Shown here: piece by piece, positions 1 through 64,000 of the stretch
Position numbering within the stretch: position 1 is the stretch's first letter
Layout of the letters: the number at the start of each line of letters is the position of its first letter
From: Candidatus Poribacteria bacterium
GTDB taxonomy: Bacteria; Poribacteria; WGA-4E; WGA-3G
NCBI GenBank assembly: GCA_965207855.1
Contig: OZ242310.1
Location: 2,197,881-2,261,880 of the forward strand
Direction: 5' to 3'
Length of the DNA stretch: 64,000 nucleotides
Position numbers and translations under genes: made by a program
Notes under the pieces: generated by a model
Told to the model about the DNA's origin: nothing
Seen by the model: the letters and a program-made list of their open reading frames with translations, nothing else
Database searches by the model: none

Positions 1-11
1 GAGGAATCGCA

Positions 12-740
12 ATGAAACTGGTTAAGTTGTCAGGCCTGATTGCACTATTTTGTGCTATCAGTCTTTTTCCAACAGGAGTCGCTACGGCATTAGACGAGTG
101 GATATATGTTGATTTAGAAGAAAAGTCAAACACATTCCTTGTCGGGCACCAATGGTGGACCAAGACCCCTGGTGACAGCACACTCTCTCTGCTGCCTATT
201 GATAAAGTGGGGACCTTTGAGGGACCCGATGGGAAGGTCAAATTCCAGATTATTGACGGGGCAATCGTCGTTTTCGGCACCAATGCAGTGCAATGGCCCA
301 AGGCAGTCGAAGGCATTGTTGTTGAAGGTAAGGCGAAATTTATCTACTTCCTTCACGCAACCGGATGGGAACAGAACGGTGTTCCAAGTTACGTATTCGT
401 CATGAACTACCGGGATGGAAAAGAGGAAGAACTTGAGATGATCTCAGGTTTTAACTCGGATGATTGGTGCCATGACGATGCCGCACTCGAAGATGATAAC
501 TCCGTTTGGGGATGGGTCAAGAAGGCAGGCGGTCCTTGTGGACATGCCGGATTGATTACCACCAAATGGGAGAATCCGCGCCCGGATATCTGGATCGATA
601 CCATAGATGTCGTCTCTCTGGAATTGGGGTCGGTGCCTGTCATTCCAGCGATTACGTTGGGTGAGGCGACGCTTGATGTGGAACCTGCGGGGAAATTGTC
701 GGTTACTTGGGGGAGTTTAAAGGATTCACGTGGATTTTAG
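12..740 (+). CDS. Secreted protein with probable galactose-binding-like (jelly-roll) domain and C-terminal VEPAGKLSVTWGSLK motif
   Basis: RBS gagga at 1-5; N-terminal signal peptide (…ATA|L); 'IYFLHATGW…YVFVMNYRDG' pattern; C-terminal motif shared with ORFs at 55213 and 56050. Confidence 0.65.
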   Translation: MKLVKLSGLIALFCAISLFPTGVATALDEWIYVDLEEKSNTFLVGHQWWTKTPGDSTLSLLPIDKVGTFEGPDGKVKFQIIDGAIVVFGTNAVQWPKAVEGIVVEGKAKFIYFLHATGWEQNGVPSYVFVMNYRDGKEEELEMISGFNSDDWCHDDAALEDDNSVWGWVKKAGGPCGHAGLITTKWENPRPDIWIDTIDVVSLELGSVPVIPAITLGEATLDVEPAGKLSVTWGSLKDSRGF

Positions 741-758
741 CATATTTCGTTCTTCTGA

Positions 759-850
759 GTAGGCGAGGTTTTGCAGCGTACACGCTCCGGGGAATGCCAT
801 TAAGGCATTCATACCGTTGATTCATGCGATGTGCATTCTAACCTCGCCTA
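759..850 (+). repeat. GTAG-type REP-like composite palindrome
   Basis: GTAGGCGAGGTT…AACCTCGCCTA outer stem enclosing TTGCAGCGTAcaCGCTC…ATGCGATGTGCATTC (shared with 36889 and 62944 copies) and an extra GAATGCC-attaa-GGCATTC hairpin; followed by a T-tract, so may also terminate the upstream gene. Confidence 0.75.
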
Positions 851-884
851 TTTTTTTATTTTTTCGAGTGCCACCGATAAAAAA

Positions 885-913
885 TTGACTTTACACATCG
901 TGTATGCTATAAT
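885..913 (+). promoter_or_regulatory. Sigma70-type promoter of groEL
   Basis: TTGACT-N17-TATAAT; the spacer contains the palindrome TACAC-atc-GTGTA. Confidence 0.75.
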
Positions 914-965
914 TATAGGAGCGATTTTTAAACGCAACACTTTATATTTAACACTACAATACTAA

Positions 966-2624
<1,659 letters not shown>

Positions 2625-2634
2625 GGGTATTTGT

Positions 2635-2670
2635 TGATAGGTGTGCTTCCTGAGTGCACCTATCATTTTT
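2635..2670. terminator. Intrinsic (probably bidirectional) terminator
   Basis: TGATAGGTGTGC-ttcctga-GTGCACCTATCA hairpin plus T-run between convergent genes. Confidence 0.7.
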
Positions 2671-3190
2671 GTATGTGATAGCGGGGTTCCATCCCGCTGT
2701 CCCAATCACAATCAAGGCAGAACATCACTTTTGGTCCCAAGTATTGGATGTTCTCGCTTCCGCATTCTGGACATATCTTTATAGGCTTTTCGATTTCGAC
2801 CCCTTCTCCTTGAAAGATACTCAGATAGTACACCTTCAATTCGCCTTGGTAACGGTGCCCCATTGGGCAGCGTACCGAATGTGTGTCATCATTTTCAAAG
2901 CGTTCGATCGTTTCCCGAAGGAACGTCAAACGATGGTGGCAAATTGGACACGGGTTCGGGATTAATTCCTTGAGGATAACCAAATCCGTATTGTCCTGTT
3001 CAATAGAGAGCGGCAAGGCGAGGTGATGTGCCACCTGCAAGTGTGACAGCCCTTGCGTGCCGAGTTTTTCGGAAAGTTCCGTAACAATTTGCGAATAACT
3101 TCCGGTGCTCAGCACGATCTCTGTCGGGACCATCGTTCCACCTTTTAAGCTGGAAAGAAGCCGATAAATGCGTTCTAAAATGGGTACCAT
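2663..3190 (-). CDS. Hypothetical zinc-ribbon protein
   Basis: 175-aa ORF with CPIC…CPMGH and CPECG…CLDC cysteine pairs; RBS-like ggtgtaggag upstream. Confidence 0.65.
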   Translation of the reverse strand: MVPILERIYRLLSSLKGGTMVPTEIVLSTGSYSQIVTELSEKLGTQGLSHLQVAHHLALPLSIEQDNTDLVILKELIPNPCPICHHRLTFLRETIERFENDDTHSVRCPMGHRYQGELKVYYLSIFQGEGVEIEKPIKICPECGSENIQYLGPKVMFCLDCDWDSGMEPRYHIQK

Positions 3191-3215
3191 CTCCTACACC
3201 TTCTATGAAAGAGAA

Positions 3216-3590
3216 TTAGACTGTCTTACCCTCAGTTGATTGAGAGGCGAGTGTCTGACTGCTGCTTCGTGCCAGTGGCGATACACTCCGCTGCGAGCGA
3301 TAGGCATCTGTCGGTTGATTGCGAAGCAAAATTAGGTCGTCTCCGTCCCGCTCAATAATGTCGTTTTCCATCAGCGTTGTTTCAATTTTCCGCATACTCG
3401 TCATGAAACTGATAGTGACACGCGCTGTTGCTTCTAATTTGATTTGCCAACCGGTCGCTGTTTTCATCCGCGTGAACCGTTCGTTAATATCAAGCGACTG
3501 CATCTGTGCGGCGTTGATGATAACACCGCTCTTTGCCTGTATTGCGTCTTGGGTTTCAACCGCGCTCTCGTGATTGTTTTGCTCTGCCAT
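3216..3590 (-). CDS. Hypothetical protein (start at MAEQNN)
   Basis: ORF with ggag RBS before ATG 3590; the upstream in-frame start overlaps the promoter at 3629-3657. Confidence 0.6.
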   Translation of the reverse strand: MAEQNNHESAVETQDAIQAKSGVIINAAQMQSLDINERFTRMKTATGWQIKLEATARVTISFMTSMRKIETTLMENDIIERDGDDLILLRNQPTDAYRSQRSVSPLARSSSQTLASQSTEGKTV

Positions 3591-3628
3591 AGTATGCTCC
3601 GTGTCTATAATGGAATTGAGTTGAACGT

Positions 3629-3657
3629 ATTTTATCATGCATATTTCGGATTGTCAA
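3629..3657 (-). promoter_or_regulatory. Sigma70-type promoter
   Basis: Minus strand TTGACA-N17-TAAAAT. Confidence 0.65.
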
Positions 3658-3770
3658 GTCAGTTTTTGGTTGGCTTAGGGCTATTCAGTCCCCATCAGGA
3701 GTCTTCCAAGTCGTTTGAATTGTTACCAGACCGCTCTTATCTTAATTAACAACGAATAACGAACAACTGC

Positions 3771-3800
3771 TTGACATCTGTCTCTCAATTAGACTATAAT
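3771..3800 (+). promoter_or_regulatory. Sigma70-type promoter
   Basis: TTGACA-N18-TATAAT 26 nt upstream of the 3827 ATG. Confidence 0.65.
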
Positions 3801-3826
3801 ATGTAAAGAAAGGAATTGGGAGCGAT

Positions 3827-6214
3827 ATGCGATTCACCTATTTTTGGCCCGGATGGGCAATAGCACTCGGTATCGGCATTGCCGTTGGCGTAACCGTATT
3901 CCTCTACTTCCGGGTAGCGCGTCCGATGCGTCCGAGGTATCGAGTTTTGCTCGTTGTGCTGCGGAGCTGCGCAGCATCAATCTTACTTGTTTGTCTTTTA
4001 GCCCCGGTCGTTATTGAGAAAAAGGACATTACACCACCGACCCACCTCTCCATTCTGGTAGATACATCGCGAAGTATGGAACTCGTGGATGAACCCACGG
4101 ATGAGGTGCCTAAGTCGAGACTGCGTCAGGTGAATCAACTCTTGTTTGATGTTCCGAGAGGCTTCCTTCAGGCGTTGCAGGCTCGATTTGAGGTACATCT
4201 CTACCCTTTCGATACCGGACTCCATCAAAGTGTTCCGCTTGCACAAGGTCTTGATGTTGAAATGCCTCAGTTTGAACCTGAAGGGGCACTTACTGATATT
4301 AGCAGCGCGATACAGGAAGCAGCAGCGACATGGAAAGGGCAACAGGCTGCGGGTATTGTGCTACTTACGGATGGTGGACACAATTCCGGGAAATTTCCTT
4401 TAGCAACTATTACTGGATTAGAGATGCCAGTCTACGCAGTGGGTGTCGGTGCGGTGGAACCCCCAAAGGACGTTCAGATTCAGCACATTGATTATGCGCC
4501 GATTGCCTACACCGGTCATGAAAACACTATCCGGGTGAATGTAACGCAAACCGGCTATACTGGTAAGACCACCCGACTGTCTCTGCGTGAAGCGAGCGAA
4601 AATACCCTCGTAGCTGCTGAAACGTTGACCTTTGGACATGACTTGCAGACTGCGACCAAACCCGAAACGGAGGAAGTTGGGACAGGGACCACTACTAAAC
4701 AGATAGTTGAACTGAAGTTAACACCACAGACCGAAGGCAATTTCCAGTATACTGTGACACTGCCAGCACTTGATGGTGAACTGACGGAAGCGAACAATCA
4801 AAAGACGTTTTCGGTGAAGGTGGTGAAGGCGAAACTCAACGTTTTCTATCTTGAAGGTAGACCTCGATGGGATTACACCTTCTTGAAACGGGTGTTGGCG
4901 CGGGATCCAGATGTTGAGGCGACCTATGCGATCTTGTCACGCGGCAGGTCAAGACGGATGGCTACTGATGCCGCGATTGAACGTTTAGATGGTTATTATC
5001 CGCAATCTACACCGGCATCCGAAACACTGAGATTCCCTGAGACATCCGCGGAGCTCTCTAAATACAATGTGCTGATTTTAGGAGATTTAGGGGACACACA
5101 TCTTACTGAGGCACAGCAACTCGCAATCGTTGACTTTGTTGAAGTTCAAGGCAAACCTGTTATTTTTTTTCCGTCTCGGAATATGCTCGGTGTAAATGGA
5201 TTGAGAAACACAGAATTGGCGCACTTATTGCCGATTGATATACCCGCAAACGGATGTCGTGTACACGACGCAGAATTCACCGTGCAGCTGACGCAATCTG
5301 GGCTGTTTCATCCGATGCTCCAGATGGGTGACAGCGGCGGCACACTGGAAAATAACACTGCTATATGGCAAAACATCCCTGTTTCCTTATCGCGGTTTTT
5401 TAGCGGATTTCAGCTCAGAGGCGGTGCGACTGTCCTTATGGAGAACGGAGAAGGAGTACCTGTTTTGGTACTTCAAAGAGCGGGTTTGGGCAAAAGTCTG
5501 CTTATCGCGGCAGAAGGGCTCTGGAATTGGGATTTTGGTGTTAAAACTTTTAAAGACAATCGCTATCGGACACTCTATTCACGTTTCTGGGCACAGGTTA
5601 TCCGATGGATGGCGACGCATACTGATGACGAGAAGCTTTATCTCACCACGGATGCCGCAACCTACACGATAGCGGATGTGGCTAAAGTTACGGCGTATCT
5701 GTATTCTGAGACCTATCAGCGACAAACAGACGCAACGGTTCAGATTGAGGTAGTCCCCCCTGACGGAACGCCGTTTCAACTCAGGATTCACAGCGCGACG
5801 GAAAACGCGAACGGATCGGCACCGCAACAGCGCATAACGTCTGACATTGGAAACCTCTATACTGCCCAATTCGAGCTCCTACAGAAGGGAACTTACCGGA
5901 TTCGGGCAGTCAGCAGAAGTCGGGGCTTAACGTTGGGTGAAGATCAGATTGATATTTATGCCCATCCGCAGCTTGCTGAATTAGAGGCACCCCAACTCAA
6001 TGAGGTTTTACTGAAAGAACTCGCTGAACAGACGGGTGGTGCTTATTTCACGGTCGCGGACGCGGCATCGCTCCCCGATAACATTGCCAAGGTCCAAAAC
6101 CCTGTGTTTGTTGATGCCGAACGTGAACTCTGGTCACATCCGTTGGTTCTCTTTGCTGTCGTCGGATTATTAGGGACTGAATGGTTCTTGCGTAAGCGGA
6201 TTGGATTAGTTTGA
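3827..6214 (+). CDS. Membrane protein with vWA domain and glutamine-amidotransferase-like domain
   Basis: Two N-terminal TM helices; MIDAS DTSRSM…T…LLTDG; 'YLEGRPRWDYTFLKR'; C-terminal 'LLGTEWFLRKRIGL'. Confidence 0.8.
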   Translation: MRFTYFWPGWAIALGIGIAVGVTVFLYFRVARPMRPRYRVLLVVLRSCAASILLVCLLAPVVIEKKDITPPTHLSILVDTSRSMELVDEPTDEVPKSRLRQVNQLLFDVPRGFLQALQARFEVHLYPFDTGLHQSVPLAQGLDVEMPQFEPEGALTDISSAIQEAAATWKGQQAAGIVLLTDGGHNSGKFPLATITGLEMPVYAVGVGAVEPPKDVQIQHIDYAPIAYTGHENTIRVNVTQTGYTGKTTRLSLREASENTLVAAETLTFGHDLQTATKPETEEVGTGTTTKQIVELKLTPQTEGNFQYTVTLPALDGELTEANNQKTFSVKVVKAKLNVFYLEGRPRWDYTFLKRVLARDPDVEATYAILSRGRSRRMATDAAIERLDGYYPQSTPASETLRFPETSAELSKYNVLILGDLGDTHLTEAQQLAIVDFVEVQGKPVIFFPSRNMLGVNGLRNTELAHLLPIDIPANGCRVHDAEFTVQLTQSGLFHPMLQMGDSGGTLENNTAIWQNIPVSLSRFFSGFQLRGGATVLMENGEGVPVLVLQRAGLGKSLLIAAEGLWNWDFGVKTFKDNRYRTLYSRFWAQVIRWMATHTDDEKLYLTTDAATYTIADVAKVTAYLYSETYQRQTDATVQIEVVPPDGTPFQLRIHSATENANGSAPQQRITSDIGNLYTAQFELLQKGTYRIRAVSRSRGLTLGEDQIDIYAHPQLAELEAPQLNEVLLKELAEQTGGAYFTVADAASLPDNIAKVQNPVFVDAERELWSHPLVLFAVVGLLGTEWFLRKRIGLV

Positions 6215-6246
6215 AGGGGGCTTGGACGGCAAAGCGAAACATTTTA

Positions 6247-6923
6247 TGATGCGATTGATGAAGTGGAGATACTCCTTTTTTGTGTGTTGTCTCCTATTTT
6301 GCACAGCGATTGGCACGCCAGAGACCGGTGAGAAGTTTACTATCGCTCAGGTCCACTATGGCGGTGGCGGCGATTGGTATGGCGACGCGACGACAATTAA
6401 GAATTGGCTCCACCTCCTTCGCACGCGAACGGATATTGAAACCGCCGAGGATAGAGTGATTCTTAAGTTGACAGACCATATTCTTTACCAATATCCGATG
6501 CTCTACCTTGTAGGACACGGAAATGTCCGGCTGACTGAAAGCGAAGTAGAGATTTTGCGGGACTACCTCATGAACGGTGGGTTTCTTTTTGCCAACGATG
6601 ATTACGGACTTGATGAAAGTTTTCGCCGTGAAATACGGCGGGTGTTTCCCAATCAGGAATTACAACCGATACCGAACACGCATCTGATTTACCGATGCTT
6701 CTATGAACTCGACGGGTTGCCCAAGATCCATGAACACGACGGCGAACCCGCACAAGGGTTTGGACTTTTTCACGATGGCAGAATGGTTGTTTATTACGTT
6801 TACAGTGCTGACATCGGTGATGGACTTGAGGATGCCGATGTACATCCAGAGGATACGCCGCAGGTTCGCGAACTCGCAGCGAAAATGGCGGTGAATATTG
6901 CCGTTTATGTCCTGACGCATTGA
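6247..6923 (+). CDS. DUF4159 domain protein
   Basis: 'YGGGGDWY', 'YPMLYLVGHG', 'NGGFLFANDDYG', 'LPKIHEHDG', 'DIGDGLED' typical of DUF4159; start uncertain (6222-6258). Confidence 0.8.
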
Positions 6924-6937
6924 GGGCTGTTGGTTAA

Positions 6938-9900
6938 ATGAATACACAAAATGTAGATCATGCTTACAAAAACTTGATAATGCAGCTGCGTGCGATTCGG
7001 CGGCAATGGCGATGGCTCATTTTCTCAGAAGGGTTGCTGAAATGTCTCGGTATTCTTGCCCTTCTTGGGACAGGACTCCTCGTCGTTTTTGCGTTTAGTT
7101 TACCGATATGGCAACTCCCATTTTCGCATTGGATACGTATGGGTCTTCTGTTGTTGTCAATAGGTCTTGCTGTCTACGCCGTAGTCCGCGCACTTGTGCT
7201 GCCGCTCCGTCGCAGATTGACAGATGCAGCCGTCGCAGCACGCCTTGAATCGACACAAGCAGAAAGTGGGTTTGCATCCGAAAATCGGATTCTGAGTGCC
7301 GTCCAACTCTGGCGTACGTTAGCGGATAACCGACTCGGATATGCACCGGAATTCATTGCGCATCTGATTCTTCAAACCAGCAGAGATATGGAACAGGTCC
7401 AGACCAAACAGGTGTTTCAGTCCGAGTTTCGGAAAATCAGGCGGAACGCGGGGGTCGCCGTTGGCGGTGTAGGGCTTCTCCTTATCACATCCTTTTTCTT
7501 GCCGACGGCTTTCATGGACTTCGCGCACTCGTTTCGGACACTGCCCACGACGTTCCAGACGGACACCGACGGTCTAAAAAATCTTATTCAGATTACAGAA
7601 ATTCAGCCCGGTAACGCCCAAGTCGAGCGAGGCAGTGACGTTGACATCACTGTGCAAGTAAATGGACACTTCGGCGCGCCTGTTGAACTCTATTACCGCG
7701 TCGGAGAAGCCGAGGAAGCCGCATCAACAACAAAATGGCAATCCGTGCTGATGCAGAGAACCGCTGCCCCTGTAGATGATGGTGATGGACAGGTTTCCGC
7801 ATTTTCCTCGTTATACCGTGTGACGCTTGAAAAGGTGAGTCGTCCGCTCCAATACTACATTTCTGTCGAATCGGTAGGGTCTGAGCAGTATCAACTGACG
7901 ATCAGCGATGAACCGGTTATCACACAATTTCAGTATCGACTCAACTATCCTACTTATACCCAACTCCAACCGCAAACGCTACCAGCAAACACTGGTAATA
8001 TTGAGACACTTTTCGGAACAGAGATCGTATTCACAGGGGAGAGCAACAAACCGCTTGAGAAAGCATCCCTTGTGTTTGAGGTATCTGACGATACGCCGTT
8101 AGCGATTAAAGCGGCAGCTACACGTCAGTCAAACGGACAACCAATGGAAGAAGGGCAGCTACCGGAAACAACGCAAATGTCTCGTGGCATCCAAGGCTCT
8201 TTTATCGCACAACAGAGCCAGAGGTACCACATCCATATCACTGACAGTGAAGGTTTCATGAATCGGGACCCAATTAACTATACACTCACCGTTTTTGAAG
8301 ATGCCGTCCCGGATGTCTCTATCGTTGCCCCGGCGCGGGATACTGTCTTAGATAATAGTATGTTGGTGGAACTGAAAGTAGAGGCAACGGATGATTATGG
8401 AATACAGGCACTCCAACTCGTCTATCGTGTTGAGGTCGAGGGTGCTGAGGAAGTGAATGTGCCATTAAAACGGTGGGGGATTGAGGGTGCTGATGTTCGT
8501 AGGTCTGTCTTTCTGAATTATACTTGGGATGTCGATCGGATTGGTATTTTTCCGGGTGAAGTGCTTGCCTATTACGTTCAAGCCTTGGACAACGATGATG
8601 TTTCTGGACCGAATATTGGTAAGTCGCCTACCTATACGCTTCGTTTCCCATCGCTCTCGGAAATGTACGATTCAGTTGCTGCCGAGCAGGAAGCGGAACA
8701 ACGTGGACTCGATGAACTCTTTGACGAACAGGCAGATGCTACAGGGTTGGTTGATAACCTCCTTGATACTATGAAGCGAATGGGCAGGAGCAATCAGGAA
8801 CTTACGCGCAACGATGAAAATCTCATGCAGCAGGTGCTTGAAAATCAGAAACAGATTGAGGAGACAGCGAAGCAATTAATCGAAGATATGCAGCAGACGG
8901 CGGAGGATATGGAGCAGAATCAGCTTTTTGACACTGAGACGATCCAGAAATATCAGGAGCTCCAAAACCTGATGGAAAAAGCACTCTCTGAAGAGCACAA
9001 AGAGATTTTGCAGAAGTTGTCTGAGGCGTTAGCGAACCAATCGCTGACTGAACGACAAGGGGCAATGCAGGAAGCGAATCTCAGTCAGGAACAGTTTTTA
9101 CAACAATTGGAACGCGCCAAATCGCTCTATGAGCAGATCCTGCTTGAGCAGGAATTAGAAGCCGCTGCGAAACAGGCAGCCGCACTCGCTGAACAACAGA
9201 AAGAATTGATGGATACATTGGAGGCGACGGGTGGATCCGCACCTTTGAAGGATCTCGCACAAAAAGAGGATCGCGTCGGTGAGGAATTCGGACGCCTCAG
9301 TGAGAAATTAGAGAAACTCGGTACTGATATGAAGGCACTCGCGAAAGACAACGAAAACGCGCCGCCGCAAATAGAACGACTCGGGGATGAAATCCTCCGC
9401 CTCAATCAGTTTGCGCATGAATATCAGCTGCCCGAAATGCTCGATACTACCGGTGCAAACCTCCGAAGTGGACAGAACAGCGAGGCACTCGAATCGGGAC
9501 GCGGCGCGCAACAGACCTTGATGGAACTCGCACAAGGCTTGGATAACGCTTTGGCATTCATGGAAGGGGCGAACGCAAACGAGTCTTTGACCGTGATGCG
9601 TGAAGCGGTTGAAAGTGGGCTCTATCTCTCGCATCTCCATGAAAAGGTTATTAACCAAACGAACGACATTCTCGTCGCTGGACAGACAAATGCCTATATC
9701 CAGAGCGAAATCTTGAAATTGCAGGAACTCGCAGCGGATGAAATTACCACGGCGGAAGGGATTACACAACTTTCAAGTAAACTCTGGGAGTTAGGGGGAC
9801 GACAGATACAGGTGCCGCCTGAAGTCGTCTTGCATCTCAATGCTTCCAACGATGCGCTCTCTCGTGCGGCACGCGCTTTAGAGGATAGGCAGCCGAGCCT

Positions 9901-10558
9901 CGCGCTCCCGATTCAGAGAGCCGCACTTGCTGATCTCAATCAAGCCATCTTTGAACTCCTTGAGGCGATGGCACAGATGAACCAGCAGATGGGTGCTGGT
10001 GGGTTTGAAGATATGATGCAGCAGCTTGAACAACTTACCGAGGGGCAGGAGCAGTTAAACCAGATGGCAGAGCGTCTAAATCAACAGATGCGTGAGCAGG
10101 GGCAAACCCCAGGACTACAACAGATGATGCAGCAACTCGCTGCCCAACAGCAGCTGATCCGAGAGGCAACGCAACGTCTCGCAGAACGCGCTGAGGAAAT
10201 GGCGCAAATGCTGGGTAGCCTTGAAGAGGTCGCTCAGGAGATGAATACGGTCGAAAAATCTCTCCAACAAGGAAGGCTTGATGATGAAGTGCTTGATAGA
10301 CAGGCGCGGATTTTGACTCGGATGCTTGATAGTCTAAAATCGTTGCAGAAACGGGATGTCGGCAAGCAGCGGAAGGCAGAAGTCGCGAAAACCTCTGCTA
10401 CTCCGGCGCAGGAAGTTCCACCTTTGCATCCCGAATTGCTCGAAATCGTTCGGAAGTTAGAAGCTGCGCCGAATGCCAAGGAATTTGAGGATATTCCGTT
10501 TCAGTATCGTGAGCAATTAAGGCAATACTTTAAGGCACTCTCACAAAAGACGCAGTAG
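6938..10558 (+). CDS. DUF4175-family membrane-anchored coiled-coil protein
   Basis: Three N-terminal TM helices, 'YPTYTQL', 'ATDDYGI', 'QALDNDDVSGPNIG', long Q/E-rich coiled coil, terminal 'PFQYREQLRQYFKAL'. Confidence 0.75.
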   Translation: MNTQNVDHAYKNLIMQLRAIRRQWRWLIFSEGLLKCLGILALLGTGLLVVFAFSLPIWQLPFSHWIRMGLLLLSIGLAVYAVVRALVLPLRRRLTDAAVAARLESTQAESGFASENRILSAVQLWRTLADNRLGYAPEFIAHLILQTSRDMEQVQTKQVFQSEFRKIRRNAGVAVGGVGLLLITSFFLPTAFMDFAHSFRTLPTTFQTDTDGLKNLIQITEIQPGNAQVERGSDVDITVQVNGHFGAPVELYYRVGEAEEAASTTKWQSVLMQRTAAPVDDGDGQVSAFSSLYRVTLEKVSRPLQYYISVESVGSEQYQLTISDEPVITQFQYRLNYPTYTQLQPQTLPANTGNIETLFGTEIVFTGESNKPLEKASLVFEVSDDTPLAIKAAATRQSNGQPMEEGQLPETTQMSRGIQGSFIAQQSQRYHIHITDSEGFMNRDPINYTLTVFEDAVPDVSIVAPARDTVLDNSMLVELKVEATDDYGIQALQLVYRVEVEGAEEVNVPLKRWGIEGADVRRSVFLNYTWDVDRIGIFPGEVLAYYVQALDNDDVSGPNIGKSPTYTLRFPSLSEMYDSVAAEQEAEQRGLDELFDEQADATGLVDNLLDTMKRMGRSNQELTRNDENLMQQVLENQKQIEETAKQLIEDMQQTAEDMEQNQLFDTETIQKYQELQNLMEKALSEEHKEILQKLSEALANQSLTERQGAMQEANLSQEQFLQQLERAKSLYEQILLEQELEAAAKQAAALAEQQKELMDTLEATGGSAPLKDLAQKEDRVGEEFGRLSEKLEKLGTDMKALAKDNENAPPQIERLGDEILRLNQFAHEYQLPEMLDTTGANLRSGQNSEALESGRGAQQTLMELAQGLDNALAFMEGANANESLTVMREAVESGLYLSHLHEKVINQTNDILVAGQTNAYIQSEILKLQELAADEITTAEGITQLSSKLWELGGRQIQVPPEVVLHLNASNDALSRAARALEDRQPSLALPIQRAALADLNQAIFELLEAMAQMNQQMGAGGFEDMMQQLEQLTEGQEQLNQMAERLNQQMREQGQTPGLQQMMQQLAAQQQLIREATQRLAERAEEMAQMLGSLEEVAQEMNTVEKSLQQGRLDDEVLDRQARILTRMLDSLKSLQKRDVGKQRKAEVAKTSATPAQEVPPLHPELLEIVRKLEAAPNAKEFEDIPFQYREQLRQYFKALSQKTQ

Positions 10559-10589
10559 TTCCAAAAACCGAATACGTGATCGTGAGGAG

Positions 10590-11789
10590 ATGGGTATGCC
10601 TGATAAAGTCGGAGTACAACAAGTGCACATCTCGCGACGGCATTTCTTGAAACAGGCAGCGACTGCCGCTGTCACCGCGACTGTTGCGCCGGAGGTTTTA
10701 AATGCCTTTGGTGCGCAAACGAGCAATGCGACTCGCAAAAATGTTCAGATCAATACGAAGGAGAAGAAAATGAAAACAGCAGTGAGCATCGTTGAAGATG
10801 CGTTCTACATTAATGGTGAAATTACCTACCCGGGACGTTTCTACCAAGATAATAAAATCGAAGGATTGCTCATGAACACCCGCATGGTGCAAGGCATCTT
10901 CGATGATAGGAACCCAGAGACCATTCACTTGTGGGAATATCCAGATACAGGGGAATGGGACCCTGAGCGCAATACGCGTGAATTTTTAGCGGCGATGCCG
11001 ACATGGCGCGCACACGGTGTGCTGGCGTTCACTATCAATTTCCAAGGTGGGAGTCCAGAAGGTTACTCTAAAGCACAACCGTGGCACAACTCCGGTATAG
11101 AAGCCGATGGGAGTCTCAACCCTGATTACCTCTCACGACTCGAACGCATTATCGACTTTGCTGATGATCTGGGTATGGTGGTCATCCTCGGTTATTTCTA
11201 TTTTGGTCAGGACCATCGGCTCACTGACGAGAACGCCGTTATACAAGCGGTGGACAATGCAACCGGATGGCTCTTTGATAAGGGGTACACCAACGTGATC
11301 GTTGAAGTCAACAACGAGTGTAATGTGAGATATTCACACGAAATTCTACAGCCGCAGCGGGTGCATGAATTGATTGAACGCGTGAAAGCAACAACGCGCA
11401 ATGGCGATAGATTCCTCGTCGGGACGAGTTACGGTGGGGGACGAGTGCCGCTTGAGAATGTTGTCCGATCTTCCGACTTTCTGCTTGTCCACGGGAACGG
11501 TGTGAAGGATCCGAACCGTATTATTGAAATGGTACAGCAGACACGCGAGGTGCCGGGTTACCGCCCCATGCCGATTCTGTTCAATGAAGATGACCACTTT
11601 GATTTCGATAAACCGCTGAACAACTTTGTCGCTGCTGTGAGTCAATACGCCTCATGGGGCTACTTCGATCCGGGTGAAAATGACTATTATGACGGTTACC
11701 AATCCGTGCCGGTGCAATGGCAGATCAACACGCCCCGGAAACGTGCCTTTTTTGAGAAGGCTCGCGACATCACTGGCTACGACGCTTGA
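10590..11789 (+). CDS. Putative glycoside-hydrolase-like TIM-barrel protein (possible Tat signal; alternative start 10770)
   Basis: SRRHFLK twin-arginine motif; 'IVEVNNEC' and 'PILFNEDD' resemble clan GH-A acid/base and nucleophile strands. Confidence 0.6.
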   Translation: MGMPDKVGVQQVHISRRHFLKQAATAAVTATVAPEVLNAFGAQTSNATRKNVQINTKEKKMKTAVSIVEDAFYINGEITYPGRFYQDNKIEGLLMNTRMVQGIFDDRNPETIHLWEYPDTGEWDPERNTREFLAAMPTWRAHGVLAFTINFQGGSPEGYSKAQPWHNSGIEADGSLNPDYLSRLERIIDFADDLGMVVILGYFYFGQDHRLTDENAVIQAVDNATGWLFDKGYTNVIVEVNNECNVRYSHEILQPQRVHELIERVKATTRNGDRFLVGTSYGGGRVPLENVVRSSDFLLVHGNGVKDPNRIIEMVQQTREVPGYRPMPILFNEDDHFDFDKPLNNFVAAVSQYASWGYFDPGENDYYDGYQSVPVQWQINTPRKRAFFEKARDITGYDA

Positions 11790-11831
11790 TAGCATCAGAA
11801 GCTGAAACGAACCACAAGGAAAATTAAAAAT

Positions 11832-12602
11832 ATGCCACAAATTGATCCAATCTATTTTGCCATTGTTGTTGCTGTCGTCATTATGCTGGGGACGAGCATC
11901 CGGATTCTCAAGGAATATGAGCGCGCCGTCATCTTCCGCCTCGGACGTTTAACGGGGACCCGGGGTCCAGGACTCGTGTTTATGATACCGTTCTGGATTG
12001 AACGGATGCAACGTATCAGCCTACGAGTTATCGTCAATGATGTTACCCCGCAAGATGTGATTACGAAGGATAACGTCTCTGTGAGTGTCAACGCTGTGCT
12101 AACTTTCCGGGTGACGGAGCCTGATCGAGCGGTCATTGAGGTCGAGGATTTCGGTTTCGCCATCGGACAGACGGCACAGACGACGCTGCGGAGCGTGCTT
12201 GGACGTGCGGAACTGGATGACCTCCTCTCGGAACGTGAAAAGTTAAATCAGGACTTGGAAGAAATCATCAAAAGACATTGCGAACCGTGGGGGGTTGAGG
12301 TGCTGGCGATGGAGATTAAACACGTTGATCTCCCCGTTGAGATGCAGCGGGCAATGGCGAAACAGGCGGAAGCGGAACGCGAACGTCGTGCGAAAGTTAC
12401 ACACGCCGAGGGTGAGTTTGAATCTGCAGAGGTCTTAACGAATGCCGCGGAAATCCTCAGTCGGATACCTACAGCCGTGCAACTCCGATTCCTTCAAGCG
12501 TTAGTGGAAGTTAGTGCCGAGAAAAACTCAACGATGGTCTTCCCAATTCCGATAGACTTGTTGAGTCCGTTCATTGATAAACTGAAGGTGGAGGAGAAGT
12601 AG
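11832..12602 (+). CDS. SPFH/stomatin (slipin) family protein
   Basis: '[12 protein letters not shown]', '[16 protein letters not shown]', '[10 protein letters not shown]', '[10 protein letters not shown]', 'LRFLQ…EKNST'. Confidence 0.95.
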
Positions 12603-12623
12603 TTAGGGGTTTAAAGCGGACGT

Positions 12624-13358
12624 TTAATACGCCCAATTTTCGTGAGCCAAGGGTGCGCGATTAAGTGCGTCTCTGTAGGTGCGCCATTGCGGTAGAAATT
12701 TATCCATCAACTCACGGAACCGATTGTTGTGGTCACGCTCCAGCAGATGCACCATCTCATGGACAAATACGTACACCAGACACGAATGCGGTTTCTTCGC
12801 CAATTCGAGGTTCAGCCAGATACGTTTTGCCTCAGTGTTACAAGAACCCCAAAGCGTCTTCATTTTCCGAATCCGTACTTCATCAACGATTACACCCATT
12901 TTGGGTTGCCATGTATCAAGCAGTGGGGGTATCTGTGCACGCAGATGCTGGCGATACCAACGATGAACCACCGCCTCCCGTGCGTCTCGATCAGAACCCG
13001 GACGGACACGCAACCCTATTCTCGTATTATTCAGTAGTGAAACTTTCGGGGGACCGTCGTATTCCACTACATTAAGCCGGTAGCGTCTACCAACAAAATA
13101 GTGGCTCTCGCCTGTCACAAACTCCCGCTGAGATTGTCGTTCTTGCCCTTCAAACGCTTCTTGTTGCCGCCGAATCCAGCCGAGTCGTGTGATGATTGCC
13201 ATCCGAACAGCGTCGTCATCAAGACGCAATGGAGCAGAGACGCGAACCCGTCCGTTCGGTGGATGAACGCCGATATAGAAGTTCTTGATGTCCTTGCGGA
13301 CGATCTCTACGGAAAGTCCACCCACCTCAATATGATGGTTGTTGGTTTTAGTATTCAT
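12624..13358 (-). CDS. YgjP/DUF45-like M48-type metallopeptidase associated with type I R-M
   Basis: 'MKTLWGSCN', 'YVFVHEMVHLLERDHN' HExxH; overlaps the hsdR stop. Confidence 0.9.
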   Translation of the reverse strand: MNTKTNNHHIEVGGLSVEIVRKDIKNFYIGVHPPNGRVRVSAPLRLDDDAVRMAIITRLGWIRRQQEAFEGQERQSQREFVTGESHYFVGRRYRLNVVEYDGPPKVSLLNNTRIGLRVRPGSDRDAREAVVHRWYRQHLRAQIPPLLDTWQPKMGVIVDEVRIRKMKTLWGSCNTEAKRIWLNLELAKKPHSCLVYVFVHEMVHLLERDHNNRFRELMDKFLPQWRTYRDALNRAPLAHENWAY

Positions 13359-16300
13359 CTTGGTTTTTCACGAGTTCAAAGAGCGTATCAATGTCAAAGG
13401 CACAATCACCCAATTGATCCGAGATAACCCGCATAATCGCGTTGCGTATCCGACGTTCCCTGAATATGTGTCCTCTCCAATCGTCTGTCCTTGCTTCACG
13501 GATCGCACGATCCAGCGCAATCGCTCCTGCTTCTCTGCGATCCTCTGAAATGTTCTCTAAGTTATCAAAAATTGCCCGTAACGCACCGGTGTTGATACTC
13601 ACGGGATAGTAGGACTGCGTTTCCTGATTGATCATTGATGTACTCAAGTTGGTAATCCCCGACAGGTATGCCCGATAATCCAGTGCGCCTTGTCGCCGTT
13701 GTTGAATCAGGGCATCAAGTAATTGCGACATATCCCCGTAGTATCTTGGATTGATCTGCGACCTATCAACAATGAGCCTCCGAATATTGTTTTCTATTGT
13801 TGCCGCGATCGCCGCTTCATCTTGACGGATCCCTTCGGGCAGCCTCTCAACCGCTGCGGTGCCATCCTCAACGAGGAGCTGGACGAGAGGTATGTTGTCA
13901 AATATTGAGAGTGTCTGGCTTTCCTCAGCCTGAATATATGTATCCAATAGATGTCGCATATCAGGCTCATACACTGTTAGGTCAATGTAATCACCACTCG
14001 CCAATTTGATTTCTTGACGGACGTTTTCGTAGTGCGTCACCTCCGTTTTAATCTTTTGTGTCTCGTCGTCACTGTAACCCGCTTCTCGCATCTCATTGGC
14101 GAGATTGGCATAGGCACGCACAAATGCTGCTGTGAGTTTATAGAGGTTTATACGTTTCTGTTCATTGGCTTTCAGTTGATTAACATCGCCGCTTATATCC
14201 CCGCAGAAGAAACGGATATAAGCAGTGGTATCGCGAGGTGGTGCAACAGGTTCGCACAACCTTTTAATTTTCTCACGTGCATCCTCCAACCGTTCCTTTC
14301 CTTTTTCAAGTCTATCTTTCAATAGCCCCGCAACATCTTCGGCATCGTAGTTTTCAAATGCCTCGCCGGTGTAGTCCGTAATCGCCTGCTCCAGAGAGCA
14401 GAAAAGATCCTTGTAATCAACGATGTATCCGTATTCTTTGTCCTCAGTATCGAGACGATTGACGCGGCAAATCGCTTGAAACAACCCGTGGTCCTGCTTC
14501 TTCTGATCAATATAGAGATAGGTTGCTGGTGGGGCATCGAAGCCGGTGAGGAGCTTGTCAACGACGATGAGGAGTTTCATCTTCTCAGGTGCTTCAATGA
14601 AGAGTTTCTTTACCGCTTGTTCAAATTCATCGCCTCTATGCATCGCGGTGTTTTGAGGTTCGTCAAAGTGTGCGGCGAGCATACTTCGATACGTGTTGTA
14701 TTCTTGCTGTCTGTCGGTAAAACCTTCACCGGTTTCCTCCGTGGCGATGGAGGCTACGGTAGGTCTATAGGAGGTTACGACGGCACATTTACCCTTTAGT
14801 GGCGTTTCCTGAAACAAATCATAGAACCGACACGCAGAATGGATACTATTGGCGACAAGCATGGCGTTCCCCCGTCCGCTCTTGAGTCGATCGCGCGTGT
14901 CCATGTCTACAACAATGTCAGCGACTATCTTTGTCAACCGGTCCTTTGAACTCTCCACATTTAGGAGTGTTCCCCACCGTTTTTTCAGCTGCGCCTTCGC
15001 TGCGTCAGTTAACCCGCGGGTTCTGCTTTCAAAAAATTCATCAATCCTCTCTTGTGAAGTGATGTTCTGGTCAATATCGCGCGCCTCATATCGCAGGTCT
15101 AAGACGACCTCATCTTGAACCGCCTCGTCATATTTGTAGGTGTGGATGTAGGGACCAAAGGTTTCGATGCTCCGCTGCTTGTCGCTTTTGAGTAGCGGGG
15201 TCCCCGTGAAGCCAATGAGTACCGCATTCGGTAGAAGCACCTTCATTGCCCTGTGGAGTTTGCCCGATTGTGTGCGGTGACATTCATCTACAAAGACAAA
15301 GAATTCCCCCTTGGCACGAAAATCTTGGGGTAAATTCTGTTGGAGCGCGGCTGCGTAGTCTTCAATATGTGATTCATCCGTTTCCCCGGACCCGCCGAAT
15401 TTGTGGATCAGAGAGCAGATGAGTCGCTCCGAGGAATCCCGAAGCACGCGCAGCAGATCGTCACGACTGCTCGTGTGGTAGGCGTTATCGTCGGTTCTGC
15501 TAACAACGGTCTTAATCTGCTCGTCAAGTTCGATGCGGTCAGTGATGATGAGTACACGCGCATCAGAGATATTTTCGCGTATCCACTTCGCTAACCAGAC
15601 CATTGTCAGACTTTTTCCACTACCTTGCGTGTGCCAGATAATACCGCCTTCTCTGCGTTTAACGGACGCTTGCGCCGCCTTGACACCAAAGAATTGGTTG
15701 TGACGGCAGATCTTTTTCGTGTCCGCATCAAACACCAAGAAATCGTGCAGGAGTTCAAGGATACGCGCTTTACTACAGACTTGACTCAGTTCCCGGAGCA
15801 GCGGGTTATCACCGGCATCTGGGTGTGCGTCTGCTTCTTTCCATCGTAACCAGTATTTTTCCGGTGTCTGAATCACGCCATATCGCAACCCTTGGCTTTC
15901 GCTGCCTGCCATCACCAGCTGCACTGTCGTGAAAAACCACTCAATAAACGCTTTGTTCTGATTGTTGAGATTTTGGCGGATGCCTTGAGAAACGGAGACA
16001 GTGGAACGCTTCAATTCCAAGACACCGATCGCTATACCGTTGATGTATAACACCAAATCGGGACGCTTGGTGTGCTCCCCTTCAAGGGTCACCTCTTCGG
16101 CGATGCCGAAATCGTTGTTCTGCGGGTCCTCCCAGTCAATCAACTTGACGGTGACGCGATGTTCACCGACATCGGGTTGGACATTCACACCGTAGCGGAG
16201 TCGTCCGTAGACCTCACGGTTCGCTTCATAGAGCGTTCGGGTGCCGCCGACTGACGCGTCTCTTTTCAGTTGATCCAATGCCTTGGCAATGATAGCGTTG

Positions 16301-16467
16301 TTATAGTTTTGCCTTCGCAGGTAGTCAGCGAGATCTTCTGGGATGATATTGGTGTTGTCCTCGCCGCTGTGTTCCCAATTGCCGAGGTAGGTATACGCTA
16401 AGGCATCCTCAAAGAATGCTATGACGCGTTCCTGTGTGCGTATTTCTCTTTCGCCGACGGTGTTCAT
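13348..16467 (-). CDS. hsdR: Type I restriction enzyme subunit R
   Basis: PD-(D/E)xK 'RPDLVLYINGIAIGVLELK', Walker A 'HTQGSGKS', 'DECHR', 'GFTGTP', 'LLTGFDAP', 'QAICRVNR'; ATG 16467 (track start 16491). Confidence 0.95.
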   Translation of the reverse strand: MNTVGEREIRTQERVIAFFEDALAYTYLGNWEHSGEDNTNIIPEDLADYLRRQNYNNAIIAKALDQLKRDASVGGTRTLYEANREVYGRLRYGVNVQPDVGEHRVTVKLIDWEDPQNNDFGIAEEVTLEGEHTKRPDLVLYINGIAIGVLELKRSTVSVSQGIRQNLNNQNKAFIEWFFTTVQLVMAGSESQGLRYGVIQTPEKYWLRWKEADAHPDAGDNPLLRELSQVCSKARILELLHDFLVFDADTKKICRHNQFFGVKAAQASVKRREGGIIWHTQGSGKSLTMVWLAKWIRENISDARVLIITDRIELDEQIKTVVSRTDDNAYHTSSRDDLLRVLRDSSERLICSLIHKFGGSGETDESHIEDYAAALQQNLPQDFRAKGEFFVFVDECHRTQSGKLHRAMKVLLPNAVLIGFTGTPLLKSDKQRSIETFGPYIHTYKYDEAVQDEVVLDLRYEARDIDQNITSQERIDEFFESRTRGLTDAAKAQLKKRWGTLLNVESSKDRLTKIVADIVVDMDTRDRLKSGRGNAMLVANSIHSACRFYDLFQETPLKGKCAVVTSYRPTVASIATEETGEGFTDRQQEYNTYRSMLAAHFDEPQNTAMHRGDEFEQAVKKLFIEAPEKMKLLIVVDKLLTGFDAPPATYLYIDQKKQDHGLFQAICRVNRLDTEDKEYGYIVDYKDLFCSLEQAITDYTGEAFENYDAEDVAGLLKDRLEKGKERLEDAREKIKRLCEPVAPPRDTTAYIRFFCGDISGDVNQLKANEQKRINLYKLTAAFVRAYANLANEMREAGYSDDETQKIKTEVTHYENVRQEIKLASGDYIDLTVYEPDMRHLLDTYIQAEESQTLSIFDNIPLVQLLVEDGTAAVERLPEGIRQDEAAIAATIENNIRRLIVDRSQINPRYYGDMSQLLDALIQQRRQGALDYRAYLSGITNLSTSMINQETQSYYPVSINTGALRAIFDNLENISEDRREAGAIALDRAIREARTDDWRGHIFRERRIRNAIMRVISDQLGDCAFDIDTLFELVKNQDEY

Positions 16468-16519
16468 GGTAATGGTTGTTAGTACGCTCACTGCGTTCGC
16501 TTTCAGGGGTTAATAAGAA

Positions 16520-16542
16520 TCGCGAGCACAGCTCGCTCCTAC
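16520..16542 (-). repeat. GTAG REP-like hairpin
   Basis: Reverse complement GTAGGAGCGAGCTGTGCTCGCGA is identical to 42629-42651. Confidence 0.75.
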
Positions 16543-16658
16543 AAAAGAGCGGGTCGGGAATCAGAGTATTTTTGCTGGGTGTTTTCCTCAGCTACAAAGA
16601 GGTTTTCAGTCACAGGGCGAAACCTCTAAGAAGCTCTGGCTCCATCTTATACTGCATC

Positions 16659-17087
16659 TTATACTGCATTTCCTGATTTCAGGTTCGTGAGTTCTGTCCT
16701 TCCTTTGTCTGTCGACCGGTACTTCTGTAGTCGGCTATTAGGTTTGTCCGGCAGTGTGTACGCAATTATCTGATCAGCAAGGAGACTCTGGATAACCTTG
16801 TTAAGCTGACCAGAAACCGATTTCTGTCCCAATTTCTTGGACAATTCGGATTTTTGCATCGGGCCGCTGGCAAGTAAGTGGAGGATTTTTGATTTTAAGT
16901 CTTTTGGCTACGACTCTGGCTGCACCTTAATCCGATCTGGAGAGGTGGCACGCCAAATTGTCGTTTTGAACCCACTGCTAAAGAACCGTCGCATCAATGG
17001 GTCTCGGCGTAGATAGTCGCGTAGCACCTCGCGTTCCTGCGCGAATTCTCTTTGGACGCTGCTGATGAAAATACGGATAGGGTTCAT
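16659..17087 (-). pseudogene. Internally deleted DUF4062 / winged-helix protein gene with an in-frame TAG
   Basis: ATG 17087 gives MNPIRIFISSVQREFAQERE… (DUF4062-like start), in frame to VQPES*PKDLK (TAG at 16908-16910) and on to 'YTLPDKPNSRLQKYR' (C-terminal HTH of Fic/ATP-binding regulators). Confidence 0.7.
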
Positions 17088-17096
17088 TTATATTGC

Positions 17097-17291
17097 TTAC
17101 GCCTCTTCACAAATATGTCGAGTCAGGTAATCAAGAACTTCCGTTTGCATCTTCTCTATCTCCATCCGATAGCTCCTTGAGACGAAGGGAAATTCTTCAG
17201 GAGTGGCTTGAACTCGCAATTGCAAGAGCAGATTTTGAAAATAGGCGATACGTTCTTGACTCGTTTTGAGTTCTTTATCATTCTCAATCAT
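17097..17291 (-). CDS. Small helical hypothetical protein (partner of the nucleotidyltransferase)
   Basis: 64 aa, ATGA overlap with the upstream gene, RBS gagg. Confidence 0.7.
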   Translation of the reverse strand: MIENDKELKTSQERIAYFQNLLLQLRVQATPEEFPFVSRSYRMEIEKMQTEVLDYLTRHICEEA

Positions 17292-17728
17292 TTTCTTACC
17301 TCTATGATACCGCGACGCGTTCCGTCACGTTTAACCTGCCAACCCTCAACAAATTCTTCAAGGGTTTCTAAAAACAGTAACGACGGACGTATCCAGAAAA
17401 TACTGGCTCCAAATTCGTTTTCTGTTTGTTGATGGGTCAAGAGCCTTTCGATATCCTCCGTACAAGCTGCTATGTCAAAATCGTCATCAAAGATGATTAC
17501 GACATCTATATCATTCGGTTTAGGTTTTGCTGTAATATAACTCCCGAAAATAAGTAATCGCTGAAGATGCCCTGTTTCCTTAGCAAGTTGATAGATATGT
17601 TTCAAACGTTCAGTTACAACTACCCGTTGTTCCGTTCCGCTACCAAATTGAGCAACGACTTCATCAATCGTTGCGGGGTGTATTCCTTCTGGCAATTCAC
17701 CCTCATGATTTAGGTTAGGTAATGGCAT
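17288..17728 (-). CDS. Minimal nucleotidyltransferase-fold protein (DUF6932-like)
   Basis: 'LPEGIH', 'IFGSYITAKPKPNDIDVV' = GS…DxD pol-beta NTase motif; C-terminal 'RGIIEV'. Confidence 0.75.
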   Translation of the reverse strand: MPLPNLNHEGELPEGIHPATIDEVVAQFGSGTEQRVVVTERLKHIYQLAKETGHLQRLLIFGSYITAKPKPNDIDVVIIFDDDFDIAACTEDIERLLTHQQTENEFGASIFWIRPSLLFLETLEEFVEGWQVKRDGTRRGIIEVRK

Positions 17729-17832
17729 TCAGTTTCTCCGCTCTCCTCAAGGACCATGTTGGATTTCAACAACCGCACCCGTCCTATAAGGAGCTGCTGC
17801 ATCACCCTTTGTTTAATGGTATAGATTTTGCC
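17710..17832 (-). pseudogene. Remnant 3' end of an hsdS gene
   Basis: Translates …IKQRVMQQLLIGRVRL, matching the intact hsdS end IKQGMMQQLLTGRVRL; identical 16-mer ACAACCGCACCCGTCC at 17769 and 19633. Confidence 0.7.
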
Positions 17833-18101
17833 CGGAGGAAGCCTCAACACGGCAATCCCAATGTTCATAATTGATTTCCCATACCCTTGTCCAACTATGC
17901 CCACGTCGCAGCCCGCTCATTTATGATACACCAAAAAATGTGCTTTCGCAAGAAAAAAGCACGCCCGATACTTCAAGATATTTTGGCGTGCATTCTATTG
18001 TTATTGCCGATAGGCGTGAGGACATTTGTTGATGCCCCTGCACACCGTTTGGCAGAAATGAGAACTTCTATGCTGAACTGCAAATTATAACCCAAGCGAC
18101 C

Positions 18102-18381
18102 TTTCTACAGACATAGCACTCCGCTGGAGTGCTACACATTGAATACATTATCTCTATAGACATGTTGCTCCGCTGGAGCAAGGAAACCACGCTTTCAGGA
18201 TATAGATATGTTGCTCTGCTGGAGCAAGGACGACACCTTTTCATATCCTTGCTTCTGACCGCTTGTGACGTATTTATACATTCGTTTTGGTGCCCTTCCT
18301 CACGCCAGAGGCGTGATATGTCTATAGAAAACCGTATCAAAATCAACGCACTCCAGCGGAGTGCTATGTACTATAGAAAAC
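18102..18381. repeat. REP-like hairpin array downstream of tnpA (3 forward + 2 reverse copies)
   Basis: Units of (T)CTATAGACAT foot plus hairpin GCACTCC-gct-GGAGTGC, TTGCTCC-gct-GGAGCAA or TCACGCC-tct-GGCGTGA. Confidence 0.85.
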
Positions 18382-18394
18382 TGTGTTCTGTAGA

Positions 18395-18874
18395 TTATTC
18401 TCCAGAACAGGGATCCGCGACCGCGTCAAAAACATATTTCAAATCATAGGCGACCTCAAAACGCTCTAAAAACTTAAGATATTCATCGCGAAAGGTTTGA
18501 TGCGAATGGTGCACCTCTTGGTTTTCAATATAGGCCGCTACCTGAGGTATCTGAGAATGTGAATAACTGAACGCACCAAATCCCTCTTGCCATGCAAATT
18601 GCCCCACAGTCCAACGCTTCTGATTGATAAAGCGCGTCGAATTTACTTTGATGTCTTTCACTAAACCAGACAACGCGACATCCGGGGTCATCCCGATCAA
18701 AATATGGATATGATCTGGCATCGAATTGATTTGAATCAATTTTTGTTTCTTATTGGTAATGATACCCGTGATGTATTTGTGAAGTTCTGATTTGTGGTGT
18801 TTGGGAATAAGCGCGTGTCTACCTTTCACAGAAAACACAATATGCACATAAAGTTGGGTATAAGTATCTGCCAT
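18395..18874 (-). mobile_element. tnpA: IS200/IS605-superfamily Y1 (HUH) transposase, RAYT-like
   Basis: 'YTQLYVHIVFSVKGR', HUH 'PDHIHIL', 'FAWQEGFGAFS', catalytic 'YIENQ'; no tnpB; flanked by hairpin arrays. Confidence 0.9.
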
Positions 18875-18972
18875 AGGTTTTTATATGTCTCCAGCCTTTG
18901 TTACGTTTATCACGGAGAGTACATCCTATTATATGAAGGCATCTGTTGTGTGTCAAATCAAAACTGTTTGGG

Positions 18973-19541
18973 TACATAGCACTCCGCTGGAGTGCGGTGG
19001 GTTGGCACTCCGTATTCTATAGACATATTGCTCCGCTGGAGCAAAGAGCCCATGCTTTCAGGCTCCCATTTCGATATCTTAGGGGTATGTATTTATACGT
19101 CGGTTTGGCGGCTGCCTCCTCACACCAGAGGCGTGATATGTCTATAGAAAACTGTTGTTTATGTGCTTAGCTGTCTGGTGAGGTGCGCGTCCTCACGCCA
19201 GAGGCGTGATATGTCTATAGAAATAGGTTGTGGATATTCTGGCACTCCAGCGGGGTGCTATGTATCTAAAAAATTGCTGAAAGCATACAAGGCGAGAGCA
19301 TTTGTAGAAACTGCTATGTGCTACCTCCTCACGCCAGAGGCGTGATATGTCTATAGAAACGGGTTGTGAATATTCTTGCTCCAGCGGGGTGCTATGTATC
19401 TAAAAAATTGCTGAAAGCATACAAGGCAAGAGCATTTGTAGAAACTGCTATGTGCTACCTCCTCACGCCAGAGGCGTGATATGTCTATAGAAATAGGTTG
19501 TGGATATTCTGGCACTCCAGCGGAGTGCTATGTTTATAGAA
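18973..19541. repeat. REP-like hairpin array upstream of tnpA, including a ~135-bp tandem repeat (~2.6 copies)
   Basis: 2 forward + 7 reverse units; CCTCACGCCAGAGGCGTGATATGTCTATAGAAA at 19191, 19327 and 19461 (periods 136 and 134). Confidence 0.88.
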
Positions 19542-19597
19542 TGCAAATCCCGATTCAGACAAAAACCGCCGCAAACACCAAACGTCCTCAATCCGCG

Positions 19598-20824
19598 TTA
19601 ATCCGCGTCATCCGTGCAAATCCTCGATTCAGACAACCGCACCCGTCCCGTGAGAAGCTGCTGCATCATCCCCTGCTTGATGGCACGCGTTTTGTCGAGG
19701 CGCTGTTCCAACGCGGTGATCTCGGCATCCATATTGGAAAGGACGGCGGCGATGGCGTGTTGTTCATCGTAATCAGGAGCACATAGTTCAAGATTTTGGT
19801 ATTCGGATATGTAATACCGTTTGTGGTTACCTAATGGAAAATCAATCAACTGCATTCGATCAAATACATATTTGAGATTAATACGTTCATGTTTGGGATA
19901 CAAAAGTTTGATTGCCGAAGACTTAACTTTGAAAGGAAATGTTGCATATTTACTGTCTGTGGTAAAATCATCAAAAACAATAACAGGAAAATTATGACAG
20001 ATTCCAGAAACTTCGTCCGTATAGCCAAGAATAAAAGCCTTATTCGCTGTCAGCACCGGAATAGTGCCGTGTTCCATGTATTCATCAGATTGAACGATGT
20101 AAGGATCTGGTCGTCTGTAGGCGAGTAAATCACGTATTTTTATTTTTTTCCACACCTTGCTAAACCCAGGCAGACGCGTCCGACCCGTCAGCAGTTGCTG
20201 CATGGTTGCTTGCTTAATCGCCTGCTTCTTAGTTATCAGTGCCTCTAACGAGTTGAGCAACCCATCTACATCTGACAACGCCTCGGCGATGGCGCGTTGT
20301 TCTGGAATTGGGGGTACGGCAATCCATACAGTAGACAGTGTACGACCATTAGTCAGGGCACGTGTTGTGTATGTTGCATTTGATATGATTTGAGATCTGA
20401 CAACTCTATGTGCAAAACAGTACTGCTTGTAGTGATCGTCGAGTCGACCATCACGGGGCCTAGCACGAAGAACAAAGCCACTAAATACGGTATCCTGAGG
20501 TTCATAAAGCATAACAGATGCCACACCAATATCTTCAACTGTTTCCGAAGTGCGAGTAAAGAACACGTCGCCCCTTTGGACTTCGTAATTCCTGATTTCC
20601 TCTGGGGTTAGGTTTACCCGTCCTGACAGATTATCCGGTCTGAGACCTGGACGTTCAAAAACATCCATATAGTTGACAATAGGCGTTCCACTACCAAAGA
20701 ATTCTTTCGCCTTGTTTAGGCCGTTTTTGAATACAAAGAGGTCCCCAAGAGGTACTGCTTCCCAAGTATTAGGAAGAGGACCGAGATTCGTCTGTTTGTA
20801 GGTAGAGGTTTTACTCATTCCCAA
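19598..20824 (-). CDS. hsdS: Type I R-M specificity subunit S
   Basis: Two TRDs separated by the conserved helices 'PPIPEQRAIAEALSDVD…KQATMQQLLTG' and 'DEQHAIAAVLSNMD…KQGMMQQLLTG'. Confidence 0.95.
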   Translation of the reverse strand: MGMSKTSTYKQTNLGPLPNTWEAVPLGDLFVFKNGLNKAKEFFGSGTPIVNYMDVFERPGLRPDNLSGRVNLTPEEIRNYEVQRGDVFFTRTSETVEDIGVASVMLYEPQDTVFSGFVLRARPRDGRLDDHYKQYCFAHRVVRSQIISNATYTTRALTNGRTLSTVWIAVPPIPEQRAIAEALSDVDGLLNSLEALITKKQAIKQATMQQLLTGRTRLPGFSKVWKKIKIRDLLAYRRPDPYIVQSDEYMEHGTIPVLTANKAFILGYTDEVSGICHNFPVIVFDDFTTDSKYATFPFKVKSSAIKLLYPKHERINLKYVFDRMQLIDFPLGNHKRYYISEYQNLELCAPDYDEQHAIAAVLSNMDAEITALEQRLDKTRAIKQGMMQQLLTGRVRLSESRICTDDAD

Positions 20825-23277
20825 TCCGCTCCCATGCTTTTCAAATGTGCCTCAACTTTCAAGTTAAAGTCTTCTACCTCCTGCTCCAAAGTCGGCAATG
20901 GCTCCGCATAGCGTTCCTCCAATTCCTTCACGCGCTCCGTCAACGCCTGAATCACTCGCTGGACTTCACCCTCAATCGCTAATTGAATACTCGCAACCCA
21001 TTTATCTTCAACCACAAGCGTCTTAATCTCGGCTTCTGTAAGCGTCGCATATCGCGCCAATACCTGTTCATCAAGCGCGAGTTGGGCATCCTTCACAGCC
21101 TTCTCCGCTTTTGATTTCGCCTCAAGTAAGGATTGGCAATGTTCAAGCGCATCGCGTTCATCGTCGTTGTCTTGGGTTTCGTGGAACGTTGTCAAATCAG
21201 GTGTAAGTGCTTTGAGACGCGCCTTCACACTGCTGGCAGTGATGTTGCCTTTGTCGTTGAGGGCATCGGTGAGCAATCCATCCTCACCGGTGTGTTCCTC
21301 AATGTATGCCTCTAATTCACTCACAGCAGTCGCTTGCTTTCCCTCCAACATCTCAATAGCGTCTTGCTCAGCGGCGAAATAGCGTGCAACAATCAACGCC
21401 GGTGGAATCAGATCCATTTTGTACTTATTTTTCTTGATGACAAGGTCGGGTACTTCCTTAACCGATTTGCCCTGAACGATGTGGCGCGGTTTCGCCGCTT
21501 CTACCCATCCGTCTGTTGCAATGAGATAGACATCATCCTGCATCACCTCGTCCCAATAATCCATCAATTTCTGATACACATCATACCGCTCAAGCAACGG
21601 TAGGCACCCAAACCGCTCCAGTAAGTCTTCCGACAGTGTATGAATGATTTTCCGTGGTAACGCGCCAACCTCAATATCCGAAAGGGAAGCTGCGTGGGCC
21701 TCACGCCATACCTGAAAAATAGCATCAACCTGCTGCTGGTAAGCGGTAAATTCGGCATGCGTCAGAATCGTTGCTTTTACGTGCTGCGTTTCCACCCTCG
21801 GATCGCTATATCCCGGTCTACCGTTGCTTTTAAACAGCGTATCGCGGAGCGTGGGAAAGACCGTCCAATAGTTGCCAAGCGCGTTAATATCCGTGTCGGG
21901 GATGCCGCCGTTGAGATGTGCGCTGAGGTCGTGTAAGTCTTCGGGTTCACTGGTATCAATATAGCGTGGGATGTTGAGGTTATAGGCGTTGGTGGGGTCG
22001 GCAATTTCGGATATTGGCACCATACGGGAATAGCGCGGTAATTCTGTCTGCTTATTAAAGACCGAGACGATTTTATGAATATCTTGGGCGCGGAGCCGGT
22101 TTTTGTTGCCGTCCTTGAGGAATCCCTTGCTCGCATCTATCATGAAAATGCCCTTACGGACGCGGGCGTTCTCTTTATCAATCACGAGAATACAGGCAGG
22201 GATACCCGTGCCGTAGAACAGATTGGCAGGCAAGCCGATGATGCCTTTGATGAAACCGTGTCGAATGAGATTTCTACGAATATCTTCCTCTCTGTTACCA
22301 CGAAATAGGACACCGTGCGGTAAGATAATCGCTCCCTTGCCTCTGCTTTTCAGAGACGCAATGAAATGTAATAGAAAAGCATAATCCCCGTTTTTAGCAG
22401 GAGGGATCCCGTATCCATCAAAACGTCCGTACAGATCGTTTTCTGGATCAAGACCGTTCGTCCACGCCTTATCAGAGAAGGGCGGATTGGCAACGGCGAA
22501 GTCGAAGGTTTTGAGTTGGGTGTCGGTATCCTTGAAGTATGGATCCGTCAAGGTATTGCCACGCCAGAGTTCTGCGGTCTCATTGCCGTGGAGAATCATG
22601 TTCATCCGCGCCAATGCATAAGTGGCGTTATCCTTTTCTTGTCCATTGACGGTGATACCATTAGGTGCTTCGTCGGCAGCCCTGAGCAGGAGAGAACCGG
22701 AGCCGCAGGTCGGGTCGTAGATAGTTTGGTGTTGCTGTGTATTGGGACCGATGCCAATCACCTGCGCCATAATACGTGAGACTTCAGCAGGCGTATAGAA
22801 CTGTCCCTTGCTTTTGCCGGATTCGGTGGCGAAGTGCTGCATGAGATATTCATAAGCATCGCCTAATAGGTCATCGCCTTCCGCTCGGTTCGTGCTTAAG
22901 TCGAGGTTGTTAAAAATAGCAACGAGCTTGGAGAGGCGGTCTTGCATCTCCCGACCCCTACCGAGTTTACTGTCATCATTGAAATCGGCTTGATCAATGA
23001 CACCTTTGAGGTCGTTCGCCTCAGCGAGACTCCCGATAATTTTGTTGATTTTGTCGCCGATCTCCTTGTCGCCGATCAATTTCACCATATCGCCGAAGCT
23101 GCCGCCTTCTGGTACTTCGATTAGCGAGTAAGGATCGTTGGCGGCTTTATCGGAGACGTATTTCATGAAGAGCAGCGTCAGGATGTAGTCTTTATATTGT
23201 GAGGCGTCCATCCCGCCGCGGAGTTCGTCGCAGCTTTGCCAAAGCGAAGCGTAGAGTTGCGACTTCTTTACTGCCAT
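20815..23277 (-). CDS. hsdM: Type I R-M N6-adenine methyltransferase subunit M (long form)
   Basis: 'LWQSCDELRGGMDASQYKDY', 'GQFYTP', 'YDPTCGSGSLL', 'ANPPFS', 'LPHGVLFRG'. Confidence 0.96.
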   Translation of the reverse strand: MAVKKSQLYASLWQSCDELRGGMDASQYKDYILTLLFMKYVSDKAANDPYSLIEVPEGGSFGDMVKLIGDKEIGDKINKIIGSLAEANDLKGVIDQADFNDDSKLGRGREMQDRLSKLVAIFNNLDLSTNRAEGDDLLGDAYEYLMQHFATESGKSKGQFYTPAEVSRIMAQVIGIGPNTQQHQTIYDPTCGSGSLLLRAADEAPNGITVNGQEKDNATYALARMNMILHGNETAELWRGNTLTDPYFKDTDTQLKTFDFAVANPPFSDKAWTNGLDPENDLYGRFDGYGIPPAKNGDYAFLLHFIASLKSRGKGAIILPHGVLFRGNREEDIRRNLIRHGFIKGIIGLPANLFYGTGIPACILVIDKENARVRKGIFMIDASKGFLKDGNKNRLRAQDIHKIVSVFNKQTELPRYSRMVPISEIADPTNAYNLNIPRYIDTSEPEDLHDLSAHLNGGIPDTDINALGNYWTVFPTLRDTLFKSNGRPGYSDPRVETQHVKATILTHAEFTAYQQQVDAIFQVWREAHAASLSDIEVGALPRKIIHTLSEDLLERFGCLPLLERYDVYQKLMDYWDEVMQDDVYLIATDGWVEAAKPRHIVQGKSVKEVPDLVIKKNKYKMDLIPPALIVARYFAAEQDAIEMLEGKQATAVSELEAYIEEHTGEDGLLTDALNDKGNITASSVKARLKALTPDLTTFHETQDNDDERDALEHCQSLLEAKSKAEKAVKDAQLALDEQVLARYATLTEAEIKTLVVEDKWVASIQLAIEGEVQRVIQALTERVKELEERYAEPLPTLEQEVEDFNLKVEAHLKSMGADWE

Positions 23278-23280
23278 AAC

Positions 23281-24336
23281 CTACCAATCCTCATCGAAGA
23301 ATGGCGTACTCGGGTAGCTATAGACGTTGCCTTCGTAGTTTTGGAGTTGGATTTCATCGTCATCGAAAGTGACGACAGGGTCTGGCATGAGTGCTATTTT
23401 ACCGCCGCCACCGGGAGCGTCAATCACATAATGCGGGACACCGAGTCCCGAAATATGGCCACGCAACGCCGAAACAATCTCTAACCCCGTTTTGACCGCC
23501 GTCCGGAAATGATCTGTTCCAACGACAAGATCGGCTTGATAGATATAGTAAGGCTTGACGCGGATACGCAACAGCCCTTTCATGAGTTCCACCATCACGG
23601 CGGGATCGTCGTTCACCCCTTTAAGAAGGACTGCCTGATTACCGAGCGGTATACCGGCATCGGCTAACATACCACACGCCTTTTCGGTCTCAGGTGTAAT
23701 TTCGCGTGGGTGGTTAAAGTGTGTGTTGATGTAAAACGGATGATTCTGCTTCAAAATTGCACACAATTCAGGTGTAATCCGCTGAGGTAAGGTCACTGGA
23801 ACGCGGGAACCGATCCGAATAATTTCCAAGTGTTCAATTGCCCGCAAGCCGCTGACAATATAATCAATTTTCTTATCCGTCAGCATGAGTGGGTCACCGC
23901 CGGAGATGATGACATCACGAATCTCTGGGTGTGCCTGAATATAAGCAAGGCCTCTTTCAACGTTATCTTCAGAGATTGAGTACGGGTCGCCGACTTTCCG
24001 TTTACGGGTACAGAAGCGGCAGTAAATCGGACACATGTAGTTGACATAAAAAAGTGCCCGGTCAGGGTAGCGATGTGTGACGTTCGGAACTTCGCTGTCG
24101 TCTTCTTCGTGGAGCGGATCCTCTACGCCTGTGCTGATCAGTTCCTTTGGGTCAGGGACAACCTGTTTCCAGATAGGGTCGCCCGGCTCTTCTATGAGAC
24201 TGAGATAGTACGGATTAATACGGATCGGAAATTCTTTGTGAATCCGCTGCATCTCCTCTATGTCAACATCGAAGACGGCGGCGAGTTTTTCGGGAGTGTT
24301 AACCGTATCTCTTACGAGACGTTTCCATTCTTCCAT
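23281..24336 (-). CDS. KamA/EpmB-family radical SAM aminomutase
   Basis: 'HRYPDR', CxxxCxxC (CPIYCRFCTRKR), 'SGGDPL', 'HFNHPRE', 'DAPGGGGKI' PLP lysine. Confidence 0.92.
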   Translation of the reverse strand: MEEWKRLVRDTVNTPEKLAAVFDVDIEEMQRIHKEFPIRINPYYLSLIEEPGDPIWKQVVPDPKELISTGVEDPLHEEDDSEVPNVTHRYPDRALFYVNYMCPIYCRFCTRKRKVGDPYSISEDNVERGLAYIQAHPEIRDVIISGGDPLMLTDKKIDYIVSGLRAIEHLEIIRIGSRVPVTLPQRITPELCAILKQNHPFYINTHFNHPREITPETEKACGMLADAGIPLGNQAVLLKGVNDDPAVMVELMKGLLRIRVKPYYIYQADLVVGTDHFRTAVKTGLEIVSALRGHISGLGVPHYVIDAPGGGGKIALMPDPVVTFDDDEIQLQNYEGNVYSYPSTPFFDEDW

Positions 24337-24398
24337 TTTTATTGATGTCCGTCCTTTCTAAATTTGGGTTGACTGATTGCTGATGGATGACACCTATG

Positions 24399-24962
24399 CT
24401 ATTCTGCTTGATAGTTCTCAATTGACACGCGCGCCATAACATCCCCTTCACGGAGTGCGTCTACGACATCTATGCCTTCGGTAACCTTTCCAAATGTAGT
24501 GTAACTGCCGTTGAGGTGCGCGTAGCGGGTCGGGTCTGAACTCAGACAGATATAGAATTGACTTCCGGCTGAATCGGGATTCTGTGTCCGTGCCATCGCG
24601 ACGACCCCTTTTTCATGGATCGGCATCTGCTCGCGAAGATCGGGGTCTTGGAATTCACCAGGGATTGTCCATCCGGGGCCGCCTCTGCCTGTTCCTTGCG
24701 GGTCGCCGCCTTGTATGACAAAATCGGCAACAAACCGGTGAAAAACCACGCCGTTGTAGAAACCGGATTCGATGAGCTTCGCAAAATTTGCTACCGTGGC
24801 GGGAGCGGCTTCCGGGTAAAGTTCAATAATAATGTTGCCTTTTTCGGTTTCAATCGTTACATAGGGTAATTGCTCGCCGTTACATGAGATGACTGTTGCT
24901 AAGAACGCACTGAATAAGCTAAATCGCATAATCTGAGTGTGAAAATTTGGGGATTTCCACAA
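24399..24962 (-). CDS. Cyclophilin-type peptidyl-prolyl isomerase (probable lipoprotein)
   Basis: 'FHR…FVIQGGDP.GTGRGGPG', 'AMAR…SAGSQFYI', 'YTTFGKV'; VISC lipobox-like; start may be 24929. Confidence 0.93.
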   Translation of the reverse strand: MWKSPNFHTQIMRFSLFSAFLATVISCNGEQLPYVTIETEKGNIIIELYPEAAPATVANFAKLIESGFYNGVVFHRFVADFVIQGGDPQGTGRGGPGWTIPGEFQDPDLREQMPIHEKGVVAMARTQNPDSAGSQFYICLSSDPTRYAHLNGSYTTFGKVTEGIDVVDALREGDVMARVSIENYQAE

Positions 24963-25239
24963 AATCCTTTTCTTTTTTTTATTACGCTAATTGACACTCT
25001 TCGAGAGGCGGTCAGCGTAAATCTTATTTGGGTTTTATAAAAAATCTTCGACGGTCTCCACGGATGAGAACGTCGGGGTTACTCTCGGAGAAAATAAAAG
25101 ATTCGTATACATTATATATCCATTTGCACGCTGTGTCAAACAAAATTTTGAAACGCTTGGGAAAGAGGAGATCGGCTTGCCCTTTGTGCGTTGGACATGG
25201 TATTCTATATAATACAGGTGGTGATTGCAAGTGCGGAGC

Positions 25240-26331
25240 ATGTTGATAGAAAATCAAAAGACGCGTGAACTCGTCGCGACTTTGAAATTACTGTCGCCCG
25301 GAACATTTCTGAGAGAAGGCATTGATTATATCATCCAAGGCGAAATGGGTGGACTTATTGTTGTTGGCGATACGCCAGAAATCTTAGATTTAACAGAGGG
25401 CGGTTTCCGAATTAATTGCCAATACACACCGACGCGCCTGTTTGAATTGTCAAAGATGGATGGTGCCATTATTCTCTCTGAAGATACACAAAGGATAGTG
25501 CGTGCCAATGTGACGCTAAGAATCAATCCCTCTATCGCTTCTCCCGAAACAGGGCTCCGTCACCGTTCAGCCGATAAGTTTGCGAAGCAGACGGATCACA
25601 TCGTCTTGGCTGTGTCGCAGGCAAGGAGCACGCTTACCTTATATCTCAAGGATCAACGCTATATTTTTCGAGAGCGTCCGATACTGCTGTCGGGTGCGAA
25701 CCAGACGATGCTGGCACTCACACAGTACGTCAAAGCGATGCAGGATGCCGTCGCTGTTCTGAATTGGGCGGAATTAAGCGGAAGTGTTACATTAGCAAAT
25801 GTCGTCACGGCGATTCAATTGTCTGAACGCGTCCGGCGCGCCGATCAGGAACTCAATCGCTACAGAATTGAGTTAGGCACTGAAGCAGAGTCGTTGCAAT
25901 ACACGCCGGAACTCACATCTGAAATTGAGAGAGGACTTCTGATTATAAAAGACTATTATCACGAGACCCTACGTGACGGATCTCAAGCCTTCGAGAAAAT
26001 TCTAAGATTTGATGCGAATAGTCTCGCCAGTCGAAGCAATATCAGTGAGGCTTTAGGCTATCCGCGCGACATTCATAGCACGTTCGATGTGCTCGAACCC
26101 CGCGGCTATCGTATGCTGAGCCAAGTGCCTCGAATTCCCTTCGGTATTATTGAAAACATCGTTCGCCAGTTCAAGACTTTGAATAACATTTACACCGCCG
26201 CTATTGATGAACTCCAAGCGGTTGACGGTGTTGGTGAAACGAGGGCATCGGCTATTAAGGATGCACTCGCGCAGATGAAAACCACGACTGTCCAACCGCA
26301 TGCCCTTGCGGCACCTACGTTTGAATGGTAA
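25240..26331 (+). CDS. disA: DNA integrity scanning diadenylate cyclase DisA
   Basis: 'SPGTFLREG', DAC motifs 'KMDGAIIL' and 'ETGLRHRSA', 'PRGYRML', C-terminal HhH 'VDGVGETRA'. Confidence 0.92.
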   Translation: MLIENQKTRELVATLKLLSPGTFLREGIDYIIQGEMGGLIVVGDTPEILDLTEGGFRINCQYTPTRLFELSKMDGAIILSEDTQRIVRANVTLRINPSIASPETGLRHRSADKFAKQTDHIVLAVSQARSTLTLYLKDQRYIFRERPILLSGANQTMLALTQYVKAMQDAVAVLNWAELSGSVTLANVVTAIQLSERVRRADQELNRYRIELGTEAESLQYTPELTSEIERGLLIIKDYYHETLRDGSQAFEKILRFDANSLASRSNISEALGYPRDIHSTFDVLEPRGYRMLSQVPRIPFGIIENIVRQFKTLNNIYTAAIDELQAVDGVGETRASAIKDALAQMKTTTVQPHALAAPTFEW

Positions 26332-26403
26332 AGAGAGTTAATCTCAAAAGATGCGTTTGTCAAAACGATGCTCTGTGGACAAAAACTAACAATTAAACCC
26401 ATT

Positions 26404-26538
26404 TAGGGCTTACGCACTCCCCTGGTAGGGTTTTTGCTTGGGTGTTTCTTCACGGTTTCCAACCGCACCGAACCCTGATAGAAAGTGCCTTCACCATATC
26501 AAAATAGGCGTTCTGAACCCAATTTTGCGTAAGTCCTA
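26404..26538. repeat. MITE-like element with 13-bp terminal inverted repeats enclosing a modified REP
   Basis: TAGGGCTTACGCA … TGCGTAAGTCCTA; internal CTGGTAGG…CGGTTTCCAACCGCACCG. Confidence 0.75.
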
Positions 26539-26572
26539 CTATTGAATAAAAACATTTAAAAGGAGTCCCAAA

Positions 26573-27901
26573 ATGAAACAATTCATCGCTTTATCACCGA
26601 GGGGGAACTCGGTATTGCGCAGAAATTTGCTCATCGGCTTGCTCCTCATTTCGTTCGGTTTAGCAGGATGTGGTGGAAAACTTGGAGAAATTGAACCCGC
26701 AGCAGTCGATACAGCAATAGCGGACGCAGCGGCAGCCATTGCTGCAGCACGGGAGGTTGACGCACCATCACTTGCAGCCGATGCCTTTGCAGTCGCTGTG
26801 TCTAATCTTGAAGCCGCGAAAACAGCACTCGCCGAGAAAAAGGGCGACGAAGCACTCCGGCTCGCATACCAAGCGATTAGTGACGCCAGAATCGCACAGC
26901 GGGACGCGCTTAACATTGCCAAAAGTGCTGAACTCAATGCAGCTTTACTTCAAAAAACGACAGGCGCAGACGAACTCCGACAGACACTCAGTGCCAAAGA
27001 ACAAGAACTCGCTGAAGTCCGAACAGAGGTCCGAGATCTGCAGCGCGAGCAGGACAAGCGAAGCCAGACACTTAGTGAACTTCAAAAAAAGAATCGTGAA
27101 TTAACAAATAAACGGGCAACCTATAGCGCACAAGTCGCCGAACTCTCCAAAACGTTAGACGATATTCAGAAACGCGCCACACGCGCAGAGGCTGAACTCC
27201 GTAACTACGGCAGAGATGTCTCGAATCTTCGTCGGAAACTCGAAGTCGCTGAAAGGATGGCTAAAGAGGAAGGGCATCAGAAGCGAGCCGTTGTCGCTGA
27301 GATAAATTCACTGAGAAGACAACTCCGCGAGCAGGCTGCGATCTATACGGAGAAACTCGCAGCGGCAAGCCGGGTGCAGACTGACAAACAGCACGAAGAC
27401 TATCTGAAACAGAAAGCACAAGAGGCGCGCGCCTACGTTGATAGCCAACCTGACCTTCATCCGCCCAAAACAGGACGGACATCTCTCTCCACAGCACAGA
27501 TTGCCGCCGGTAAGGCTGCACTTGGCAATTGGGAAAATACTTGGTATAGCAAAAACTTGGATGCGCATCTATCCTACTATACACCGGGTCTTGTCACCGA
27601 CAAAGTGGTCATTCATGAGAGTAAGGAACATCGAAACAAAATCGATGTGCAGCAACTCCAATCTGACCTGCGTGAGATGAACACCTATGCGTGGAGCAAA
27701 GTTAAAATGGACACCCAAGTTGAAGGCGAGAGCGTTATCGGTATAAATCGACTGACCCGATTGGTCACGCCCGCAGCAGACGAGAACGCTACTGCACTCT
27801 ACAATATATGGATTCGCGAAGTCTGGATGCATGAGATCGGGAACGCTTGGAAAATCCATCACGAAGTCTGGCAAATCTATGAGAACGTGCCAAACTTCTA
27901 A
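26573..27901 (+). CDS. Lipoprotein: DUF4398-like helix, coiled coil, C-terminal NTF2-like domain
   Basis: Lipobox LAGC; 'AIAAAREVDAPSLA…EALRLAYQA..DARIA'; heptad region; 'WENTWYSKNLDAHLSYY…WKIHHE'. Confidence 0.7.
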   Translation: MKQFIALSPRGNSVLRRNLLIGLLLISFGLAGCGGKLGEIEPAAVDTAIADAAAAIAAAREVDAPSLAADAFAVAVSNLEAAKTALAEKKGDEALRLAYQAISDARIAQRDALNIAKSAELNAALLQKTTGADELRQTLSAKEQELAEVRTEVRDLQREQDKRSQTLSELQKKNRELTNKRATYSAQVAELSKTLDDIQKRATRAEAELRNYGRDVSNLRRKLEVAERMAKEEGHQKRAVVAEINSLRRQLREQAAIYTEKLAAASRVQTDKQHEDYLKQKAQEARAYVDSQPDLHPPKTGRTSLSTAQIAAGKAALGNWENTWYSKNLDAHLSYYTPGLVTDKVVIHESKEHRNKIDVQQLQSDLREMNTYAWSKVKMDTQVEGESVIGINRLTRLVTPAADENATALYNIWIREVWMHEIGNAWKIHHEVWQIYENVPNF

Positions 27902-27934
27902 GCACGTCTCCCAATTAAACACGGAGGGTCAATT

Positions 27935-29341
27935 GTGAAAGACGTACAGAACCCGCAAAACCAATCGAAGAAATCTAAGATACCGCGGAGCCTAATATGG
28001 GGTGCAAGTATTGGTGTCATTGTTATCGCTTTCGTTGTGCTCTTAGTGGTATTGATGAGTTCCAGTGAAACCCCGACTGCCTTTTTGGCAAAATGGAAGA
28101 ACGCACTTGAGTCCGGTAGTGTTAAAAAGTATGATGCGCTCTGGGTGAAGAATTCACGCCAACGTCCTGATACCGGCTATCAGGAGACAGTCGGGCTTCT
28201 CAGGGGCGGCACGCGGCTGGAGGTGAACCTTGGCGGTGCCACACAAACGTTCCGGGTGCCGCGATATCCCAACCGCTATCGAATTGAGGGGATTCCCGTG
28301 ACGGCGCACCTTTCGGGAGAATCCCAGCAGCAGCTGCGAAATCTTGTTATCGAAAAACAGGGACTTGTTCAACAGCGTTGGAAAATTATTCAAGACGAGA
28401 TCGTTGGAAGCGACTTCGTTGCGACGCTACCAGACGCTGATACCGCGCAGCAGGAGGTCGCACAGCCTAAAAGCCCGGTCTTACCAGTCGTCCTGAGTTG
28501 GAAAAGTGCTTTGGAATCCCAAGATGTGAAGGTGTATACCGATCTGTGGGACAAGTCTGCCCGCAAGACCCGGGCATCGAGTTTCCGACGTGCCACTGAA
28601 CTTCTGTCCCAGACCCATGTTGTGAATCTCGCAGAAGCGACCTATACGCCTGTACCGCGTCAGAAAAACCGGCATGTCGTTGATAACATCAGCGTAACTT
28701 TACAGAGCGGTGAGAGTATCATTGAGACGCATGCCCGCACACTGACTATTCAGAAAAAAGGGTTTTTCAGACGCAAATGGAAAATCATTAACGATCAGAT
28801 CGGTCAGATGTCTGACGCTATCGCGCTCGCGCCAAATGTGCCGTCATCCGGTGCGGATACTGTCTCCGGTGAAGCATCTGGGAACCCCTTTGATGGGAAC
28901 GCACCTATTGATACGCAGCTCAAGGTGCGGCAGGTTTTGGGGAAGTGGCAAAAGGCTTGGGAAGAGAAAGACCTTAACACCTACATGGCCATCTATTCAG
29001 AGAAGTCCCGGATCACGCGTGTCACTGTCCGCGGTGGAAAAGAGACCTCCGTCCACCTCTCAAAGGGGCAGCTCCGAGAAAAGATGAAGCGGCTGAATAG
29101 CATATATGCTGAAATCCAGGTCTCTATCTCTAACTTGCAAGTTAACGGAGACCGCGCAGTAGCGGATGTCCAGTTCTTGCAAAAGTTCACAGGCACCCGC
29201 GCAAGTGGCAGTCGACCGGCTTACTCCGATTACGGCACGAAAAAATTGAATCTCATGGTAGATCCCACTGATGGACACTGGCGAATCTACTCAGAGACAT
29301 GGAGCCGATACGAGGATGTCCCAGATTTTCCGAAGATGTAG
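27935..29341 (+). CDS. Membrane-anchored protein with three NTF2-like (Csd6/Cds6 C-terminal-like) repeats
   Basis: One TM helix; repeats 'WKNALES…YDALW', 'WKSALES…YTDLW', 'WQKAWEEKDLNTYMAIYS…FLQKF…YSDYGTKKL…WRIYSE'. Confidence 0.65.
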   Translation: MKDVQNPQNQSKKSKIPRSLIWGASIGVIVIAFVVLLVVLMSSSETPTAFLAKWKNALESGSVKKYDALWVKNSRQRPDTGYQETVGLLRGGTRLEVNLGGATQTFRVPRYPNRYRIEGIPVTAHLSGESQQQLRNLVIEKQGLVQQRWKIIQDEIVGSDFVATLPDADTAQQEVAQPKSPVLPVVLSWKSALESQDVKVYTDLWDKSARKTRASSFRRATELLSQTHVVNLAEATYTPVPRQKNRHVVDNISVTLQSGESIIETHARTLTIQKKGFFRRKWKIINDQIGQMSDAIALAPNVPSSGADTVSGEASGNPFDGNAPIDTQLKVRQVLGKWQKAWEEKDLNTYMAIYSEKSRITRVTVRGGKETSVHLSKGQLREKMKRLNSIYAEIQVSISNLQVNGDRAVADVQFLQKFTGTRASGSRPAYSDYGTKKLNLMVDPTDGHWRIYSETWSRYEDVPDFPKM

Positions 29342-29358
29342 GGGAATAGCCGTAAGCA

Positions 29359-29430
29359 GTCAGTTAAGAGGTGTCTGGTTTATCCCAAGTCCTCTTTAAC
29401 TGACTACTGACAACTGGCAACTGACAACCT
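29359..29430. repeat. Hairpin plus CTGACAA-like heptamer repeats (possible terminator)
   Basis: CAGTCAGTTAAGAGG…CCTCTTTAACTGACTACTG followed by ctgacaa/ctggcaa/ctgacaa. Confidence 0.5.
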
Positions 29431-29436
29431 AAAAAA

Positions 29437-29859
29437 ATGCCCACTGAGTACCGAACCAAGCGAAAAATTGAGTTCGCTGACACCGATATGGCAGGGATTG
29501 TCCATTTTACACGATTTTTCGTCTTCATGGAATCCGCTGAACACGAGTTCCTACGCAGCTTAGGGACAAGCGTCGCAACTGAATGGAATGGAGACAAAAT
29601 CGGGTGGCCCCGACTCGCGGCTTCGTGCGAGTATCTAAGTCCACTCCGGTTTGAAGATGAGGTTGACATCCGCCTCTGGATCTCCAAAAAAGGAGCGAAA
29701 TCGCTTACCTATCAATTCCACTTTACACATCAAGGCAAAGACATCGCACGGGGAGAGGTTACGACTGTCTGTTGTGTAACAAACCCGGGTGAGAAACTAC
29801 GGGCAATCCCTATCCCCGATTTCATTGCCAATCAGATTTCCTGTCCAGAAGAAAAATAA
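29437..29859 (+). CDS. Acyl-CoA thioesterase (4HBT/YbgC hot-dog fold)
   Basis: 'FADTDMAGIVHF..FF.FME.AE', 'CEYLSPLRFED'. Confidence 0.9.
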   Translation: MPTEYRTKRKIEFADTDMAGIVHFTRFFVFMESAEHEFLRSLGTSVATEWNGDKIGWPRLAASCEYLSPLRFEDEVDIRLWISKKGAKSLTYQFHFTHQGKDIARGEVTTVCCVTNPGEKLRAIPIPDFIANQISCPEEK

Positions 29860-29864
29860 AGAAT

Positions 29865-30554
29865 ATGGAACAATCGCGCACTACCGCTCCGTTGCTTAAA
29901 GTTTCCAATCTATCCAAAGACTTCGGATCCGTTCAAGTCTTGCGAAATATTTCATTTACGCTCACTGACGGCAGTTCGGTGGCGATTACCGGTCCTTCGG
30001 GTTCTGGCAAAAGCACACTGCTACACATTGTCGGGACGTTAGAGTCACCGAGTAGCGGACGGGTTGAGATTAACAACACGGATCCATTTCAACTTTCTGA
30101 ACCCGAACTCGCCCGCTATCGGAACGCTGTCATCGGATTTGTATTTCAGGATCATCATCTGCTCCCGCAGTATTCCGTGCTTGAGAACGTCCTTATTCCG
30201 ACACTTGTTTCTAAACGCGCTCCTGACCCAACACAACGCGCACACGAACTCCTCAGACGGATAGGACTCTCGCACCGCGTATCGCATCGACCGGCTGAAC
30301 TTTCCGGTGGCGAACGACAACGCGTCGCTATTGCCCGTGCCCTTATCAATCAACCCGACATCCTCCTCTGCGATGAACCGACAGGGAACTTGGATACAAC
30401 AACTTCGGATACCATCGCCGACTTGCTCTTTGAGCTCCATCGTGTAGAGCAAAAGATATTGATTGTTGTCACCCACAACCTTGAATTCGCTTCCCGTTTT
30501 CAGCAACGCCTGCAACTTGTTGACGGCATTTGCAGCGTCACGCAAAGTTCTTAA
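29865..30554 (+). CDS. ABC transporter ATP-binding protein (LolD/MacB-like)
   Basis: GPSGSGKS, LSGGERQRVAIARAL, LLCDEPTGNLD, VVTH. Confidence 0.95.
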   Translation: MEQSRTTAPLLKVSNLSKDFGSVQVLRNISFTLTDGSSVAITGPSGSGKSTLLHIVGTLESPSSGRVEINNTDPFQLSEPELARYRNAVIGFVFQDHHLLPQYSVLENVLIPTLVSKRAPDPTQRAHELLRRIGLSHRVSHRPAELSGGERQRVAIARALINQPDILLCDEPTGNLDTTTSDTIADLLFELHRVEQKILIVVTHNLEFASRFQQRLQLVDGICSVTQSS

Positions 30555-30565
30555 CCCAACAGACG

Positions 30566-33500
30566 ATGCACAAATTTTCTTGGAACGCCCTTAAACACTT
30601 CTGGCAGATACACCTCACTGTTGCCCTCTGCACAGCCGTCGCTACCGGTGTGCTTGCAGGGGCTTTGCTCGTCGGGGATTCTGTCCGTGGAAGCCTCCGC
30701 AGCCTCACGGCGGAACGGCTCGGTACAATTCAACATGCCCTCCTCGCCGATCACTTTTTCCAACAAAGTATCTTAGATCGGCAAAACACTGTACCAACGA
30801 TTTTATTGAATGGAACGGTTGTCGCACCACAGGCACAGACCCGTGCATCAAAGGTTAACGTTCTCGGCGTAACAGAAGACTTCTTCGCCTTTTGGGCAGG
30901 CGATCCCGTGCCGAACCTGAACAAAACCCCGAATCAGCCTTTCAACGCTATTGTCATCAACGCGGCACTCCAAAGTGAGTTGGATGTCCAAATCGGCGAT
31001 ATGCTCTTGGTGAACGTCGCGCAAGTCGCTGACATCCATCCCGAATTCTTGCTCGGTGAACGGGACGCTGCGGAGGCTATCCAGAGCCTCCGATTGGTAA
31101 TAAGCGACGTTATTCCGACGAAGAACGCTGGACGGTTCAACCTACGCCCGCATCAAAACCTCCCTTTCAACGCTTTCATCGCGCTTCCCGTTTTACAAAA
31201 AGCACTCGGACAGGTAGATCAAGTAAACGCGCTATTCACAGCAGAGACGGAGCCAATCTCGCCCGATCAACTTACACTAACGCTTGATGCACTTGACTTG
31301 AAGGTTCAGGTTCATGAGAATCATTTTGATCTCCAAAGTCGGCAGTATCTCCTTAAACCTGTGTTATCGGAGAGTGCCTTAACGGTTGCAACGGAAAACG
31401 GTATCCCGACCCTCCCGACGCTGACCTATCTCGCAAATACAATATCTGCCAACGGCAGGATGGTTCCATATTCTACTATGGTCGCACTTCCAACAGATGC
31501 AGGAGAGCTTTCAGATGACTATCGCGCCAAACCCAGTGAAATCGTTCTCAATACGTGGACAGCGGATGACCTCGGTGTGAAGGTCGGCGACACAATCACG
31601 ATTACATATTATACCGTCAAGTCAGAAGATTATAGCGTCAAGGGAAAAGAAGCGTACATCACGGAAACTGCTTCTTTCCTTCTGAAGGGAATCCTACCCA
31701 TTGAGGGCATCGCCGCTGATAGAGGCATCATTCCTGAGTTCCCGGGTATCCACGACACCGCCGATATGTCCGAATGGGAGTCCCCTTTTCCGATTGATTA
31801 TACCCTCATCCGCAGCCAAGATGAAGCCTATTGGGATGAATACGGACCAACACCGAAAGCGTTTATCTCACTGGAGACGGGCAAGCGACTCTGGGAAAAT
31901 CGGTTTGGCGATCTAACGAGTATTCGGATGAAGGTGCCACAAGGTTCAGAGGTGCAGGCAACACGCACGCTTTTTGAAACCGAGTTCCTCAAGAAGATTC
32001 AACCCGAACAGATCGGATTTCAATTCTTGGCACTCCAAGCAGAAGGGCAACAAGCCGCTACAGGTGCCACGGATTTCGGGATGCTGTTTAGCAGCCTCAG
32101 TATCCTTATTATTCTTGCTGTCGCGTGGCTTGTCGAGCTGTTCTTTCGTATCGGTGTTGAGCAGCGTTCTCACGAGATTGGTATACTACAAGCCGTTGGC
32201 TATTCACTCGCTAAAATCCGCCGTCGTTTCTTTTTTGAGGGGGGGAGTGTCGCCGGTATCGGCACACTCTTGGGATGCTTACTCGCCATTGGGTACGCCC
32301 AACTGATGATATTCGGGTTAAAGACGTGGTGGTTGCCTGCTATTGGCACCCCCTTCATCGCATTTCACGCGAGTTTATGGAGCCTACTTATCGGTGTATG
32401 CGTGACAATGGTCGTCATGCTGAATGCCATCCGTGTTGCCGTCGCGAGGATAGGACGGACTTCGACGGCTACGCTCCTCGCCGGTGGAACGGATTTTGAT
32501 GATGCGGCTGTAAAACCAAAACCTCAAGAAACAAAGACATCTGGCGGTTTAGTATCAAAAATTATCTTTCTGGGGCTCGGTATCTGGGCTGGTATTTTGG
32601 GCGGTTCCAATCTCGTTGAGGAGGGATGGGGCGGATTGGTCTATTTGATTTTGTTGAGTGCTATTGTTTTATTTTTTATCGGTTATGGCCTCCGTAGAGC
32701 TATCCGTAAAGGGGAGGGCATCTACGCGCATCTGACCGCCAAGCAGGCGAATTCGTTCGTTCTCCTTTGCGCGATTGGGATTGTTATCGGTACTGTCATC
32801 GCCTACTTCCCCGTGGTCCAGTGGATTCGCGAGACGGTTTTCTCGTGGTTTGAACATCCGGTCGTCCAATTTCTACTCTCCACACTCTCTATTCTCGGTG
32901 TGGGATGGCTGGCTTTTAGTAGATGGCTAACCTCCGAGAACGTACCGAAACGGTTCAGCCGAATGCGATTTGCTATCAAAAATGCTGCGCGGCAGCCGCA
33001 ACGGAGCAAAATCTCTGTTACAACCGTCAGCTTGGCGTGCTGTATTATTGTTGCAGTCGGTGCGAATCGGCACGACGCACCCCCAGAGACAGAATACGCC
33101 TTTGTTGCGGAGTCGTCACTCCCTTTACACCATAGTCTGAATACACCCGACGGTTGGTTTGAACTCGGTTTCTCTGACGCCACTTCTGAACTGCTCAGCG
33201 CGTCGGAAGTCATTCCGTTTCGCGTGCTTCCGGGTGAGGACGTAAGTTGTCTGAATCTCTACCAACCCCAGAAACCCCAGATTTTAGGGATCTCGGACAC
33301 TGCCCTAAACGAGGTTCCATGGACGACCTTACAACCGAGCAGCTCCCATACTAATATGATTATTGGCATTGCTGATGAAAACTCGCTCCGTTGGATTTTA
33401 CACCATAATCCTGATGAGGAATTTCTTGTTCAAGATGAATTCGGAAACCCACTGAGCCTTCACCTTCACACACTTGAAAACAGCCTCTTCCAGAGCCAAC

Positions 33501-34066
33501 TCATTATCTCAGCGTCGAATTTCACAAAGTACTTTCCAAGCCAAAGCGGTTATCAGTTTTTCCTTATCAAAACGCCACCCGAATTGCGAGAAGAGACAGC
33601 ACAAGTCTTAGAGAAAGGGCTCGGTGACTACGGGTTTGACCTGACATCCGCATCGGCGCGATTGGCGAGTTATCGATCGGTTGAGAATACCTATATCTCC
33701 ACTTTCCAGAGCCTCGGTGGTTTGGGCGTGTTACTCGGGACGTTCGGACTGGCACTGGTGTTGTTTAGAAATATTATTGAACGCCGTGGTGAGCTCGCGA
33801 CGCTCCGCGCTTTCGGGTTCAGCCGACGCCTCCTCTCGCGGATGTTATTCCTCGAAAGCTGCTTCCTACTCACTGTCGGTATGCTTATCGGGATTATCGC
33901 AGGACTTGTGGCGGTCCTGGCGACGCATGGACACTTTCCCACTTTCCCATGGGTTTCCCTCACAATTACCTTGCTTTTTATCTTCGGTTTTGGTATAATT
34001 GCAAATGCCGTTGCAGTTGCAATTGCACTCCGAAGACCACTCTTGGCTACCCTTAAGTCCGAATAA
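30566..34066 (+). CDS. ABC transporter permease (double FtsX-like)
   Basis: 'GALLVGDSVRGSLR', 'EQRSHEIGILQAVGY', 'ERRGELATLRAFGF'; multiple TM helices; follows the ATPase; track start 30530. Confidence 0.88.
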   Translation: MHKFSWNALKHFWQIHLTVALCTAVATGVLAGALLVGDSVRGSLRSLTAERLGTIQHALLADHFFQQSILDRQNTVPTILLNGTVVAPQAQTRASKVNVLGVTEDFFAFWAGDPVPNLNKTPNQPFNAIVINAALQSELDVQIGDMLLVNVAQVADIHPEFLLGERDAAEAIQSLRLVISDVIPTKNAGRFNLRPHQNLPFNAFIALPVLQKALGQVDQVNALFTAETEPISPDQLTLTLDALDLKVQVHENHFDLQSRQYLLKPVLSESALTVATENGIPTLPTLTYLANTISANGRMVPYSTMVALPTDAGELSDDYRAKPSEIVLNTWTADDLGVKVGDTITITYYTVKSEDYSVKGKEAYITETASFLLKGILPIEGIAADRGIIPEFPGIHDTADMSEWESPFPIDYTLIRSQDEAYWDEYGPTPKAFISLETGKRLWENRFGDLTSIRMKVPQGSEVQATRTLFETEFLKKIQPEQIGFQFLALQAEGQQAATGATDFGMLFSSLSILIILAVAWLVELFFRIGVEQRSHEIGILQAVGYSLAKIRRRFFFEGGSVAGIGTLLGCLLAIGYAQLMIFGLKTWWLPAIGTPFIAFHASLWSLLIGVCVTMVVMLNAIRVAVARIGRTSTATLLAGGTDFDDAAVKPKPQETKTSGGLVSKIIFLGLGIWAGILGGSNLVEEGWGGLVYLILLSAIVLFFIGYGLRRAIRKGEGIYAHLTAKQANSFVLLCAIGIVIGTVIAYFPVVQWIRETVFSWFEHPVVQFLLSTLSILGVGWLAFSRWLTSENVPKRFSRMRFAIKNAARQPQRSKISVTTVSLACCIIVAVGANRHDAPPETEYAFVAESSLPLHHSLNTPDGWFELGFSDATSELLSASEVIPFRVLPGEDVSCLNLYQPQKPQILGISDTALNEVPWTTLQPSSSHTNMIIGIADENSLRWILHHNPDEEFLVQDEFGNPLSLHLHTLENSLFQSQLIISASNFTKYFPSQSGYQFFLIKTPPELREETAQVLEKGLGDYGFDLTSASARLASYRSVENTYISTFQSLGGLGVLLGTFGLALVLFRNIIERRGELATLRAFGFSRRLLSRMLFLESCFLLTVGMLIGIIAGLVAVLATHGHFPTFPWVSLTITLLFIFGFGIIANAVAVAIALRRPLLATLKSE

Positions 34067-34081
34067 TCGCGAAAACACAGT

Positions 34082-34678
34082 ATGTTTGCGTTGAAAACGA
34101 CACTTCATATAGGATATGTGGTGCTGATTGCCTGCTCTCTCCTGATGCAAAGCGGGTGCTCCAGTGATCCCGAAACAGACACGCCGAGTGCAGTCAATTA
34201 CACGGAATCGGGGTGGCGCGCTTATGCATCGGGGAACCATGCCCAGGCACTCCTCAGTTTTGAGCGCGCCCTGAGTTTCGATGAGACGCTTGCGGATGCA
34301 CACAACGGCATAGGATGGAGTCACCTCAGCCTATCCCTAAATCCGGTGCTTGCACAGCAGGCGTTCCAAAATGCTGTTCAACTGGACGCTTCAAATGCTG
34401 ATGCTTGGGTTGGGCTCGCGAACGTGCTCTATCTGCGAAATAAAGATGCCTCTGATTTCAGGGCTGCTATCCGTGCGACTGATAACGCACTGCAAGGCGA
34501 TGCCAAATACCTTTTTCGGCACGATTACCGTTCTAAAGCCGATCTCTATGCACTACGGGCATCCTGTTATTACTATCTCAACGAGGTTCAGTCTGCAAAG
34601 CAGGAGACGGAAAAGGCACTCCAAATTGATACAACAAATAGGACTGCTATCGTCCTACAAAATTTACTAAAAGAATAG
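34082..34678 (+). CDS. TPR-repeat lipoprotein
   Basis: QSGC lipobox; TPR patterns 'ALLSFERAL', 'DAHNGIGW', 'DAWVGLA'. Confidence 0.75.
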   Translation: MFALKTTLHIGYVVLIACSLLMQSGCSSDPETDTPSAVNYTESGWRAYASGNHAQALLSFERALSFDETLADAHNGIGWSHLSLSLNPVLAQQAFQNAVQLDASNADAWVGLANVLYLRNKDASDFRAAIRATDNALQGDAKYLFRHDYRSKADLYALRASCYYYLNEVQSAKQETEKALQIDTTNRTAIVLQNLLKE

Positions 34679-34719
34679 CGAACCGCATATCGCGAACCGC
34701 GAATAGCAGGAGAAAAAAT

Positions 34720-35613
34720 ATGTCTCAAGATGTTATCACCTCTACACAGTTAACCAACTTATCACCTACCCATAGCGGCAAGGTCCGAGACCTCTACGAT
34801 CTCGGAGATGAACTTTTGATTGTATCGACCGATCGGATCTCAGCGTTCGATGTCGTTTTACCGAACGGTATTCCTGACAAGGGGCGAGTCTTGACCGGTT
34901 TGTCCACGTTCTGGTTCAACTACACCGAGTCTGTCGCCGACAATCACCTCATTACAACGGAAGTCGAAGCGTATCCCGATGTCCTACAGCCGGATGCAGA
35001 CCTTTTAAAAGGACGTTCCATGCTCGTCCGCAAAGCAGAACGCGTTGATGTTGAATGCGTTGTGCGTGGCTATCTCGCAGGGTCTGGCTGGTCGTCGTAT
35101 CAGAAAATCGGCGAAATCTGTGGACAGAAACTGCCCCCCGGATTACAAGAATCAGATCGACTCCCAGAACTCCTTTTTACACCGACAACCAAGGCGGAAC
35201 AGGGAGAACACGACGAACCGATCTCTATTGAGGAGATGCGAGATCAAGTCGGCAGTGAACTAACCGATCGGTTAATCGAGGCGAGTTTTGAACTCTTCAG
35301 AGCTGCCAGCCAACACGCTGAAAGTGCCGGAATTATCCTCTGTGATACCAAGTTTGAGTTCGGGCAGCGCGACGGTAAACTGATTGTTATTGACGAAATC
35401 TTCACACCCGACTCCTCCCGTTTCTGGCCCGCGGAGCTCTACGAACCCGGTAAACCGCAGCAGAGTTTCGATAAACAATTCGTTAGGGATTATCTCTCCG
35501 AAATCGGTTGGAACAAGGAACCGCCTGCGCCAGAGTTACCAGAGACCGTTATCTCTAAGACAAGCGAGAAATACCGCGAAGCGTATCGCCTCATTGTTGG
35601 TGAAGAACTGTAG
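34720..35613 (+). CDS. purC: Phosphoribosylaminoimidazole-succinocarboxamide synthase
   Basis: 'SGKVRDLY', 'TDRISAFD', 'ECVVRGYLAGSGW', 'DTKFEFG', 'DEIFTPDSSRFW', 'FDKQFVRD'. Confidence 0.97.
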   Translation: MSQDVITSTQLTNLSPTHSGKVRDLYDLGDELLIVSTDRISAFDVVLPNGIPDKGRVLTGLSTFWFNYTESVADNHLITTEVEAYPDVLQPDADLLKGRSMLVRKAERVDVECVVRGYLAGSGWSSYQKIGEICGQKLPPGLQESDRLPELLFTPTTKAEQGEHDEPISIEEMRDQVGSELTDRLIEASFELFRAASQHAESAGIILCDTKFEFGQRDGKLIVIDEIFTPDSSRFWPAELYEPGKPQQSFDKQFVRDYLSEIGWNKEPPAPELPETVISKTSEKYREAYRLIVGEEL

Positions 35614-35635
35614 AACTTACACACGCAGCTCTTCT

Positions 35636-35658
35636 GTAGCACAAACTTTTAGTTTGTG
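35636..35658 (+). repeat. GTAG REP-like hairpin
   Basis: GTAG-CACAAACT-ttt-AGTTTGTG. Confidence 0.5.
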
Positions 35659-35675
35659 TTTTGGAGTCATCTGAA

Positions 35676-36863
35676 ATGGCAAGTCCCCTGAACGGTATAA
35701 AAGTCTTGGATCTGACACGAGTACTCGCCGGTCCTTATGCCACAATGCTGCTCGGCGATCTCGGCGCGGAGATCATCAAGATTGAACAACCCGGCACAGG
35801 GGACGAATCTCGCAATTTCGGTCCCTTCAAAAACGGGTTTAGTCTCTACTTCATGAGTGTCAATCGTGGGAAACGGAGTGTGACGCTCAACCTCAAGACC
35901 GAACGCGGACGCGCAATATTCAAACAGTTGTTGAATCAGACGGATATTCTGGTGGAGAATTTCCGACCCGGAACGATGGAAAAATTGGGGTTGAGTTATG
36001 ACACGCTCAAATCTGAGTATCCGTCGCTTATTTATGCGGCGTGTTCCGGTTTTGGGCAGACGGGTCCCTACGCGCAGCAGGGTGCGTATGATATGATTAT
36101 CCAAGGTATGGGCGGTATTATCAGTATCACCGGTGAACCCGGCGGACCCCCTGTGCGTGTCGGCACCTCTATCAGCGACATTACCGCTGCGCTCTTCACG
36201 ACAATCGGTATCCTCTCAGCATTACACCATCGCAACCAAACGGGTAAGGGACAGTTTGTTGATGTCGCAATGTTAGATAGTCTTGTTGCCGTTTTGGAAA
36301 ATGCTGTTGTTCGCTATTTCGCAACAGGTGAGGCACCGAAACCGCTCGGTGCCAGACACCCAGCGATCACACCCTTTGAAGCGTTCGCATCTGCTGACGG
36401 ACACGTTATTATTGCCCTCGGAAACGATACCCTCTGGGCAAAGTTCTGTGAGCACGTCGGTAGGCAGGCACTCATTTCGGATAAACGGTTTCGGACGAAC
36501 GCAGACCGGACAGAAAACCACGATCAACTCTTCCCAATTCTTTCGGAGATTATGTCGCAACGCACAACAGACGACTGGATTGACGCACTCGGTAGAATTG
36601 GTGTCCCGTGTGGTCCCATCAATGCGATGGACAAGGTCGTCACCCACCCACAAGTTCAGGCGCGGGAGATGATTACACGCGTCGTACACCAAATCACGGG
36701 TGAGGTTGAAGTGCCGGGAGTCCCGATAAAACTATCGGAAACCCCCGGCAGCGTGGACGCACCTGCACCGAGTCTCGGCGAACACACCACCGAGGTCTTG
36801 ACAGGTTTGTTAGGAATGTCACCTGATGAAGTCGAGCAACTCAGTCGAGACAAAATCATTTAA
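35676..36863 (+). CDS. CoA transferase family III (CaiB/BaiF)
   Basis: 'LDLTRVLAGPY..MLLGDLGAE', 'NRGKRS', 'VENFRPG', 'SGFGQTGP', 'APSLGEHT'. Confidence 0.95.
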   Translation: MASPLNGIKVLDLTRVLAGPYATMLLGDLGAEIIKIEQPGTGDESRNFGPFKNGFSLYFMSVNRGKRSVTLNLKTERGRAIFKQLLNQTDILVENFRPGTMEKLGLSYDTLKSEYPSLIYAACSGFGQTGPYAQQGAYDMIIQGMGGIISITGEPGGPPVRVGTSISDITAALFTTIGILSALHHRNQTGKGQFVDVAMLDSLVAVLENAVVRYFATGEAPKPLGARHPAITPFEAFASADGHVIIALGNDTLWAKFCEHVGRQALISDKRFRTNADRTENHDQLFPILSEIMSQRTTDDWIDALGRIGVPCGPINAMDKVVTHPQVQAREMITRVVHQITGEVEVPGVPIKLSETPGSVDAPAPSLGEHTTEVLTGLLGMSPDEVEQLSRDKII

Positions 36864-36867
36864 TGGT

Positions 36868-36945
36868 TAGGACTTACGCACTCCACTGGTAGGTGCGGTT
36901 TTGCAGCGTACTCGCTCAAATGCGATGTGCATTCCAACCGCACCG
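36868..36945 (+). repeat. Composite MITE/REP element (left TIR only)
   Basis: TAGGACTTACGCA + CTGGTAGGTGCGGTT-TTGCAGCGTACTCGCTCAAATGCGATGTGCATTCC-AACCGCACC; near-identical to 62923-63000. Confidence 0.8.
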
Positions 36946-36958
36946 AAAGGGTAAAAAA

Positions 36959-39217
36959 ATGTTAAATGAAACCCCACAAACACTACACGGAACAACCCTT
37001 TTGACGATGGAGGGCGATCTCGCCGCACAGATGGTTGAGACTCTTGACGGGTACGTTACCGATGCGGTAGCGAGTTCTCCTGAAAAACGTGAGGCTTTAT
37101 GGAACCGAGATTACAGTTCTCACGATGTGTATGTGAAATCCGTTGAACCCAATCGCGAACGGTTTAGAAAACAGATTGGCTGCCTCGATGAACGGTTGCC
37201 GATTGAGGAACTCAGCTACGTAGCCACTACACGTGCGCCTGCACAGATCGTAGAATCGGACGATTACACGGTATCTCGCGTCCGGTGGCCGGTTTTTAAT
37301 GAGGTCGAGGGGGATGGGCTTCTATTGGAGCCTGTGTCCAATCTACCAATTCCTGCCCAAATCATTGCTTTACCCGACGCGGATTGGACCCCTGAGATGA
37401 TCACCGGCGTGACAAACGATCTACCGTTGACCGCTCAATACGCAAAACGTTTGGTCCGGGCGGGCTGTCGCGTCGTCGTTCCGCTCCTTATTAACCGAGA
37501 CGATACCTATTCGGGTAATCCGACTCTCGGTGCCATGACGAATCAACCCCACCGTGAATTCATCTACCGGATGGCGTATCAACTCGGAAGACATATCATC
37601 GGGTATGAAGTGCAGAAGGTGTTGTCGTTGGTGGATTGGATGTCGCATTCCGATGTGCCGATTGGCGTTATCGGTTACGGTGAAGGCGGGCTAATTGCAC
37701 TCTATAGTGCCGCTGTCGATACTCGGATTCAAGCAACGGCTGTCAGCGGCTATTTTCAATCGCGGCAAGCGGTCTGGCGAGAGCCTATCTACCGGAATGT
37801 ATGGGGATTGTTACACGAATTTGGGGACGCTGAAATCGCCAGTCTCGTCGCGCCGCGTCCATTAATTATTGAAGCGAGTCGTGGACCTGAAGTCGCTGGT
37901 CCACCGCCACCGCGCTCGGGACGTGGAGGGGGTGCACCCGGACAATTGGTGTCACCGCCGCTCGATGCTGTAAAGGCGGAATTTGACCGCGCACGCGACT
38001 GTTATCAGCAACTCGGTGCTGAAAGCGCACTCCATCTCGTTTCACCTGAAGACGGATTGCCAGGAGCAGAAGAGACCGTCCGCAGACTACTGAGCGAGCT
38101 CGGTGCTGAGGATCCATTTATTGATAGCACGCTCCTTCACGCGCTGCCGCCAAGGAACTACAGTTTCAATGACGAAGCCCGACAGCAGCGGCAGTTTATG
38201 CAACTGGTGAATCTGACGCAACGCTTTCTCCGAGAAGCCGCATCGCGGCGGCAACGGTTCTTCTGGGATAAGACGGATACCTCGTCGCTTGAAAGTTGGG
38301 AAGAGACCTGCCGGGATCCGAAAGCCTATTTCTGGGACGAAGTTATCGGTAGATGTCCGGCTCCCGACGTACCTGCCAATCCGAGGACACGACTCCTCTA
38401 TGATGAACCGAACTGGAAGGGATACGAAGTCGTGCTTGATGTCTGGAAAGACGTTTTTGCCTATGGCATCCTGCTGCTCCCGAACGATCTGCAACCTGGG
38501 GAACAGCGTCCCGTCGTTGTCTGTCAACACGGCTTAGAAGGAAGACCGCAGGATACTGCTGATCCAAAAATAGAGTCGGTTTATCACGCTTACGCCGCGA
38601 GTTTGGTTGACAGAGGGTTTATCGCTTATGCCCCGCAGAACCCATACATCGGTCAGGATGCCTTTCGGGTCATCCAACGCAAGGCGAACCCGATAAAATG
38701 GTCGCTCTTTTCACTCATCATTCGCCAGCATGAGCGGACGCTTGACTGGCTCGCGGCGCAGTCCTTCGTTGATGCCGATCGGATCGGGTTTTACGGATTA
38801 TCCTACGGTGGGAAGACGGCGATGCGGGTGCCAGCCGTGCTTGACCGTTACGCCTGCTCCATCTGTTCTGCGGATTTCAACGAATGGATCGTCAAAAATG
38901 CCACTTTTGACGCTCGTTATAGCTATATGTTCGGCGGTGAATATGAGATGCCGGAGTTCGATCTCGGAAACACGTTCAACTACGGCGAGATGGCGGGGTT
39001 AATCGCACCGCGTCCGTTCATGGTGGAACGCGGACACGAAGACGGTGTCGCCCCTGATGAATGGGTCGCCCATGAGTTTGCCGTTGTGCGGAGGCTTTAT
39101 GTCCAACTCGGTATTGCCGATAGGACGGAGATTGAGTTCTTTGATGGTGGACATCAGATTAACGCTGAAGCCACATTCCGTTTCCTCCACCGCCACCTAA
39201 ATTGGCCCGAACCATAA
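36959..39217 (+). CDS. Tandem alpha/beta-hydrolase (dienelactone-hydrolase-like) protein
   Basis: Two hydrolase modules: degenerate 'GYGEGG' and canonical 'GLSYGG' nucleophile elbow; 'APRP' repeated; terminal 'FDGGH'. Confidence 0.75.
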   Translation: MLNETPQTLHGTTLLTMEGDLAAQMVETLDGYVTDAVASSPEKREALWNRDYSSHDVYVKSVEPNRERFRKQIGCLDERLPIEELSYVATTRAPAQIVESDDYTVSRVRWPVFNEVEGDGLLLEPVSNLPIPAQIIALPDADWTPEMITGVTNDLPLTAQYAKRLVRAGCRVVVPLLINRDDTYSGNPTLGAMTNQPHREFIYRMAYQLGRHIIGYEVQKVLSLVDWMSHSDVPIGVIGYGEGGLIALYSAAVDTRIQATAVSGYFQSRQAVWREPIYRNVWGLLHEFGDAEIASLVAPRPLIIEASRGPEVAGPPPPRSGRGGGAPGQLVSPPLDAVKAEFDRARDCYQQLGAESALHLVSPEDGLPGAEETVRRLLSELGAEDPFIDSTLLHALPPRNYSFNDEARQQRQFMQLVNLTQRFLREAASRRQRFFWDKTDTSSLESWEETCRDPKAYFWDEVIGRCPAPDVPANPRTRLLYDEPNWKGYEVVLDVWKDVFAYGILLLPNDLQPGEQRPVVVCQHGLEGRPQDTADPKIESVYHAYAASLVDRGFIAYAPQNPYIGQDAFRVIQRKANPIKWSLFSLIIRQHERTLDWLAAQSFVDADRIGFYGLSYGGKTAMRVPAVLDRYACSICSADFNEWIVKNATFDARYSYMFGGEYEMPEFDLGNTFNYGEMAGLIAPRPFMVERGHEDGVAPDEWVAHEFAVVRRLYVQLGIADRTEIEFFDGGHQINAEATFRFLHRHLNWPEP

Positions 39218-39226
39218 CCCAAAAAT

Positions 39227-40279
39227 ATGCTTTATTCTATCATTGTAAGCGCGGGACTGGAAACAATCGCACGCGAGGAGTTAACCGAACGCTTTAGCGA
39301 CACGGGACACCTGAAAATCCTTGAACGCAGACCCCAACGCCTCCTTTTTCAGTATAGGGGTAACCCGCGCGATTTGTTGTCCGTACGGACCGCAGAGCAT
39401 CTTTTTCTCGTCCTGAAGCGGACACCGAAAATGACGCGCTCACGGAGTTCTCTGGCGGCATTGAGCGGTTCGCTCACACGCTTCAATTTCAAAGAGATGT
39501 TCGAGTGTTGTCGGCAGGTCGGTATCAATGTCCGAAAGCGCACGCCGTTTCGGGTAACGAGTCGATTGTCTGGGAAACGCAACTTTCGGAGGCTTGATCT
39601 CCAACGCGTCGTGGAGCGCGCCTTATTGGATCGCGGGTGGTATCTGGCAAAGAGTGCCGCAGCGTTGGATGTTTGGGCAGAGGTACACGGAGACGACGGT
39701 TATATTAGCGTCAAACTCTCATCGAACGATATGGCGCAGCGTCCCTATAAACAGGCACATATCCCGGCATCGCTCAAACCGACCGTAGCTTATGGCATGG
39801 TACGGCTTTCACGTCCACATCCGACAGACGTCTTTTTGGACGCTATGTGTGGTGCGGGGACCATTCTATTGGAGCGTGCGTTCATCGGTTGCTACGGTTA
39901 CCTCATCGGGGGTGATATTTCTACAGAGGCGTTGGATGCCACTGTGGCGAATTTCGGTAGACAACATCAACCGCGTCAGTTCTTCCATTGGGATGCGCGC
40001 ACCTTACCCCTACAGCCGAACACGGTCGATAAAATTGTTTGTAACCTTCCATTCGGTGAGACAATCGGGAACGTCTCACAACTCACAAATCTATATCGCC
40101 AGTGTCTCAGGGAGTATGAACGCATCCTGAAACCGAGAGGTAGGATGGTATTACTCACCTCGCAACGCAAATTCTTGGATGCTGGGTTGAAACAACAACC
40201 ACCTCTCAAGGTTTCACAACGACTGACGGTCGATGTCCGCGGCACGCGCGCGTGGATATACGTTATCCGTCCCCGATGA
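39227..40279 (+). CDS. THUMP-domain class I SAM-dependent RNA methyltransferase
   Basis: 'ASLKPTVA', 'FLDAMCGAGTILLE', 'GGDIS', 'VCNLPFG'. Confidence 0.85.
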   Translation: MLYSIIVSAGLETIAREELTERFSDTGHLKILERRPQRLLFQYRGNPRDLLSVRTAEHLFLVLKRTPKMTRSRSSLAALSGSLTRFNFKEMFECCRQVGINVRKRTPFRVTSRLSGKRNFRRLDLQRVVERALLDRGWYLAKSAAALDVWAEVHGDDGYISVKLSSNDMAQRPYKQAHIPASLKPTVAYGMVRLSRPHPTDVFLDAMCGAGTILLERAFIGCYGYLIGGDISTEALDATVANFGRQHQPRQFFHWDARTLPLQPNTVDKIVCNLPFGETIGNVSQLTNLYRQCLREYERILKPRGRMVLLTSQRKFLDAGLKQQPPLKVSQRLTVDVRGTRAWIYVIRPR

Positions 40280-40282
40280 TAC

Positions 40283-41368
40283 CTAAATCTCAGGCACTCG
40301 GACTGCAACCTCTTTTCCGGCTGCGTGTGAGCGGAAGATACCGTCCATAATCACATTCGTGAGTAGGACACCCTCTGGCGGTATCGGCGACGGTGCGTCT
40401 GCTTTGACGGCTTCACGGAATGCCGTCATCTGTGCCTCCCAAACATCGACCTCTGGGAATCCTGAGAGTTGGATCGTGGTCATCCCCTCTGGCGGGTTCG
40501 GCGTTGCTGTCAAACCTTCCGATTCAACCAGTTTCTTAAGGTCACCACTATATTCATCGGCATAGATAGTTGGTCCACCCAAAGAGATACCCATTTCTTT
40601 ACCGAGACAGAAACTCGGACCGAGTGAGTCTTGATGGATTGCCCAAGAGATCTTGAACACCATCACGCTGCCGTCTTCAAATCGCACCCACGCCACACCG
40701 AACTCTTCGACATCCATAATACCGCGGAACCGTGGATCTTGCTGAGAGATATAATCCTCTGTGATAGCGGAAACACGCACCGGTTTCGGATACCCCATCG
40801 CATACAGCGAGTTGTGCATGTTATAGACACCGATGTCAACGATTGCACCGGCACCTGCTGTCTTTTTATAGATGAACGTACGTCCCGGATTCCCACGCCG
40901 TCTGCCGCCTGAAGATTCGGAGTAATAAATGTCACCGAGAAACCCTTCGTCAATGACCTTCTTGGCGAACTGGAGTCTCGAATTGAACGTGCTGTGGAGA
41001 CCGATTTGTAGGATTTTACCCGATGCCTTTGCTGCGCGTGCCATAGCCGTCGCATCTGGGAGTTTGGCTGCCATCGGTTTTTCACAAAAGACATGTTTAC
41101 CGGCGTTCAGTGCTGCGACGGTCGGTCGCCGATGTCCTTGATTGTAAGTACAGACGCTGACTGTATCGATTTCGTCCATCTCCAGCATTTTGTTGTAGCT
41201 TGTGAAGACGTGTTTTTTCGGGACACCCCACTGTTCAGCGGCTTCGCTTGCCTTGCTTTTAATAATATCGCAGACGGCGACGATCTCGAAACCCCCGACT
41301 TTCATGTAAGTTCTCTGGTGTGCGCGTGAAATGCCACCTGTCCCGACAATACCGACTCGAATCGTCAT
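40283..41368 (-). CDS. Gfo/Idh/MocA oxidoreductase
   Basis: 'VGIVGTGGIS..H', 'AGKHVFCEKPMA', 'GAIVDIGVY'. Confidence 0.92.
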   Translation of the reverse strand: MTIRVGIVGTGGISRAHQRTYMKVGGFEIVAVCDIIKSKASEAAEQWGVPKKHVFTSYNKMLEMDEIDTVSVCTYNQGHRRPTVAALNAGKHVFCEKPMAAKLPDATAMARAAKASGKILQIGLHSTFNSRLQFAKKVIDEGFLGDIYYSESSGGRRRGNPGRTFIYKKTAGAGAIVDIGVYNMHNSLYAMGYPKPVRVSAITEDYISQQDPRFRGIMDVEEFGVAWVRFEDGSVMVFKISWAIHQDSLGPSFCLGKEMGISLGGPTIYADEYSGDLKKLVESEGLTATPNPPEGMTTIQLSGFPEVDVWEAQMTAFREAVKADAPSPIPPEGVLLTNVIMDGIFRSHAAGKEVAVRVPEI

Positions 41369-41399
41369 GTTATTCTCTCCTCGTAAGTAGAATTAAACC

Positions 41400-42485
41400 C
41401 TAAATCTCAGGCACTCGGACCGCGACCTCTTTCCCCGCGGCATGCGATCGGAAAATCCCGTCCATAATCACATTTGTGGTCAGGACCCCTTCTGGTGGTA
41501 TTGGCGACGGTGCGTCCGCTTTAACGGCTTCGCGGAACGCGATCATCTGTGCCGCCCAGTTATCTTCCTCTGGGAATCCAGAGAATCGAATGGTCGTCAT
41601 TCCTTCCGGCGGGTCTGGTTCCGCTGTTAAGCCTTCCGATTCAACAAACTTCTTGAGTTCCCCGCTGTATGCATCCGCATAAACAACCGGCCCATTCAAC
41701 GAGAACCCTGCCTTCGTCCCAAGATGGAAGTTGCCACCGAGTGAATCCTGATGCACTGCCCAAGAAATTTTGAACACCATCACACCGCCATTTTCAAACC
41801 GCACCCACGCTGCGCCGAACTCTTCGACATCCATAATACCACGGAATCTCGGATCTTGCTGTGAGATGTAGTCCTCTGTGATAGCAGAGACGCGCACGGG
41901 TTTCGGGTACCCCATCGCATATAGCGAGGCGTGCATATTGTAGACACCGATATCAACGGTTGCCCCCGCGCCCGCCGTCTTTTTGTAAATGAACGTATGT
42001 CCTGGGTTACCGCGTCGCCTGCATCCCGCGGATTCTGAGTAATAGATATCGCCGAATAATCCCGCATCGAACGCCTTTCTTATGAATTGGAGTCTCGGAC
42101 TGAACGTCGGGTTGAGACCGATTTGCAAGATTTTGCCGGATGCTTTTGCTGCGCGGACCATGGCGGTCGCATCCGGTAGCGTCGCTGCCATCGGTTTTTC
42201 ACAGAGGACGTGTTTACCGGCGTTCAGTGCCGCGACGGTGGGTCGGCGGTGTCCTTGATTATACGTGCAGACGCTAACTGCGTCGAGATCGTCCATTTCC
42301 AGCATTTTGTTGTAGCTGGAGAAGGCGTGTTTTCTTGGGACACCCCACTCATCAGCGGCTTGGTTCGCCTTACTTTTGATGATGTCGCAGACAGCAACAA
42401 TCTCGAAACCCCCGACTTTCGTGTAATACTGCTGGTGCGCACGCGAAATACCACCTGTACCAATGATACCGACTCGGACTGTCAT
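41400..42485 (-). CDS. Gfo/Idh/MocA oxidoreductase (tandem paralog)
   Basis: Same motifs and the same 361-aa length as the neighbour when started at ATG 42485. Confidence 0.92.
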   Translation of the reverse strand: MTVRVGIIGTGGISRAHQQYYTKVGGFEIVAVCDIIKSKANQAADEWGVPRKHAFSSYNKMLEMDDLDAVSVCTYNQGHRRPTVAALNAGKHVLCEKPMAATLPDATAMVRAAKASGKILQIGLNPTFSPRLQFIRKAFDAGLFGDIYYSESAGCRRRGNPGHTFIYKKTAGAGATVDIGVYNMHASLYAMGYPKPVRVSAITEDYISQQDPRFRGIMDVEEFGAAWVRFENGGVMVFKISWAVHQDSLGGNFHLGTKAGFSLNGPVVYADAYSGELKKFVESEGLTAEPDPPEGMTTIRFSGFPEEDNWAAQMIAFREAVKADAPSPIPPEGVLTTNVIMDGIFRSHAAGKEVAVRVPEI

Positions 42486-42628
42486 GTTATTGTCCCCCCA
42501 TGAGCAGAATTGAATTGACATAAGAGTTTAGACGAAACGGGTTTGCAATGCAAGCGAAAAATAATCCATCATTTGTATACTTTGTAGGCGCGCCACTTTC
42601 ACTTCTAACGTGCCGACTCTTTCTTCCT

Positions 42629-42718
42629 GTAGGAGCGAGCTGTGCTCGCGACTTTTTTATTTTTCGATTTAAAAACTAATCTTCACCAAAATTGGTAGAC
42701 GAGGTTTCTAACCTCGCC
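42629..42718 (+). repeat. Two GTAG REP-like hairpins
   Basis: GTAGGAGCGAGC-tgt-GCTCGCGA (42629) and GTAGACGAGGTT-tct-AACCTCGCC (42695). Confidence 0.7.
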
Positions 42719-42809
42719 GGTTCTCGGTCCACGATATAAACATTTCCCATTTATGCTTGCTCGTAGGGCATTGATAATTCTATAATCTACTACAACGACC
42801 TTCGGAAAT

Positions 42810-42839
42810 TTGACACTTATTTGTATATTGTGATATACT
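42810..42839 (+). promoter_or_regulatory. Promoter of dndCDE
   Basis: TTGACA-N18-TATACT with TG extended -10; downstream inverted repeat CGACAAAA (42851)/TTTTGTCG (42889). Confidence 0.6.
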
Positions 42840-42911
42840 TTTTGTATCAACGACAAAAGTTAAACGTTGCATTCTGTAAAATTACACATTTTGTCGAAAG
42901 GTATAAAACTT

Positions 42912-44339
42912 ATGGCAGGCTCCCCTTACAGCATTTTCAATTCACGTACCCCTGACGATATCCATCGCGAAATTCAAGAGGTTTATCTTAAAAACGCGCG
43001 CCCGTGGGTCATCGGGTATAGCGGTGGAAAAGATTCAACAACAGCACTCCAACTAATTTGGTATGCCCTCGCTGAATTGCCGCCAGAGCAACGGAAATAT
43101 CCTGTCTACGTGATCTCGTCCGATACGCTCGTTGAGACACCTGTCATTGTGAGCTACATCACCGGAACCTTGGACCGGATCGAAACAGTTGCCCGCGAAC
43201 AAAATATGCCGTTTCAGACCGCGCTCGTCCGTCCAAAGACGGAAGATACCTTTTGGGTAAATCTCATTGGCAAAGGATACCCCGCCCCCTACACTCGCTT
43301 TCGATGGTGCACGGATAGAATGAAAATTCAACCGGCAAACCGGTTTATATTGGAAAAAGTTGCTGAACACGGTGAAGTTATTATGGTTCTCGGGGTTCGC
43401 AAGGGTGAAAGTGCAACACGTGATCAGGTATTAAGTTTACATAGCATTCAGAATTCGTTGCTATTGCGACATAACACATTACCTAATGCCTTTGTTTACG
43501 CGCCTATCGTTGATTTCAGTTTGAACGATGTGTGGTTTTATTTATTGAATGTACCTTCACCATGGAATAACAATAACAAGGAACTTATTACACTTTACCG
43601 AAATTCAAATGCGCAAGGTGAATGCCCGTTGGTGGTTGACGAGACAACCCCATCTTGTGGGAACAGTCGCTTCGGGTGCTGGACCTGTACCGTTGTAACA
43701 AAAGACAAGGCGATGGAAGGACTCATTGATAGCGGAGAAGATTGGATGCTCCCGCTGCTTGAGTTTCGAGACTTTCTTGCTAAAACCCAAGATCCTGAAA
43801 AGAAACCTGAAATCCGCGAACATCGGCGACGGAATGGACAGGTTACGATCATCAATAATAAACTCATTCACGGTCCCTATACACTCAAGTTTTGCAAGAA
43901 ACTCCTGAAGAAACTTCTCAGAACACAACAACAAGTTCGCAAAGCGGGACCTGACCCAGATATCAAACTCATCACGGACGACGAGCTCGAAGAGATACGC
44001 AGGATCTGGCGAACCGAACGTCAAGATTGGGAAGATGCTGTCCCAAAGATTTACGCTAAATTTTTCGGTGCCCGAGATTGGATTGTTGATGACAAGATCT
44101 CCTTTGATGAGAAAGATAAGAAAATCTTGGCAGCAATTTGCAATGAAAAAGGAGTTCCTGTCACTCTTGTTTCAAAGCTCCTTGACACAGAACAACAAAT
44201 GGATGGAATGAGTCGGCGTGCTAAGATACAGTCCCGAATTGATGAAATTTTTCATGAGGATTGGCGTTCAGAAGAAGAAATAAATTCCAGTATAGGCGAT
44301 AGCGGCTCCAGCAATGATTCTCCACAAACTCATCCTTAA
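42912..44339 (+). CDS. dndC: DNA phosphorothioation sulfurtransferase DndC
   Basis: PP-loop 'WVIGYSGGKDS', 'SDTLVETP', 'LIGKGYPAP…FRWCTDRMKI', 'GECPLV…SCGNSRFGCWTCTVV'. Confidence 0.95.
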   Translation: MAGSPYSIFNSRTPDDIHREIQEVYLKNARPWVIGYSGGKDSTTALQLIWYALAELPPEQRKYPVYVISSDTLVETPVIVSYITGTLDRIETVAREQNMPFQTALVRPKTEDTFWVNLIGKGYPAPYTRFRWCTDRMKIQPANRFILEKVAEHGEVIMVLGVRKGESATRDQVLSLHSIQNSLLLRHNTLPNAFVYAPIVDFSLNDVWFYLLNVPSPWNNNNKELITLYRNSNAQGECPLVVDETTPSCGNSRFGCWTCTVVTKDKAMEGLIDSGEDWMLPLLEFRDFLAKTQDPEKKPEIREHRRRNGQVTIINNKLIHGPYTLKFCKKLLKKLLRTQQQVRKAGPDPDIKLITDDELEEIRRIWRTERQDWEDAVPKIYAKFFGARDWIVDDKISFDEKDKKILAAICNEKGVPVTLVSKLLDTEQQMDGMSRRAKIQSRIDEIFHEDWRSEEEINSSIGDSGSSNDSPQTHP

Positions 44340-46323
44340 AAATATAGGCTTATTCAGTGGCACACAAACTATTCACCTCACACCAAAGGATAGCAAATCT
44401 ATAATCCTTATCGGTGGAATGAATGGTGTTGGTAAAACAACGCTGCTGGATGCTGTCCGCCTTTGTCTATATGGTAAACGGGCACTTGGCAATCGAGTGA
44501 GCATCAGCGAGTACCACGACTACCTCTCGGAAATAATTCATCGAAGCCCTACTGGAAATTCATCCATTAACAGTGCCTCGGTGTCACTTGAGTTTGAATA
44601 TGCCCGCGACGGTGAAAAAAAAAGGCACACGGTTGAACGCTCATGGAAACGCCAAAGGGGTGGAAAAACTGTTAAAGATGCCCTTACCACCTATGAAAAT
44701 GATAGGTTAAACACTGAGTTTGAAGCAGAACACTGGCAAGATTACATAAACGAATTGATTCCTATTGGGGTTTCCAAGTTTTTCTTTTTTGATGGTGAGA
44801 ACGTTCGGAAGTTAGTAGATGATTCTGGGCATGATGTTTTTCTTAGAGAGTCGATTAAAACATTGTTTGGACTAAATTTAGTAGAGCGATTGCAATCCGA
44901 TCTGCATATCTACGCAAACCGTTTGATTAAGCGTGACAGTCCGGAATCGGTTCAACAGGAAATTAGTGAGGTAGAATTGGAAATCAAAAACCTCCGAAGC
45001 GAATCTTCAGAGGTTGAACATAAATCTGAAAACACCATAACACAGATCACTGAGTTAGAAAGTGAAATTGAGCAACAAGAGCACCGACTTGCAACCGAAG
45101 GTGGAAATTACGCACAGCAACGCGGAAATTTACAACGACGACAGGAACAACTCCAAACTGATATTGAAGACTTGGAAAACAAAATTCGTACTCGGTGTGA
45201 AGATCTGTTTCCGTTTGCTTTAGCTCCAGAAAACTTGGAGCGGTTAAAAGTCCGTTTTCTTAAAGAACTACAATTAAATGAGTGGGAAGCAAAAAATCGC
45301 GCTTTAAAAGCACACAAGGATCTATTACTTGAGCATCTTCCGTCTGAGGAATTTTGGGCAGGCATCCGTTTGGAATCTGAACAAATTTCAGAAATCCAAA
45401 ACAAGGTTGCTTCGTTGTTAACAAAACAACTTGAATATCCCGAGGAATTGCGTGGCTTCAAAAAAATTCGGGAACGTTCATCTGTTGAGTATGATTGTAT
45501 ATTGGAATGGATTGATATTTGTCTAAATAAGGTGCCGCAAGAATTTAGGGAATTGAACCATGCACTGAAGATTGCTCAATCAGAACTGGAAAAGGTAGAA
45601 AATGCTCTTCAAAAAGTGCCGCCCGAAGATGTGTTAAAACCAATAATTGAGGATCTATCAAATTTAAATAAAAAACTAGGACAACTACAAATACAGGAGC
45701 AAAATGCCAATGAAACGATTCGCTCATTAAAAGCTCGGATAGAAAAATCTGAGCAAAAACGAGATATGTTATATCACACCCAGCAGCAAAGACAAGCACA
45801 TATCAAACGTCCAAAACAAGTAACAGACGTGCAGTCAGTGCTCGCCGAATATACAGTGCAACTCACACAAGCAAAGATGGTTGCACTAAGTGATGCTATT
45901 GTTGAAGGTTTCAACCGGCTCTCACACAAACCAGATCGAATTAAGCGCGTTGAACTTGATCTACAAACTTTTGCTGTAACATTATATGACACGTACAATC
46001 GTTCAATTTCAAAGGACGAATTGTCGGCAGGTGAGCAACAAATTTACACAACTGCCCTCCTATGGGGATTAGCAAGAACCTCCGGTAAACCACTGCCAAT
46101 GATTCTTGATACACCGCTTGGCCGTTTAGATAGCAACCACCGCCAACTCCTTATTGAACACTATTTCCCTTATGCCAGCCACCAAGTCATCCTGCTTTCA
46201 ACCGATACTGAAATTACCGGTCATTTCTTATCTTCGTTAAAACCTCATATCTCGCATACATTCCGCTTAGCGTATCAACAAACTGAGGGGCACACGACAA
46301 TAGAAGAAGGCTATTTTCGGTAG
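44314..46323 (+). CDS. dndD: DNA sulfur modification ATPase DndD
   Basis: 'GGMNGVGKTT..DAVRLCLYG', 'FFFDGE', coiled coil, 'LSAGEQQ', 'ILDTPLGRLDS.HR…YFP.ASHQVILLSTDTEI'. Confidence 0.94.
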   Translation: MILHKLILKNIGLFSGTQTIHLTPKDSKSIILIGGMNGVGKTTLLDAVRLCLYGKRALGNRVSISEYHDYLSEIIHRSPTGNSSINSASVSLEFEYARDGEKKRHTVERSWKRQRGGKTVKDALTTYENDRLNTEFEAEHWQDYINELIPIGVSKFFFFDGENVRKLVDDSGHDVFLRESIKTLFGLNLVERLQSDLHIYANRLIKRDSPESVQQEISEVELEIKNLRSESSEVEHKSENTITQITELESEIEQQEHRLATEGGNYAQQRGNLQRRQEQLQTDIEDLENKIRTRCEDLFPFALAPENLERLKVRFLKELQLNEWEAKNRALKAHKDLLLEHLPSEEFWAGIRLESEQISEIQNKVASLLTKQLEYPEELRGFKKIRERSSVEYDCILEWIDICLNKVPQEFRELNHALKIAQSELEKVENALQKVPPEDVLKPIIEDLSNLNKKLGQLQIQEQNANETIRSLKARIEKSEQKRDMLYHTQQQRQAHIKRPKQVTDVQSVLAEYTVQLTQAKMVALSDAIVEGFNRLSHKPDRIKRVELDLQTFAVTLYDTYNRSISKDELSAGEQQIYTTALLWGLARTSGKPLPMILDTPLGRLDSNHRQLLIEHYFPYASHQVILLSTDTEITGHFLSSLKPHISHTFRLAYQQTEGHTTIEEGYFR

Positions 46324-46329
46324 TGTCCC

Positions 46330-46689
46330 ATGCGCCTAAATCGAATTCACACCTCTGAAGATTCCCGTAATAAACTGAGTATCTTAAAATCGCGTACAGG
46401 ATTATTACCCAACATTCTTTGTAGAATCGGGTTGATGCTCTCCCTTGCAGAACCTACCCAACTTGAAATTGACATAGGTGATAGTGATGGCTCGGAGTTT
46501 CATCGCGACACACTAATGGGAGAGTGGGATCCGCTGATTGTAGCATTATTGGAAGAATGGTGCGTCACCAACGGAATAGGGACGGATAACGACACGCTTC
46601 TCAAATACTTCAGGGCACATCTGAATCGAGGGATCCGTCTGCTTTATGGTCGGGTGAAAGGATTAGAAGATTTAGCAAATCTACTCTGA
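46330..46689 (+). CDS. dndE: DNA sulfur modification protein DndE
   Basis: 'LKSRTGLLPNILCRIGL.LSL', 'FRAHLNRGI'; follows dndD. Confidence 0.9.
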   Translation: MRLNRIHTSEDSRNKLSILKSRTGLLPNILCRIGLMLSLAEPTQLEIDIGDSDGSEFHRDTLMGEWDPLIVALLEEWCVTNGIGTDNDTLLKYFRAHLNRGIRLLYGRVKGLEDLANLL

Positions 46690-46744
46690 TATAGAAGAAA
46701 CTTTTTGGTGCTAGGCCGCACTCATAGTTAAAATGTTGATACCA

Positions 46745-47851
46745 CTACGAGTTCGGACGACGATCTCTCAATTCAATAATTCGTTTTAGATCTTCCTCTA
46801 ATTCCCTCTGAATATCAGGATTTTCAATAATTTCATTAACCCATTGCACTCCATCGTTGACGAGTTTAGTAACTGATTGAATATATTCACTCGTACTTGG
46901 ATCGTCAAGCCGATTCTGAAAGTCTGGAATACGTTCATAAACCGAAACTGTGTGCATGATTTGATACTGTTTGTTTTCTATCCACTTGTCCTTTCGATTA
47001 TACAAATAAGTTGGTCCAGAAGTAACTGTCCATCCCAGAGTGAACAAGGCTTTAGAAATCATATATTTAGGAAGAGCAACAGAAAAAAAATCAGCGAAGT
47101 TTTCATGAACTAATTGATGAACTTGATCGTGTCCATATCGCTTAACAAACGCAAGTTGAAAAGTATTGTTCATACTTATGTTCTCGCTAACTCTGTTTAC
47201 AAGCTGTTGAATTGCGGTTTGATCTGTCAGATCTGGGTCAATATGAGAGGTTAAAAATAATGTGAATCGGTTAGATGGAAGTTCGTTGATTGAAAACCTT
47301 GATGTCGTTTGCCATTCTAAAATTTTAAGAATTGATTCCAGGAGTGGCGTTATTACACCTTTTTTGGGTGGGAACATGACACCAAACACATCAAGATTGA
47401 TAATATCAAAGGGGAAAGCATTGCGTAGGCGATAATGGGCATCTTTGCATCTAAGTTGTTCGCGGATCTCACGCGGGTAAAAACTTTCATCTTCCAGTGT
47501 TTTTCCCATGGTTTCTTCATTATCCTGAAAAAGAACAATATCTTGGAATGTGCCTTGAAAACCTTGTTCTGGTGAACCTATTAAAGTAGCAATTCTTGCA
47601 AAGTTTTCATCATTTTCCTCGCAAAAGTAAACGCCTTCTAATCGCTCTGTTTCTTCTGATCTTTTAAGAATTTCTTCACGCTCCAACATGAAAACATCAA
47701 TTGCTTCTGCTGCGCAGAAGGTAAAATACCTTAAAGGGATTCTGTTTGAGCGTCTTCTAACTGCACGTTTTTGTTGTTTAGCTGCTTTTAACCATCCATT
47801 TCTTCTAACATAATGTTTAAGAGTGTCTGTTTCAAAATTGATATGGCTCAT
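46745..47851 (-). CDS. Hypothetical protein, putative SAM-dependent methyltransferase-like fold
   Basis: 'LRYFTFCAAEAIDV' (motif I-like), 'VYFCE' (acidic motif II-like), 'FPFDIINLD' (motif IV-like); fold is an inference. Confidence 0.5.
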   Translation of the reverse strand: MSHINFETDTLKHYVRRNGWLKAAKQQKRAVRRRSNRIPLRYFTFCAAEAIDVFMLEREEILKRSEETERLEGVYFCEENDENFARIATLIGSPEQGFQGTFQDIVLFQDNEETMGKTLEDESFYPREIREQLRCKDAHYRLRNAFPFDIINLDVFGVMFPPKKGVITPLLESILKILEWQTTSRFSINELPSNRFTLFLTSHIDPDLTDQTAIQQLVNRVSENISMNNTFQLAFVKRYGHDQVHQLVHENFADFFSVALPKYMISKALFTLGWTVTSGPTYLYNRKDKWIENKQYQIMHTVSVYERIPDFQNRLDDPSTSEYIQSVTKLVNDGVQWVNEIIENPDIQRELEEDLKRIIELRDRRPNS

Positions 47852-47873
47852 CTAGATTATGTCCTATGAAAAC

Positions 47874-49460
47874 CTACAGCAAATCTAACTTTACGAAATC
47901 TGATAGTAATTGATAAAATTTTTCCCTGCGTTTTTCCTCTGGGGCTTGCAGGGAAATTTCAAAGGCATATGCAACAAGTTTTGTAACTTCCTGTTTACTT
48001 TTCGGTTTGGGTAGGAATACGCTGTGATTGTTCTCGATTATCGTCTTCTCAGAACTATCTATTTTCAAGGGAAATACTTCTTCCTCGGTAGAGATTCGTT
48101 GATAATTGTTGCCTAATTCGTTATGAATTAAAGATGTGAGAGTCTCTTCTTTTTTCTTTTCTTTATTCTCAAGTTTTTCTTGAGATCGTTTTCTTAGGGT
48201 ACGGTCTGCTTCGGGGAAAATTTTCTTTTTAAGTGCGCTATGAATGATCTCTTTGAGTCTCACGAAGTGCGGATGCAGCTCATTAAAGCTATCCCGATCT
48301 ATATTCAGAGCAAATTCCAAGCCTTCTTCAACATAGATTTCACCGGACACCCAATTGAAACGTGGTGTTGGAACCTTTGGGAACTTAAAGAGCGTTGCAT
48401 CGTAAGTCCCAATAGCAATGTTTCTGATCCTTACAAGCAAGCCTCGAAGTTCCATTGGTTCAACAGCTCGGCTGTTTTGTAAGTATATATAGCCAGATAA
48501 TTTGAGAGGTTGACCATAGACTTCGCCATCTTCGCTAACGAAGAATAACTTACCATTTGTGATTTCCTGTTTTGGTGTTTGTGGGGCACCGAGTGGATAT
48601 TGATGTGGTTTGCGTAATGATAAACCATCAACCACTATCTCAAATTGGTAGGCATTTAACGATTTTTGCAAATGATTTAACCACTCTTGTAGTTCATAAT
48701 TTACCTCAATTTTATTCCAGTCGAAAGCCCTCGCGTACGGAATTGGACATGCCAAGGTCAATTCCCAAACCATTTGCCAATAGTCACTAAGGTTTTTCAC
48801 AGACCTGGAGCGATGAATTTCTTTCAAGAATGCTGAGAATTTAGATGGTAATGGTACGGGATTTTCACCTAAAGTTTCTCGAAACTTCCTAATAAAAGCT
48901 GAACGCATATCCCACGCAATCACACAAGTTCCTGCCTTATCCTGATTATATTCTATCTCTTCGACTATAAATTCGCCAACATCAATGGGATGCTTAGAGA
49001 TTTCATCTGGAGAAACACGGCTTATTTTCTCCCGAAGAAAATCTACCAAGCGTACGCTTGCCCTGAAAGCTGTTTTACTTTCTCTGTGATGTGAGATGAC
49101 TTTGAATTCGTGACAAATTTGTGCGATTCCTAGCATTCCGATGCCTAACCACCCAATTATAGGTCTCTGCAAATTTGTCAAATCATTAACACCTCCATTA
49201 GTAGCGACCCGTTTATTACTATCACCAATCCCTCCGGTCATTATTTTTTTAAAGTCTTTTTTGGCCATACCACAACCATTATCACGGCATGTGATAATGT
49301 CAAAGCTGGGCCAATTCGTGGTAATTTCTACACGGGTCGCATCAGCGTCAAACGCATTGCTAACCAATTCTTTTATTGCGCCAGCCGGACTACGATAGAT
49401 ACCGGCACTAATGTGTCCTAAAATTTTTGAACTAACCCTAATATTTTCCCAATAACTCAT
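47874..49460 (-). CDS. GHKL (prokaryotic MORC/HATPase_c_3-type) ATPase
   Basis: N-box 'AIKELVSNAFDADA', G1 'DNGCGM', G2 'IGWLGIG', 'GT'; S5-like 'VSGEIYV…NIDRDSF'; RBS gaggtg before ATG 49460. Confidence 0.85.
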   Translation of the reverse strand: MSYWENIRVSSKILGHISAGIYRSPAGAIKELVSNAFDADATRVEITTNWPSFDIITCRDNGCGMAKKDFKKIMTGGIGDSNKRVATNGGVNDLTNLQRPIIGWLGIGMLGIAQICHEFKVISHHRESKTAFRASVRLVDFLREKISRVSPDEISKHPIDVGEFIVEEIEYNQDKAGTCVIAWDMRSAFIRKFRETLGENPVPLPSKFSAFLKEIHRSRSVKNLSDYWQMVWELTLACPIPYARAFDWNKIEVNYELQEWLNHLQKSLNAYQFEIVVDGLSLRKPHQYPLGAPQTPKQEITNGKLFFVSEDGEVYGQPLKLSGYIYLQNSRAVEPMELRGLLVRIRNIAIGTYDATLFKFPKVPTPRFNWVSGEIYVEEGLEFALNIDRDSFNELHPHFVRLKEIIHSALKKKIFPEADRTLRKRSQEKLENKEKKKEETLTSLIHNELGNNYQRISTEEEVFPLKIDSSEKTIIENNHSVFLPKPKSKQEVTKLVAYAFEISLQAPEEKRREKFYQLLSDFVKLDLL

Positions 49461-49710
49461 AGAGCACCTCATCTGTTTTGACAACTAAATTACGGCACTT
49501 CTTAAATACAGCATATAGGAGTCTGTGACTAAAGTTAATCGCTTTCTAATGAGAAGATTGTAACACAATTCACGAAAGAAATCAATTTTTCAGGAAAAAA
49601 ATTGATTTGATATTTATTTTCGTGCTCAAGATACCGAATAAGCATCAAGATAGAGAATATGGAGACAGGAAAATGCGATGATTTTTGAAGTGGTGTTCAG
49701 GTAGATGGCT

Positions 49711-50214
49711 CTAAAAAACCGCAGATATCAATCTGTTATACGGAGACCAATTAAAAAGTAAATCCACTAAGTTAGTAATTCTGTCGCCGGGCATATCTTC
49801 AACGTGCTTCTGAATTTCTCTAATTCCACCGTTGGCATATTCTTCAGCAATCGTTAGAATTTGATCCTGATCCGTTAACACTTCAACTTCTTCTGTTTCT
49901 GCAAGTGCTAAAGATCGAAGTAATGGAACATCTTCTTCAGGTGAAAAACGAGCCCATGCGAAAATCATTTCCTTATCTTTTCCAAGCGGAACCCTTTTTT
50001 CCTGGTTGTAACCTATAAAGGTGGCTAACATGAAAATATTTTTCATTGACTCGAAGGGCGATAACTCTTGATGGTTTCCATTCTCTCGCGGTTTCGTTAA
50101 TGCTATATAGGTTGGATGATGAATCTTATCAATACGAATACGATCCCGAGGTTTCCGGGATTGCTGGCTTCTATCTCCGTCGGTGTTTGAAAGCATTATA
50201 TTTTCTCCTACCAA
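49711..50214 (-). CDS. pbeD: PbeD-like / phosphorothioation-associated small protein
   Basis: 'PFESMKNIFMLATFIGY', 'IAEEYANGG'; last gene of the PLD-helicase/small/ATPase operon. Confidence 0.65.
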   Translation of the reverse strand: MVGENIMLSNTDGDRSQQSRKPRDRIRIDKIHHPTYIALTKPRENGNHQELSPFESMKNIFMLATFIGYNQEKRVPLGKDKEMIFAWARFSPEEDVPLLRSLALAETEEVEVLTDQDQILTIAEEYANGGIREIQKHVEDMPGDRITNLVDLLFNWSPYNRLISAVF

Positions 50215-52172
50215 ATTTCTTTAATCTTGGAAGTTTTCGCTTCTCGATCAAATTCTAATTCATACTCCGCACCAATTCGGGATGCAAGATTTGCTTTCGC
50301 TTGTCCTTGCAACTCCTCATCAGTTACGAATAGCACCAACTGGTTAGCGATGTCTGGTATTATTCTCGTTATATTTTCTCTGTGTCTTCTGGAAAGTCTA
50401 CCGAAAGCTGTATCCATTACAATTGGGAAGGGTTCTTCCTTAAGTTGAGGAATTGTTTCCTGAACCGCCACTTTCGCCATTGCAGCAATAAAAGAAAGGC
50501 TGAGAACTTGACGCTGTCCTGCGGAAAGTTCTGGCAGGACATCTTCTCCAGACTCGTCAATTACTTGAAGTTCATAGTCTTTATTAAGCAATACCTCTCG
50601 AAAATGATCGCCATTCCACACCAACTCTTTGAAAATTTTCTCGGTTTCTGATTGAACATGCCCTCTCATATTTTCTGCAAATAATTCATATATTTTAGCC
50701 ATTGCTTTTGAAGAATCATCAGCAAGTTTCCAATAATGTTTTAATTCTTCTGCTTTAGCGTTTGAATCCTTTTCAGTATTAATTTTCTGACTTAGTTTGG
50801 TTATTTCCATGCCAATTTCTTGAATTCGTCCCTTAATCTGATTTATCTCACCTTCTAATTTCGGGATACTCCGTTCATACTCTTTACGTCGCTTTTCCAA
50901 GTTATTGGCTTCATCATGATCCAAATCTGCTAATGCTCGATCAATCTCTTCCAAGCGTCTTTTTTTTCTCCTAACGTTCTGCTCCAATTCTTCTTCATTA
51001 CTTAGAATTGATTTTAAATTATTCGGAATTCTTTCAACATGAGTTCGCACTAAATGCGTCAAATCGCTATGGGTTTCCTGGGCAATATGACCCAAATTTG
51101 CCGAAATAGATTGACTGAGCAAGTTCTTGATAACTTTGATTTCTGGACTCTGGTCGTGAATAGGTCTGCCACAAAGACATTGTCGCTTATCAAGTAATTC
51201 GTTCAAAAGTGTATCTGGAAGTCCAGTTGGGACTTCTCGAAGAATTTCCAATCCTTTATCAAGCACAGATTTTGCTAAAGGAATAAAGCCCTGATTAGCC
51301 AAACTACGAGTTTGCTCTTGGTACTCTACTTTTTTATCTTTAAGCTGCTTCAGTGCTGATTCAATTGCTTTTCGCTCATCAATCAACTTACGTAAACCCT
51401 TAATATCCTCCAATCGAGCGTCGATATCCTGTTTTTGTTTTTTAGCGAACTTGACTTCTTCTTGTAAGAGTTCTATCTTTTTTGATAATTCGCTGCGGAC
51501 AGATTTTTTCGTTCTTCTTACTTCAAGTAATGGCTTTAACTTGCCCGAGGCATGTCTGTTTACTTGACGTTGATACTCACTCGCGACATCTTCTAAATGC
51601 CTCATACCTCGTTCAATTTCCTCAACCTTCAAAACATTGCGAACAGCACTTTCAACTTCCGTTTTACGATCTGGTCTAGTAAAGTTGTCAATTTTTTCTC
51701 CATCAAAAAAGAAGTGTACACTCACATTTTCAGGAATTATTGCCTGAATCCAGTTTGAGGCCTCGGTGTCCTGAAATTCTCGCCAATTGGTGATTTTTAG
51801 GAAGAGTTGTGTCGTAGTGCGTCCTGTTCCGTCCAGTCGTAAAGCCCTTTGTATTTCTCGTTTGGCACAGAATTCAACTTCTTGATCAGGGAACATTCCA
51901 TGATAAGTAAAACGAAGTTCCACAGAAGTTTCGGTCACTCCGCCTTCCGCTAAGGCACGTCTATTCACCAATTCGCCAATATCACCGATGTTTCTCTTAA
52001 CAAAATCATCGCCATATAAACACCAGTTGATGGCTGTAAACAGAGAAGTTTTTCCAGCACCATTAACACCTTGAATTACAGTTACATGACGTTCATCATC
52101 GGTGGCGAAATTTATAGTATGCTTTCCATAATATGGCCTAAAATTCTTTAATTCTATGCTGTTAATCTTCAC
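50208..52172 (-). CDS. pbeC: PbeC-like SMC/Rad50-type ATPase (DndD paralog) with central CxC
   Basis: 'NFRPYYG', 'GVNGAGKT', 'FFFDGE', 'CLCGR', 'LSAGQRQ', 'VMDTAFGRLS..HR', 'LFVTDEE'. Confidence 0.8.
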   Translation of the reverse strand: MKINSIELKNFRPYYGKHTINFATDDERHVTVIQGVNGAGKTSLFTAINWCLYGDDFVKRNIGDIGELVNRRALAEGGVTETSVELRFTYHGMFPDQEVEFCAKREIQRALRLDGTGRTTTQLFLKITNWREFQDTEASNWIQAIIPENVSVHFFFDGEKIDNFTRPDRKTEVESAVRNVLKVEEIERGMRHLEDVASEYQRQVNRHASGKLKPLLEVRRTKKSVRSELSKKIELLQEEVKFAKKQKQDIDARLEDIKGLRKLIDERKAIESALKQLKDKKVEYQEQTRSLANQGFIPLAKSVLDKGLEILREVPTGLPDTLLNELLDKRQCLCGRPIHDQSPEIKVIKNLLSQSISANLGHIAQETHSDLTHLVRTHVERIPNNLKSILSNEEELEQNVRRKKRRLEEIDRALADLDHDEANNLEKRRKEYERSIPKLEGEINQIKGRIQEIGMEITKLSQKINTEKDSNAKAEELKHYWKLADDSSKAMAKIYELFAENMRGHVQSETEKIFKELVWNGDHFREVLLNKDYELQVIDESGEDVLPELSAGQRQVLSLSFIAAMAKVAVQETIPQLKEEPFPIVMDTAFGRLSRRHRENITRIIPDIANQLVLFVTDEELQGQAKANLASRIGAEYELEFDREAKTSKIKEIW

Positions 52173-52342
52173 TGATTCTTAACCTCGTCTTGGATAATTC
52201 GGCGGATTTCGCGCTTGATACCTTGAGGTCGCTTCATATCCAATTTTTCACGTTCGACCTGAAGAACTCTATCAATAACTTTATTTACGGCGGATGGTAA
52301 GGTTTGTCTAAATTTTTCTACTTGGTTTTCCATCTTTTCCAT
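52169..52342 (-). CDS. pbeB: PbeB-like 57-aa protein (absent from the ORF track)
   Basis: MEKMENQVEKFRQTLPSAVNKVIDRVLQVEREKLDMKRPQGIKREIRRIIQDEVKNQ; TGATG overlap with pbeA and GTGA overlap with pbeC; name assigned by position. Confidence 0.7.
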   Translation of the reverse strand: MEKMENQVEKFRQTLPSAVNKVIDRVLQVEREKLDMKRPQGIKREIRRIIQDEVKNQ

Positions 52343-54405
52343 CAAGAGACTCCCAATGCCCCTAAAAGATCATAATCCTTAGCGAGTTCCCATATTTTAT
52401 CACGCGCCTCAAATTTATTTAAGGCCATTCCAGCGAATTCGTTAAATCGCTCTAATTCCCGCGCAATAATTTTCCGCTCTGTACGGAACGTTGAAGTCGG
52501 ATACTCTTGATAATCTATAGGCGGAACAGCGATTAGATCATGGATCTCTGCGTGTTCTTTACCAGTGGACTGTCGGAGAATCCGCCCACGCCGTTGAATA
52601 AATTCTTTTGGATTACTACTGCTTGCAAGGATGTAAGCGGTTCGGGTACTTGGTACGTCAACACCTTCATCCAGACACCTCATTGCTACAAGAGCTTGAA
52701 GATGTCCAGAGGCGAACATTTTTAACAATTCTTGTCTTTCAGCAGCTGATTCCTTAGAAGTGAACTTTGCAACTCGCACACCTAAAGTAGTTAATAATTC
52801 GAGAACTGGAATGATTCGCCCCGGAGCACAGTAAAACAGTGTATGATGCAGGGAGTCAGTCTTGCCAGTTAATAATTCTGCCAACTGTATCAGCTTGTTT
52901 TCTGCTCGGTTAAGTAGCGTTGCTCGTTTTATCAGTAACCGTTCAAGTACTTCACTTGTCTCACCAGATTCTATGTGATGGTAAAGTTTTGAAATTCTTT
53001 CCGTGAGACGTTCGTACGCTTCAAATTCCCCATCAGTCAATTCGACGAGATGTGGATGATAATAGTAAGGACAGAGATACCCCATTTTAATTGCTTCGTC
53101 AAGAGAAAATTCGTAAACTGTATCTCCAAAATATGCTTTGAGTGCCGTCGTACCTGATGGGTCAAACCACCGGTTAGGGGTCGCTGACAAACCAAGGCGA
53201 TAATTAAAAACATCGGTTAATCTTTTTCGACTCCGTTCTGCCCCAAGATGATGAACTTCATCTGCTACTAAGACAGCTCTACGCTTCAATTTGGATAGCA
53301 GTTTCTGCATAGTCTCAGCAATAAAAGTGGTTTGTGTTGTAATAGTACAGACAATATCGCGAACACCATAATTATATCGCACCAAAGCAGTGTTAAGCCG
53401 GTTTACCCAAGTTGCAGAGTTTTTGTATGCCAGGATCGGTTCAAACCCAAACTTGATAGCGTCCTCATACCACTGATCGACGAGGTGTTGATATGGACAC
53501 GCAATAACAACAAACAAGTGCTCCTTTTCCTCCTTGAGTTTTGCAAGAGCAGAAAGAGCAGTGATGGTCTTACCCGTTCCCGTTGCCATTTCCCATAAAC
53601 CACGGCATCCGTTTTCAAACCAAGCGTTGACTGCTTCCGTTTGATAATCCCTTAATACCAAGCCGCTTGGTAAATATGTAACGGGCGGCTCAATTATTTC
53701 TGATCGATTCGCAGGTAGCAAATCAGGGATTGTTTCGTATACAGTTTGGTAAATCAAAAGATCATTCGCAACTGCCGTCGGAAAATCTATGACTTCCAAC
53801 TTGTCGGTTGTATTATTCCATAACCGATTAAAATTATCAACCTTTTGTTGAACTCGTTGTTGGGTATCATCCCATGATAGATGAACGTCAACGGACTCAA
53901 AATTGCTTAACAACCCACCGACCGTCTCGTTCTGTGAGCCACCGAACGCAACGGCATTTTTTAAATCATCTAAAAAAACACCTATCTTTTCATGATAGAT
54001 TGCTTGTGGATTAAACGCGCGTGTATTCAAGGGACGTGCGATTTTGATGTCTAAATGTCCGTGGGCAATGAGCCATGTGAGCATCGTCAGCCGGTCGTGG
54101 GTAACCTCTTTGAAACCGCAATTAAGGGAAGGAGCGAGATTGCGTTCCTTTGCATCGTAGCCTCGTTGGATTGCCTGTATGTCATCTGCCATTAATTTAG
54201 GACCGGTCACAAGTTTCATCTGCCCGTCGCGGCGGATGAAGGTTGCCAATCCTCCGGCATTGAGTGCCAGACCGTTGCTGGTAAAATAGCCAACCGCTCG
54301 CCAATATTGCGTAGCATTTCTCAGGCATGGCGTATAAAAGTCTTTGATGAGGTTTGCTCCGTCAGAGCGATATTCGTACTTTAGTTGGGTTTCTTTAAGA
54401 GACAT
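52342..54405 (-). CDS. pbeA: PbeA-like PLD-nuclease + SF2 helicase (phosphorothioation-associated restriction protein)
   Basis: 'YWRAVGYFTS', PLD 'YHEKIGVF.D…GSQNET', 'MATGTGKT', 'DEVHH', 'GLSATP', 'LDEGVDVP', 'QRRGRILR'. Confidence 0.85.
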   Translation of the reverse strand: MSLKETQLKYEYRSDGANLIKDFYTPCLRNATQYWRAVGYFTSNGLALNAGGLATFIRRDGQMKLVTGPKLMADDIQAIQRGYDAKERNLAPSLNCGFKEVTHDRLTMLTWLIAHGHLDIKIARPLNTRAFNPQAIYHEKIGVFLDDLKNAVAFGGSQNETVGGLLSNFESVDVHLSWDDTQQRVQQKVDNFNRLWNNTTDKLEVIDFPTAVANDLLIYQTVYETIPDLLPANRSEIIEPPVTYLPSGLVLRDYQTEAVNAWFENGCRGLWEMATGTGKTITALSALAKLKEEKEHLFVVIACPYQHLVDQWYEDAIKFGFEPILAYKNSATWVNRLNTALVRYNYGVRDIVCTITTQTTFIAETMQKLLSKLKRRAVLVADEVHHLGAERSRKRLTDVFNYRLGLSATPNRWFDPSGTTALKAYFGDTVYEFSLDEAIKMGYLCPYYYHPHLVELTDGEFEAYERLTERISKLYHHIESGETSEVLERLLIKRATLLNRAENKLIQLAELLTGKTDSLHHTLFYCAPGRIIPVLELLTTLGVRVAKFTSKESAAERQELLKMFASGHLQALVAMRCLDEGVDVPSTRTAYILASSSNPKEFIQRRGRILRQSTGKEHAEIHDLIAVPPIDYQEYPTSTFRTERKIIARELERFNEFAGMALNKFEARDKIWELAKDYDLLGALGVS

Positions 54406-54586
54406 GAAAGCTTTCCAAAAGGGTAATTGTTTGCTAACGAGGCAATTTTAACATATTTCGCGGAAAAATTCAAAATTTTCCTGATACTACCAAAATCCGC
54501 GTCATCCGGGCAATCTGTATAATCCGCGGTTCAGACGAAAAAATCCTGATGCTGACAGACACCAACCGCCAACTTATTTTTTTTAC

Positions 54587-54615
54587 TTGACATAATTTAG
54601 CAAAAAGAGTATAAT
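54587..54615 (+). promoter_or_regulatory. Consensus sigma70 promoter with no long ORF directly downstream
   Basis: TTGACA-N17-TATAAT. Confidence 0.6.
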
Positions 54616-54764
54616 ATATCATAAAACTTTCCAAAGAGGTAAATATTGTATCAATCTACAAATGCTGACTGTTGTAAGCACACTGACGACTGCTTGCTGT
54701 TTGCTGACTGCTGACCGCTGAGAGTGGAGCGCAGCGGAACGCCCTGACCGCTGACCGCTAACTC

Positions 54765-54914
54765 AAAAATGTTACACTTTTCGCAAAATTGCTTTTTTTC
54801 GCACAACAGAAAATCGAAAGTAAAACGTCTACGAACCCTGACACCCACTGGGTTCTCTAACGGTATAGGCAACACACCAAATGTACACCGGTGTAACATT
54901 AGTGTAACATTTTT
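54765..54914. repeat. 150-bp segment bounded by a perfect 14-bp inverted repeat
   Basis: AAAAATGTTACACT (54765) / AGTGTAACATTTTT (54901); extra GTGTAACAT copy at 54891. Confidence 0.55.
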
Positions 54915-55046
54915 AAGGCAAATTGCTAAAAAATATACCGTTAAGTTAAAGCTGTATACACGCCCGTATGATCCTGTGAATCCTGTCCACCCTCATGCTG
55001 ACAATCCGCTGCCAAAATATTTAGACACCCCTCCAAAATTTTATAT

Positions 55047-55075
55047 TTGACAAATTTCTAAGAAAAAAGTAAAAT
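55047..55075 (+). promoter_or_regulatory. Sigma70-type promoter
   Basis: TTGACA-N17-TAAAAT upstream of 55213. Confidence 0.6.
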
Positions 55076-55212
55076 ATGTGGTAATATGGAGTTACTACTA
55101 ACATGAAACAGTTGCAACCTTGCAACAAAAGCGTGTTAACATCGTTTTGTATAATAGGTGATTGCGCATCGCAATGCAGATTTTTTACACTAACCGATAG
55201 GAGATTTCTCAC

Positions 55213-56043
55213 ATGAGACTATTTATGATTGTTGCCAGCGTGCTATGCGCTGCAACCCTTGTGCTTCTGGCACCCACAGCCGATGCTGCGAATAAAGTAG
55301 ATGTGTTTATCTACACAGATACAGTGCAATGGATCGGTCAAGCCGCAGCAGTAGAAGAAGCCGAAATACTGGCAGACCTACTTGATGGACAAGACGGCAT
55401 CGGTGAACTCATCCTTCACGGCCCAGCAAAAACTGTCGAAGCCTGGACAAAAGACCATACCGTAGACAATGGACACCATCTCATTGTCATGTTCGGTGAT
55501 GTACCCGTCGAAATTTACGACGTCGGGAAAGACGCAAAAAAAGAAACTGTCGCCGAGGAATTCCTTGACGCAGGGAATACCTTCTCGAATAGTGCCGACT
55601 ACTTTTTCTGGGGACAGGGCGGCAGAAATGAAGAAGCCGGTATCAAGAATATGATGGATATCCCCAATATGGTGCAGTGGGATGATAATACGGCTATGGA
55701 GGTCACCAAAGAGGGGAAAGACCTTACACCCACACTTGATGACTACGCAACAGACCGACCCTTCCACGTTGATAAGCTTGATGGGGATTGGGTTTTAGAA
55801 ATCGCATTCGCGTCAGATACCGGGGATCAAAAAGCCGACCGTTGCGATCCGTGTATCGTCCACAATACGAAGACGAATGGACGACTCATTCAGGTCTACC
55901 AAACCGCTAACCAAGATGACCCGAAAGGCGAGGTCATCGCTGAAATTATTCTCAACTACTACCTTGAAACTGTCGGCGCACTTGACGTTGACCCACAAGA
56001 TAAACTTCCCGCTTTATGGGGAGATATGAAAAGAAGGAGATAA
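55213..56043 (+). CDS. Secreted acidic protein with C-terminal VDPQDKLPALWGDMK motif
   Basis: Signal peptide (ADA|A), RBS aggag; paralog of the next gene. Confidence 0.75.
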   Translation: MRLFMIVASVLCAATLVLLAPTADAANKVDVFIYTDTVQWIGQAAAVEEAEILADLLDGQDGIGELILHGPAKTVEAWTKDHTVDNGHHLIVMFGDVPVEIYDVGKDAKKETVAEEFLDAGNTFSNSADYFFWGQGGRNEEAGIKNMMDIPNMVQWDDNTAMEVTKEGKDLTPTLDDYATDRPFHVDKLDGDWVLEIAFASDTGDQKADRCDPCIVHNTKTNGRLIQVYQTANQDDPKGEVIAEIILNYYLETVGALDVDPQDKLPALWGDMKRRR

Positions 56044-56049
56044 CATTTA

Positions 56050-56853
56050 ATGCGAAATATTTTTCTCTCACTCACGCTTATTGCGCTAATGGCACTGCCG
56101 CTAACACCGATCTTTGCCGCCGGTGAAGTCGCTATCTACACCGGAACCACGCAGTGGATCGGTAAAGCACCCGCCGACGAGCAGGCACAAATCTGTGTTG
56201 ATATGCTCAACGATGCCGGGATTTCTAACACATGGTTCGATAGCGACGGCGATATGGATGCCCTCGCGGATTGGATGGAAAGTGTTACAGGTGATGATGG
56301 ACTCGACATCTGTGTTCTCTATGGTGATTTTCCACCGACCCTGTATCCAGACGGCAATGCGCAACCCGATGGCACCATCGGTGAAACCTTCATCGAAACC
56401 ACGGACGGCGATGTGTTCATCAACCACGCCGACTATATGTTCTGGGGACTCGGTGGCAGAAACGAGGCAGGCGGACTCCAAAACATGATGGATATCGATG
56501 GCATTACCATGTGGGACGATAATACCGATATGGTCGTCACCTCCGAAGGCGCGGCGATCTCTCCGACGCTCACCGATTTCCAATCTGACCGTCCCTTTCA
56601 CGTTGATGAGTTAGAGGGCAATTGGGAAGTCGAAGTTTCTCTCGCACAGAACGACGATGGCACCCGTGCCGATCCGATTATTGTGCGCGACGGAAACCTC
56701 GGTCGACTGATTCCGGTGATACAGACAGCGAATGGCGATGAAGAGAAAGGCGCAGTTGCTGCCGAAATTATCACCTGGCTCATGGCAACAACACCGGTTG
56801 AACCTGCTGACAAGCTTTCCACAACGTGGGGTGCTTTGAAAGCAGTCCGATAA
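56050..56853 (+). CDS. Secreted acidic protein (paralog) with C-terminal VEPADKLSTTWGALK motif
   Basis: Signal peptide; shares QWIG, ADY.FWG.GGRNE, NMMDI, WDDNT, DRPFHVD, KG.V.AEII with the upstream gene. Confidence 0.75.
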   Translation: MRNIFLSLTLIALMALPLTPIFAAGEVAIYTGTTQWIGKAPADEQAQICVDMLNDAGISNTWFDSDGDMDALADWMESVTGDDGLDICVLYGDFPPTLYPDGNAQPDGTIGETFIETTDGDVFINHADYMFWGLGGRNEAGGLQNMMDIDGITMWDDNTDMVVTSEGAAISPTLTDFQSDRPFHVDELEGNWEVEVSLAQNDDGTRADPIIVRDGNLGRLIPVIQTANGDEEKGAVAAEIITWLMATTPVEPADKLSTTWGALKAVR

Positions 56854-56877
56854 GCACGGTTTCTAATCTTGATATGC

Positions 56878-56914
56878 TATTTATAGGCGCGCTTTATAAG
56901 CGCGCCTATAAATA
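56878..56914. terminator. Perfect 17-bp-stem hairpin (terminator)
   Basis: TATTTATAGGCGCGCTT-tat-AAGCGCGCCTATAAATA. Confidence 0.7.
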
Positions 56915-56923
56915 AAAACGCTT

Positions 56924-56948
56924 GTAGGGGCAGGTCTTGTGTCTGCCC
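56924..56948 (+). repeat. GTAG REP-like hairpin
   Basis: GTAG-GGGCAG-gtcttgtgt-CTGCCC. Confidence 0.5.
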
Positions 56949-57000
56949 ACTGTTAATTGAACCTTCCAACTCTATAGAAATACCCGCCTATAAATTAGAG

Positions 57001-57873
57001 ATGAGATTTAGAACCTTCAACATCTTGTTTACACTCTCACTGCTTTTGTTGTTGATATCCGCTTGTCACGATCCAATAGAGTCCCCCCTCGTTGGCACCC
57101 TTCCGATTGAAACCATCACGACCCCTAAAGACAATGCCGTCATGGTGTATGTCCCTGCTGGCGAATTTCTCATGGGAACCAGTGATGCGGAGATTGAACA
57201 CTATAAAGAAATCTTTCCGCTCCGCGACACCGCCCGATATGACAACGAACGTCCGCAGCGTACCGTCTACCTTGATGCCTTCTACATCGACAAGTTTGAG
57301 GTGACAAACCGACAATACAAACAATTTCTCAGTGAAACGGGTTATGAACCAGAACACTATCTCGATCGTCTGCCATATAATGCTCCCGACCTGCCTGCGG
57401 TTGTTTTGAAGTGGGAGGATGCCGTCGCGTATGCCGTATGGGCAGGCAAGCGGTTGCCTACCGAGGCGGAGTGGGAGAAAGCCGCACGCGGCACAGATGG
57501 ACGCACCTGGCCCTGGGGCAACGTGTTTGACGATACAAAACTCAGTGGGAACGACGGCAGAGGACACAGAGACGGCTATAAAGAAACCGCACCTGTCGGA
57601 CAGTTCCCGCAAGGCGCGAGTCCCTACGGCGCACACGATATGGCGGGCAACCTCTGGGAGTGGGTGGCGGACTGGTACGATCCGAACTATTACCGCACCA
57701 ACCCTCCGAATGTCAATCCACAAGGCCCCGAAACCGGCGATGGTCATGTGCTAAAAGGCGGCGGGTGGGCGGAAAATTTGGATTTCACCCGATGCGCCAG
57801 TCGACTCGGCGGAGAGCCCGGCTCCCTCTTGCGCGGGTTTCGGTGCGTAATGGACGCACCCTTTGGAGAATAG
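57001..57873 (+). CDS. Formylglycine-generating-enzyme (SUMF1) domain lipoprotein
   Basis: ISAC lipobox; 'VPAGEFLMG', 'FYIDKFEVTN', 'RLPTEAEWEKAARG', 'DMAGNLWEWV.DWY', 'GFRC'. Confidence 0.9.
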   Translation: MRFRTFNILFTLSLLLLLISACHDPIESPLVGTLPIETITTPKDNAVMVYVPAGEFLMGTSDAEIEHYKEIFPLRDTARYDNERPQRTVYLDAFYIDKFEVTNRQYKQFLSETGYEPEHYLDRLPYNAPDLPAVVLKWEDAVAYAVWAGKRLPTEAEWEKAARGTDGRTWPWGNVFDDTKLSGNDGRGHRDGYKETAPVGQFPQGASPYGAHDMAGNLWEWVADWYDPNYYRTNPPNVNPQGPETGDGHVLKGGGWAENLDFTRCASRLGGEPGSLLRGFRCVMDAPFGE

Positions 57874-57890
57874 CATTCTCGAACACGCAC

Positions 57891-57919
57891 TTGACAATCC
57901 TCTCGTAAATTCGTATAAT
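57891..57919 (+). promoter_or_regulatory. Consensus sigma70 promoter
   Basis: TTGACA-N17-TATAAT; RBS ggaggg before TTG 57944. Confidence 0.75.
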
Positions 57920-57943
57920 AGATAAGCGTGGGAGGGTTAGCTA

Positions 57944-58417
57944 TTGAAACGGATTGTCACGCACGCAGACCCAGACCTTGACGCGATTGTGAGTGCTTGG
58001 ATTGCCCAAGATTTTCTCTTCCAGACACACGAATCAGAGGTCTTGTTTGTGAGCCGAAAAGTGCCAGAAAAACTCAGACATTCTGCCGATTGCTTGGTGG
58101 ATGTTGGGAACGGCTATTGTCCTGAAAACTATCGGTTTGATCACAAACCCCCGGCATTTGAGAACAGAAATAGTACGTGTGCAACGCGGCTCATCTATGA
58201 GTATCTGTTAGATATCGGTGTCGCTGTCGGACACCTTGCGCATCTGGTAGAGATAACCTATCAAGGCGATACACACCGGAATTCAGAAGCACTCAAACAG
58301 AGTCGGATTGATGGACCGCATGCGAAATTAAAGCAGTTAAAAACAGAATATAAGGACACAGCAGCGGTCTATCAACAGATGGTTCTTTGGCTAAGGAGTT
58401 ATACAAAAGACTTATGA
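57944..58417 (+). CDS. Small DHH/MYG1-like phosphoesterase-domain protein
   Basis: 'IVTHADPDLDAI', 'VDVG', 'FDHK', 'STCATRLI'. Confidence 0.6.
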   Translation: MKRIVTHADPDLDAIVSAWIAQDFLFQTHESEVLFVSRKVPEKLRHSADCLVDVGNGYCPENYRFDHKPPAFENRNSTCATRLIYEYLLDIGVAVGHLAHLVEITYQGDTHRNSEALKQSRIDGPHAKLKQLKTEYKDTAAVYQQMVLWLRSYTKDL

Positions 58418-59712
58418 AGAAATTTACATATTTGCTCGTCGTTCTGTTTGTCATCGTAGGATTCGCTGGCGCAGATGAATGGCATCAGTGGCGTGGCGAA
58501 AATCGCGAAGGCGTTTGGATGGAAACGGGGATTATTGAAGCGTTTGAAGGTTCAGATATCCCAATCCGGTGGCGTGTACCTATCAGTAGCGGTTATAGCG
58601 GACCAACTGTCGCCGATGGACGTGTCTACGTCACCGATAAACTCACAAAACCGAAGCAGGTCGAACGCGTACACTGCTTTGACTGGGAAACGGGAGAGAA
58701 GCTCTGGTCTTACACCTACGATTGCGTCTATAAAATCGACTACGCCGCTGGACCCCGCGCAACTGTGACTGTGCAAGGCGGATTTGCCTACGCCTTGGGG
58801 GCAATGGGACATCTCCACTGTTTTGACGCTGTTACGGGTGAGGTCGTCTGGAAAAGGGATCTCAATGCCGAATATAATATTGAAATGCCTATCTGGGGGA
58901 TCGCAAGCGCACCGCTGGTGGAAGGTGAGCATCTTATCGTTCAAATCGGTGGTACGCCGGAGGCGTGTATCGTCGCCTTCGACCGAAAAACCGGTGAAGA
59001 AAAATGGAGAGCCGTGGACGATACTGCCTCTTATTCGGCACCCATTATCATTACGCACGCTGGTCAACGGGTTTTAATCTCTTGGACAGGGAATAACATT
59101 GCTGCGCTTGATCCAGAAACCGGAACAGTCCACTGGCTTTATCCATTTCCTTCTACCCGTTGGGAGATTGGCATTGCAACCCCGATTTTCTATGAGAATG
59201 AATTGTTTTTTACAAATTTCTATGAAGGTTCGCTGCTCCTGAAATTGGCACCAGATAGTTTGGATGTCGAACTCGGATGGCACCGAACGGGTAAAGATGA
59301 ACGGAATACAGAAGCGATTCAGACAACAATGTCAACCCCAGTTCGCGTTGGTGATTATATTTACGGTGTAGATAGTTACGGTGAACTCCGCTGTATTGAT
59401 GCCCGAAACGGCGATCGGATTTGGGAAGACCTCTCCGCCGTGCCGACGGCACGTTGGAGCACTATCCATTCTGTCAAACACCTCGCAGCATCAGAAAATA
59501 GAATCTGGATGTTCAACGAACGCGGTGAACTTCTCATCACAGACCTCACGCCTGAAGGATTGAATATCGTCAGTCGTGCCAAACTGATTGAACCAACTCG
59601 CGACCAATTAAACCGCAGAGGCGGCGTTACATGGGCACACCCCGCTTATGCCTATAAACACGTCTTCGCACGGAACGACGAAGAGCTTGTTTGTGCCAGT
59701 TTAGAAAAATAA
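58414..59712 (+). CDS. PQQ-binding-like beta-propeller (BamB-like) secreted protein
   Basis: Signal peptide, 'WHQWRG', 'GYSGP.V..GRVY', repeated 'D..TGE..W', 'WAHPA'; ATGA overlap with the upstream gene. Confidence 0.88.
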   Translation: MKKFTYLLVVLFVIVGFAGADEWHQWRGENREGVWMETGIIEAFEGSDIPIRWRVPISSGYSGPTVADGRVYVTDKLTKPKQVERVHCFDWETGEKLWSYTYDCVYKIDYAAGPRATVTVQGGFAYALGAMGHLHCFDAVTGEVVWKRDLNAEYNIEMPIWGIASAPLVEGEHLIVQIGGTPEACIVAFDRKTGEEKWRAVDDTASYSAPIIITHAGQRVLISWTGNNIAALDPETGTVHWLYPFPSTRWEIGIATPIFYENELFFTNFYEGSLLLKLAPDSLDVELGWHRTGKDERNTEAIQTTMSTPVRVGDYIYGVDSYGELRCIDARNGDRIWEDLSAVPTARWSTIHSVKHLAASENRIWMFNERGELLITDLTPEGLNIVSRAKLIEPTRDQLNRRGGVTWAHPAYAYKHVFARNDEELVCASLEK

Positions 59713-59720
59713 GGGAGCGT

Positions 59721-59894
59721 CAAATCTCTAAAGGATACTAACCGAACCGCAAGGAATAATTAAGAATTCTTTTGAGCCAAAGATCGTAAGCCTGAAACGA
59801 AGTGGAAGGGTTTTTGATTGGGTATTTCTTCAGATCTACGGAAGAGAACGGCAAATCCCTAAAGGATACTAACCGAACCGCAAGGAATAATTAA
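59721..59894 (+). repeat. 43-bp direct repeat (2 copies, 1 mismatch) around a dispersed repeat module
   Basis: CAAATCYCTAAAGGATACTAACCGAACCGCAAGGAATAATTAA at 59721 and 59852. Confidence 0.85.
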
Positions 59895-59898
59895 AATA

Positions 59899-62892
59899 AT
59901 GGAAACCACTCGGATGCCGGAAATAGACTTACATCCCGGCGAACAACTGCACGGCTTTGAGGTAAAAGCCGTCACGCCAATTGAGGAGTTACGAGCAGTA
60001 ACGATTGAATTGGCGCATCAACATAGCGGCGCACGCCTGCTACATATCTATACAAACGACACTGAAAACCTCTTCTCCATTAATTTCCCGACCCCGCCAT
60101 CAGATGATACCGGTGTCCCGCACATCCTTGAACATGCGGTCTTGGCAGGATCACACAAATTTCCGGTGAAAGAGCCTTTCTTTGAAATGATTAAAATGAG
60201 CATGGCGACCTTTATCAACGCCATGACGAGTTCCGATTTCACCTGCTATCCAGTATCGAGCAACGTCAAAAAAGATCTCTTCAACTTGGCGGAGGTCTAC
60301 TTTGACGCTGTTTTCCATCCATTACTGACTGAAAACACCTTCAAGCGCGAAGGACATCATCTCGCACCTGTGGATCCTGAAGACCCGATAGGCGATTTAA
60401 AGATAACGGGCATCGTCTATAACGAGATGAAGGGCGCGTTCTCAGACCCAGAGGCGTGTTTATACCGTTCAGTGATGAGACGACTCCTCCCAGATACGCT
60501 TTACGCCAATGAATCCGGCGGTGATCCTGATGCCATTCCCGATCTGACCTACACGCAGCTTAAGGGATTCCACGAAACCTATTATCACCCCAGCAACGGC
60601 TATTTCGTTCTCTACGGCGATATTCCAACCAGCGACTATCTCACCTTCCTTGCCGAGAGGTTAGATAATATCCCAAAGAATGCAGCGAGTACGGTGCTAC
60701 GTCCGCTACGTCCAGAGGTCACACACCAACCGAGGTGGGATGCGCCACAGACAGCAACGGATACCTATCCCGTTGGTGCTGATGAACCGCTCACAGAAAA
60801 AACGTATCTGATGCTCAGTTGGCTTATCGGGGACGCTACCAACCCGGAAGAGGTGGTTCTCGGTCGTATTATGAGTCTCATTCTGCTCGGGAACGAAGCC
60901 GCACCGCTCCGTAAGGCGATTATTGATTCCAAACTCGGTGCGGACATTGTTTTCTCTGGGGCGAGTTCTATCGGACCGGAAGCCACTTTTTACCTCGCAC
61001 TCAAGGGGAGTGAAGCCGATCGCGTTGAAGCCTTTCGTCAATTGGTCATTGATACCCTAACAGAGATTGTGGATTCAGAAATTGATAGTGAAAAGGTTGA
61101 AGCAGCATTCCAGCAAGCAACTTACCACTACCAAGAAGTCGCATCGATGTTCCCGCTCCGCATGCTCTACCGGGTCATTGAGGGATGGATATATGAGAAG
61201 GATTCGGACACCTTCCTGAAGATGGGGCAGACATTGAATGCCGTCCGTCAGCAGTGGCAGGAGAATCCATCAATTTTCAACGAACTCATCCGAGAGAAGC
61301 TCATTGAAAACCCGCATCGCCTCACCAGTGTCCTATCCCCAGATCGGGACATGCAGGGAAAAGTTGATGCTGAACTCGCGGAACGCATGAAAGAAACACG
61401 CGCCCAACTGACGGATGAGCAGGTACGACAAATCGCTGCGGATGCCGCGGAACTCGAGCGTCTCAACGGTGTTCCCAATTCGCCGGAAGCATTGGCAGGA
61501 CTGCCGCAGCTTCAGGTCAGCGATCTCCCTGAAAAACCGAGACATATTCCAACAACGGTTGAAAGTATCGGCGGACAGGAGCTGCTGCGGAACGATGTTT
61601 TTGCCAACGGTGTTAACTACCTCGTGTTGAACTTCGATTTGCAAGGGTTACCTGAGCATCTCTGGACATCCCTTCCCAGATACGCCGATGCCATTAGCAA
61701 ACTCGGTGCTGCCGGTATGAATTACGAAGCGATGGCGCAACGGACATCAGCCGTCACTGGCGGGATTGGGTGTTCATCGTGGTTTTCTACACGCGCCCGG
61801 GATGCCGATCATGCTTTGCAAGGTCTCTCTTTTCACCTCAAGGCACTTGATGGGAAAATAGATGCTGCCCTCGATGTTCTGCATGATCTGCTTTTCGCTG
61901 TGAACCCGCGCGATACGGAACGCCTTCGGGATGTCCTGCTCCAAGCCGTTGCGGAATATCGCACAGAGATGATTCACGACGGTTCAAGTACGGCGATTCA
62001 TCACGCATCACGGGGGCTCTCGTCAAATGCCCACCTTGCTGAGTTAATCTACGGACTACCACAACTCCGCAACAGCGAGACCCTTCTCAACGGATTCGAC
62101 GAACTTAATACCAACCTTATGGGTCATATAGAAGGGATACGCGATTTCTTACTCACGCGTGGACGGGTAACCGCCAGTTTTACGGGTTCGGACACCGCTT
62201 TTGAAACCACACGGACGAAACTCGGGGCATGGCTGGACGCAATGCGGGATGAACCGATGACCTCGCAACCAAGTGCGTTTCAGCAGTTTGAGACACCCCC
62301 AAGAGAGGGATTAGCGGGTCCCATTCAGATTGCGCACTGCGCTCACGTGATGCCGGCACCGCACTATTCGCACCCGGATTCAACGCTCTTGACGATCGGA
62401 GCGCATCTCATTCGACTCGATTACATACTCAGTGAAATCCGTTTTAAAGGCAACGCTTATGGCGCAAGGTTCACTTATAGTCCGTATGATGCCGTGCTCT
62501 GCCAGTCCTCGTTCCGTGATCCTCACGTTGCACGGACGATCAACGTCTTTGAACAGACTGTTGACTACGTTAAACAGATAGAATGGACACAGACGGATAT
62601 AGACCGCGCAATCATCGCTACGGCGAAGGATGGTGAGAAACCGATTCGTCCGAGCCAAGCCGCCAGCAGCGCATTGAGTCAACACCTCGTTGGGCAGACG
62701 CGAGAGATGCGGGAGGAACGCTACGCACAACTCCGCCGTGCGACGCCGACTGAGGTCAAACGGGCGCTGCTACAACTCTTAGAGGGAAATCGAGATAAAG
62801 CAGCGGTGTGTGCTGTTGCCAGTCGTGAGAAACTGGAAGCCGCAAACGCTGAATTGGCACAACCGCTTGTTATTGAAGACATTTTAACCTAA
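59899..62892 (+). CDS. M16C (presequence protease/insulinase family) metallopeptidase
   Basis: Inverted zinc motif 'GVPHILEHAVLAGS', 'FINAMT', 'GIVYNEMKG', 'SGGDP', 'IRFKGNAYG', 'SFRDP'. Confidence 0.93.
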   Translation: METTRMPEIDLHPGEQLHGFEVKAVTPIEELRAVTIELAHQHSGARLLHIYTNDTENLFSINFPTPPSDDTGVPHILEHAVLAGSHKFPVKEPFFEMIKMSMATFINAMTSSDFTCYPVSSNVKKDLFNLAEVYFDAVFHPLLTENTFKREGHHLAPVDPEDPIGDLKITGIVYNEMKGAFSDPEACLYRSVMRRLLPDTLYANESGGDPDAIPDLTYTQLKGFHETYYHPSNGYFVLYGDIPTSDYLTFLAERLDNIPKNAASTVLRPLRPEVTHQPRWDAPQTATDTYPVGADEPLTEKTYLMLSWLIGDATNPEEVVLGRIMSLILLGNEAAPLRKAIIDSKLGADIVFSGASSIGPEATFYLALKGSEADRVEAFRQLVIDTLTEIVDSEIDSEKVEAAFQQATYHYQEVASMFPLRMLYRVIEGWIYEKDSDTFLKMGQTLNAVRQQWQENPSIFNELIREKLIENPHRLTSVLSPDRDMQGKVDAELAERMKETRAQLTDEQVRQIAADAAELERLNGVPNSPEALAGLPQLQVSDLPEKPRHIPTTVESIGGQELLRNDVFANGVNYLVLNFDLQGLPEHLWTSLPRYADAISKLGAAGMNYEAMAQRTSAVTGGIGCSSWFSTRARDADHALQGLSFHLKALDGKIDAALDVLHDLLFAVNPRDTERLRDVLLQAVAEYRTEMIHDGSSTAIHHASRGLSSNAHLAELIYGLPQLRNSETLLNGFDELNTNLMGHIEGIRDFLLTRGRVTASFTGSDTAFETTRTKLGAWLDAMRDEPMTSQPSAFQQFETPPREGLAGPIQIAHCAHVMPAPHYSHPDSTLLTIGAHLIRLDYILSEIRFKGNAYGARFTYSPYDAVLCQSSFRDPHVARTINVFEQTVDYVKQIEWTQTDIDRAIIATAKDGEKPIRPSQAASSALSQHLVGQTREMREERYAQLRRATPTEVKRALLQLLEGNRDKAAVCAVASREKLEAANAELAQPLVIEDILT

Positions 62893-62922
62893 ATCATAAG
62901 GCAGTCGGCAGACTGATAATTG

Positions 62923-63046
62923 TAGGACTTACGCACCCCACTGGTAGGTGCGGTTTTGCAGCGTACTCGCTCAAACGCAATGTGCATTCCAACCGCACCC
63001 AATCTTGTGAAAATAGGCAGAATTCAGTCATTTTGCGTAAATCCTG
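62923..63046. repeat. Composite MITE/REP element with both TIRs
   Basis: TAGGACTTACGCA … TGCGTAAATCCTG enclosing GTAGGTGCGGTT…AACCGCACC. Confidence 0.8.
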
Positions 63047-63072
63047 AATTGATAAGGAGGATGAGAATTAAA

Positions 63073-64000
63073 ATGCTAAAAAAAATTGCACTCTTGACGA
63101 TCTGTATCTTTGCTTTAGCAGTGGTTGCGTTGATAGCATCACAACCTGATGGTTTTGAGAAAAACTGGCATCATTGGCGCGGTCCGTATGCGACAGGGGT
63201 TGCAGCTGATGCGAATCCACCCATCACGTGGAGTGAAACCGAAAATGTACGCTGGAAAATCGCTATTCCGGGCGTAGGGCATGCTACACCAATCATCTGG
63301 GGAGACAAAATCTTCGTCCAGACGGCTGTTGAAGGGGCAAAAGCGGAATCTGAAGACAACGATAATCCGTTCGGCGGTTTCTTTGGCGGAAGAAATGACG
63401 GTCCGCTGTATAAATTTGACCTTCTCGCTATTAATCGGAGTGATGGCAGTGTGCTGTGGCAGAAGACGCTCCGAGCAGTGGAACCGCACGAGGGAACGCA
63501 CCGAGATGCGACCTATGCTTCAAATTCGCCAGTCACTGATGGTGAGTTCGTCTACGCCTATTTCGGTTCACGTGGGCTTTATTGTGTGGATATGGACGGC
63601 AATGTGAAGTGGGAAAAAGATGTCGGCACGATGTATAAGCGGAACACCTTCGGCGAAGGCAGCTCGCCCGTTCTCTATGGCAATACACTTGTTGTTGTTC
63701 AGGATCACGAGCGTAATTCCTTCATTACTGCGCTCGACAAGCGGACCGGGGAGGTCTTGTGGAAGACAAATCGCGACGAAATAACGACTTGGTTCTCTCC
63801 GATTGTTGCTGAATACGATGGGAAACCACAGGTGATTACGACTGGCACAAATCGTGTTCGTAGTTACGATCTCGCAACGGGAAAACTGTTGTGGGATGGC
63901 GACGGTTTGACTCGCAATGCTATTCCTTCACCGGTTGCTGCGGGTGAATTCGTTTACCTTATGAGTGGTTTCCGGGGTAATGTCTTGCAGGCAGTCTCCC
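63073..64000 (+). CDS. PQQ-binding-like beta-propeller protein (runs off the window end)
   Basis: MLKKIALL… signal peptide, 'NWHHWRGP', 'WSETENVRWKIAIPG.GHATPIIWGD'; open to the window end; alternative ATG 63061. Confidence 0.85.
   Translation, partial: MLKKIALLTICIFALAVVALIASQPDGFEKNWHHWRGPYATGVAADANPPITWSETENVRWKIAIPGVGHATPIIWGDKIFVQTAVEGAKAESEDNDNPFGGFFGGRNDGPLYKFDLLAINRSDGSVLWQKTLRAVEPHEGTHRDATYASNSPVTDGEFVYAYFGSRGLYCVDMDGNVKWEKDVGTMYKRNTFGEGSSPVLYGNTLVVVQDHERNSFITALDKRTGEVLWKTNRDEITTWFSPIVAEYDGKPQVITTGTNRVRSYDLATGKLLWDGDGLTRNAIPSPVAAGEFVYLMSGFRGNVLQAVS

Follow-up and report, generated by a model that had tools for sequence, protein, structure and literature searches.

Two adjacent genes in a Candidatus Poribacteria genome, which encode a GHKL ATPase and a partner protein with a predicted methyltransferase fold, lie between the DNA phosphorothioation (PT) genes dndCDE and a set of pbe genes. 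We put the probability at roughly 45% that this pair is the PT-coupled branch of a modular, modification-coupled, and nuclease-free restriction-like module. The pair is not the one-off cassette that a preliminary description had taken it for. It belongs, as one branch, to a broad family (PF28273 plus a paraMORC-type GHKL ATPase), whose other members sit directly behind N6/N4 or C5 methylases, lone dndC genes, or radical SAM genes.

The gene pair and its island

The window is the whole stretch of 64,000 nucleotides that was analyzed (contig OZ242310.1, positions 2,197,881 to 2,261,880). The pair and its neighbors occupy the following positions in it:

42867..44339, + strand: dndC (PADLOC DndC, 2e-201; TIGR03183 above cut-off in its own genome)
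44314..46323, + strand: dndD (PADLOC DndD, 2e-203)
46330..46689, + strand: dndE (Pfam DndE, 2e-26; PADLOC DndE, 4e-32)
46745..47851, - strand: partner, gene 2 (368 aa; family PF28273 "PP_RS20740"; predicted class I methyltransferase fold; model pLDDT 87.9)
47852..47873, - strand: inter-gene spacer of 22 nt
47874..49460, - strand: GHKL (paraMORC/Hsp90-like) ATPase, gene 1 (528 aa from the ATG; Pfam HATPase_c_3, 2e-14; model pLDDT 78)
49461..49710, - strand: region of 250 nt upstream of the ATPase gene (single promoter-like site at 49585-49557)
49711..50214, - strand: pbeD, dnd_assoc_4-like (NCBIfam TIGR04062, 2.4e-15, below cut-off; adjoins pbeC in relatives too, a conserved arrangement)
50208..52172, - strand: pbeC (PADLOC PbeC, 2e-124)
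52169..52345, - strand: pbeB candidate, an ORF of 58 aa (by position only; overlaps the pbeA stop and the pbeC start; no match in PADLOC)
52342..54405, - strand: pbeA, PLD/HKD plus SF2 helicase (PADLOC PbeA, 5e-245; Pfam ResIII, Helicase_C, and PLDc_2)

The two-gene layout and the coordinates given in the preliminary description were both right, and both genes are on the minus strand, with the ATPase gene first. The placement between dndE and pbeD also stands: Pfam, PADLOC, and NCBIfam identify dndC/D/E on one flank and pbeD/C/A on the opposite one, where the 58-aa pbeB ORF lies as well. The ATG assigned to the ATPase is common to all 18 aligned homologues, and an alternative TTG start at 49484 would give a protein of 536 aa. 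Judged by sequence, both genes are real, because 188 homologues of the partner were found and its family comprises 442 clusters at 50% identity. Contigs from RNA libraries, which may contain DNA, match the partner gene at 47084-47781 with 0-1 differences (X16 and X19) and the 5' part of the ATPase gene at 49206-49414 (X20).

The pair is AT-rich as described (GC 0.37-0.40), but the same low GC extends across the whole island (about 42.5-55.5 kb; 0.50-0.55 outside), so it is no distinguishing mark of the pair. Similarly, the upstream region that had been credited to the pair is present, with 250 nt between the pbeD stop (49711) and the ATPase ATG, but a sigma-70-like promoter scan found nine sites against 8.9 expected by chance. 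Counts in the promoter and terminator scans were within chance, and a promoter of the pair's own was therefore dropped.

The two proteins

The ATPase matches Pfam HATPase_c_3 with 54 bits (cut-off 25). Its Bergerat-fold motifs (N-box E/N, G1 DxGxG, and G2 glycines) are intact, and E31, N35, D38, D60, G62, G64, G103, G106, G108, and a "NIDRDSF" loop are invariant in 18 homologues, in agreement with the GHKL boxes recognized earlier. The model of the protein matches the N and M domains of Hsp90, MORC, and MutL proteins over residues about 8-420 (GRP94, Z 18.3; Morc3, Z 17.2; MORC2, Z 16.0; MutL N-terminal domain, Z 15.1), in line with the S5-like region noted before. By this predicted N-terminal and middle fold, the protein is a GHKL ATPase of the MORC/paraMORC/MutL/Hsp90 type. 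R389, which is invariant in the 18 homologues and located in the "NIDRDSF" loop of the transducer, may be the finger residue that gives a basic group to the ATP site.

An ExxxH motif at the transducer end is a signature of paraMORC2 (Iyer et al., 2008; PMC2292703). Here, E394 and H398 are each conserved in 90% or more of the 18 sequences, and the Glu is absent in L025. By this one motif, the protein is a putative member of the paraMORC2 subfamily. The text of the same paper gives GhXhhpXXRhl in the S5 domain as the motif of MORC proper, to which the segment G340-LLVRIRNIAIG is a poor fit as judged by eye only. As the preliminary description had it, gene 1 carries no recognizable nuclease tail: profile searches and fold matching found no nuclease domain in it, and neither approach found a nuclease, helicase, or other effector domain in the ATPase or the partner. 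The tail at 434-528 was also considered as a nuclease or active site and gave just weak matches of zincin/YbeY-like type (Z no higher than 6.2); a zincin or YbeY identity was set aside as well, as the alignment shows no HExxH or YbeY-type His motif.

For the partner, Pfam searches gave chance-level matches only, and neither the protein itself nor a family profile found a meaningful match among PDB sequences. Its assignment to PF28273 comes through the annotation of homologues, as this family is carried by 120 of the 120 listed, including one at 99% identity, and also by the nearest Atlas clusters. NCBIfam NF047698 (PP_RS20740 equivalog) matches residues 137-309 with 70.1 bits (E 2e-19), below its cut-off of 200 bits, and five distant relatives score 42-98 bits against the same cut-off. 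The only study of the namesake gene that we found lists it as a hypothetical protein, a variant of which raises furfural tolerance (PMC9630843). No longer or fused form of the partner was found, which is weak evidence. In phage and plasmid collections, tblastn with the partner and two distant relatives gave no match, and a scan of viral contigs returned pattern matches with no confirmed relative among them.

The partner is identified by its model as a class I SAM-dependent methyltransferase fold, i.e., seven-stranded and Rossmann-like, a relationship by fold only. Its best match is the tRNA methyltransferase Trm1 (3axt_A; Z 14.1, rmsd 4.1, 223 residues aligned, 14% identity). The best 50 VIA rows (Z 9.7-14.1) consist of methyltransferases or domains of such enzymes, with the single exception of 6kpd at rank 29; in Foldseek the E-values are weak (0.008 or more). 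The structure matching thus agrees with the SAM fold proposed for gene 2, and the strands named in the preliminary description were seen, with DPPY/NPPF/PC motifs absent as stated. A PD-(D/E)xK reading of the segment "PFD..NLD" was ruled out, given the strong match to the methyltransferase fold and the lack of a Lys after the motif.

Several features of the predicted SAM pocket are retained. The motif I loop has small residues, and position 78 at the end of strand 2, where an acidic residue would contact the SAM ribose, is acidic in all 49 sequences (37 with E, 12 with D). D149, N152, and D154 are invariant. In motif IV, N152-L-D154 is followed by L/F/V/P/I, a variable residue, and mostly G; the amino-methyltransferase motif (D/N/S)PP(Y/F/W) and the DPFG of Trm1 are absent, with Pro at +1 in 5 of 49. 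We consider it quite unlikely that the partner methylates DNA, tRNA/rRNA (Trm1-like), or protein as an active SAM-dependent enzyme, with the Hsp90-like ATPase as its chaperone or regulator. The Trm1 match, the motif I loop, the acidic motif II residue in 49 of 49 sequences, and the invariant motif IV Asp agree with such activity. It is opposed by the N-L-D-(L/F/V)-x-G form of motif IV, which lacks the Pro-Pro or Pro-aromatic of amino-methyltransferases, by the patchy distribution (22 of 176 genomes in the phylum) and low-GC location of the gene, and by the bona fide modifier gene that is already adjacent at most loci. The earlier proposals of a non-canonical target for the partner, or of SAM consumption by it, found no support.

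Pairing and genomic context

The ATPase gene is directly upstream of the partner gene in 97 of the 99 assessable loci. This holds for all 28 assessable genome loci, on the same strand, and for 69 of 71 assessable metagenome loci (exceptions L038 and L081); the spacer measures 17-23 nt in 15 of the 28 genome loci. Among 70 loci with both genes in full length, pairwise identities of the ATPases and of the partners are correlated with r = 0.97, a value as high being reached in 0 of 999 permutations. The two genes are inherited as a unit, and the question of whether the pair is conserved elsewhere is thereby answered.

The genes upstream of the pair mostly encode enzymes that modify DNA. Upstream sequence of 1.3 kb or more is available for 39 metagenome loci. 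The neighbor in these is an N6_N4 DNA methylase in 21, a lone dndC in four, a radical SAM(-like) gene in four, dnd/pbe genes in two, and another methyltransferase-like gene in one; nothing was recognized in seven. The junctions between modifier and pair are often only -4 to +3 nt. Among the genome loci, an N6_N4 methylase is beside the pair in L025 and C5 methylases are in L026, L028, and L029, the last of which also has a Vsr gene after the pair. One upstream methylase, that of L053, was scanned against PADLOC, and REBASE-type Type II methylase models cover almost all of it. The tree of the partner divides according to the modifier, into branches with C5 methylases, with N6/N4 methylases, and with dndC/dndCDE plus radical SAM genes. 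The pair attaches to whichever enzyme marks the host DNA, and its branches follow the kind of mark. The same gene layout, i.e., a methylase followed by a HATPase_c_3 protein and a second protein, occurs in the HEF_HK/Response_reg_2 duplets that are read as two-component-like regulators after C5 methylases (Bellieny-Rabelo et al., 2021; PMC8011034). By analogy, the pair could be a kinase-like ATPase and a receiver-like protein that regulate the neighboring modification or restriction genes. We regard this as very improbable, since the ATPase has a MutL/Hsp90/MORC architecture rather than a histidine kinase dimerization domain, the partner has a methyltransferase rather than a CheY fold, and neither protein matches the families of these duplets.

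In the phylum of the window, the partner was found in 22 and DndC in 64 of 176 genomes. All 22 partner-bearing genomes have dndC, within 10 kb in 21 of them, which fits the earlier suggestion of an accessory arm of PT defense. The hypergeometric probability of this co-occurrence is 1.4e-11, a figure that is overstated because the genomes are related. Complete dndCDE accompanies the pair in the window and at 21 other genome loci, and some loci (L003, L006, L007, L012, L018, and L024) have dndCDE and the pair without pbe in the examined flanks. Because of the 250-nt gap and the varying position and orientation of the pair inside the dnd-pbe island among relatives, the coupling to dnd in this clade is one of neighborhood, not of operon.

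These observations bear on whether the pair is an independent system, for defense or for some other accessory function, that only happens to lie in the same islands as dnd, pbe, and restriction-modification (R-M) genes. The separate upstream region at the window and the variable placement agree with independence, as do L002, where the pair is on another contig than the dndC of that genome, and L028, where the methylase is separated from the ATPase-partner pair by a complete NaeI R-M pair. We nevertheless find such independence unlikely, given that dndC occurs in every partner-bearing genome against 64 of 176 overall, that the family branches follow modifier type, and that overlapping junctions with modifier genes recur in many unrelated loci.

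The main rival to the restriction-like reading is that the pair serves the modification half, as a DNA-scanning or targeting apparatus for the modification enzymes. The ATPase and a DNA-binding partner would then form a dyad like DndD-DndE, recruiting dndC products, methylases, or radical SAM enzymes. This is a possible, if doubtful, explanation. It draws on four loci (L051, L059, L106, and L110) with dndC-ATPase-partner triads, where the junctions are 0-4 nt and neither DndD nor DndE was detected on the contigs; the lone dndC was called above the TIGR03183 cut-off in L051 and L106 and by BLASTP homology in L059 and L110. Such triads fit a modification-making role better than restriction. The lack of a nuclease in both proteins agrees with it too, and the logic is that of the co-evolving DndD-DndE core that has been proposed to recruit cytosine methylases instead of PT enzymes (Krishnan et al., 2024; PMC10853773). 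On the other hand, the methylases found ahead of the pair, which are Dcm-type C5 enzymes or Type II-like enzymes of 410-440 aa, recognize their targets by themselves and usually act alone. Where dndCDE is complete, it brings its own DndD-DndE and would have no need of a second scanner, and 42 of the 64 dndC genomes of the phylum manage without the pair.

Proposed function and comparison with known systems

In the restriction-like reading, the pair would be the constant core of a module, present here in its PT-coupled form. The GHKL protein would dimerize upon ATP binding and clamp DNA, like MORC, MutL, and Hsp90-type proteins. The partner would bind SAM through its retained Rossmann pocket and act as a reader of DNA or of its modification state, a role proposed because the usual amino-methyltransferase catalytic loop is lost. 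DNA that lacks the host mark, in this case PT made by DndCDE, may then be trapped, silenced, or passed to nucleases encoded by other genes of the island, with no cutting by the pair itself. Beside or in place of PbeABCD, the pair may thus constitute a second self/non-self arm on the same PT mark.

For this reading we count the pairing, the co-divergence, the adjacency to modifiers, the split of the tree, the link to dnd, the occurrence of the pair without pbe, the conserved motifs, and the prediction of Iyer et al. (2008). Counting against it are the lack of a recognized effector domain in either protein, the lone-dndC triads, the fold-only relationship of the partner to methyltransferases, the seven of 39 loci without a recognized modifier, the two of 71 partners without the ATPase, and the 250-nt gap together with the variable placement in the island. 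A wider and somewhat unlikely proposal joins both roles in a modification-agnostic self/non-self engine, in which a GHKL clamp and a methyltransferase-fold reader deliver the marking enzyme and block unmarked DNA without cutting. Such an engine would replace DndD/DndE in the lone-dndC triads, as a minimal and hitherto undescribed PT machinery, and in the radical SAM triads it would accompany a DNA modification of unknown nature.

As a possible third reader of PT, the pair bears on self/non-self discrimination by PT defenses and on how nuclease-free Pbe and BREX arrest phages. As a widespread module of two or three genes (442 partner clusters) whose tree follows the chemistry of the mark, it offers a compact experimental system for how an ATP-driven clamp reads DNA modification, a question that applies equally to eukaryotic MORC proteins. 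The lone-dndC and radical SAM variants may also reveal new ways to write DNA modifications.

Among known systems, the PADLOC 2.0 search that had been called for found no system match beyond the head of the ATPase, with N-terminal matches to REase_II and MzaB models (1e-7 to 2e-5) and no match for the partner. The relatives of the pair in L028 and L053 gave the same outcome. No description of the pair, the partner, or the coupling to dnd was found in the literature searched.

The closest precedent for the ATPase is the paraMORC group, members of which lie beside cytosine methylases and Vsr genes and have been predicted as R-M components (Iyer et al., 2008; PMC2292703). Our ATPase shares with paraMORC/paraMORC2 the GHKL head plus S5/transducer, the intact ATP motifs, and ExxxH, and relatives of the pair are also found beside cytosine methylases and Vsr. 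The text of that paper, however, names no methyltransferase-fold partner and no dnd link. The island itself is of the DndCDE-PbeABCD type (Xiong et al., 2019; PMC6459918; Krishnan et al., 2024; PMC10853773), and like Pbe, the pair would rely on PT with no evident step of DNA degradation. Yet neither gene belongs to the dnd, pbe, dndFGH, or ssp sets described so far, PADLOC has no model for the pair, and the words GHKL, MORC, and HSP90 are absent from the main text of Krishnan et al. (2024). The duplets of HEF_HK (PF19191) and Response_reg_2 (PF19192) downstream of C5 methylases are likewise fixed pairs of a HATPase_c_3 protein and a second protein behind a DNA methylase, and their authors link them to paraMORCs (Bellieny-Rabelo et al., 2021; PMC8011034). 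The families are distinct by HMM and the predicted fold of our partner differs; neither PF19191 nor PF19192 matched the ATPase (E up to 0.01), the partner (E up to 10), or their relatives.

The best structural match of the partner, Trm1, is a tRNA (m2,2G26) methyltransferase with no sequence-level relationship to it. The strand-4 motif of Trm1, F-D-x-I-(D/N)-L-D, is similar to that of the partner, but the partner residues after the Asp are not Pro-Phe, and its genomic context is DNA modification rather than translation. BREX resembles the pair in combining a methyltransferase-fold protein with an ATPase and in discriminating by DNA modification with no known nuclease. It differs in having six genes, against two or three in the present module, and shares no families with it except for a remote DndC-BrxP similarity, which concerns the neighboring dndC gene.

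Layout of the locus

The pair comprises a gene for a GHKL ATPase and a partner gene whose product has a methyltransferase fold (PF28273). As in the preliminary description, the two lie between dndE and pbeD with a 22-nt gap between them:

42867-44339, plus: dndC, flank of the pair
44314-46323, plus: dndD, same flank
46330-46689, plus: dndE, same flank
47851 to 46745, minus: partner gene, 368 aa, 22 nt downstream of the ATPase gene
49460 to 47874, minus: GHKL ATPase gene, ATG start, 528 aa
49711-50214, minus: pbeD, other flank of the pair
50208-52172, minus: pbeC, other flank
52169-52345, minus: 58-aa ORF, pbeB candidate, sharing 4 nt with the end of pbeA and 4 nt with the start of pbeC
52342-54405, minus: pbeA, other flank

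The ATPase gene has an alternative TTG start at 49484; the ATG position is the start in 18/18 aligned homologues. Since the pbe genes and the pair are both on the minus strand, they are co-directional, with a 250-nt gap ahead of the pair. The 58-aa ORF is likely pbeB; the PADLOC PbeB models did not match it. The AT richness first attributed to the pair is present but is a feature of the entire island: GC is 0.37-0.46 across the block at ~42.5-55.5 kb and 0.50-0.55 outside. Low GC is a signature of the island rather than of the pair. At the island border, two ORFs of 276 and 267 aa (55213-56853, plus strand) had no Pfam or PADLOC match and no meaningful NCBIfam match. RNA-library contigs cover parts of both pair genes, and such libraries may carry DNA.

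A co-inherited ATPase and methyltransferase-fold protein

The two genes are conserved together well beyond this island. The ATPase gene is directly upstream of the partner on the same strand in 28 of 29 species-representative genome loci; at the remaining one (L018), the sequence begins 100 nt before the partner. Another 80 loci came from metagenomes, with partner identities of 26-61% and including near-duplicates (L053-L056, L092/94/95, L106/110, and L031/32); nine were too short to judge, and a profile search located the ATPase upstream in 69 of the 71 with about 280 nt or more of upstream sequence. The exceptions are L038 and L081. The partner homologue of the latter (L081:3314-4340) lacks an ATPase gene within the preceding 3.3 kb and adjoins a DUF3987 protein. 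Pairwise identities of ATPase and partner are correlated across 70 of 109 loci in which both proteins are full length (r = 0.97; r = 0.94 for pairs below 50% identity), and 0/999 label permutations reached the observed value; the other 39 loci were omitted because one gene is truncated. Shared descent alone can yield such a correlation, so it indicates co-inheritance rather than binding. The ATPase and the methyltransferase-fold protein are thus a co-inherited unit.

The ATPase was described as having GHKL boxes and an S5-like region without a recognizable nuclease tail, and this held. It matches HATPase_c_3 (Pfam, E = 2e-14), and its ATP-binding residues are invariant among 18 homologues with identity down to 31%, as is the loop ALNIDRDSF (N386-F392), with R389. 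Its AlphaFold model (pLDDT 78.4) resembles the N-terminal and middle domains of GRP94 (Z 18.3, rmsd 3.9, 284 residues), Morc3 (Z 17.2), SMCHD1 (16.3), MORC2 (16.0), and MutL (15.1), as well as topoisomerase ATPase domains; all fold matches span residues about 8-420. The last 95 residues, the least conserved segment in the alignment, resembled zincin/YbeY-like folds only weakly (Z ≤6.2). Searches with Pfam, NCBIfam, PADLOC, and the fold tools detected no nuclease domain. The best NCBIfam and PADLOC matches, which include the BbrUII/HgiDII restriction enzyme, MutL, an HSP90-family protein, the sacsin N-terminal domain, REase_II, and MzaB, are confined to the N-terminal 130-160 residues. With nothing in PADLOC for the partner, the pair matches no PADLOC system beyond the head of the ATPase.

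The partner also had no match in the Pfam copy used, and NCBIfam "PP_RS20740 family" was sub-threshold (70 bits; cut-off 200). PF28273, named "PP_RS20740" in the protein atlas, is carried by 120/120 homologues among the matches listed. In the one paper found on the namesake gene, its product is called hypothetical, and the V338F variant aids furfural tolerance in Pseudomonas putida (PMC9630843). The SAM fold proposed for the partner is borne out by a model with a class-I methyltransferase fold (pLDDT 87.9, pTM 0.88), and DNA-methyltransferase catalytic motifs are absent as claimed; sequence-profile searches of PDB sequences found no solved relative. The top fold match is Aquifex Trm1 (Z 14.1, rmsd 4.1, 223 residues, 14% identity). 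Methyltransferases make up 49 of the best 50 rows; those ranking after Trm1 score Z 9.7-11.4 and include the methyltransferase domains of LlaBIII, BsaXI, and DrdV. Foldseek alone gave E-values of 0.008 or more. Across 49 family members with identity down to 23%, D52, P147, D149, N152, D154, T201, N224, and K262 are invariant, E or D always occupies position 78, where strand 2 ends, and the loop after strand 1 has small residues (C46, A/G47, and A50). The strand-4 motif is F-P-F-D-(I/V)-x-N-(L/F)-D; next come one hydrophobic and one variable position and then, in most cases, Gly. It lacks the proline and aromatic residues of amino-methyltransferases. The model and this conservation suggest that a pocket for a nucleotide, probably SAM, is retained, and that the methyl-transfer loop is non-canonical or lost. 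That the partner is an active methyltransferase with an unrelated target is decidedly improbable.

DNA-marking genes beside the pair

In the phylum of the window, the partner occurs in 22 of 176 species genomes, all of them among the 64 with a DndC over the cut-off (hypergeometric probability 1.4e-11, overstated because the genomes are related). Partner and dndC are within 10 kb on one contig in 21 of the 22. The pair is therefore restricted to dndC genomes in this phylum and, with 42 dndC genomes lacking it, is an optional add-on of dnd islands in this lineage.

Among the 24 close-relative loci (L001-L024, at least 51% identity), the fetched flanks contain dndC, dndD, and dndE in 22 and pbe genes in 16; six have dndCDE and the pair without pbe. 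The position of the pair varies: between dndE and pbeD as in the window, immediately behind dndE and co-directional with it (L004, L010, L013, L014, and L016), or before pbeA (L022). L023 has a divergent DndC-like gene near the pair; L002 has no such gene nearby, and the dndC of that genome is on another contig. Directly upstream of the L002 pair is an HNH_2 protein (L002:7347-8339) that resembles the NCBIfam "phosphorothioated DNA-binding restriction endonuclease" at 8e-41 and 140 bits, under the cut-off of 180. At L007:4202-8193, a four-gene cassette lies between dndE and the pair, at the site of pbeABCD in other relatives. It encodes a SNF2 helicase (ZorD/DpdE-like, PADLOC), a ParB_N protein, a ParB-HTH protein, and an MBL/beta-CASP-like nuclease; the same ORF sizes recur in L003 and L012 and the same spacing in L024. 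This cassette may be an alternative restriction arm linked to phosphorothioation (PT).

Elsewhere the neighbors differ; modifier types here come from BLASTP comparison with exemplars whose annotation is from Pfam or NCBIfam. Where at least 1.3 kb of upstream sequence is available (39 metagenome loci), the gene just upstream of the pair is an N6_N4 methylase in 21, a lone dndC in four, a radical SAM or similar protein in four, dnd/pbe genes in two, and another methyltransferase-like protein in one; seven have no recognized modifier there. Four distant-relative genome loci have methylases (one N6_N4 and three C5), and in one of the four, L029, Vsr comes after the pair. Many junctions measure just -4 to +3 nt. 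The N6_N4-type methylase of L053, the sole one scanned with PADLOC, matches REBASE-derived Type II methylase models nearly end to end. At L066:2951-4936, the methylase-ATPase-partner triad is preceded by a second HATPase_c_3 protein, this one longer (661 aa). At L039, L041, L042, L043, and L027:6933-8210, the neighbor of the pair is not a methylase but a radical SAM or B12-binding radical SAM-like gene, which hints at an unknown DNA modification.

A partner tree (FastTree, midpoint-rooted, given without support values) places the C5 loci and the N6_N4 loci in a clade each, with the dnd/pbe-linked, lone-dndC, and radical SAM loci together in a third. The pair is attached to varied DNA-marking enzymes, and its family branches according to the type of mark. 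That the pair simply resides in the same defence islands as these genes is improbable.

Possible role and known systems

Our preferred reading, at a probability of roughly 0.45, is that the pair is a second, restriction-like arm that uses the PT mark beside PbeABCD. The ATPase would clamp DNA through its ATP cycle, by analogy with its structural relatives; the partner might read DNA or its modification state via the modeled methyltransferase-like pocket; and unmarked DNA would be trapped or handed to other island nucleases. The main rival, which we find doubtful, is that the two proteins direct modification enzymes to DNA, in the manner proposed for DndD-DndE (PMC10853773). It is favored by three-gene operons of dndC, ATPase, and partner with junctions of 0-4 nt (L051:5065-9100, L059, L106, and L110), on whose contigs BLASTP found no DndD or DndE. 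These are candidates for minimal or alternative PT machinery; the dndC of L051 and L106 scored 398 and 406 bits against TIGR03183 (cut-off 290). However, Dcm-type and Type II-like methylases are autonomous, and the window has full dndCDE. The boldest reading, a less probable one, would be that the pair serves both functions, like Type I systems. A regulatory function is very remote.

We found no paper in the literature searched on the function of the partner family or its coupling to dnd, and the terms GHKL, MORC, and HSP90 are absent from the main text of a 2024 reappraisal of PT systems (PMC10853773). A 2021 study described a parallel duplet that follows C5 methylases (PMC8011034), but its Pfam families differ and the two proteins of the pair do not match them. 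The ATPase class and its restriction-modification operon context were predicted in 2008 (Iyer et al., PMC2292703); E394-x-x-x-H398 of the ATPase fits the ExxxH signature given there for paraMORC2, and the role proposed for paraMORCs in such operons matches the restriction-like reading of the pair.
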